A DNA stretch of 15,993 bases. Origin: Phycisphaerae bacterium. Its GTDB lineage: Bacteria > Planctomycetota > Phycisphaerae > Tepidisphaerales > Tepidisphaeraceae. Made by a program: the position numbers and the translations under genes. The notes under the pieces are model-generated. The model ran no database searches, had not been told where the DNA came from, and saw nothing but the letters and a program-made list of their open reading frames with translations. The stretch spans positions 1 to 15,993 of the forward strand of contig JAICTV010000121.1 in the NCBI GenBank assembly GCA_025936175.1, read 5' to 3'. Below are positions 1 to 15,993 of this stretch, piece after piece (positions within the stretch are counted from its first letter, which is position 1; the number at the start of each line of letters is the position of its first letter).

Positions 1-2327
<2,327 letters not shown>

Positions 2328-2524
2328 GGTGCTCTGAAAAGTGCGGAGGTTGTTCGGACGAAGACAGACGTGTGATCTTATGCGCGGGAAGTTGCGGTTC
2401 AAGGAACGGAAATTGTGCCGCACGTACGGAATCTCATTCCGAGGTACTCCGAGGAATCTCGCAAGCCGGTGGTGTCCGAGATCCCTCGGAGCACCTCGGG
2501 ATGACATCGCTCAGTCCCGACCCC

Positions 2525-3373
2525 TCAATTGAACCGCAGCGTGAGGACCCACGCACGCCAGTCTTTCTCGAATTGCTCGAACGATTGCGGTGCGGTGATC
2601 TGCTCGAGGTGTTTCAAACCCGTCGAATCGTCGTCGTGATCGTCGCGAAAACGGCGGTAGAAGTCGCGCAGCTTGCGCTTCTCCTGAAGGTACATCAGGA
2701 GATATCGCGCCTGCGCATAATTCATGCCGGTGCGCTCGGCGTTGTAGAAGTCATCGTCCGCGATCATCTCCGACAGCGGGCGCAGCTTGTTCTGACGGAT
2801 CGCGCGCTGCAATGCCGGCAGCCGCCAGTTCTCCAGCCCGCGGATGTCGTTGTCGACGAGCGTGCATTGTTCGAACAGGCTTCCCAGACCTTCGTTGAGC
2901 CAGCTCGGGGCGTCGGCAAAATCCGGCTTGATCAGCGCGTGCACCAGCTCGTGCACGAGCGTGCCGGTGCCGGTCGAGACGTTCATCAGCATGACGTTGT
3001 CGCGCTGGCGGAAGTAGCCGTAGCGCGAGACGTCCTCGTCGCCGAACCATTTCTTCGCCGCGTGGCGATACGGTTCGTCCGATTCGAACAGGAGTATCAG
3101 GATCGGCTCGGTTGGTTGGCGATCGAAGAACTTTCGATGCAGCGCATCGACCGCCGCGAGGATCGTGTTGTGGAGATAGCGATTGACGCGTTCCGCCCCG
3201 CCGTCGCCCGCGACGACGAACGGCGGCGAGACGATCGCCGTCATGTGCGCGGCGTCGAGTCGATCGCGCCACTTGTCGAGCAGCGAGCGGCACTTCTCAT
3301 CCAATGATGGCCGCGACGCGGGAGTCGCGCCGAGACAAACCAGCGCGCAGACGATCGCCGGCAGCGTTCGCAT
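2525..3373 (-). CDS. Secreted putative zinc metallopeptidase-like protein (HExxH ... NEG motif; DUF1570-like)
   Basis: 282-aa ORF with an N-terminal signal peptide (MRTLPAIVCALVCLGATPAS). It carries the motifs LVHELVHAL and WLNEGLGSLFE, an HExxH plus downstream Glu arrangement like the DUF1570 family. The frame has high GC3, whereas the overlapping + strand ORF 2372..3307 is Arg-rich with an antisense-like composition. The family assignment is from memory of the motif, not from a search. Confidence 0.7.
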   Translation of the reverse strand: MRTLPAIVCALVCLGATPASRPSLDEKCRSLLDKWRDRLDAAHMTAIVSPPFVVAGDGGAERVNRYLHNTILAAVDALHRKFFDRQPTEPILILLFESDEPYRHAAKKWFGDEDVSRYGYFRQRDNVMLMNVSTGTGTLVHELVHALIKPDFADAPSWLNEGLGSLFEQCTLVDNDIRGLENWRLPALQRAIRQNKLRPLSEMIADDDFYNAERTGMNYAQARYLLMYLQEKRKLRDFYRRFRDDHDDDSTGLKHLEQITAPQSFEQFEKDWRAWVLTLRFN

Positions 3374-3405
3374 ACCTCAGTAGACGCGCGACGGAGACGA
3401 AAGTT

Positions 3406-3807
3406 TTAATCCCAGCGGAAAACGCCCTTGCCCCACGCGTACGCGTACGCGACCAGCAGCAGCGCAACGAAGATCAAGAGGCTGATAAGCAGCGCCGCCC
3501 CCTGCTGCGGCGTGCCGGTACGGACGACCGGCGCGAAGATCGTCGCCCAGGGGTAGAAGAAGATGATGTCCACGTCGATGACCAGGAAGATCATCGCGAC
3601 GATGTAGAAGCGGACGTTGAACCGCCGGCGGGTGTCGCCGACGGGGACCATGCCGCTCTCGTAGGTCGCCGCCTTGCCCGGCCCGGTGCGGCTGGGGCCG
3701 ATGATCAGCGATGCGACGATGTTGCTGACGACGAAACCTACGCCGATGATGATCAACAGCACGACCGGCAGCCAGTTGGACGGGGCATCTTCCATGTCGG
3801 GCGGCAT
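3406..3807 (-). CDS. nuoA: NADH-quinone oxidoreductase subunit A
   Basis: Translation reads MPPDMEDAPSNWLPVVLLIIIGVGFVVSNIVASLIIGPSRTGPGKAATYESGMVPVGDTRRRFNVRFYIVAMIFLVIDVDIIFFYPWATIF...LIFVALLLVAYAYAWGKGVFRWD, a canonical NuoA/ND3 with three TM helices and the conserved ESG and FD(V/I)E motifs. The track ORF starts at 3882, but the upstream 25 codons run through the heptamer repeat. ATG at 3807 (or the second ATG at 3795, MEDAPS...) gives a normal ~130-aa NuoA. Confidence 0.85.
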   Translation of the reverse strand: MPPDMEDAPSNWLPVVLLIIIGVGFVVSNIVASLIIGPSRTGPGKAATYESGMVPVGDTRRRFNVRFYIVAMIFLVIDVDIIFFYPWATIFAPVVRTGTPQQGAALLISLLIFVALLLVAYAYAWGKGVFRWD

Positions 3808-3811
3808 AGTA

Positions 3812-3906
3812 GATTTGCGATTTGCGATTTGCAATTTGCGATTTGATGCAGATTGGACGATTGAGTCCGTTTGCAATCGCAAATCGCAAATCTAAAATCG
3901 GAAATC
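3812..3906. repeat. ~95-bp imperfect palindrome made of heptamer repeats. Five direct GATTTGC-type units (3812-3846), a 26-bp spacer (itself containing GATTG x2), then five inverted GCAAATC-type units (3873-3906).
   Basis: Read directly: GATTTGC GATTTGC GATTTGC AATTTGC GATTTGA tgcagattggacgattgagtccgttt GCAATC GCAAATC GCAAATC TAAAATC GGAAATC GCAC. It fills the whole gap between the nuoA start (3807, minus) and the nuoB start (3911, plus). Confidence 0.8.
3871..3898 (+). promoter_or_regulatory. Putative sigma70-like promoter for nuoB embedded in the right repeat arm (TTGCAA -16 nt- TAAAAT), implying a very short leader. A mirrored TTGCAA(3829-3834) -17 nt- TACTAT(3811-3806) exists on the minus strand for nuoA.
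   Basis: Hexamers are read from the sequence. -35 TTGCAA at 3871-3876 matches TTGACA at 5/6. -10 TAAAAT at 3893-3898 matches TATAAT at 5/6. The spacer is 16 nt. The predicted TSS at ~3905 is 6 nt before the nuoB ATG. This is a pattern match only, and this clade's promoter consensus is unknown. Confidence 0.3.
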
Positions 3907-3910
3907 GCAC

Positions 3911-4480
3911 ATGATCGACACCCAACAGCTTCCCGACAACGTCCTGACCACGCAGCTCAAGAAGGTCGTCAACTGGGCGCGGCGCAGCTCGCTCTGGCCG
4001 ATGCCCTTCGCTACCGCGTGCTGCGGCATCGAGCTGATGGCCACCGGCGCATCGCGCTACGACATCGCCCGCTTCGGCGCCGAGGCGATGCGCTTTTCAC
4101 CGCGGCAGGCGGATCTGATGATCGTCGCCGGGCGCGTCACCATCAAAATGATGCCGGTCCTCCAGCACATCTACCAGCAGATGACCGAGCCGAAGTGGGT
4201 CATCTCGATGGGCGCGTGCGCCAGCACGGGCGGGGTGTTCGACGCGTACGCGACGATCCAGGGGATCGATCAGTTCATGCCGGTGGACGTCTACATCCCC
4301 GGCTGCCCGCCGCGACCCGAGACGCTGCTCGAAGGCGTGATGGCGATTCAGAAAATCGTCGATGAGGACGGCCTGCCTCCCGCGGGCAAGCGGCGCCCGC
4401 TGCAGATCGCAATCGAGCCGAGCTACGTCCCCTCGCCGCAGCCCGTCGTGCCGATCACCCTGGGTGGGCGCGGAATGTAA
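3911..4480 (+). CDS. nuoB: NADH-quinone oxidoreductase subunit B (20-kDa Fe-S subunit) with a ~40-aa Pro-rich C-terminal tail
   Basis: Contains [18 protein letters not shown] ... [11 protein letters not shown] ... IPGCPPRPE, which are the NuoB/PSST cysteine motifs for cluster N2. TAA at 4478-4480. Confidence 0.9.
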
Positions 4481-4542
4481 TGCAGCATCCCAGCTAAGCC
4501 GAGCCCTCCCGTTTTTCCCGCGCCACCGGATCTCACCCCTCC

Positions 4543-5253
4543 ATGCCCATCCTCCAAGGCGCGATCGAACGCAAGCTCTCCGCCCTCCTCGGGGCGCTCG
4601 TCACCTTCGACAAACTGAACCTGTCGCCGTTCAAGGGCGCGATCGAAGTTCTGGGCGTGCGCGTGGGCGACGTCGCCACCGTCGCGCGCGTACACGTCGA
4701 GGTCGCGATCGGCCGCGCGCTCAAGGGCGAGTTTGTCGTCAAGTCACTGACAATCGAGCGACCGACGGTGAATCTCGTCCGGCGTGCGGACGGATCGTTG
4801 AACCTTCCCAAGCCCAAGTCCAAACCTCCGGCCGCGGCGCCCGCCCCGGCGGAAGCGGAAGAAGAATCCGGCAAGTGGACGTTCGACGCGGAGAAGGTGT
4901 TGCTCGTCGACGGCCAGGTCAACATCATCGCCGGCACGTATCGAGCGTCGGTCGAGAGGCTACTGGTGGAGCTCAAACGATCCGGCGGCGCATACAACGT
5001 CACGCTTCTCGCCCATTCGATCGGCCGGCGCGACGAGCCGGCGGAACTGGGCGAACTTCGCGGCAACGGCGTCATCACCAACGCCGCCGACCTCTCCGCC
5101 CTCTCCCGCGCCGCTGCCGACCTCACGCTGCAACTGGGCGATCTGCTGAAGATGAAGCTCCGCACCGCCGAGATCGGCAGCCTGGTGTTCGACGCCGCGC
5201 TCGACGGGCACATAGACGTTGCGCGCGTCAAGAAGCTGCTCCCGCCCTCGTAG
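4543..5253 (+). CDS. Hypothetical protein with an AsmA-like repeat motif (no N-terminal TM)
   Basis: 236-aa ORF with high GC3 and normal Lys/Glu content, unlike the overlapping Arg-rich ORFs 4362..5438(+) and 4533..5528(-). The segment IEVLGVRVGDVATVARVHVEVAIGRALKGEFVVKSLTIERPTVNLVRRADGSLNL resembles the repeated beta-rich motif of AsmA/TamB-family proteins (...L.L.RP.i.L.R..DG..N). This is judged from memory only. Confidence 0.55.
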   Translation: MPILQGAIERKLSALLGALVTFDKLNLSPFKGAIEVLGVRVGDVATVARVHVEVAIGRALKGEFVVKSLTIERPTVNLVRRADGSLNLPKPKSKPPAAAPAPAEAEEESGKWTFDAEKVLLVDGQVNIIAGTYRASVERLLVELKRSGGAYNVTLLAHSIGRRDEPAELGELRGNGVITNAADLSALSRAAADLTLQLGDLLKMKLRTAEIGSLVFDAALDGHIDVARVKKLLPPS

Positions 5254-5280
5254 GGGCGACGCCTGCGTCGCCCTCTTTTG
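5253..5280 (+). terminator. Putative rho-independent terminator directly after the 4543..5253 stop: GC-rich 8-9 bp hairpin (GGGCGACG cctg CGTCGCCC) followed by TCTTTTG
   Basis: Stem pairs 5254-5261 with 5266-5273, loop 5262-5265, T-tract 5274-5279. A reverse-complementary copy of the stem at 5292-5311 allows an alternative long hairpin (see findings). Confidence 0.5.
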
Positions 5281-5353
5281 GGCGCGGCGGTGGCGACGCA
5301 GGCGTCGCCCCTACTTGTCCCACTTGCGCGCCGGCCGTACGTTTTTGTTCGCG

Positions 5354-6301
5354 ATGTCCACCCCCGAAGCGGTCCTGGTCGCCGAGCAGTTGCGCGTCCG
5401 CTTCGGCGGATTCGATGCCGTACACGATGTCTCGCTGACGCTGCGCGGCGGAGATCTGCTCGGACTGATCGGGCCCAACGGCGCCGGCAAGACGACGCTG
5501 CTCCGCGCACTCTGCGGCATCCAGCCACTCACGCGCGGCGTGGTGAATGTCCTCGGCGAGCCACTCGTCCCGGGCGCATCACACCTGATCCGCCACCTCG
5601 GCTTCACTCCCGACACGCCGGCAGTTTACGAAGAGCTCACCGTGCGCGATTTCCTCCGCTTCATCGCCAAGGGCTACGAGCACGCCGGGCCGGAAGTCGA
5701 TGAGCGCATCAATTTCTGGCTCGAGAAAGTATGGCTGCTTGAAAAAGCCGGGATGAAGATCAAGACCCTGTCGCGCGGGATGCGGCAGCGCATCGGCATC
5801 GCGCGCACGCTGCTGCCAAATCCGTCGATCGTGCTGCTGGACGAGCCCACCGCCGGCCTCGACCCCGCCGGCCGGGTCCAGTTCCGCCAACTGCTCGTGA
5901 CCTTGCGCGAACAGGGCAAAGGACTGATCGTGTCATCGCACAACCTGCTCGACATGGGCGAGTACTGCTCGCACATCGCCATCATGTCCAAGGGACAGAT
6001 CGTGCGTTACGGCACGGTCAACGAGATCGCCACCGGCGGCGACGCGAGCCGCTGCCGGTACACCATCACTCTCGCGCATCCCGTCACGCGCGTCGAGCAG
6101 ATGCTCGAATCGATCGACGACGTCGGCGACGTCGAGATCGACGGCGAGCGGATCACGATCGAGTTCATCAACGATAAGGACGCGGCGGCCGCCCTGCTGC
6201 TCAAGCTCATCGAAATGAAGCTCCCGGTCGCGTCGTTCGCGCCCAACGCGCCGGGATTGGAAGAAGCGTACTTAAGGACGGAAGTGGCGCAGGTGGATTA
6301 A
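5354..6301 (+). CDS. ABC transporter ATP-binding protein (ABC-2/CcmA-like family) with ~100-aa C-terminal accessory domain
   Basis: Walker A GPNGAGKTT, signature LSRGMRQR, Walker B IVLLDEPTAGLD, and an H-loop (SSHNL). The track ORF begins at 5219, but its first 45 codons read through the upstream terminator hairpins. ATG at 5354 (MSTPEAVLVAEQLRVRFGG...) is the biologically sensible start. TAA at 6299-6301. Confidence 0.9.
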   Translation: MSTPEAVLVAEQLRVRFGGFDAVHDVSLTLRGGDLLGLIGPNGAGKTTLLRALCGIQPLTRGVVNVLGEPLVPGASHLIRHLGFTPDTPAVYEELTVRDFLRFIAKGYEHAGPEVDERINFWLEKVWLLEKAGMKIKTLSRGMRQRIGIARTLLPNPSIVLLDEPTAGLDPAGRVQFRQLLVTLREQGKGLIVSSHNLLDMGEYCSHIAIMSKGQIVRYGTVNEIATGGDASRCRYTITLAHPVTRVEQMLESIDDVGDVEIDGERITIEFINDKDAAAALLLKLIEMKLPVASFAPNAPGLEEAYLRTEVAQVD

Positions 6302-6335
6302 GAGATTTGCGATTTGCAAATCGCAAATTGCAAAT
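6302..6335. repeat. Second copy of the GATTTGC-heptamer palindrome: GAGATTTGC GATTTGC AAATCGC AAATTGC AAAT, with a perfect 24-bp palindrome at 6305-6328
   Basis: Read directly. It sits in the 37-bp gap between the ABC ATPase stop (6301) and the permease ATG (6339). It is built from the same unit as 3812..3906. Confidence 0.8.
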
Positions 6336-6338
6336 ACC

Positions 6339-7778
6339 ATGGCCTTGCTCGGCCCCAACAACGCGATCGCCTGGGCGCAGTTTCGACTGAGAGGCGGCTG
6401 GAAGAAGTCGCTCGGCTTCAGCGCCGGTGTGTTCGCGCTGCTGGCGATGTTCGTCATCGGCGCGGCGAAGTACGACCCGACGCAGACGACGCGCAATCTC
6501 TTCGGCTGGTGCACCGGGCTGCTCGGACTTGCGGGCGCGGCCGTCGTGCTGATGGCGCCGGGGCGGATCGCGGCCGCCATTCGCGCCGACATCAAGAGCG
6601 GCTTGATCGAATCGCACCGCCTGATGCCGACGACGCCGATCGACGCCGTCGCCGGCTACGTCGTCGGCGCCGCGATCGGTCCGTTGATCTTCTTTGCAGG
6701 CATCTACGTGCTGGGACTGTTCTGCGCTTCCGGCGCGGGCGTTCCACTGGCGCAATGGACCTTCGCCAGCCTCGTGCTGCTCGCGTTCTCGACCTTCATC
6801 TGGGTCCTCGCCGCCTACGTCTCGTTCGCGTCGAAGGCCGGGCCCGGCCTGCTGATCATCCCGCTGTTCGCGATGCCATACGCGTCGGCCGGTGGACTCT
6901 TTTCGCTGCTGCCGGGGATGACGGTGCTCATCAGTCCGATGGCCGGCGGCACCATCTTTGACCTGCGCACCGCCGCGACGATGGCGCTCCCGCCGACCTA
7001 TGCGATGGCGTTCGCGATGCAGGCCCTGGTCGGCGGCATCCTCTTCTTCGCCGCCGCGCGACGCTATCGCACCGCCGACGCCATCGGGCTCGATTGGGCG
7101 CTGGGGCTGATGTTGGTGATTGCGTGGACGTTGCTGTCGGCGATCGGCCTGCGCGAGTGGGACATTTATGAGCCGCGCGGCTGGGGCGTCGGCGGGAAGA
7201 TCGAGCTTTCCGGACGCCTCATCGCCACGATGGTGACCGGCATGATCCTCGCGCTCGCGCCGCTGTCGGCCTCCGCGCTGGCGATGCAACATTGGCGGCG
7301 GCACAAACGCCTGCGCGATCCGTCGCCGATGCGCAGGCCTCTGTTCCCGGGCCTCGTGTTGCTCGCGGTGACGATTGCGATCCTGCTCGTCGTCTACGCA
7401 CCGCCGGATGTTCCCAAGCCCGCGCTCGGCGACGTCGCGCTCAGCGCCATCACCATCGCGATCTCGCTCGCAGCGATCTACTTCCTCTGTGCGTGGCTCT
7501 ACCTCGGCACGCAAAACGCGGCGATCCCGATCATCATCTGGATCATCGTCTTCTGGCTCGTGCCCGTCTTCGTGGACCTGATCCGCTTCGCGCTGGCCGA
7601 CTACGGCGAAGCCGATCCGATCGGCGGCATCTCCGCGTGCAGCCCGATCGGCGCGCTCATCGTCATCTGGACGCATCGCAGCGCGCCGATCATCGCCGGA
7701 ATCGTGATGCAATTGCTCATCATGACGATCCCGCTGGCGCTGCGGATGATCCTGCGCCCCCGGCGAGCTACCCACTAG
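6339..7778 (+). CDS. Polytopic membrane protein, probable fused/duplicated ABC-2 family permease (~12 TM) partner of the upstream ATPase
   Basis: 479 aa, strongly hydrophobic throughout. The N-terminal half has the ABC-2 permease-like segment IKSGLIESHRLMPTTPIDAVAGYVVG (the E...L...P motif). It is 38 bp downstream of the ATPase gene on the same strand, so co-transcription is likely. The opposite-strand 525-aa ORF 6207..7784 is an Arg/Asp-rich shadow. Confidence 0.75.
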   Translation: MALLGPNNAIAWAQFRLRGGWKKSLGFSAGVFALLAMFVIGAAKYDPTQTTRNLFGWCTGLLGLAGAAVVLMAPGRIAAAIRADIKSGLIESHRLMPTTPIDAVAGYVVGAAIGPLIFFAGIYVLGLFCASGAGVPLAQWTFASLVLLAFSTFIWVLAAYVSFASKAGPGLLIIPLFAMPYASAGGLFSLLPGMTVLISPMAGGTIFDLRTAATMALPPTYAMAFAMQALVGGILFFAAARRYRTADAIGLDWALGLMLVIAWTLLSAIGLREWDIYEPRGWGVGGKIELSGRLIATMVTGMILALAPLSASALAMQHWRRHKRLRDPSPMRRPLFPGLVLLAVTIAILLVVYAPPDVPKPALGDVALSAITIAISLAAIYFLCAWLYLGTQNAAIPIIIWIIVFWLVPVFVDLIRFALADYGEADPIGGISACSPIGALIVIWTHRSAPIIAGIVMQLLIMTIPLALRMILRPRRATH

Positions 7779-7846
7779 CCGCACACACCAGCCGACGTCG
7801 CCGAACTGTCATCACCGCGCCGGCGTTGGCGATGGTGTTGTTTCTT

Positions 7847-7852
7847 ATAAAC
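7847..7852 (+). promoter_or_regulatory. Candidate -10 element (TATAAA, preceded by TTGGCG 15 nt upstream) in the 207-bp region upstream of the flotillin gene. This is a weak prediction.
   Basis: Visual hexamer match only. An alternative is TATGAT at 7951-7956. There is no experimental support. Confidence 0.15.
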
Positions 7853-7988
7853 CATCACCATTCCCCTACTCATTCGTAACTGGCCTCACATCCGCCCTTT
7901 GCGCGCGATACGCCGCCGCGCGTCCTCACTGCATTCGCAACACGTCAGCGATATGATTTTCACAACTTCAAAAGGCGGAGGTTCGACT

Positions 7989-10151
7989 ATGACACAACTC
8001 TTCACATCGTCTCTTCAAACGCTCGCCGTCGGCATGCCCGACAGCAGCCAGGCCTGGGTCATGATCGCGATCGTCGGCGTGATCGTCCTGATCGTGCTGC
8101 TCGTCGGCGGACGGATGACGCTCGGCGCGTGCGGCGTGCGTTACATCCCCAACGACCGCGTCGGCATCGTCGAAAAACTATGGTCCGCCAAGGGATCGCT
8201 CGCCGAAGGCCGCATCATCGCCGCCAATGGCGAAGCCGGTTACGAAGCGCGTCTGCTTCGCGGCGGCATACACTTCCGCAAGTGGAGCTGGCAATATCGG
8301 ATCCACAAGGTGCCGCTCGTGACCATCCCGCAGGGCAAGGTCGGTTACATCTACGCCCGCGACGGCGCCACGCTGCAACCGGGACAAACCCTCGGCCGCG
8401 TCGTCGAGTGCGCGAATTTTCAGGACGCGGAGAAGTTCCTCTTCGGCGACGGCAAGACGCTGCGCGGCCAGCGCGGCCGACAGCGCTCGATCCTGCGCGA
8501 AGGCGTCTACGCGATCAACCTGGCCGCGTTCGTCGTCATCACCGAGCAGCAGGTCTATCACCTGGACCTGGGCGGCAACCGCGGCGAGCTGGAAAAGCTC
8601 GTCGGTTGGCAACAGGAATTGCGCTCGTGCAACGGCTTCAGTCCGGTCGTCATCGGCGAGGAAATGTCCGCCATCGATCCGCTCAACCCGGACAAGCAGA
8701 TCGCCGTCGACTCCATCGGCATCGTCACGATCCACGACGGTCCGTCGCTCGCGCCGGGTGAAATCATCGCCCCCGCGTGCGGCAACGACCCGCAGGAGAC
8801 GAACTATCACAACAACTACCAGGACCCCGAGGCCTTCCTTGCCGCCGGCGGACGACGCGGTCGTCAGTACGTCCCGCTCACCGACGGCACCTACTTCATC
8901 AACCGCTGGTTCGCCTCGATCGAAGTGCTGCCGAAGACGATCGTCCCGATCGGCTACGTCGGCGTGGTCGTCAGCTACTACGGGCCGATGGGCAAGGATC
9001 TCTCGGGCGAAGCCTTCCGTCACGGCGAGCGCGTCGCGCGCGGCGAGCGCGGCGTGTGGGAAAAACCCCTCGGCCCCGGCAAGTACCCGTTCAATACTTA
9101 CGCCGGCGTCCTGGTGCTCGTCCCCACAACCAACTTCGTGCTGCACTGGGTCACCGGTCGCACGGAAACGCACCGCTACGACGACACGCTCAAGTCGATC
9201 GAGATGGTGACCAAGGACGCATACGAGCCGACGCTCCCGCTCAGCGTCGTCGTGCACATCGACTACATGAAGGCCCCGTCGGTCATCCAGCGCTTCGGCG
9301 ACGTGAAGAAGCTGATCACGCAGACGCTCGATCCGATGCTGTCGGCGTACTTCCGCGACGTCGCGCACAAGCGCACGATGCTCGCGCTGCTGCAGGAACG
9401 CGATTCCATCCAGCTCGAAGCGCGAAAGGAACTGCAACGCCGGTTCGAAGAGTTCGACATCCAGTGCGTCGACGTCCTGATCGGCAAGCCCGACACGCAG
9501 GAAGCCGGCGGAAAGATCGAAACGCTGCTCGAGCAGCTTCGCCAGCGGCAGCTTTCGGTCGAGCAGATTGAAACTTATCAGCGCCAGCGCGCTGCGTCGG
9601 AAGAGCAGAAGAAGCTCAACGAAGCGCAGGCGATGGCCGCCCGGCAGACGGAGTTGACCGGCTCGAAGGTGCAGATCGAGATCGCGCGTAACCAGGCGGA
9701 TGCGGACCTGGAGCGCGCCCGCAAGCAGGCGGAGCAGACGATCGTCACCGCCGAAGCCGAATCCAAGCAGCGCATGCTCGCCGGCCAGGGCGAAGCCAAG
9801 CGCATCGGCGAGATCGGTCAAGCGGAAGCGGACGTGCTGCGTCAGAAGATCGCCAGCTTCATGGATCCGAAGCTCTACGCGGTCGCGGTGCTCGCCGAGC
9901 ACCTGAGCAAAAGCAGCCAGCCGCTGGTGCCGCAGCAAGTTTTCACTGCCGGCGGCGGTGGCGGGAGCGGCGCGGGAGACTCCTCGGGCCTTGGTTTGAT
10001 GGGTACTCTGGTGAATCTGCTGATCGCCGAAAAAAGCGGATTTAAAATTCAGAGTGCCGCAGGAAACGGCAACGCCGAATTAACTCGTGCGACACCGGTC
10101 ACGCCGGACCCCGCGCTGATCGCGCCAAAGATCGAAGCGCGAAAGAGTTAG
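7989..10151 (+). CDS. Flotillin-family SPFH/band-7 membrane protein (FloT/YqiK-like), atypically long at 720 aa
   Basis: A strong Shine-Dalgarno AAGGCGGAGG (7972-7981) sits 7 nt before ATG 7989, which argues against the upstream in-frame ATG 7899. There is an N-terminal TM helix (AWVMIAIVGVIVLIVLLVGG) and SPFH-like segments (RYIPNDRVGIVEKLW...; LKSIEMVTKDAYEPTLPLSVVVHIDY). The C-terminal region is flotillin-type and EA/Q-rich (QAEQTIVTAEAESKQRMLAGQGEAKRIGEIGQAEADVLRQKIASF...LAEHLSKSSQPLVP...GGGGGSGAG...). The opposite-strand 586-aa ORF is a shadow. Confidence 0.85.
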   Translation: MTQLFTSSLQTLAVGMPDSSQAWVMIAIVGVIVLIVLLVGGRMTLGACGVRYIPNDRVGIVEKLWSAKGSLAEGRIIAANGEAGYEARLLRGGIHFRKWSWQYRIHKVPLVTIPQGKVGYIYARDGATLQPGQTLGRVVECANFQDAEKFLFGDGKTLRGQRGRQRSILREGVYAINLAAFVVITEQQVYHLDLGGNRGELEKLVGWQQELRSCNGFSPVVIGEEMSAIDPLNPDKQIAVDSIGIVTIHDGPSLAPGEIIAPACGNDPQETNYHNNYQDPEAFLAAGGRRGRQYVPLTDGTYFINRWFASIEVLPKTIVPIGYVGVVVSYYGPMGKDLSGEAFRHGERVARGERGVWEKPLGPGKYPFNTYAGVLVLVPTTNFVLHWVTGRTETHRYDDTLKSIEMVTKDAYEPTLPLSVVVHIDYMKAPSVIQRFGDVKKLITQTLDPMLSAYFRDVAHKRTMLALLQERDSIQLEARKELQRRFEEFDIQCVDVLIGKPDTQEAGGKIETLLEQLRQRQLSVEQIETYQRQRAASEEQKKLNEAQAMAARQTELTGSKVQIEIARNQADADLERARKQAEQTIVTAEAESKQRMLAGQGEAKRIGEIGQAEADVLRQKIASFMDPKLYAVAVLAEHLSKSSQPLVPQQVFTAGGGGGSGAGDSSGLGLMGTLVNLLIAEKSGFKIQSAAGNGNAELTRATPVTPDPALIAPKIEARKS

Positions 10152-10192
10152 CGAGGTGAACCGTTATATTATGTAAGACTTTGTCTGTCGCG

Positions 10193-10225
10193 AAGCCCAC
10201 GGATCTTCCTCCGTGGGCTTTTTTT
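10193..10225 (+). terminator. Strong rho-independent terminator after the flotillin gene: 11-bp stem (AAGCCCACGGA / TCCGTGGGCTT), 6-nt loop, then T7
   Basis: Stem pairs 10193-10203 with 10210-10220, loop tcttcc, T-run 10219-10225. Read directly. Confidence 0.75.
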
Positions 10226-10365
10226 CGCACCCGCTGTTGGCCAAAGTTCATTCACAATTGTTCTCGACATTTCATATTCGATTGCATACAAACTTCATCT
10301 GGAGTGGGACCTATCCGTTTTGGGCAGGGCAGCCACACACATCTCTTTTTTGTGAGGGTTCGAAC

Positions 10366-11397
10366 ATGAAGCGAGGGCTTCGTTACGTTGTGACCGCATG
10401 CGTTCTGGCCAGCGCCGGCGCGAGCGTCGCTCGTGCAGCGGTCGTGCTGTACAGCGACGACTTCAACACCGACACCAGCGCCAACTACAACAAGTTCATC
10501 ACGAACGGCGCGAACGCGCTGCCTTCGGGGGACGCGACGTTCGCCTACAACTACGGTGCCGCGCCCGGCTCGGGCGGATTGTCGATCCCGTCGGCGCCGC
10601 ACACCACCGATGCCTCAACGCTCGGCCTGCGACTCCGCACCGACAACCTGCAAAGTTCCTCGGCCACCGTCGTCGGCGCGACCGAGATCGCAACCAAGAC
10701 GCTGGGCCTCACCGCCGCCGGTCCCTGGACCGTTCAAGTAGACGTCTGGTCCAACTACATCGGCGGGACCAACATCTCCGCCAGCGGCTCCAACGGAACG
10801 ACCGGCGTCGCCGTCGGTGTCGGCACGTCCGGCACGTCCATCCAGTACGTCGCTGCCAACGACGGCCTGCTCACCGAAGCCTTCGGTGACAACGGCGGCG
10901 GCGCGAACCAGGCATATCGCCTCTATCTCGACAACACCCATCCCAATCCGACCACCGCCAATTACTGGGCCGCCGGCACCGGCACCAGCTCCGCCAGCTT
11001 CTCCGATCCGTATTACGTCAGCCGTTTCCCCTCGGTGAGCGCGCCTGCGGGACAATCGACTTTCTCGTCGACCCAGAGCGGCAGTACGGCGGCGGGCACA
11101 CAGGGATTCGCCTGGCACACGTGGACGATCGCCAATGACGGCACGAACGTCACGTGGTCGATCGATGGCAGCGCGATTACCACGTCGCCGCTTTCGGCCG
11201 TCACGTTCGGCGGCGGAAATGTCTCGCTCGGCAACGACGACACCGGCCTGACCGGAAACTCGACGGCCAACAACCAGCTCTTCAACGCCGAGATCTTCGA
11301 CAACTTTGTCGTTACCGACGCGGCGCCCGAGCCCGCGTCACTCGGATTGCTGGCCGTTGCCGCGGTCGGCCTCGTTCGCCGCCGTCGTTCGCACTGA
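10366..11397 (+). CDS. PEP-CTERM sorting-domain secreted protein (exosortase substrate), Gly/Ser/Thr/Ala/Asn-rich
   Basis: SD GAGGG sits 8 nt upstream of ATG 10366. Signal peptide MKRGLRYVVTACVLASAGASVARA. C-terminus ...DAAPEPASLGLLAVAAVGLVRRRRSH is a PEP motif plus hydrophobic helix plus Arg cluster, which is the PEP-CTERM architecture. The track start at 10213 is rejected because it lies upstream of the SD and signal peptide. Confidence 0.8.
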   Translation: MKRGLRYVVTACVLASAGASVARAAVVLYSDDFNTDTSANYNKFITNGANALPSGDATFAYNYGAAPGSGGLSIPSAPHTTDASTLGLRLRTDNLQSSSATVVGATEIATKTLGLTAAGPWTVQVDVWSNYIGGTNISASGSNGTTGVAVGVGTSGTSIQYVAANDGLLTEAFGDNGGGANQAYRLYLDNTHPNPTTANYWAAGTGTSSASFSDPYYVSRFPSVSAPAGQSTFSSTQSGSTAAGTQGFAWHTWTIANDGTNVTWSIDGSAITTSPLSAVTFGGGNVSLGNDDTGLTGNSTANNQLFNAEIFDNFVVTDAAPEPASLGLLAVAAVGLVRRRRSH

Positions 11398-11451
11398 GCG
11401 ATCGCCGAGCCACGCAGAAAATTCGCAATTGAATCGGCGGCGGGCCACGCT

Positions 11452-13590
11452 ATGTTGCCCGCCGCCGTGCCTTTGAACCCGCACCAGGAACAAATCGCCA
11501 ACCACGTCTTCGGCCGAATCCTCACCCTCGCGGGGCCGGGATCGGGAAAGACGCGCACGCTCACCGAGCGCACCGGCCGGCTGATCCGCCACGGCTTCGA
11601 GCCGGCGTCGATCCTCTGCCTCACGTTCACGAACAAGGCGCGTGACGAGATGCGGCAGCGGATCGCCGCCGTGCAGGGCAAGGCGGCAGAAAAAGTCTTC
11701 ATCTCGAACTTTCACGGCCTGTGCGGGACGCTGCTGCGGCGATTCGGCGCCGCGATCGGCTACACCGCGCGGATGACGATCTGCGACAGCGACGATCAGA
11801 TCGACCTGCTCCTCCAGATCGCCCGCCGCCGCGGGCTCGAGCCCACCAAACCGCAAGCGCGCACGCTCGCCTTCATCGCCAACGACTTTCGCGAAAACAA
11901 TTCCGATCTCGAGTCGCTCGCGGCGGATCGCAAGCTCTCGGCGGGCGAGACGAACGTCGTCCGCGCGTACTTCGAGCTGCTGCGCTCGCGCAACCAGTGC
12001 GACTTCTCCGGCATGCTCAGCGAAGCCGCCCGGCTGCTGCGCGAGTGCGATGACGTCCGCGCGAAGCTCCACAAGCGCTTCCGCTTCATTCAGGTCGACG
12101 AGTACCAGGACACCAACAAGGCACAGAACGAGATCGTCGAGCTGCTCGCCGGCAAGGAGGACAACGTGCTCGCGGTCGGCGACGGCGATCAATCGATCTA
12201 CGAGTGGCGCGGCGCCACGCCGGACGCCATCCCGCAGTTCATCGCCAACGGCCGGCGCAAGACCGGCAAGTGCGAAGTGATCAAGCTCGGGCTGAACTAT
12301 CGCTCGACGCCGCAGATCATCCGGGCGGCGGACACGCTGATCCGCCACTGCAAATCGCGCACGCCGATCGATTTCGACACGCCCAACAAGGCGGGCGAGC
12401 CGCCCAGGTGCGTCAAGTTCGAGCATCCGGAGGCCGAGGCCGAAGGCGTCGCGACCAGCATCGCGAACACGATCAAGTCCGGCACGACGGCGCGCGAGAT
12501 CGCGGTGTTCTTCCGCACCAACGACATGTCACGGCTGATGGAGCAGTCGCTGGCGAAGCGGCAAATTCCGTATCAGGTCGTCGGTGCCGGCTCATACTAC
12601 GACCGGATGGAAGTCAAAGACGTGCTGTCGATGCTGCGCTTCGTCTGCAATCCGTTCGACGGGATCTCCTTCCATCGCATTGCCAACAAACCCGCGCGCG
12701 GCATGGGCGACACGCTGATCGGCCGGCTCGAGCACTTCGCCGAGCTGCACAAGATCGACATCCTCACCGCGATGCAGGAGCGGAACCTGGAATTCGTCCG
12801 CGACGAGAACGACAAGCCGCTCTCGGACGCCGCCCTCCGCGCCTGCCGTGAGACGCGCTGCATCTTCGATTTCGACGTCGCGCGCGCCGGCGTCGCCGAC
12901 GTCGCGAGCGAGCTTCTCCGCCGCAGCCGATACGATGAGTGGCTCAAAGCCCGCTACGACGAGAAGAGCGAGTACGAGGAGCGCAGCCGCAACGTGAACG
13001 AGCTCGTGAACGCGATCGCGGAGTTCGCGCGCACGAACGGCGGTGGCGGCGCGGGCGTCGGTGGCGCCGCGGGCGTCGGCGAATATCTCGAATCGATCTC
13101 GCTCTACACCGCCGGCGACGACGCCAAAGAGGACGAGCGCAAGAACGGCGTCCGCCTGATGTCGCTGCACGCGAGCAAGGGGCTGGAGTTCGACGTGGTC
13201 TACATGATCGGCGTCGAGCACCGCATCCTGCCGCACGAGAAAGCGCTGGCCGATCGCGGCGAGCGCGGACTGGATGAAGAGCGTCGGCTGTGCTACGTCG
13301 GCTTCACGCGGGCGAAAAAGATCCTGCGGGTCACATGGTGCCAGAAGCGGCAGGACGCCTACGCGCGCGGAAAAACCCCGCGATTCAAGCCGTCGGCGCC
13401 CTCGCAGTTTCTTCTCGAAGCCGGTCTGGTCGGCACGGATGATTTCCAGAAGCTGATGCAGGGCGCCGGATACGCGCCGCAGCAGGGCGTGCCCGCCGCG
13501 AAGGCGGTCCCGCCCACGCCCAAGCCAGTGCGCCCCCGCGCGACGCTGAAGTCACGTCGATCAATTCCGCGCACGGCTGCGAAGCAGTAA
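11452..13590 (+). CDS. UvrD/PcrA/Rep-family ATP-dependent DNA helicase (SF1A)
   Basis: LNPHQEQIA...LTLAGPGSGKTRTLTERTGRLI (motif I), CLTFTNKARDEM (Ia), FRFIQVDEYQDTN (II, DEYQD), SIYEWRGA (III), C-terminal ...LMSLHASKGLEFDVVYMIGV...RRLCYVGFTRAKKIL (V/VI). 712 aa with a basic Pro-rich C-terminal tail. Confidence 0.9.
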   Translation: MLPAAVPLNPHQEQIANHVFGRILTLAGPGSGKTRTLTERTGRLIRHGFEPASILCLTFTNKARDEMRQRIAAVQGKAAEKVFISNFHGLCGTLLRRFGAAIGYTARMTICDSDDQIDLLLQIARRRGLEPTKPQARTLAFIANDFRENNSDLESLAADRKLSAGETNVVRAYFELLRSRNQCDFSGMLSEAARLLRECDDVRAKLHKRFRFIQVDEYQDTNKAQNEIVELLAGKEDNVLAVGDGDQSIYEWRGATPDAIPQFIANGRRKTGKCEVIKLGLNYRSTPQIIRAADTLIRHCKSRTPIDFDTPNKAGEPPRCVKFEHPEAEAEGVATSIANTIKSGTTAREIAVFFRTNDMSRLMEQSLAKRQIPYQVVGAGSYYDRMEVKDVLSMLRFVCNPFDGISFHRIANKPARGMGDTLIGRLEHFAELHKIDILTAMQERNLEFVRDENDKPLSDAALRACRETRCIFDFDVARAGVADVASELLRRSRYDEWLKARYDEKSEYEERSRNVNELVNAIAEFARTNGGGGAGVGGAAGVGEYLESISLYTAGDDAKEDERKNGVRLMSLHASKGLEFDVVYMIGVEHRILPHEKALADRGERGLDEERRLCYVGFTRAKKILRVTWCQKRQDAYARGKTPRFKPSAPSQFLLEAGLVGTDDFQKLMQGAGYAPQQGVPAAKAVPPTPKPVRPRATLKSRRSIPRTAAKQ

Positions 13591-13775
13591 CGCCTCCCGT
13601 CCGTCGGCCCGAGCGAATCGCAGATCGCGGTGGCGTGGACGAAAGTCGCGCACGCGCAGCCGGGTTTCAGTCCCCAACACCAACGCGGATGCGAACACGC
13701 TGGCGCGGTAGACGGGCGGCATGGAGCGGCCGCCCAACCTGGTTCACCGTGCCGGAACCGTCGGCGTCGGGCGTC

Positions 13776-13804
13776 TTGGCCATCGCCGCCGGCGCTGCTA
13801 TCAT
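13776..13804 (+). promoter_or_regulatory. Putative sigma70-like promoter for tRNA-Gly: TTGGCC -17 nt- TATCAT, ending ~24 nt upstream of the mature tRNA 5' end
   Basis: Hexamers are read from the sequence. The -10 matches TATAAT at 5/6. This is a pattern match only. Confidence 0.3.
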
Positions 13805-13828
13805 TCCCCGCCGCAGACGCGCACGCGC

Positions 13829-13901
13829 GCGGGTGTAGCTCAATTGGCAGAGCGTGGGCTTTCCAAGCCCAATGTTGAGGGTTCAACTCCCTTCACCCGC
13901 T
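13829..13901 (+). tRNA. tRNA-Gly (anticodon UCC), 73 nt, CCA not encoded
   Basis: Manual fold. Acceptor GCGGGTG/CACCCGC (7 bp). D-stem GCTC/GAGC with loop AATTGGCA. Anticodon stem TGGGC/GCCCA with loop TTTCCAA, giving anticodon TCC and A37. Variable loop ATGTT. T-stem GAGGG/CCCTT with loop TTCAACT. Discriminator U. Confidence 0.9.
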
Positions 13902-13905
13902 CATC

Positions 13906-13933
13906 GACCCGTCCACGCCGGACGGGTTTTTTT
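13906..13933 (+). terminator. Rho-independent terminator after tRNA-Gly: 7-bp stem CCCGTCC/GGACGGG, 5-nt loop, T7
   Basis: Stem pairs 13908-13914 with 13920-13926, T-run 13927-13933. It lies in the convergent gap before the minus-strand ABC permease stop (13981). Confidence 0.7.
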
Positions 13934-13980
13934 CTTGGCGGCGGCGAGCGAATTCCCGACGAGCGTCGCGCGCGGCTTCA

Positions 13981-14955
13981 CTATTTTCCCCCCGTCGTGG
14001 CGATGCCCTGGATGAAGGTCCGCTGCGTCAGGAAGAACAGCACGATCACCGGCAGGCAGACGAGCAAGGATGCGGTCATGAGCAGGTGCCACTCGGTGCC
14101 GCCGTGCTGGCTCTGGAAGGATTGCAGGCCCAGCGCGAGCGTGTACTGATCGGGAAGCTGCAGGTAGACCAGCGGCCCGAGAAAATCGTTCCACGCCGCC
14201 ATGAAAGCGAAGAGCGCGACGACCGCGAGCGCGGGACGCGCCAGCGGCAGGATGATCCGCCAGAAGATCGCGAACTCACCGCACCCGTCGATGCGCGCGG
14301 CTTCGGACAGCTCGTTGGGCAGCGTCATGAAGAACTGGCGCAGCAGGAAGATGCTGAATGCCTGCCCGAACCACGCCGGCAGCCAGAGCGGCTTGAACGT
14401 GCCGAGCATCCGCAGCGGATTGTCCCGGCCGAGCCACGCAATCGTGTGCACGTCCATCCAGCGGAAGATGCGAAACAGCGACACCATCGTCACCGGGAAC
14501 GGGATCATGATCGTCGCCAGCATGATGACGAACAGCACGCCCCGCCCGCGGAACGGAATGCGCGCGAACGCGTAGGCGGCGAGGGAACTGGAGACGACGG
14601 TGCCGGCGACGGTGAGGAACGCGACGATGAGCGTGTTGCGCGTGTAGGTCGCGAAGCGAAAGCGGCTGTGGCGAAAAACATCGAGGTAGTTCTGCGGCTG
14701 AAACGGGTGCGGGACGAAACGCGGCGGATATTCGCTGGTTCCTTCCAGCGTCTTGAGGCTCGTCGAGAGCATCCAGACGAACGGCAGCAGGAATGCAAGG
14801 CATACGCAGAGCAGGCCGACGTGGAAGAGCACCGCGTCGATCGGAATTGCCGAAGACCGCGCGCGCGGCGGCGCGGCAGGCTCCTGCCACACCGGTTTTG
14901 GCCGCGCGATCGCCGGCGGCGGCAACGCGGGCGCGAGCCTGGCCGCGTCAGGCAT
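13981..14955 (-). CDS. Carbohydrate ABC transporter permease, MalG/UgpE-like (second permease), with a ~40-aa Pro/Ala-rich N-terminal extension
   Basis: EAA-loop signature EAARIDGCGEFAIFWRIILPLARPAL, six TM segments, and the N-terminal NYLDVF motif typical of the MalG/UgpE type. The start ATG (complement 14953-14955) overlaps the upstream gene stop as ATGCCTGA, implying translational coupling. Overlapping + strand ORFs are Arg-rich shadows. Confidence 0.85.
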   Translation of the reverse strand: MPDAARLAPALPPPAIARPKPVWQEPAAPPRARSSAIPIDAVLFHVGLLCVCLAFLLPFVWMLSTSLKTLEGTSEYPPRFVPHPFQPQNYLDVFRHSRFRFATYTRNTLIVAFLTVAGTVVSSSLAAYAFARIPFRGRGVLFVIMLATIMIPFPVTMVSLFRIFRWMDVHTIAWLGRDNPLRMLGTFKPLWLPAWFGQAFSIFLLRQFFMTLPNELSEAARIDGCGEFAIFWRIILPLARPALAVVALFAFMAAWNDFLGPLVYLQLPDQYTLALGLQSFQSQHGGTEWHLLMTASLLVCLPVIVLFFLTQRTFIQGIATTGGK

Positions 14956-15829
14956 AATGCACCCACTTCCGCGCCGACCAGAACGCGACCGCCGTCAGCG
15001 CCAGCACGATCGCAAGCTGCACCCACGCCAGCGCGCTCGCATAACCCATGTGCAGGAAGTGGAACGCGGTGTCGTAGCTGTACATCGTGTAGAAGTAAGT
15101 CGCGTTGTTCGGCCCGCCGTGCGTCATGATGTACGGCACCGTCAGCACCGAAAACGTGCCGATGATCGCCATCACGAGATTGAAGAAGATGACCGGCGAG
15201 AGGACGGGGATCGTCACGTGGATGAGCCGGGCGAAGCGATCGGCGCCATCCAACTCCGCCGCCTCCAGCAGATCGCGCGGGATGTCCTGCAAGCCGGCGA
15301 GGTAGATCACGACGGTGTTGCCGACGCCCCACACGCTCATCAACGCCAGCGACGGCAGCGCCGCCCGATCGCCCAGCCAGTTGACTTCTCCGATACCGAC
15401 CGCGCGGAGCAGATGATTGAATACGCCCAGGCGGCTGTTGAACATCCACAGCCAGATCATCGCCGAGGCGGCGGCGGGAATGAGCGACGGCAGGAAGATG
15501 ATCGTGCGGTACACCGCCTGCCCGCGGATGTTCGCGTTGAGCATCAGCGCCAGGCCGAGCGAGAGGAGCATCCCGGCCGGCAGCGCCATGGCGGCGTAGG
15601 CGAGCGTCACGCGGAGCGACTGCCAGAACAGCTCGTCGTGCAGCATCTGCTGATAGTTCGCCAGGCCGATCCAGACCGGCGGACGGCTCGGCGCGGTGAG
15701 CGCGTAATCGCAGAAGCTGTAGTAGAACGAGAGCGCGATCGGGAGGGCCATGAAGACGGCAAATCCGATCAGCCACGGCGCGAGAAATGCCAGGGCGCTG
15801 CGAAGATTGCGTCGTTCCTGTCGCGTCAT
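14948..15829 (-). CDS. Carbohydrate ABC transporter permease, MalF/UgpA-like (first permease)
   Basis: 293 aa containing ...GLANYQQML..., the EAA loop LEAAELDGADRFARLIHVTIPVL, and six TM segments. The start ATG (complement 15827-15829) overlaps the stop of the upstream gene (ATGA). Confidence 0.85.
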   Translation of the reverse strand: MTRQERRNLRSALAFLAPWLIGFAVFMALPIALSFYYSFCDYALTAPSRPPVWIGLANYQQMLHDELFWQSLRVTLAYAAMALPAGMLLSLGLALMLNANIRGQAVYRTIIFLPSLIPAAASAMIWLWMFNSRLGVFNHLLRAVGIGEVNWLGDRAALPSLALMSVWGVGNTVVIYLAGLQDIPRDLLEAAELDGADRFARLIHVTIPVLSPVIFFNLVMAIIGTFSVLTVPYIMTHGGPNNATYFYTMYSYDTAFHFLHMGYASALAWVQLAIVLALTAVAFWSARKWVHYA

Positions 15830-15993
15830 CGCGAAGGTTGGCCGTCGTTCACCGCCACGCGATCGCGCCTTTCCTCGATCGCGCGGAAGTGATCGTACTG
15901 CTCCTGTAGCCGCTTCTGTGCCGCGCGCAGCCGCACCTCTGGATCCGCATCCTGAAGCGCGACCGCCTGCGACGCGTCGGTCAGCTCCTTGTA
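15826..15993 (-). CDS. 3' end of an upstream gene in the same operon (start beyond the right edge of the window). By operon position it is most likely the extracellular solute-binding protein.
   Basis: The minus-strand frame from 15993 is open with GC3-rich codons: ...YKELTDASQAVALQDADPEVRLRAAQKRLQEQYDHFRAIEERRDRVAVNDGQPSR*. TGA (complement 15826-15828) overlaps the downstream ATG. It is not in the ORF track because no start lies within the window. The function is inferred only from the canonical SBP-permease-permease order. Confidence 0.45.
   Translation of the reverse strand, partial: YKELTDASQAVALQDADPEVRLRAAQKRLQEQYDHFRAIEERRDRVAVNDGQPSR

Follow-up and report, generated by a model that had tools for sequence, protein, structure and literature searches.

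The complex I genes nuoA and nuoB of the DNA analysed here, a Phycisphaerae contig of 15,993 nt that we call the window, appear to be ordinary, functional genes of a Tepidisphaeraceae planctomycete. Their divergent layout is best read as a long-inherited case of planctomycete operon fragmentation that is typical of this soil lineage, and we put the probability of this explanation as a whole at roughly 0.75. The arrangement resembled the scar of a rearrangement or a pair of extra genes; instead, it would be one more case of lost operon structure.

Results

The features of the window to which the evidence refers are as follows (coordinates, strand, feature):

1-2507, minus strand: aconitase, truncated by the contig end (Pfam Aconitase, E 4.9e-168)
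2525-3373, minus strand: secreted-looking HExxH metallopeptidase-like protein, 282 aa (DUF1570/Peptidase_MA_2 matches)
3406-3795, minus strand: nuoA (complex I subunit A/ND3), 129 aa (Pfam Oxidored_q4)
3796-3910, no strand: divergent intergenic spacer of 115 nt with both predicted promoters and the inverted repeat
3806-3834, minus strand: predicted nuoA promoter, -35 TTGCAA at 3834-3829, N17, -10 TACTAT at 3811-3806, 10 nt to ATG-3795
3812-3845, plus strand: left arm, about 5 tandem GATTTGC heptamers (TRF period 7, 4.9 copies)
3871-3898, plus strand: predicted nuoB promoter, -35 TTGCAA at 3871-3876, N16, -10 TAAAAT at 3893-3898, 12 nt to ATG-3911
3875-3909, plus strand: right arm, about 5 tandem GCAAATC-type heptamers reaching the nuoB ATG (TRF period 7, 5.0 copies)
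3911-4480, plus strand: nuoB (complex I subunit B/PSST), 189 aa (Pfam Oxidored_q6, NCBIfam)
4543-5253, plus strand: DUF748 (AsmA-like) protein (Pfam DUF748, E 1e-10, 40.7 bits, under the cut-off of 50)
5219-6301, plus strand: ABC transporter ATPase (Pfam ABC_tran, E 7e-29)
6304-6336, no strand: second heptamer element, palindrome (GATTTGC)2/(GCAAATC)3, ending 2 nt before the next ATG

Both genes are intact and about 115 nt apart. They are divergent, on the minus and plus strands, as the initial annotation had reported, and a tblastn search with the full set of 13 E. coli Nuo proteins confirmed that A and B are the only complex I genes in the 16-kb contig. The nuoA product matches Oxidored_q4 (PF00507) with E 1e-29 and 103 bits (cut-off 23.3), while its matches to the NuoA equivalog models of NCBIfam do not reach the strict cut-offs of these models. 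By eye, its 129-aa translation has three hydrophobic stretches, as for a 3-helix membrane protein. Databases place the nuoA start at 3807, 12 nt upstream of 3795, which gives 133 aa (P0001); we favour the 129-aa start because a conserved -10 box lies 10 nt 5' of ATG-3795. The nuoB product matches Oxidored_q6 (PF01058, E 2.9e-29) and passes the NCBIfam NuoB cut-offs (NF005012, 232.8 vs 116; TIGR01957, 224.4 vs 142.7). Hydrogenase models reach only 19-32 bits with it, which places it nearer to NuoB than to the small subunits of hydrogenases. It shares 51% identity with E. coli NuoB, keeps all four cluster-N2 cysteines in the motifs (A)CCGIE, GACAS and PGCPP, and finds its best matches at 82-89% identity in metagenome-assembled genomes of Tepidisphaeraceae/Tepidisphaerales. 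Purifying selection acts on both genes, with dN/dS values of 0.03-0.37 against relatives.

The genes that follow nuoA and nuoB were also named correctly in the initial annotation: an HExxH protein after nuoA, an AsmA-like protein (DUF748, sub-cut-off) and an ABC ATPase after nuoB. The 282-aa peptidase-like protein carries HELVH at residue 141 and has a hydrophobic N-terminus. On the minus strand the order is nuoA > peptidase-like gene > aconitase, and the same order is found in the loci L088, L092 and L219. The order nuoB > DUF748 is kept in L090 and L092 as well, and in L003 and L222 the ABC ATPase lies directly 3' of nuoB. When the window proteins were compared with the 80 nuoB loci described below by tblastn for common flanks, only the ABC ATPase (L003) and a Band_7 protein (L013) recurred.

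Across the class Phycisphaerae, the genes for complex I do not form a single operon. The sample behind this statement comprised the best 80 nuoB loci, from 80 different assemblies or species genomes, each taken as nuoB ± 10 kb and searched by tblastn with E. coli NuoA-N; in at least 55 of the 80 the sequence continues for 2 kb or more past nuoB. In none of the 80 Phycisphaerae loci was nuoC or nuoD found within 10 kb of nuoB, and the other nuo genes near it were isolated nuoH, nuoG or nuoN only, about 8-9 kb off. In relatives, nuoB is flanked by housekeeping genes that have no relation to it and frequently lie on the other strand, and nuoH is likewise solitary. Comparing nuoH with nuoB of the same genome in Phycisphaerales revealed no common upstream motif. 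Small ORFs 5' of nuoB in Phycisphaerales (c24, c31) were considered as divergent NuoA and rejected, as they have a STAS/ACT-type look. The split of a 14-gene operon that the initial annotation envisaged is not supported by these data: nuoC/D adjoins nuoB in 0 of 80 loci, and the nuoA-nuoB pair is already detached class-wide.

The history of the orientation was read from a neighbour-joining tree of the 129-aa NuoA with arrangement states, which is not a species tree. Within the window's NuoA clade (74-99% identity) every member with nuoB in reach is divergent, and NuoA relatives at 99%, 91%, 74% and 73% identity have the same orientation as the window. Synonymous divergence among the clade members of divergent orientation is ~0.3-0.9. 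The head-to-head junction is found in the window and in four further lineages (L084, L085-87, L097/98 and L222/223); L090, L092, L219 and L221 are divergent with one to four genes in between. Outside the clade the order is nuoA > nuoB or nuoA > PMT_2 > nuoB, except in L010. The un-inverted nuoA > nuoB pair occurs there in L008, L009, L018 and six Phycisphaerales loci, which points to one change of orientation. L010, divergent yet outside the window's clade, calls for more than one change or for an error in the tree. The suggestion that an inversion split nuoAB thus stands insofar as nuoA > nuoB exists outside the clade and the orientation did change, but an operon split, a recent date and a role for the repeat are not supported. 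The un-inverted order, for which the initial annotation had proposed a synteny comparison, was found outside the clade; the relatives within it that have nuoB in reach are all divergent. Against a recent date stands the divergent orientation common to all these clade members, down to 74% NuoA identity. This clade-wide divergence comes close to the lineage-typical organisation that the initial annotation had itself named as evidence against a rearrangement.

The spacer has a GC content of ~42-48% against ~65% in the flanks and a folding z-score of -5.4; Rfam and tRNA scans of it gave no match. The long inverted repeat described by the initial annotation is real and sits exactly at the nuoA/nuoB junction. 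Its arms (3812-3843 and 3875-3906) are 32 nt each, 88% complementary and separated by 31 nt, and on the nuoA coding strand the left-arm heptamers read GCAAATC. The arrays of nuoB and of the permease stop 0-2 nt before the ATG, and the nuoA arm stops 4 nt before the alternative ATG at 3807 and 16 nt before ATG-3795. No copy of the heptamer array was found beyond nuoA. The window shares the inverted repeat with L097/98, which is more distant. Such conservation could mean that the repeat is itself under selection, perhaps as an operator or a hairpin, and is not a by-product. L085-87 and L222 have the same head-to-head junction without heptamer arrays. In L009, where nuoA and nuoB are co-directional, the same array lies between them, immediately 3' of the nuoA stop and oriented like the window's left arm, which leaves room for a link between array and rearrangement.

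The hexamers and their spacing, rather than the repeat, are conserved at the nuoA/nuoB junction. At nuoA, the architecture TTGCAA-N16/17-TACnnT-N10-ATG occurs in 9 of 11 clade members irrespective of the upstream gene; the hexamers of L088 and L091 are variants. TTGnnn-N16-18-TA(A/G)AAT precedes nuoB in 8 of 9 clade members, and a TAGAAT or TATAAT box is found 5' of nuoB throughout the Tepidisphaerales. A consensus promoter scan scored the nuoB pair as a match (9/12) and the nuoA pair TTGCAA/TACTAT, with 8/12, under threshold. With the hexamers and a spacing of 16-18 nt conserved for both genes, the junction is predicted to be a bidirectional sigma-70-type promoter region. The general form of the two predicted promoters is TTGCAA-N16/17-TAnnnT, at a distance of 10-13 nt from each ATG.

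GCAAATC heptamer arrays occur in at least 120 metagenome contigs, frequently in inverted pairs that could fold into a hairpin. In the metagenome sample, arrays ended within 6 nt of an ORF start in 15 of 107 cases on the GCAAATC side vs 1 of 107 on the other side. We considered the array as a nuo-specific signal and rejected this idea, since the genes downstream in metagenome contigs are assorted housekeeping genes with no functional theme. A literature search did not find the heptamer sequence quoted in a bacterial context.

Discussion

According to the explanation that we prefer, an old rearrangement would have set the nuoA and nuoB units head to head in the window's clade, probably in a single ancient change, and in several lineages nothing remains between the two units. 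nuoA would be the head of its own small unit, nuoA > peptidase > aconitase, and nuoB would stand alone or head small mixed gene strings with its own conserved predicted promoter. The 115-nt spacer may thus act as a compact bidirectional promoter with two outward-facing predicted sigma-70-type promoters, and judging from their positions the transcripts would be near-leaderless, without a Shine-Dalgarno sequence. In this species both promoter regions appear to be made of tandem GCAAATC, which contains the -35 hexamer, and the long inverted repeat would exist because both consist of the same tandem heptamer in mirror orientation. From heptamer promoters and a head-to-head layout it follows that the repeat is probably a by-product of a widespread array element and not the agent of an inversion.

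The alternative that fares best, although we regard it as unlikely, holds that the hairpin-forming arrays create a fragile site or a hotspot for recombination, with repeated breakage and rejoining at nuoA/nuoB and no classical inversion substrate. It would account for an unusually variable Tepidisphaerales junction, at which the genes are adjacent, separated by PMT_2 or by one to four other genes, or flipped. Within 1.32 Mb of Phycisphaerae loci, arrays of at least 3 units occur only in nuoA/nuoB spacers and at one other site in the window; since the loci were all sampled via nuoB or nuoA, this apparent association of array and junction is biased. Other repeats and hairpins lie 5' of nuoB in L004, L008 and L014, and an array also separates nuoA from nuoB on one metagenome contig of the L137 lineage, whose NuoB is only distantly related. 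Most rearranged junctions, however, are without an array, and gene order all around nuoB is equally scrambled, which fits the high rate of rearrangement in planctomycetes (PMC4807772).

It is quite improbable that nuoA and nuoB are orphan or extra paralogues under separate regulation, beside a complete nuo operon elsewhere, as the initial annotation had offered as an alternative. The contig covers only 16 kb, and a partial duplication of nuoB is seen in L008. On the other hand, each of the best 80 nuoB loci belongs to a different assembly, and not one is part of a nuo operon or adjoins one. The shared flanks (nuoB > DUF748/ABC/Band_7 and nuoA > peptidase > aconitase) identify the window's genes as positional orthologues of the relatives' loci, with conserved predicted promoters. 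Purifying selection is strong, with a dN/dS of 0.03 for nuoB vs L085, and all catalytic cysteines are retained.

We give very little credence to a recent inversion via the inverted repeat that flipped nuoA off nuoB and broke an ancestral nuo operon head. The un-inverted order in L008, L009 and L018, the position of the repeat exactly at the junction and the L009 array, oriented as the left arm is in the window, all speak for it. As in invertible DNA segments, an inverted repeat stands where gene orientation changes. Unlike in such segments, both arms lie on one side of nuoA, flanking only a 31-nt spacer, so that recombination between them cannot flip nuoA, and the scanned ORFs of the contig encode no recombinase, transposase or invertase domain. 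Further points against it are the related lineages L085-87 and L222, which share the junction without the repeat, the lack of orientation polymorphism among close relatives in a divergent clade that reaches ~74% NuoA identity, and the lack of any nuo operon to break around nuoB in the 80 loci of the class. The array itself also occurs away from the junction, at 6304-6336 and in the metagenome contigs. As a separate candidate, an inversion between 3812-3845 and 6316-6336, which would set nuoB on the nuoA strand, was rejected: it puts nuoB upstream of nuoA and would part the ABC ATPase from the permease, and the nuoB > ABC linkage is kept in L003 and L222. Finally, although assemblers can be misled by inverted repeats, a chimeric join or false inversion at the repeat in a metagenome assembly has a negligible probability and is refuted by assemblies made independently, from other samples and projects, that show the identical or a homologous junction (L001/L002, L084, L085-87, L097/98 and L222/223).

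Turning to the arrays themselves, we offer only tentatively, and consider rather doubtful, the idea that GCAAATC arrays, single or in inverted pairs, are a functional, so far undescribed start-proximal cis-element of several bacterial phyla, which in Tepidisphaeraceae would build or tune promoters and leaders of unlinked complex I genes, nuoA and nuoB among them. If this were true, the arrays would provide a handle on stoichiometric complex I expression without operons, and slippage-driven variation in array length would modulate expression. Cyanobacterial STRR heptamers are comparable repeats. TAACTGA heptamers form direct repeats just 5' of start codons in Beggiatoaceae, Cyanobacteria and Bacteroidetes (PMC4679880). 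Like these, GCAAATC arrays are tandem and intergenic with 2-10 copies, often end a few nt before an ATG with an orientation bias, and are found in distant taxa upstream of genes without a functional theme. They differ from TAACTGA repeats in their unit and in their frequent hairpin-capable inverted pairs, and the window arrays overlap conserved -35/-10 hexamers. This overlap suggests that they are promoter DNA and not only 5' leader. Such a widespread element adjoining start codons merits its own survey.

In comparison with the canonical nuoA-N operon of E. coli, NuoA and NuoB of the window are clear orthologues with all N2 cysteines present, whereas their genes are divergent, have unrelated neighbours and their own predicted promoters, and are not followed by nuoC-N. 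In the literature searched, we found no description of nuoB|nuoA as a unit that is set head to head, has a bidirectional promoter region in common and is stable in a Tepidisphaeraceae clade. The arrangement finds its closest parallel in what is known of planctomycetes and of complex I in general. Many planctomycete genes lie outside operons and the rearrangement rate is generally high (PMC4807772), the rRNA operons of Tepidisphaerales are unlinked (PMC13514998), and many prokaryotes have their complex I genes dispersed (PMC3144371). As in these cases, the subunit genes of Phycisphaerae complex I are scattered singly or in tiny units, nuoB and nuoH often down to single genes, and gene order turns over strongly between related genomes. 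The conserved predicted promoters of nuoA and nuoB, which are probably near-leaderless, could offer an entry to the question of how subunit stoichiometry is achieved without co-transcription. Since the nuoA/nuoB layout corresponds to the known loss of operons in Planctomycetota, it should not be flagged as anomalous in this lineage.

Genes on the window

The gene calls of the initial annotation stand, since ORF listing and profile searches agree with them, and the divergent nuoA/nuoB pair is confirmed. A tblastn search with all 13 Nuo proteins of the E. coli nuo locus (L083) found no nuo genes besides A and B in the window.

Genes around the nuoA/nuoB junction, from left to right
Beyond the HELVH protein, strand of nuoA: truncated aconitase (profile search)
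Left of nuoA, same strand: HELVH protein, 282 aa, hydrophobic N-terminus, DUF1570/Peptidase_MA_2 matches
3406-3795, minus strand: nuoA (Pfam Oxidored_q4, E 1e-29)
3911-4480, plus strand: nuoB (Pfam Oxidored_q6, E 2.9e-29; above the NCBIfam NuoB cut-offs)
First right of nuoB, its strand: DUF748 protein (profile search)
Second, nuoB's strand: ABC ATPase (profile search)
Third, nuoB's strand: 479-aa protein without family match (profile search)
Fourth, nuoB's strand, 7899-10151: SPFH/Band_7 protein, 750 aa (profile search)
Fifth, nuoB's strand: PEP-CTERM protein (profile search)
Sixth, nuoB's strand: UvrD helicase (profile search)

Past the UvrD helicase gene, where gene orientation switches again, lies a tRNA-Gly gene (anticodon TCC, 13829-13902). 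The NuoB translation keeps all four cluster N2-binding cysteines, and its closest sequences among 185,579 species genomes belong to Tepidisphaeraceae, Tepidisphaerales and Phycisphaerae metagenome-assembled genomes (82-89% identity). The window, which makes up a whole contig of 15,993 nt, therefore stems from a soil planctomycete in the class Phycisphaerae.

Isolation from the rest of complex I

The E. coli Nuo proteins were used to search the 80 best species loci (nuoB ±10 kb), each from a different assembly. By tblastn, nuoC or nuoD adjoined nuoB in 0/80 of these loci, at least 55 of which extend 2 kb or further beyond nuoB on its downstream side. Further Nuo matches, all solitary and about 8-9 kb off, were confined to nuoH in four loci, nuoG in one and nuoN in one; those of nuoH and nuoG lie on the strand opposite to nuoB, and the neighbours of nuoH, too, are encoded on the strand opposite to it. 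The neighbours of nuoB vary between genomes, have no respiratory role and frequently sit on the other strand. Only 15/80 loci have nuoA no more than 10 kb from nuoB. The split of a long nuo operon by an inversion is thus not borne out, as nuoC-N are already apart class-wide.

The initial annotation had also considered orphan or extra copies. With dN/dS values against four relatives of 0.03-0.20 for nuoB and 0.12-0.37 for nuoA, all key residues kept and the 80 best nuoB loci spread over 80 assemblies, nothing in the sequences analysed suggests decaying or supernumerary copies.

Gene order and orientation in relatives

Arrangement in the 15 species loci holding both nuoA and nuoB
nuoA>nuoB, adjacent and co-directional: nine loci (L008, L009, L018 and six Phycisphaerales)
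nuoA, PMT_2-type membrane glycosyltransferase gene, nuoB: five loci (L003, L004, L005, L015, L017)
nuoA and nuoB divergent with 3.7 kb between: one locus (L010)

These arrangements make an ancestral nuoA>nuoB pair plausible. The PMT_2-type gene (660-915 aa) separates nuoA from nuoB or adjoins them in L003, L004, L005, L015, L017, L021, L010 and L092, and the order nuoA>PMT_2>nuoB is common in Tepidisphaerales. L008 also has a partial second nuoB-like ORF of 83 aa (11146-11403) that aligns with residues 132-187 of E. coli NuoB. It follows the intact nuoB at a distance of about 600 nt, next to a duplicated small ORF, and looks like a local tandem duplication.

Nearer contigs were obtained by a NuoA protein search and a look-up of the closest relatives. 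The head-to-head junction of the window recurs in L084 (99% NuoA identity), L085-87 (91%, three samples), L097/98 (74%) and L222/223 (73%), and L090, L092, L219 and L221 are likewise divergent with one to four genes in between. The block nuoA>peptidase>aconitase is found again in L088, L092 and L219, and nuoB followed by DUF748, ABC or Band_7 genes in L090, L092, L003, L222, L013 and L093-96. On a neighbour-joining tree of NuoA, all members of the clade that includes the window are divergent where nuoB is in reach, whereas the sister lineages are co-directional. Since synonymous divergence inside the clade is about 0.3-0.9, these comparisons indicate that the orientation change is old, clade-typical and stably inherited, and that it is neither recent nor the split of a long operon. 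The initial interpretation is therefore partly supported: the orientation did change, but long ago.

A co-directional SPFH/Band_7 gene (about 745 aa) lies downstream of nuoB in three lineages (window 7899-10151; L013:6856-8979; L093:9310-11547): close behind nuoB in L093-96, about 2 kb downstream in L013, and in the window after the intervening DUF748 and ABC genes. Its product could be a functional partner, or the order merely residual synteny.

The inverted repeat and its heptamers

The inverted repeat reported at the junction is present. Its arms of 32 nt are 88% complementary, with a folding z-score of -5.4, and it lies in the 115-nt spacer, which is AT-richer than its flanks.

Elements of the nuoA/nuoB spacer
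3812-3845: left arm, about five GATTTGC heptamers
3875-3909: right arm, about five GCAAATC-type heptamers
-35 3834-3829, -10 3811-3806, minus strand: predicted nuoA promoter (clade conservation)
-35 3871-3876, -10 3893-3898, plus strand: predicted nuoB promoter (clade conservation and consensus scan match)

The two arms are on the same side of nuoA, with just a 31-nt gap between them, and L085-87 and L222 keep the junction with the arrays missing. Another copy of the heptamer element, the palindrome (GATTTGC)2/(GCAAATC)3 at 6304-6336, is not at a strand switch; it starts 2 nt past the ABC ATPase stop and ends 2 nt before the next gene's ATG (6339). Moreover, the exact three-unit array is found in at least 120 metagenome contigs (GC 38-69%), single or in inverted pairs; it seems to be a widespread element, of which the papers searched contain no description. 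Together, these observations argue against the proposed role as inversion substrate: the repeat is neither needed for the inversion nor geometrically able to cause it.

In metagenome contigs L099-L178 the arrays often form inverted pairs 15-110 nt apart, often beside arrays of other heptamers, and on the GCAAATC side an ATG frequently follows after 1-6 nt. An ORF start was no more than 6 nt from the end of this side in 15/107 arrays and from that of the other side in 1/107; the genes that follow are housekeeping genes of assorted kinds. In this, the arrays resemble the TAACTGA heptamer repeats that directly precede start codons in Beggiatoaceae, Cyanobacteria and Bacteroidetes (PMC4679880).

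A weaker association of arrays with the junction has some leads. Arrays also occur in the L097/98 spacer and between co-directional nuoA and nuoB in L009, and within 1.32 Mb of Phycisphaerae loci, arrays with at least three units were confined to nuoA/nuoB spacers and the window's second site. Metagenome contig L137 (1377-2419), whose distantly related NuoB is 63% identical to that of E. coli and 50% to the window's, has nuoA and nuoB co-directional with the same heptamer array in the gap, 17 nt ahead of the nuoB start codon; this association may be real or coincidental. As all these loci were chosen via nuoA or nuoB, the co-occurrence is a lead rather than evidence for a hotspot. Other repeats lie within the 150 nt upstream of nuoB in L004 (CATTGAC-type inverted arrays), L008 (AATCCGA-type hairpin) and L014 (ATACCCT tandem heptamers).

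Predicted promoters and start codons

Upstream regions of each gene were aligned across the clade, anchored on the ATG. For nuoA, TTGCAA-N16/17-TACnnT-N10-ATG is present in 9/11 members irrespective of the upstream gene, with hexamer variants in L088 and L091; for nuoB, TTGnnn-N16-18-TA(A/G)AAT is present in 8/9, with 10-13 nt from the predicted -10 to the ATG (27-28 nt in two loci). The alignment shows conserved sigma-70-like hexamers at fixed distances upstream of both genes, their predicted promoters. Since the predicted -10 is so near to the ATG and no Shine-Dalgarno sequence is present, the mRNAs would probably be near-leaderless. In public gene annotation NuoA begins at ATG-3807 (133 aa); as the conserved -10 box runs into this codon and a length of 129 aa is frequent among homologues, ATG-3795 (129 aa) is the more likely start.

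In this species the heptamer itself would build the -35 hexamer and the promoter spacers, with TTGCAA arising at the GCAAATT|GCAAATC junction. Two such predicted promoters in mirror image would then yield the long inverted repeat.

Just upstream of nuoB, L004, L005, L006, L010, L014, L017 and L022 share a conserved motif of about 18 nt, cTTCGTACTAGAATTTCAC, which in some loci is only 7-10 nt before the ATG. All seven occurrences of its core TACTA(G/T/A)AAT in 447 kb of Tepidisphaerales DNA are just upstream of nuoB, which suggests a nuoB-specific promoter or operator.

Comparison with known systems

The conserved bidirectional, probably leaderless predicted promoters and the widespread heptamer-array element are mildly interesting by-products of this analysis. 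The separation of nuoA and nuoB from nuoC-N is class-wide and ordinary for the lineage, in accordance with the many genes outside operons in planctomycetes (PMC4807772), the unlinked rRNA genes of Tepidisphaerales (PMC13514998) and the dispersal of complex I genes in many prokaryotes (PMC3144371). The locus is an ordinary example of operon fragmentation in planctomycetes, a kind of organisation already known.

Follow-up and report, generated by a model that had tools for sequence, protein, structure and literature searches.

The stretch of DNA analysed here (the window, 15,993 nt from a Phycisphaerae bacterium, a whole contig) carries nuoA at left on the minus strand and nuoB at right on the plus strand, in divergent orientation, with heptamer repeats filling the gap between them (Table 1). 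A prior note on the locus, the sequence-only reading, had described five GATTTGC units followed by five inverted units in this gap, which was confirmed by Tandem Repeats Finder and by a comparison of the two arms. On the plus strand the left array reads GATTTGC, which is GCAAATC in the nuoA sense, and the right array of ~5 units reads AATCGCA/GCAAATC in the nuoB sense. The arms (3812–3843 and 3875–3906) are 32 nt each, 88% complementary and 31 nt apart. The spacer, first given as 26 bp, measures 29–31 nt, and the two GATTG half-units claimed for it are indeed present. The 7-bp period had also been called out of helical phase, which is not simply so: three units make 21 bp, or two helical turns. 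With up to two mismatches, the double unit GATTTGCGATTTGC occurs 10 times in the window compared with 0.22 times in shuffled sequences, and none of 200 shuffles reached 10.

Measured in the GCAAATC sense, the gap from array to ATG is 4 nt for nuoB, 4 or 16 nt for nuoA, and 2 nt for a gene starting at 6339. The two values for nuoA arise from two in-frame start codons. The upstream ATG at 3807 would give a protein starting MPPD-MEDAPS, but conservation among orthologues indicates that the ATG at 3795 is the real start. The distance originally reported for nuoB stands, while the one for nuoA refers to the ATG at 3807 (4 nt away) rather than to the conserved start.

Table 1. Features of the nuoA/nuoB intergenic region and of the second array site (window coordinates)
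Feature	Position	Strand	Description
nuoA CDS	3406–3795	-	Pfam Oxidored_q4, E = 1e-29; starts MEDAPSNW...
Predicted PnuoA -10 box	3806–3811	-	TACTAT; overlaps ATG 3807; 10 nt upstream of ATG 3795
Left heptamer array	3812–3845	-	Tandem Repeats Finder: period 7, 4.9 copies, 92% matches, unit GATTTGC
Predicted PnuoA -35 box	3829–3834	-	TTGCAA, palindromic hexamer; orthologue conservation
Central non-repeat spacer	3846–3874	.	Two GATTG half-units and short internal inverted repeat GGAC...GTCC
Predicted PnuoB -35 box	3871–3876	+	TTGCAA; promoter scan, conserved among orthologues
Right heptamer array	3875–3909	+	Tandem Repeats Finder: period 7, 5.0 copies, 82% matches, unit AATCGCA
Predicted PnuoB -10 box	3893–3898	+	TAAAAT; 12 nt upstream of ATG 3911
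nuoB CDS	3911–4480	+	Pfam Oxidored_q6, E = 3e-29; conserved start ATGATCGACAC
Second, smaller palindromic array	6304–6336	+	GATTTGCGATTTGCAAATCGCAAATTGCAAATA: (GATTTGC)2, AAATC, GCAAATT, GCAAATA

The window holds a second array site, located after the TAA stop codon (6299–6301) of an ABC ATPase gene and before the ATG at 6339. It has 2 + 3 units, and both sites thus show the tandem 7-nt units in at least 2–3 copies that define the heptamer-repeat class. In two relatives (L121 and L122) the equivalent stop-start junction is only 3 nt long, which identifies the second site as an insertion; inspection of its flanking bases for the target-site duplication expected of a MITE revealed none that was evident. 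Rfam models reached the gathering threshold in the window only for tRNA-Gly, and sub-threshold miRNA hairpin matches (mir-19 and others) in 3700–4000 were rejected as a generic hairpin plus a GCAAAUC string. Separate from the arrays, a REP-like element that fits the unique-palindrome description of REP sequences lies at 5250–5314.

To our knowledge, planctomycete promoters are poorly characterised. A sigma70-like scan of the 16-kb window returned 5 rows against 1.7 in shuffles, with the predicted nuoB promoter, PnuoB (TTGCAA, 16 nt, TAAAAT; 9/12 matches), among only three distinct sites. The predicted nuoA promoter, PnuoA, consists of TTGCAA, 17 nt and TACTAT. The left array overlies the spacer, -35 box and upstream region of PnuoA, and two variant units in the right array, TAAAATC and GGAAATC, coincide with the spacer and -10 box predicted for PnuoB. 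A Bacteroidetes-type promoter was also considered, as TAGATTTG at 3809–3816 matches TAnnTTTG, and was rejected: the upstream TTTG is absent and the phylum is wrong.

We compared the divergent nuoA/nuoB gap in 10 regions, comprising the window, a near-identical copy (L132) and eight relatives, all related Phycisphaerae and most without repeats. On the nuoB side, all 10 regions have a TTGACA-like -35 hexamer, 16–18 nt, a -10 box, and then 10–29 nt to the nuoB ATG. The -35 hexamer is exactly TTGCAA in 4 of the 10 regions scored, and the -10 box is TA[A/G]AAT in 9 of 10, counting the window and L132, and TAAGAT in the remaining one (L149). The nuoA side was scored in the seven regions that show the conserved ATGGA start, and each has a TTGCAA or TTGCGA box, 16–17 nt, TAnnnT, and then 8–11 nt to the ATG; the -10 variants in orthologues are TACGAT, TAAAGT, TACAGT, TAACAT and TATTAT, again 8–11 nt before the ATG. 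By eye, the PnuoA -35 box is also recognisable in L135 and L149, and in L136 only approximately. Orthologue-conserved hexamers 16–18 nt apart, as expected of sigma70-type promoters, are thus found in 10 of 10 nuoB and 7 of 7 scored nuoA regions. Many relatives with co-directional nuoA and nuoB have TATAAT ~10 nt before the nuoB ATG.

The comparison shows that regions with repeats and regions lacking them share a conserved predicted promoter skeleton, in boxes, spacer lengths and distance to the ATG. Heptamers replace the sequence of the promoter spacers in the window, and the length of the spacers is unchanged. Between the two -35 boxes, ~26 bp of array and core have been added: the boxes are 36 nt apart in the window compared with 10 nt in the array-free sister L121. 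The alignment of the window with L121 is gapless on the nuoB side, with the differences confined to spacer and leader bases. As read from the sequence, a perfect GCAAATC array contains TCGCAA and GCAAAT exactly 17 nt apart, so three point changes are enough to yield TTGCAA, 17 nt, TAAAAT.

The arrays are present in some of these lineages and absent from others. An independent JGI contig (L132), 98.4% identical to the window over 2084 nt, has the same arrays. NuoA is 91% identical to that of the window in L121, which has no arrays, and 77% identical in L134, which has them; the closest relatives of L134 (L137, L135 and L136) are without arrays. The arrays are labile, missing from a sister lineage and found in a non-sister lineage. 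The right arm of the window is almost the same as that of L134, although NuoA is only 77% identical; either the two arms converged or the element was transferred. At equivalent sites, other lineages have other heptamer units (AATGCCG, TCGAAAC, CGATGAA and CTGAGGA). Compared with more distant relatives, the clade of the window has the nuoA segment inverted. Where relatives have the two genes in the same direction, long heptamer-built hairpins directly follow the nuoA stop, with a fold of -70 kcal/mol in L167 and a perfect 28-bp stem in L179.

Had the heptamer been confined to the two sites in the window, a chance tract would have been suggested; a motif search found it in other genomes. The arrangement (GATTTGC)n, spacer, (GCAAATC)n recurs in contigs of Phycisphaerae, Acidobacteriota and Bacteroidota, with at least 118 genome matches to the motif among the matches listed. 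Raw match counts were dropped as proof of a special motif, since viral contigs used as controls gave 8 matches to (GATTTGC)3 against 8 and 7 for composition-matched heptamer triplets. The case for a family rests instead on genomes with multiple matches, on orientation and on polarity. Several genomes have multiple matches, the window holds two sites in 16 kb, and a sample of relatives' DNA not selected for repeats (295 kb) contains ~8 elements, or about one per 37 kb. Among the fetched loci, arrays face an adjacent ATG in the GCAAATC sense in 23 cases and in the reverse sense in two (p = 2e-5), and paired arrays have one polarity in 20 cases and the other in none. In both locus sets, period-7 arrays are far commoner than arrays of periods 8–10 and, less strongly, commoner than those of periods 5–6. 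Within one Phycisphaerales genome, the central cores of the copies resemble each other (L046 plus two copies from L117). Among the papers searched, none has the double unit in a bacterial context.

The start-proximal arrays are intergenic, have one preferred orientation and lie a few nt from the ATG, a placement typical of the heptamer-repeat class, and the genes downstream of GCAAATC arrays are diverse housekeeping genes. Some arrays are inside long ORFs, and in Bacteroidales many are flanked by convergent genes, so the family is not uniformly at 5' ends. Judged from these sequence comparisons, the element is part of a dispersed, fast-turnover heptamer repeat family of many genomes. Of the three roles offered by the sequence-only reading, a lineage-specific miniature repeat family comes closest, as the arrangement does recur. 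The proposed link to the regulation of respiratory genes fared less well: the downstream genes are diverse, and L121 has the same gene pair without an array.

On balance, and by a narrow measure, we think that the element is two outward-facing GCAAATC simple-repeat arrays laid over two conserved, back-to-back predicted promoters of nuoA and nuoB. Its palindromic symmetry follows from the two arrays facing outward, and we infer that the palindrome is a by-product of this arrangement and not a structure selected for pairing. The arrays may have grown by slippage or duplication from a palindromic seed at the -35 box, GATTTGCAATC, which is still present in array-free relatives (GATTTGCAAT(CG) is retained in L137, L138 and L141), with selection removing variants that broke the promoter geometry. 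Transcription would start ~7 nt past each -10 box, leaving leaders of roughly 2–7 nt. With predicted leaders of at most 7 nt, neither mRNA would contain both arms, so that the element, if active, would work at the DNA level. As AT-rich spacer or upstream promoter sequence it could adjust the strength of the promoters, or a repeat-binding protein could dock on the arrays. On the present comparisons we favour a promoter overlay acting on DNA, and the element is dispensable, because sister lineages lack the arrays. Two observations count against this account. The insertion point of the second site has no promoter seed, so local slippage cannot be its origin, and a neutral slippage model leaves the strict 20:0 polarity of pairs partly unexplained.

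Nor does the promoter overlay extend readily to the whole family. A promoter reading of all start-proximal arrays was rejected, as TAAAATC is the terminal unit of only ~5 of the 23 and a -10-like hexamer is missing from several. Many GCAAATC arrays in other phyla end 2–4 nt before an ATG without such a hexamer; these fit a role in the 5' leader better than one in the promoter, and the overlay may therefore be peculiar to the nuoA/nuoB locus. In a second possible explanation, the arrays are transcribed as unstructured (GCAAAUC)n 5' leaders, free of start codons and Shine-Dalgarno sequences, that attract ribosomes or an RNA-binding protein of the OB-fold type (S1 or Csp, for example). In Acidobacteriota, Verrucomicrobiota, Planctomycetota and Chloroflexota, arrays stop 0–12 nt short of the ATG of a long ORF, with the 23-to-2 bias towards the GCAAATC sense, and in that sense the unit has no ATG, GTG, TTG or stop codon in any frame. 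In the window sequence, no canonical Shine-Dalgarno was found before nuoA or the gene at 6339. For nuoA and nuoB, however, conserved -10 boxes within each arm or at its outer end predict leaders of at most 7 nt, array-free orthologues have the same short distance from -10 box to ATG, and both arms, if transcribed, would pair (-51 kcal/mol) and bury the start region. Our search of the literature on leaderless transcripts in planctomycetes found no data. We regard a translational leader as unlikely at this locus.

A leader role has been proposed for the closest known parallel. Direct repeats of the heptamer TAACTGA occur in marine Beggiatoaceae, Cyanobacteria and some Bacteroidetes, and in Beggiatoaceae they have been suggested to recruit ribosomes or OB-fold proteins (MacGregor 2015, PMC4679880). 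Like the arrays described here, they are tandem 7-nt units in sets of 2–6 or more copies, mostly intergenic, overwhelmingly in one orientation to the start codon, ending a few nt from it and usually without a Shine-Dalgarno; the genes downstream are functionally diverse, the function is unproven, and they are scattered patchily over phyla without a known route of spread. Unlike them, the arrays described here have the unit GCAAATC/GATTTGC, their hosts are Planctomycetota, Acidobacteriota, Verrucomicrobiota and others, and they often form inverted pairs of fixed polarity, whereas only one inverted TAACTGA set has been reported. In addition, the comparison with relatives places the nuoA/nuoB arrays over predicted promoter elements and not in the leader. 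Other heptanucleotide repeats include the cyanobacterial STRR, GGGAATC in Xanthomonas and GGGGA(T/C)T in Nostoc (Rehm et al. 2015, PMC4692102), and a 2007 report cited there found heptamers over-represented among bacterial simple repeats. These share with GCAAATC the over-representation of period-7 intergenic arrays, variation of length and sequence among close relatives and some inverted pairs. They differ in being G-rich and quadruplex-capable and in occurring in other taxa; GCAAATC is AT-rich and has no G-run. With the GCAAATC arrays, the known class of heptamer repeats, which includes TAACTGA, STRR and GGGAATC, gains a further member.

A third explanation is an operator array, bound cooperatively by a heptad-reading DNA-binding protein that represses both promoters. 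The sequence-only reading had set the 7-bp period apart from classic phased operator arrays, but an operator with this period has a precedent. Start-proximal heptamers are known (PMC4679880), and the ribbon-helix-helix protein omega/ParB of pSM19035 binds 7–10 contiguous 7-bp heptads (consensus WATCACW; AATCACA, or TGTGATT inverted), direct or inverted and overlapping promoters, with at least four units required (PMC9499535). The arrays resemble omega sites in having contiguous 7-bp units, both direct and inverted, over predicted promoters: ~5 units per arm cover the -35 box and spacer on each side, and the -10 box as well on the nuoB side. Read as AATCGCA, the unit matches the omega heptad AATCACA at six of seven positions, the mismatch being a G in place of the consensus A. 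That one unit sequence recurs across several phyla, together with the strict pair polarity, hints at a sequence-specific reader. The omega system is plasmid-borne with the gene of its cognate protein adjacent, whereas none of the ten large window ORFs scanned against Pfam (a scan of large ORFs only) matches a ribbon-helix-helix family. Omega sites are contiguous, and here the arms diverge, left-pointing units followed by right-pointing ones ~30 bp apart. The GCAAATC family is chromosomal and dispersed, with arrays also inside operons (as at the second site), between convergent genes, at 3' ends, and abutting start codons. The different units at equivalent sites in sister lineages would each require a reader of their own. 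An operator of this kind is, in our estimation, improbable.

A broader possibility is that GCAAATC and its sibling arrays are the cis-sites of an undescribed cross-phylum system, either a heptad-reading protein, which may be of ribbon-helix-helix or OB-fold type, or a heptamer-writing mechanism, that would install outward-facing arrays at start sites as portable promoter or leader modules. Such a system would account for the 20:0 polarity, the 23:2 orientation and the recurrence of the unit in Planctomycetota, Acidobacteriota, Verrucomicrobiota and Bacteroidota; we offer it as speculation, to which we give a shade less credence than to an operator.

The sequence-only reading had also proposed that the arms pair, as a DNA cruciform or an RNA hairpin, and such a structure might serve as a terminator, RNase III site, mRNA stabiliser or recombination hotspot. 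The element folds far better than shuffles (RNA, -51.2 kcal/mol, z = -5.7; DNA, -29.9 kcal/mol, z = -7.1), and both the heptamer hairpins after the nuoA stop in L167 and L179 and the inversion of the nuoA segment could be read in this light. However, the flanking genes are divergent and leave no 3' end to terminate or protect, and the conserved -10 boxes at or inside the outer arm ends mean that predicted transcripts begin beyond the arms. Each of the four mismatches between the arms is located in a predicted box (-35 or -10) or in the neighbouring GGAAATC unit, and none of the four is G-U-compatible in plus-strand RNA. The fold is about as stable in sense as in antisense; across ten spacers, neither fold stability in sense versus antisense nor counts of G-U pairs gave a consistent bias indicative of selection at the RNA level. 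A long centre disfavours cruciform extrusion, and here a 31-nt centre is combined with an imperfect stem. A search for intrinsic terminators (GC-rich stem plus T-run) returned no sites in 3600–4100, the stems being AT-rich with no T-run, and the genome has canonical terminators. A pairing function would permit either polarity, yet pairs are 20:0. Taken as a functional structure, the palindrome is very unlikely.

REP/BIME elements and MITEs offer a related comparison, being like the present element short, dispersed, intergenic, palindromic and lineage-specific, and the second site was inserted into a junction that measures 3 nt in relatives. Here, however, the arms are tandem heptamers between two 5' ends, and not the unique imperfect palindrome of 20–40 nt usually found 3' of genes in REP/BIME; there is no GTAG-type head, and no associated transposase was seen. 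Finally, a chance low-complexity tract or assembly artefact is effectively refuted: short-read contigs, the only two recovered with the exact NuoB sequence, do break inside the right arm (L001 begins at window position 3874 and L002 at 3882) and (GATTTGC)3 is no commoner than its controls in viral contigs, but no shuffle attained the observed count, the independent assembly of the 98.4%-identical strain has the same arrays, and arrays of constant orientation and polarity are found again in L134 and in many genomes.

For annotation, the consequence is that the nuoA start shifts to 3795. The element carries no specific message on the regulation of respiration, and the comparison points to very short predicted leaders in this Phycisphaerae lineage. 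The nuoA/nuoB locus is an exceptionally clean natural experiment, as the same gene pair occurs with arrays, without arrays and with other units, and the conserved promoter skeleton serves as a ruler. It makes testable whether the arrays are promoter DNA or leader RNA, whether arrays can overwrite promoter spacers at constant length, and whether three point mutations would be enough to turn a GCAAATC array into a near-consensus promoter.

The arrays of about five units per arm that the sequence-only reading had described between nuoA and nuoB were recovered by Tandem Repeats Finder, and Pfam assignments bore out the divergent flanking genes. The two arms, each 32 nt long, are 88% complementary across a gap of 31 nt, and the four mismatches between them all belong to promoter boxes (TTGCAA at -35, TAAAAT at -10) or to the neighbouring GGAAATC unit. 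With up to two mismatches allowed, the double unit occurs 10 times in the window vs. 0.22 times in shuffles, and none of 200 shuffles had as many as 10. A smaller palindromic copy (site 2, GATTTGCGATTTGCAAATCGCAAATTGCAAATA) occupies 6304-6336, flanked on one side by an ABC ATPase gene's stop codon and on the other by the ATG of a gene for a 479-aa membrane protein. In all three window cases, the sense strand of the adjacent gene reads (GCAAATC)n immediately 5' of the ATG; the inverted symmetry at nuoA/nuoB follows because two outward-facing arrays between divergent genes necessarily give it. The same arrays were found in L132, an independent JGI contig with 98.4% identity over 2084 nt, which excludes an assembly artefact. 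The window, an entire NCBI contig of 15,993 bp, encodes a NuoB that clusters at 90% identity with proteins whose named sources are Phycisphaerales and Tepidisphaeraceae metagenome-assembled genomes, and the DUF1570 protein gene adjoining nuoA is consistent with Planctomycetota (Pfam). Two short-read metagenome contigs with identical NuoB (L001 and L002) start at window positions 3874 and 3882, both within the right arm; metagenome assemblies appear to break at the heptamer repeat, as multi-copy sequence would.

Positions of arrays and other features in the window and in related loci (promoters as predicted)
Feature	Locus	Position	Description
Left array	window	3812-3845	4.9 copies of GATTTGC, 92% matches (Tandem Repeats Finder)
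Right array	window	3875-3909	5.0 copies of AATCGCA, 82% matches (Tandem Repeats Finder)
Palindrome arms	window	3812-3843, 3875-3906	
nuoA	window, minus strand		Pfam Oxidored_q4
nuoB	window, plus strand		Pfam Oxidored_q6
nuoA promoter	window, minus strand	3834-3829, 3811-3806	TTGCAA, TACTAT
nuoB promoter	window, plus strand	3871-3876, 3893-3898	TTGCAA, TAAAAT
Inverted repeat	window	5250-5272, 5292-5314	GTAGGGGCGACGCCTGCGTCGCC ... GGCGACGCAGGCGTCGCCCCTAC, 19 nt between arms
Site 2	window	6304-6336	palindromic heptamer array
Promoter-like site	window	11420-11460	TTGAAT, 16 nt, TATGTT
Sigma70-like site	window	13776-13804	TTGGCC, 17 nt, TATCAT with TG extension
tRNA-Gly (TCC)	window	13829-13902	
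Terminator	window	13906-13928	GC-stem and T-run
Heptamer hairpin	L124	70-143	(CTGAGGA)n, 8-nt loop, (TCCTCAG)n
Three-copy element	L046	4343-4450	
Three-copy element	L117	2447-2539, 6809-6893	
Insert between nuoA and nuoB	L157	465-1085	
Insert between nuoA and nuoB	L192	1513-2232	
Insert between nuoA and nuoB	L196	1611-2327	

Orthologous loci were fetched via homologues of the 479-aa protein, via the NuoB cluster and via a NuoA metagenome scan (80 loci). The divergent nuoA/nuoB arrangement is specific to the closest clade, which comprises the window with L132, followed by L121, L134-L138, L141 and L149; further out, nuoA precedes nuoB in the same direction, as is usual. Judged by sequence, both predicted promoters are conserved across the divergent regions. 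On the nuoB side, all ten scored regions have a TTGACA-like -35 hexamer, 16-18 nt, a -10 box, 10-29 nt and the ATG. Four of them have TTGCAA as this hexamer, and the others have TTGCCA, TTGCGA, TTTCCA, TGGCCA or TGGACG; the -10 box is TA[A/G]AAT in nine (TAAGAT in L149). On the nuoA side, all seven regions in which the ATGGA start is conserved read TTGCAA/TTGCGA, 16-17 nt, TAnnnT (TACTAT, TATTAT, TACGAT, TAAAGT, TACAGT or TAACAT), 8-11 nt, ATG. By eye, L135 and L149 match this layout (TTGCAA, 16 nt, TACAGT), and L136 keeps a TAGATT-type -10 box with an only approximate -35 box, TGCAAA. A sigma70 consensus scan of the whole window returned only three distinct sites, the nuoB promoter among them.

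In the window, the conserved nuoA start maps to position 3795 (MEDAPSNW...), the downstream ATG at which most orthologues begin, and the upstream ATG at 3807 overlaps or abuts the conserved -10 box TACTAT. These alignments indicate that the true start is probably 3795, not 3807. Transcription is predicted to start ~7 nt beyond each -10 box, which would leave leaders of roughly 2-7 nt and, because of these start positions, would place the heptamer arms upstream of both transcripts. A transcribed leader, the role proposed for the TAACTGA repeats of Beggiatoaceae, Cyanobacteria and Bacteroidetes (PMC4679880), suits those arrays of other phyla that stop 2-4 nt short of an ATG and lack a -10 box, but it is a poor fit to the nuoA/nuoB locus and we consider it unlikely.

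Several other features were observed in and around these regions. The window contig carries nuoA and nuoB without other nuo genes nearby, and DUF748, ABC transporter and flotillin-like genes lie downstream of nuoB. Many distant relatives with co-directional genes have a TATAAT-type promoter immediately before nuoB. Upstream of a UvrD-like helicase gene, a promoter-like site with the same geometry as at nuoA has its TATGTT overlapping the annotated ATG (11452), and a GTG lies 10 nt after this hexamer; this hints that the genome may often have very short leaders and wrongly called starts. Between the DUF748 and ABC ATPase genes lies a perfect 23-nt GC-rich inverted repeat that looks like a REP-like element, and the nuoA-nuoB intergenic region of L149 has a similar one (GTAGGGGCGA...TCGCCCCTAC). 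The tRNA-Gly gene has a sigma70-like site upstream and is followed by a canonical terminator, so classical terminators are in use in this genome.

L121, an array-free sister lineage, has a NuoA 91% identical to that of the window. The nuoB-side alignment is gap-free (TTTGCAATCGCAAATCGCAAATCTAAAATCGGAAATCGCACATG in the window, TTTGCAATCGAAAGGTGCAGACCTAGAATCACTCACCGCCGATG in L121), and the nuoA-side spacer is 17 nt in both, with unrelated sequences (GATTTGCGATTTGCGAT and AAACGATGACCCATCCT, respectively). Between the two -35 boxes there are 36 nt in the window vs. 10 nt in L121. Together with the equal spacer lengths, this means that the spacers were overwritten by heptamers at constant length and that ~26 bp were added centrally.

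At the divergent locus, arrays are present in the window/L132 and in L134, whose NuoA is only 77% identical to the window's, and absent from the nearest relatives of L134 (L137 at 84%, L135 and L136). Such scattered presence calls for either gains on separate occasions or recurrent loss. A short seed persists around the -35 box in array-free relatives (GATTTGCAATTG in L137, GATTTGCAATTTGCCAAATGCGATTGCG in L138, TTTGCAATCGCAAATGCG in L141). Site 2 is missing from L121 and L122, where the stop-to-start distance is 3 nt, which identifies it as an insertion on the lineage of the window. The orthologous junction in the more distant L124 has, at the identical position, a near-perfect hairpin (-54 kcal/mol) built from an unrelated heptamer, its end 6 nt short of the ATG of the gene for the 479-aa membrane protein orthologue. 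Among co-directional relatives, spacers frequently run stop, (heptamer)n, loop, (inverted heptamer)n, -10 box, nuoB ATG, where the -10 box is TATAAT or a variant (TATAGT, TACAAT, TAGAAT) and abuts the second arm or lies up to ~30 nt past it. Units in these spacers vary by lineage and are AATGCCG (L161, L167), TCGAAAC (L168), CGATGAA (L179), AATGACG (L177), AATCCGA (L165) and GATTTGC (L195, and L163 as a single array without inverted partner); array-free co-directional lineages have a 25-33-nt spacer with one AATGCCGAT. An operator for a heptad-reading protein would have a precedent in omega of pSM19035, which binds 7-10 contiguous WATCACW heptads overlapping promoters (PMC9499535), and AATCGCA is one base different from the omega heptad AATCACA; however, the units at equivalent sites in sister lineages are quite different, making this explanation improbable. 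Separately, L157, L192 and L196 have 600-700-nt inserts between nuoA and nuoB that end in inverted arrays of 7-8-nt units (GGTGACAA with TTGTCACC; CACGGAG with CTCCGTG), possibly larger elements whose termini are repeat arrays.

The heptamer is not confined to the two sites of the window: a genome-collection scan for three units matched at least 118 stretches in many host groups, with multiple matches in several genomes. Hosts among the matches listed are Pyrinomonadaceae, Blastocatellaceae, Rikenellaceae and other Bacteroidales, Verrucomicrobiota, Phycisphaerae, Pirellulales and Chloroflexota. In 847 kb of loci from the matches listed, perfect tandem arrays of at least three units numbered 156 at period 7 (103 of the GCAAATC class, 53 in 33 other classes) and 0, 7, 4 and 1 at periods 5, 6, 8 and 9. 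In 295 kb of Phycisphaerae contigs unselected for repeats, with one mismatch allowed, there were 26 period-7 arrays, with 13 each at periods 5 and 6, and 4, 1 and 0 at periods 8, 9 and 10. Among arrays in the fetched loci that are followed within 15 nt by the ATG of an ORF of 80 or more codons, 23 were in the GCAAATC sense vs. two in the opposite sense (p = 2e-5). The genes downstream have diverse housekeeping functions, which leaves the suggested link to respiratory regulation unsupported; from N-terminal sequences, we take them to include GlyRS, NrdR, GlmU, RpsH, HemH, PurQ, UbiX and PiT. Paired arrays read 5'-(GATTTGC)n...(GCAAATC)n-3' in 20 cases and never in reverse. In viral contigs, the triple unit matched 8 times vs. 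8 and 7 for two composition-matched controls, so the raw match number proves nothing, and the specificity of the family rests on multi-match genomes, orientation and polarity. A cruciform or hairpin, as the sequence-only reading had it, or a terminator would agree with the strong predicted folds, but with no 3' end between divergent genes, no T-run, a 31-nt loop, equal sense and antisense fold stability and strict polarity of paired arrays, such a structural role is unsupported and very hard to credit.

One Phycisphaerales genome (MFD04492.bin.1.43) has three copies, on L046 and L117, that share heptamer arms and a similar central core, (G)GAAT(G/A)CAGA..ACGTCTCC..CTTC, which suggests one element duplicated rather than independent local expansions. 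Different heptamer arrays adjoin in L005, L034, L099 and L050, with (GACCGAA)n, (GGAATCT)n or (GTTGARA)n directly 5' of (CAAATCG)n. The Akkermansia locus L050 has 22 units, with CGTAAAT and CGCAAAT mixed.

On balance, we lean towards a DNA-level reading of the nuoA/nuoB arrays. They would be simple-repeat expansions with the palindromic -35 region as seed, serving as AT-rich DNA of the spacer or upstream promoter region that is tolerated and perhaps selected for, and the palindrome at nuoA/nuoB would be incidental. In a perfect GCAAATC array, the spacing from TCGCAA to GCAAAT is exactly 17 nt, so three substitutions suffice for TTGCAA, 17 nt, TAAAAT. We propose that the orientation bias arises because an array is a proto-promoter aimed into the gene.

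Heptamer repeats are a recognised class in bacteria, over-represented and of unexplained function, with STRR in Calothrix and GGGAATC in Xanthomonas as members (PMC4692102). The GCAAATC arrays resemble these and the TAACTGA repeats and, since the searchable literature yielded no account of GCAAATC/GATTTGC arrays, we count them as an addition to the class. Noteworthy features are that the arrays overlie conserved promoters, that pairs have a fixed polarity and that units turn over at orthologous sites, and the nuoA/nuoB locus would be a good test bed for the long-standing small puzzle of heptamer repeats.

Follow-up and report, generated by a model that had tools for sequence, protein, structure and literature searches.

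A GATTTGC heptamer palindrome between the ATPase and permease genes of a Phycisphaerae ABC transporter

Results

The window analyzed here is an entire NCBI contig of 15,993 nt from a Phycisphaerae bacterium. Among its genes are those of an ABC ATPase and a permease, separated by a gap of 37 nt. Positions 6302–6335 of this gap (GAGATTTGCGATTTGCAAATCGCAAATTGCAAAT) form a 34-nt element, termed site 2, in which (GATTTGC)2 stands head-to-head with (GCAAATC)3. Together with the trinucleotide ACC (6336–6338), it takes up the whole gap in the layout TAA-GA-(GATTTGC)2(GCAAATC)3-ACC-ATG. A second element built of the same heptamer, termed site 1, lies between nuoA and nuoB. The features at the transporter junction are as follows.

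6299–6301, plus strand: stop codon TAA of the ABC ATPase gene; site 2 begins at the next base (open reading frame and orthologue alignment)
6302–6335, no strand: site 2, the 34-nt heptamer palindrome (sequence, TRF, and alignment against loci L135 and L136)
6304–6317, plus strand: left (5′) arm of site 2, two copies of GATTTGC, beginning 2 nt past the ATPase stop (motif count and TRF)
6305–6328, no strand: perfect 24-nt palindrome ATTTGCGATTTGCAAATCGCAAAT (sequence)
6316–6335, plus strand: right (3′) arm of site 2, GCAAATC GCAAATT GCAAAT, its first GC shared with the left arm (sequence and TRF)
6339–6341, plus strand: ATG of the permease (479 aa), a start conserved in orthologues; site 2 ends 3 nt upstream (orthologue alignment)

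The initial annotation had described an element that uses the GATTTGC unit of the nuoA/nuoB element without a spacer, contains a perfect 24-bp palindrome, directly follows the ATPase stop codon and ends 3 nt ahead of the permease start; the sequence bears out each of these points. Both gene ends are further backed by alignment with two orthologous loci, the ATPase C-terminus reading ...AQVD* and the permease N-terminus M(A/S)L(L/I)GPNNAIAWAQF. In searches against Pfam and NCBIfam profiles, the ATPase resembles DrrA/GldA with a score below the cut-off, and the permease matches no family of either collection; from the sequences, the label "ABC-2" is plausible for the transporter. DUF1570 and PEP-CTERM domains are also present in the window and, together with the names carried by members of the nuoB 90% cluster (Phycisphaerales, Tepidisphaeraceae), assign the contig to Phycisphaerae, Planctomycetota. 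Neither the window nor the related loci contain a transposase gene.

The heptamer GATTTGC occurs ten times on the two strands of the window, against an expectation of 2.96 ± 1.85, and none of 200 dinucleotide-preserving shuffles reached this count. Eight of the ten copies fall inside the two elements. Among 200 dinucleotide-preserving shuffles of the CG-rich window, one produced a zero-loop palindrome with 12-nt arms; thus, the 24-nt palindrome by itself is unusual, not astronomically so, and site 2 exceeds chance because its unit is shared with the nuoA/nuoB site. TRF reported period-7 repeats of 2.0 copies at 6304–6317 and 2.9 copies at 6316–6335, barely enough units to qualify as an array. 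Both sites stand out as AT-rich, with 50%–57% GC compared with 65%–70% in their surroundings and 66% in the genome.

In profile searches against Pfam, nuoA was found on the minus strand, with its ATG at 3807, and nuoB was found to start at 3911 on the plus strand. The two genes, previously taken as co-directional cistrons, are therefore divergent, and site 1 lies in a divergent promoter gap. It spans 3812–3909 and comprises two inverted GATTTGC arrays whose arms are 88% complementary, with a fold z-score of −6.

3812–3845, plus strand: left arm of site 1, (GATTTGC)3 AATTTGC GATTTG (TRF period 7, 4.9 copies); its minus-strand reading is (GCAAATC)n, which stops 4 nt short of the nuoA ATG
3846–3874, no strand: spacer of about 30 nt; a −35-like hexamer TTGCAA (3871–3876) straddles its right end and the beginning of the right arm
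3875–3909, plus strand: right arm of site 1, AATC GCAAATC GCAAATC TAAAATC GGAAATC GCA (TRF period 7, 5.0 copies), ending 1–2 nt before the nuoB ATG
3871–3898, plus strand: promoter-like site of nuoB, TTGCAA-16 nt-TAAAAT, with hexamers conserved in L135, L154, and L156

On the sense strand, the distance from the end of (GCAAATC)n to the ATG is 3 nt for the permease, 4 nt for nuoA, and about 2 nt for nuoB, and no Shine–Dalgarno sequence was found at any of the inspected genes.

Two Phycisphaerales metagenome-assembled genomes (MAGs; loci L154/L155 and L156), whose nuoB DNA is 86% identical to that of the window and 98% identical to each other, also have arrays of the GATTTGC family between nuoA and nuoB. 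L154 has an array-like right arm (GCAAATC GCAAATC TAAAATC GCAAATC); L156 has an array-like left arm and a right arm that is not array-like. Only array remnants are found in the corresponding gap of L135. The pattern TTGC[A/C]A, 16–17 nt, TA[A/G]AAT is kept in the window, L135, L154, and L156, and its second hexamer ends 12–13 nt upstream of the nuoB ATG; it looks like a nuoB promoter with a very short leader. The promoter spacer is heptamer-periodic in the window and L154 only. Thus, heptamer units probably fill the nuoB promoter spacer in the window, and the site 1 repeat would be mainly a DNA-level feature. Given that site 2 lies within the operon transcript, the repeat family would then have no single functional context. 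The persistence of arrays at this gap in lineages with nuoB DNA 86% identical could mean that there is selection at this place. As a general array-embedded −10 box, TAAAAT was rejected: TA[AG]AAT occurs at most 30 nt downstream of (GCAAATC)n in 10 of 127 arrays among the matches listed, mostly from Acidobacteriota. To judge from these alignments, the −10-like box is real for nuoB here and not family-wide.

Comparison of the ATPase–permease junction across orthologous loci gave the following picture.

L151, contig 99.96% identical: palindrome identical to that of the window
L135, permease 90% identical in amino acids, nuoB DNA 93%: junction TAA-AGC-ATG (3 nt)
L136, permease 86% in amino acids: junction TGA-CGC-ATG (3 nt)
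L153, permease 48% in amino acids: inverted repeat of the ATTGACG type
L138, permease 47% in amino acids: (ACTGAGG)n...(CCTCAGT)n, the last unit 6 nt upstream of the ATG
L137, permease 46% in amino acids: GC-rich inverted repeat
L152, permease 42% in amino acids: perfect 22-nt palindrome ATTCGATGTTC/GAACATCGAAT

The flanks of L135 and L136 align base for base with those of the window, leaving a clean 34-nt difference. Given the 3-nt gaps of these two relatives, the difference represents an insertion in the window. The synteny comparison called for by the initial annotation therefore found relatives that lack the element, and an identical palindrome conserved at orthologous positions, which would have marked a gene-specific operator, is absent from L135 and L136. 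Aligning the filled site (TAA, 34 nt, ACC-ATG) with the empty one (TAA-AGC-ATG) revealed no target-site duplication, and the empty sites of L135 and L136 contain no TTGCAA. Hence, of the earlier suggestion of a mobile miniature palindrome entering at a TTGCAA-like target, the insertion stands and the target does not. The near-clone L151, the sole one compared, has the same unit number at site 2 as the window.

Five of the seven lineages have an inverted repeat at this junction, with unrelated sequences. This is not clearly special, because about one third of the gaps of at least 25 nt in these genomes contain a perfect inverted repeat whose arms reach 10 nt or more, where shuffles average 5.8 and give at most 10. 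Special selection for a hairpin at the ATPase–permease junction was thus rejected as not significant.

To place the unit in a wider context, (GATTTGC)3 was scanned in a species-representative genome collection; the array statistics below are those among the matches listed. It is present at no fewer than 119 genome loci in about 13 phyla, against about 0.3 expected by chance for a 21-mer in 596 Gb by our own arithmetic. Together with the shuffled motif counts, this agrees with the earlier claim that the two copies represent a repeat family and not chance. By record title, the matches listed include 35 from Bacteroidota, 27 from Acidobacteriota, 18 from Verrucomicrobiota, 11 from Chloroflexota, and 9 from Planctomycetota, the last including Tepidisphaerales; four come from candidate-phyla-radiation bacteria, and single ones from elsewhere, including one archaeon. 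Almost no Proteobacteria and no Firmicutes or Actinobacteria are among the matches listed, a skew that is provisional. Several MAGs have at least 3–5 (GATTTGC)3 loci each.

In the 0.82 Mb of matched loci among the matches listed, TRF detected 313 period-7 arrays, compared with 34 and 47 of periods 6 and 8, respectively, and the period-7 arrays comprise 131 distinct heptamer units. The genomes in question are heptamer-repeat-rich, and GATTTGC is one unit of many. In an inverted pair of (TCAGGGT)n and (ACCCTGA)n between divergent genes, L144 and L145 differ by exactly one unit and are otherwise identical over about 240 nt, which is thus a signature of slippage. In viral contigs, and for these contigs only, (GATTTGC)3 was found at 5 loci, compared with 4 and 4 for composition-matched shuffled heptamers. 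Short-read assemblies often break at the arrays.

The exact 24-nt palindrome was found at 5 loci among 241 million metagenome records, in 4 unrelated contexts, all of 35%–44% GC. A dispersed MITE of fixed sequence was accordingly rejected; unit number and spacer also differ between copies. Nor does site 2 fit other known classes of short element. The element contains neither GTAG nor GTGG and its length varies between copies, arguing against a REP or REPIN. A scan for intrinsic terminators found none at either site, and the stem of site 2 is AT-rich and lacks a T tail. Rfam covariance models gave no match at either site; the sole match at gathering score in the window is a tRNA-Gly (13829–13902). 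Elsewhere in the window, at 5250–5314, there is a GC-rich inverted repeat with 5′ GT[AG]G, which suits a REPIN far better than site 2 does.

The arrays follow clear rules of placement. Only 15 of 68 arrays lie inside open frames, compared with 63% of random positions (low-GC loci among the matches listed), so the motif is not scattered randomly through coding regions, as the initial annotation had allowed. With ORFs counted from 100 codons upward, an end no more than 20 nt from a start was seen for 23 of 121 arrays read as (GCAAATC)n and for 5 of 125 read as (GATTTGC)n (among the matches listed). The genes downstream are unrelated housekeeping genes, such as those encoding NrdR, ribosomal proteins, and GlyRS. 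The same polarity is seen at stop codons (30 versus 12), which the arrays adjoin as often as start codons among the matches listed. For TRF arrays of the matches listed, the GT-rich strand is directed away from the adjacent ORF boundary, be it start or stop, in a ratio of 40:10 (p = 2e-5); other heptamers of these matches show the same polarity more weakly (43:23, p = 0.02). A start-codon signal alone is insufficient for the polarity because stops display it too, and a pure translation-start signal was thus ruled out as its cause. Inverted pairs are ordered GATTTGC...GCAAATC rather than the reverse in a ratio of 19:2, with spacers from 0 to more than 150 nt and varying unit numbers (all among the matches listed). 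Site 2 conforms to every one of these placement and polarity rules. Given such strict polarity and a single unit that recurs across about 13 phyla, something more than neutral slippage may be at work, be it a sequence-specific factor or an active mechanism.

RNA folding of site 2 predicts a stem of 13 bp (one G–U pair) with a 5-nt loop at −15.9 kcal/mol, running from +4 after the ATPase stop to −4 before the permease AUG in a register slipped by one unit. In its 81-nt context the fold is not exceptional (z = −1.7). When the 12 nt past the stop are kept single-stranded, the predicted residual structure totals −7.4 kcal/mol and lies partly downstream of the AUG. The hairpin over the ribosome-loading region of the permease, as the initial annotation envisaged it, is thus supported by the predicted fold, with a 13-bp stem in a slipped register in place of the 12-bp one.

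Discussion

We propose, with a probability of roughly 0.6, that site 2 is an inserted, lineage-specific hairpin array of the known class of heptanucleotide simple sequence repeats (SSRs), with coupling of permease translation to that of the ATPase as a by-product. Arrays of this kind fill non-coding gaps right up to the flanking frames, gain and lose whole 7-nt units, and are quickly replaced as entire tracts between close relatives. At site 2, a 34-nt block was inserted into what is a 3-nt stop–start junction in close relatives. Slippage alone cannot start an array without a proto-repeat, and TAA-AGC-ATG offers none; therefore, a seeding or copying step is needed. The block was perhaps copied from another array, for example that of nuoA/nuoB, 2.5 kb away. 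The left 15 nt (AGATTTGCGATTTGC) and the right 19 nt (CAAATCGCAAATTGCAAAT) of site 2 recur exactly, as direct and inverted copies, within the left arm of site 1, and the stretches common to both sites include the variant unit GCAAATT. These matches are compatible with templated copying, although low-complexity repeats are also expected to match in this way.

In the operon transcript, the block would then fold as the 13-bp stem-loop. With a stem over the gap and no Shine–Dalgarno sequence, loading of free 30S subunits would be impeded. A ribosome that finishes the ATPase at its stop would cover and melt most of the 5′ arm and thereby expose the AUG. As a result, the permease would be made mainly by coupling, probably below the rate of the ATPase. 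In our view, this coupling is a by-product of a tolerated repeat and not a dedicated regulator, because the closest relatives do without the hairpin.

The class of intergenic heptanucleotide SSRs is already known; new here are the GATTTGC unit and the phylum. According to the summary of Mrazek et al. 2007 in PMC4679880, the long SSRs of many bacteria are most often heptamers, with slippage as the proposed cause. Site 2 shares with these long SSRs (also summarized in PMC4692102) and the cyanobacterial STRRs the tandem 7-nt units, the mostly intergenic location, the recurrence of one unit at many loci per genome, the scattered phylogenetic distribution, at times inverted pairs with stem-loop potential, and probably the high variability of length and sequence between close relatives. 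It differs in being a very short copy (2+3 units) without spacer and in its host, a planctomycete of the Phycisphaerae. In the literature searched, tandem GATTTGC or GCAAATC has not been described in a bacterial context.

Similar in position are the TAACTGA repeats of marine Beggiatoaceae, Cyanobacteria, and Bacteroidetes, which lie a few nucleotides from start codons in one orientation (MacGregor 2015, PMC4679880). They too are heptamers, with 2–6 copies per set, that overlap the place expected for a ribosome-binding site, precede functionally unrelated genes, and share one unit between distant phyla (PMC4679880). However, they are almost all direct repeats, with one indirect among 169 (PMC4679880), whereas GATTTGC inverted pairs are frequent; TAACTGA has stop codons, from which all six frames of GATTTGC/GCAAATC are free; and GATTTGC arrays, unlike the start-proximal TAACTGA, adjoin stops as often as starts among the matches listed. 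GGGAATC in Xanthomonas and GGGGA(T/C)T in Nostoc form intergenic heptamer arrays, some in inverted pairs, with high turnover (Rehm et al. 2015, PMC4692102). These have similar stem-loop or cruciform potential, lie in some cases inside operons (pecE–pecF), and occupy the same gene gaps in related species with extensive variation in length and sequence (PMC4692102). Their units are G-rich and G-quadruplex-capable, whereas GATTTGC is AT-rich and incapable of this. A further known heptamer repeat is (GATAGRA)n of Chloroflexus (PMC6749651).

Two classes of mobile palindromes also resemble site 2. REP and REPIN elements, which RAYT transposases mobilize (Bertels and Rainey 2011, PMC3116915), are short intergenic palindromes, with inverted doublets that form hairpins, presence or absence between relatives, and location between cistrons; by comparison with site 2, REPs have a fixed sequence of about 20–40 nt with 5′ GT[AG]G, no tandem 7-nt units, and no variation in unit number. 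MITEs are likewise small non-coding insertions of inverted symmetry missing at the orthologous site in relatives. Site 2, however, has 34 nt where MITEs usually have at least 50, and it lacks a target-site duplication, unique internal sequence, and a fixed copy length. For heptamer SSRs, we know of no earlier report of a fixed polarity relative to gene boundaries or of an arm order such as 19:2.

The clean insertion into a 3-nt gap without a proto-repeat would also suit a miniature mobile element, REP/REPIN- or MITE-like, cut or copied without target duplication by a transposase encoded elsewhere (e.g., a RAYT or a hairpin-recognizing single-strand transposase of the IS200/IS605 type). The palindromic form, the multiple copies in several genomes and the fixed arm order among the matches listed, and the frequent assembly breaks at arrays point the same way. 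We nevertheless consider this origin unlikely, given that site 2 has neither a target-site duplication nor conserved termini and lacks the 5′ GT[AG]G seen in the inverted repeat at 5250–5314. Moreover, unit numbers and spacers vary, single whole-unit differences are slippage-like, the exact palindrome recurs in only four unrelated low-GC contexts, and the window and related loci hold no transposase. We are similarly doubtful of a selected RNA hairpin that shields the ATPase mRNA from 3′ exonucleases, or throttles or couples permease translation for stoichiometry. The predicted stem spanning the junction, the missing Shine–Dalgarno sequence, and the unrelated inverted repeats at the same junction in five of seven lineages speak for such a role, and REP hairpins between cistrons stabilize upstream mRNA in the mal operon. 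Against it, the two closest relatives do with a 3-nt junction, about one third of all gaps have comparable inverted repeats, arrays adjoin stops and starts alike, and most of the site 1 repeat precedes the likely start of nuoB transcription and so falls outside this mRNA.

At the DNA level, an array bound by protein, as an operator or a nucleation site for a nucleoid protein, might co-regulate nuoA/nuoB and the ABC operon. At site 1, the arrays adjoin or overlap a conserved promoter and are retained where nuoB DNA is 86% identical, both sites are AT-rich and symmetrically arranged, and, as reported in 10.1101/2021.05.14.444153, the ctxAB heptads TTTTGAT (= GATTTTT) in the cholera toxin promoter recruit regulators. 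Such a role is very unlikely. Relatives whose permeases are 90% and 86% identical lack site 2 at this junction, which is internal to an operon and requires no promoter; site 1 is partly retained and rewritten between relatives, and array sequence turns over even between the 98% identical ones. The shared or gene-specific operator of the initial annotation fails on the same absence, on the differing geometry (no spacer at site 2 versus about 30 nt at site 1), and on a unit that adjoins unrelated housekeeping genes in about 13 phyla, at stops as often as starts, among the matches listed. Chance or an assembly artefact is refuted by the results. A 12-nt-arm palindrome did arise in 1 of 200 window shuffles, but the motif count exceeds all 200 and the unit is common to two sites; in addition, the identical sequence occurs in an independent Logan assembly and in ENA contigs, and two NCBI MAGs have related arrays between their nuoA and nuoB orthologues.

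The inserted heptanucleotide SSR array thus remains our preferred explanation. A bolder reading, which we regard as improbable, is a cross-phylum, actively propagating hairpin element of intrinsic polarity that would be seeded de novo into junctions down to 3 nt by some copying or insertion mechanism and recognized by a conserved nucleic-acid-binding factor. Its GT-rich arm would always be the 5′ one, and its GT-rich strand would always be directed away from the adjacent gene. Part of this reading is that the phyla concerned (Bacteroidota, Acidobacteriota, Verrucomicrobiota, Chloroflexota, and Planctomycetota) make little use of Shine–Dalgarno sequences.

STRRs were reportedly described in 1990, and the dominance of heptamers among long SSRs is said to have been noticed in 2007; where bacterial heptamer repeats come from and what they do has been a long-standing question since then. 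The 3-nt junction of two relatives and the 37-nt repeat-filled junction of the window form a natural before/after pair, which shows that arrays can be seeded without a proto-repeat and provides a ready construct for tests of translational coupling. The study also calls for caution, as these arrays are stop-free in all frames, break short-read assemblies, and may be confused with operators, MITEs, or coding sequence.

For the ABC transporter itself, site 2 is probably a minor modulator. The parts worth pursuing are the cross-phylum spread of one unit, de novo seeding, and the polarity rule, which is simple for one unit in about 13 phyla, weaker for other heptamers, and not predicted by pure slippage. 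If the reading as a propagating element were true, heptamer repeats would be a general, unrecognized layer of gene-boundary organization and not replication noise.

The predicted nuoB promoter and the flanking arrays

In the window, nuoA and nuoB are transcribed away from each other, and downstream of nuoB come a DUF748 gene and an ABC transporter, not nuoC. The gap between the two nuo genes contains a predicted promoter, which also has counterparts in the close relative L135 and in two Phycisphaerales MAGs (L154 and L156).

Window 3871-3898; L135 1641-1670; nuoA/nuoB gaps of L154 and L156: predicted sigma-70-like promoter, TTGC[A/C]A-16/17 nt-TA[A/G]AAT

This promoter is conserved in the four lineages and ends 12-13 nt 5' of the nuoB ATG, so close that the nuoB leader would measure only about 5-6 nt. 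A variant unit, TAAAATC, sits at the end of (GCAAATC)n arrays nearest the gene and was seen at window 3893-3899, in L154 and in four loci from a (GATTTGC)3 scan of species-representative genomes (L003, L045, L066 and L118). The hosts in which it recurs are a planctomycete and several Acidobacteriota. Of 127 such arrays, 10 have TA[A/G]AAT on their downstream side; for the opposite orientation the count is 2 of 127.

Other repeats in the window and its relatives

Two further repeats and a tRNA gene were recorded in the window.

Window 5250-5314: perfect 23-nt inverted repeat, arms GTAGGGGCGACGCCTGCGTCGCC ... GGCGACGCAGGCGTCGCCCCTAC, in the gap that separates the DUF748-like gene from the ABC ATPase gene
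Window 13041-13079: 18-nt tandem repeat CGGTGGCGCCGCGGGCGT, 2.2 copies, within the 3' part of the UvrD-like helicase gene
Window 13829-13902: tRNA-Gly (TCC), downstream of the UvrD-like helicase gene

Each arm of the GC-rich inverted repeat at 5250-5314 begins with GTAG and is a small palindrome in itself, an arrangement that gives the repeat the look of a REP doublet (REPIN). It is kept in L135 (2968-3025) with identical arms and a different loop, whereas the heptamer palindrome between the ATPase and permease genes (window 6302-6335) is not conserved there. Inverted arrays of other units were found at the ATPase-permease junction of three orthologous loci (L138, L152 and L153), and between other divergent genes in the JGI contig L144.

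L138 66-143: (ACTGAGG)n/(CCTCAGT)n inverted array
L153 3252-3356: ATTGACG-type inverted array
L152 9953-10000: 22-nt palindrome
L144 14148-14280: (TCAGGGT)n/(ACCCTGA)n inverted array

In every one of them the GT-rich arm is 5'. Sequence comparison of L144 (14100-14345) with a second JGI contig, L145 (7051-7290), revealed identity over about 240 nt, the sole difference being one 7-nt unit of the heptamer array. The two contigs thereby directly exemplify polymorphism in unit number.

Distribution of (GATTTGC)3

Among the matches listed, the (GATTTGC)3 loci (L003-L121) belong mainly to Bacteroidota, Acidobacteriota, Verrucomicrobiota, Chloroflexota and Planctomycetota, with none from Firmicutes or Actinobacteria and almost none from Proteobacteria. 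Genome collections, on the contrary, are dominated by Proteobacteria, Firmicutes and Actinobacteria. The phylum skew among these listed matches needs confirmation. Six Bacteroidales/Rikenellaceae loci share a recurring composite.

L007, L009, L023, L030, L096 and L111: a different short repeat (e.g. AAGTCCGTA), then (GATTTGC)3-4, GAATTTTAATTAAATC and (GACAATC/GAAAATC)n

The composite forms a tight hairpin, the arms of which have drifted apart into different units; it looks like a dispersed element inside those genomes.

Assembly and gene calling

Short-read contigs often begin or end within or immediately beside heptamer arrays, as in L001, L002, L157 and L138, and in several further genome loci (e.g. 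L024, L061, L072, L113 and L120). Assemblies are thus interrupted by the arrays, in keeping with a multi-copy repeat. Stop codons are absent from all frames of the GATTTGC and GCAAATC repeats, both at window 6302-6335 and in all GATTTGC arrays, and TTG starts are available on the GATTTGC strand. As a result, ORF lists run through the arrays, as exemplified by the window ORF 6314-6961, and gene callers could lengthen genes into GATTTGC/GCAAATC arrays.
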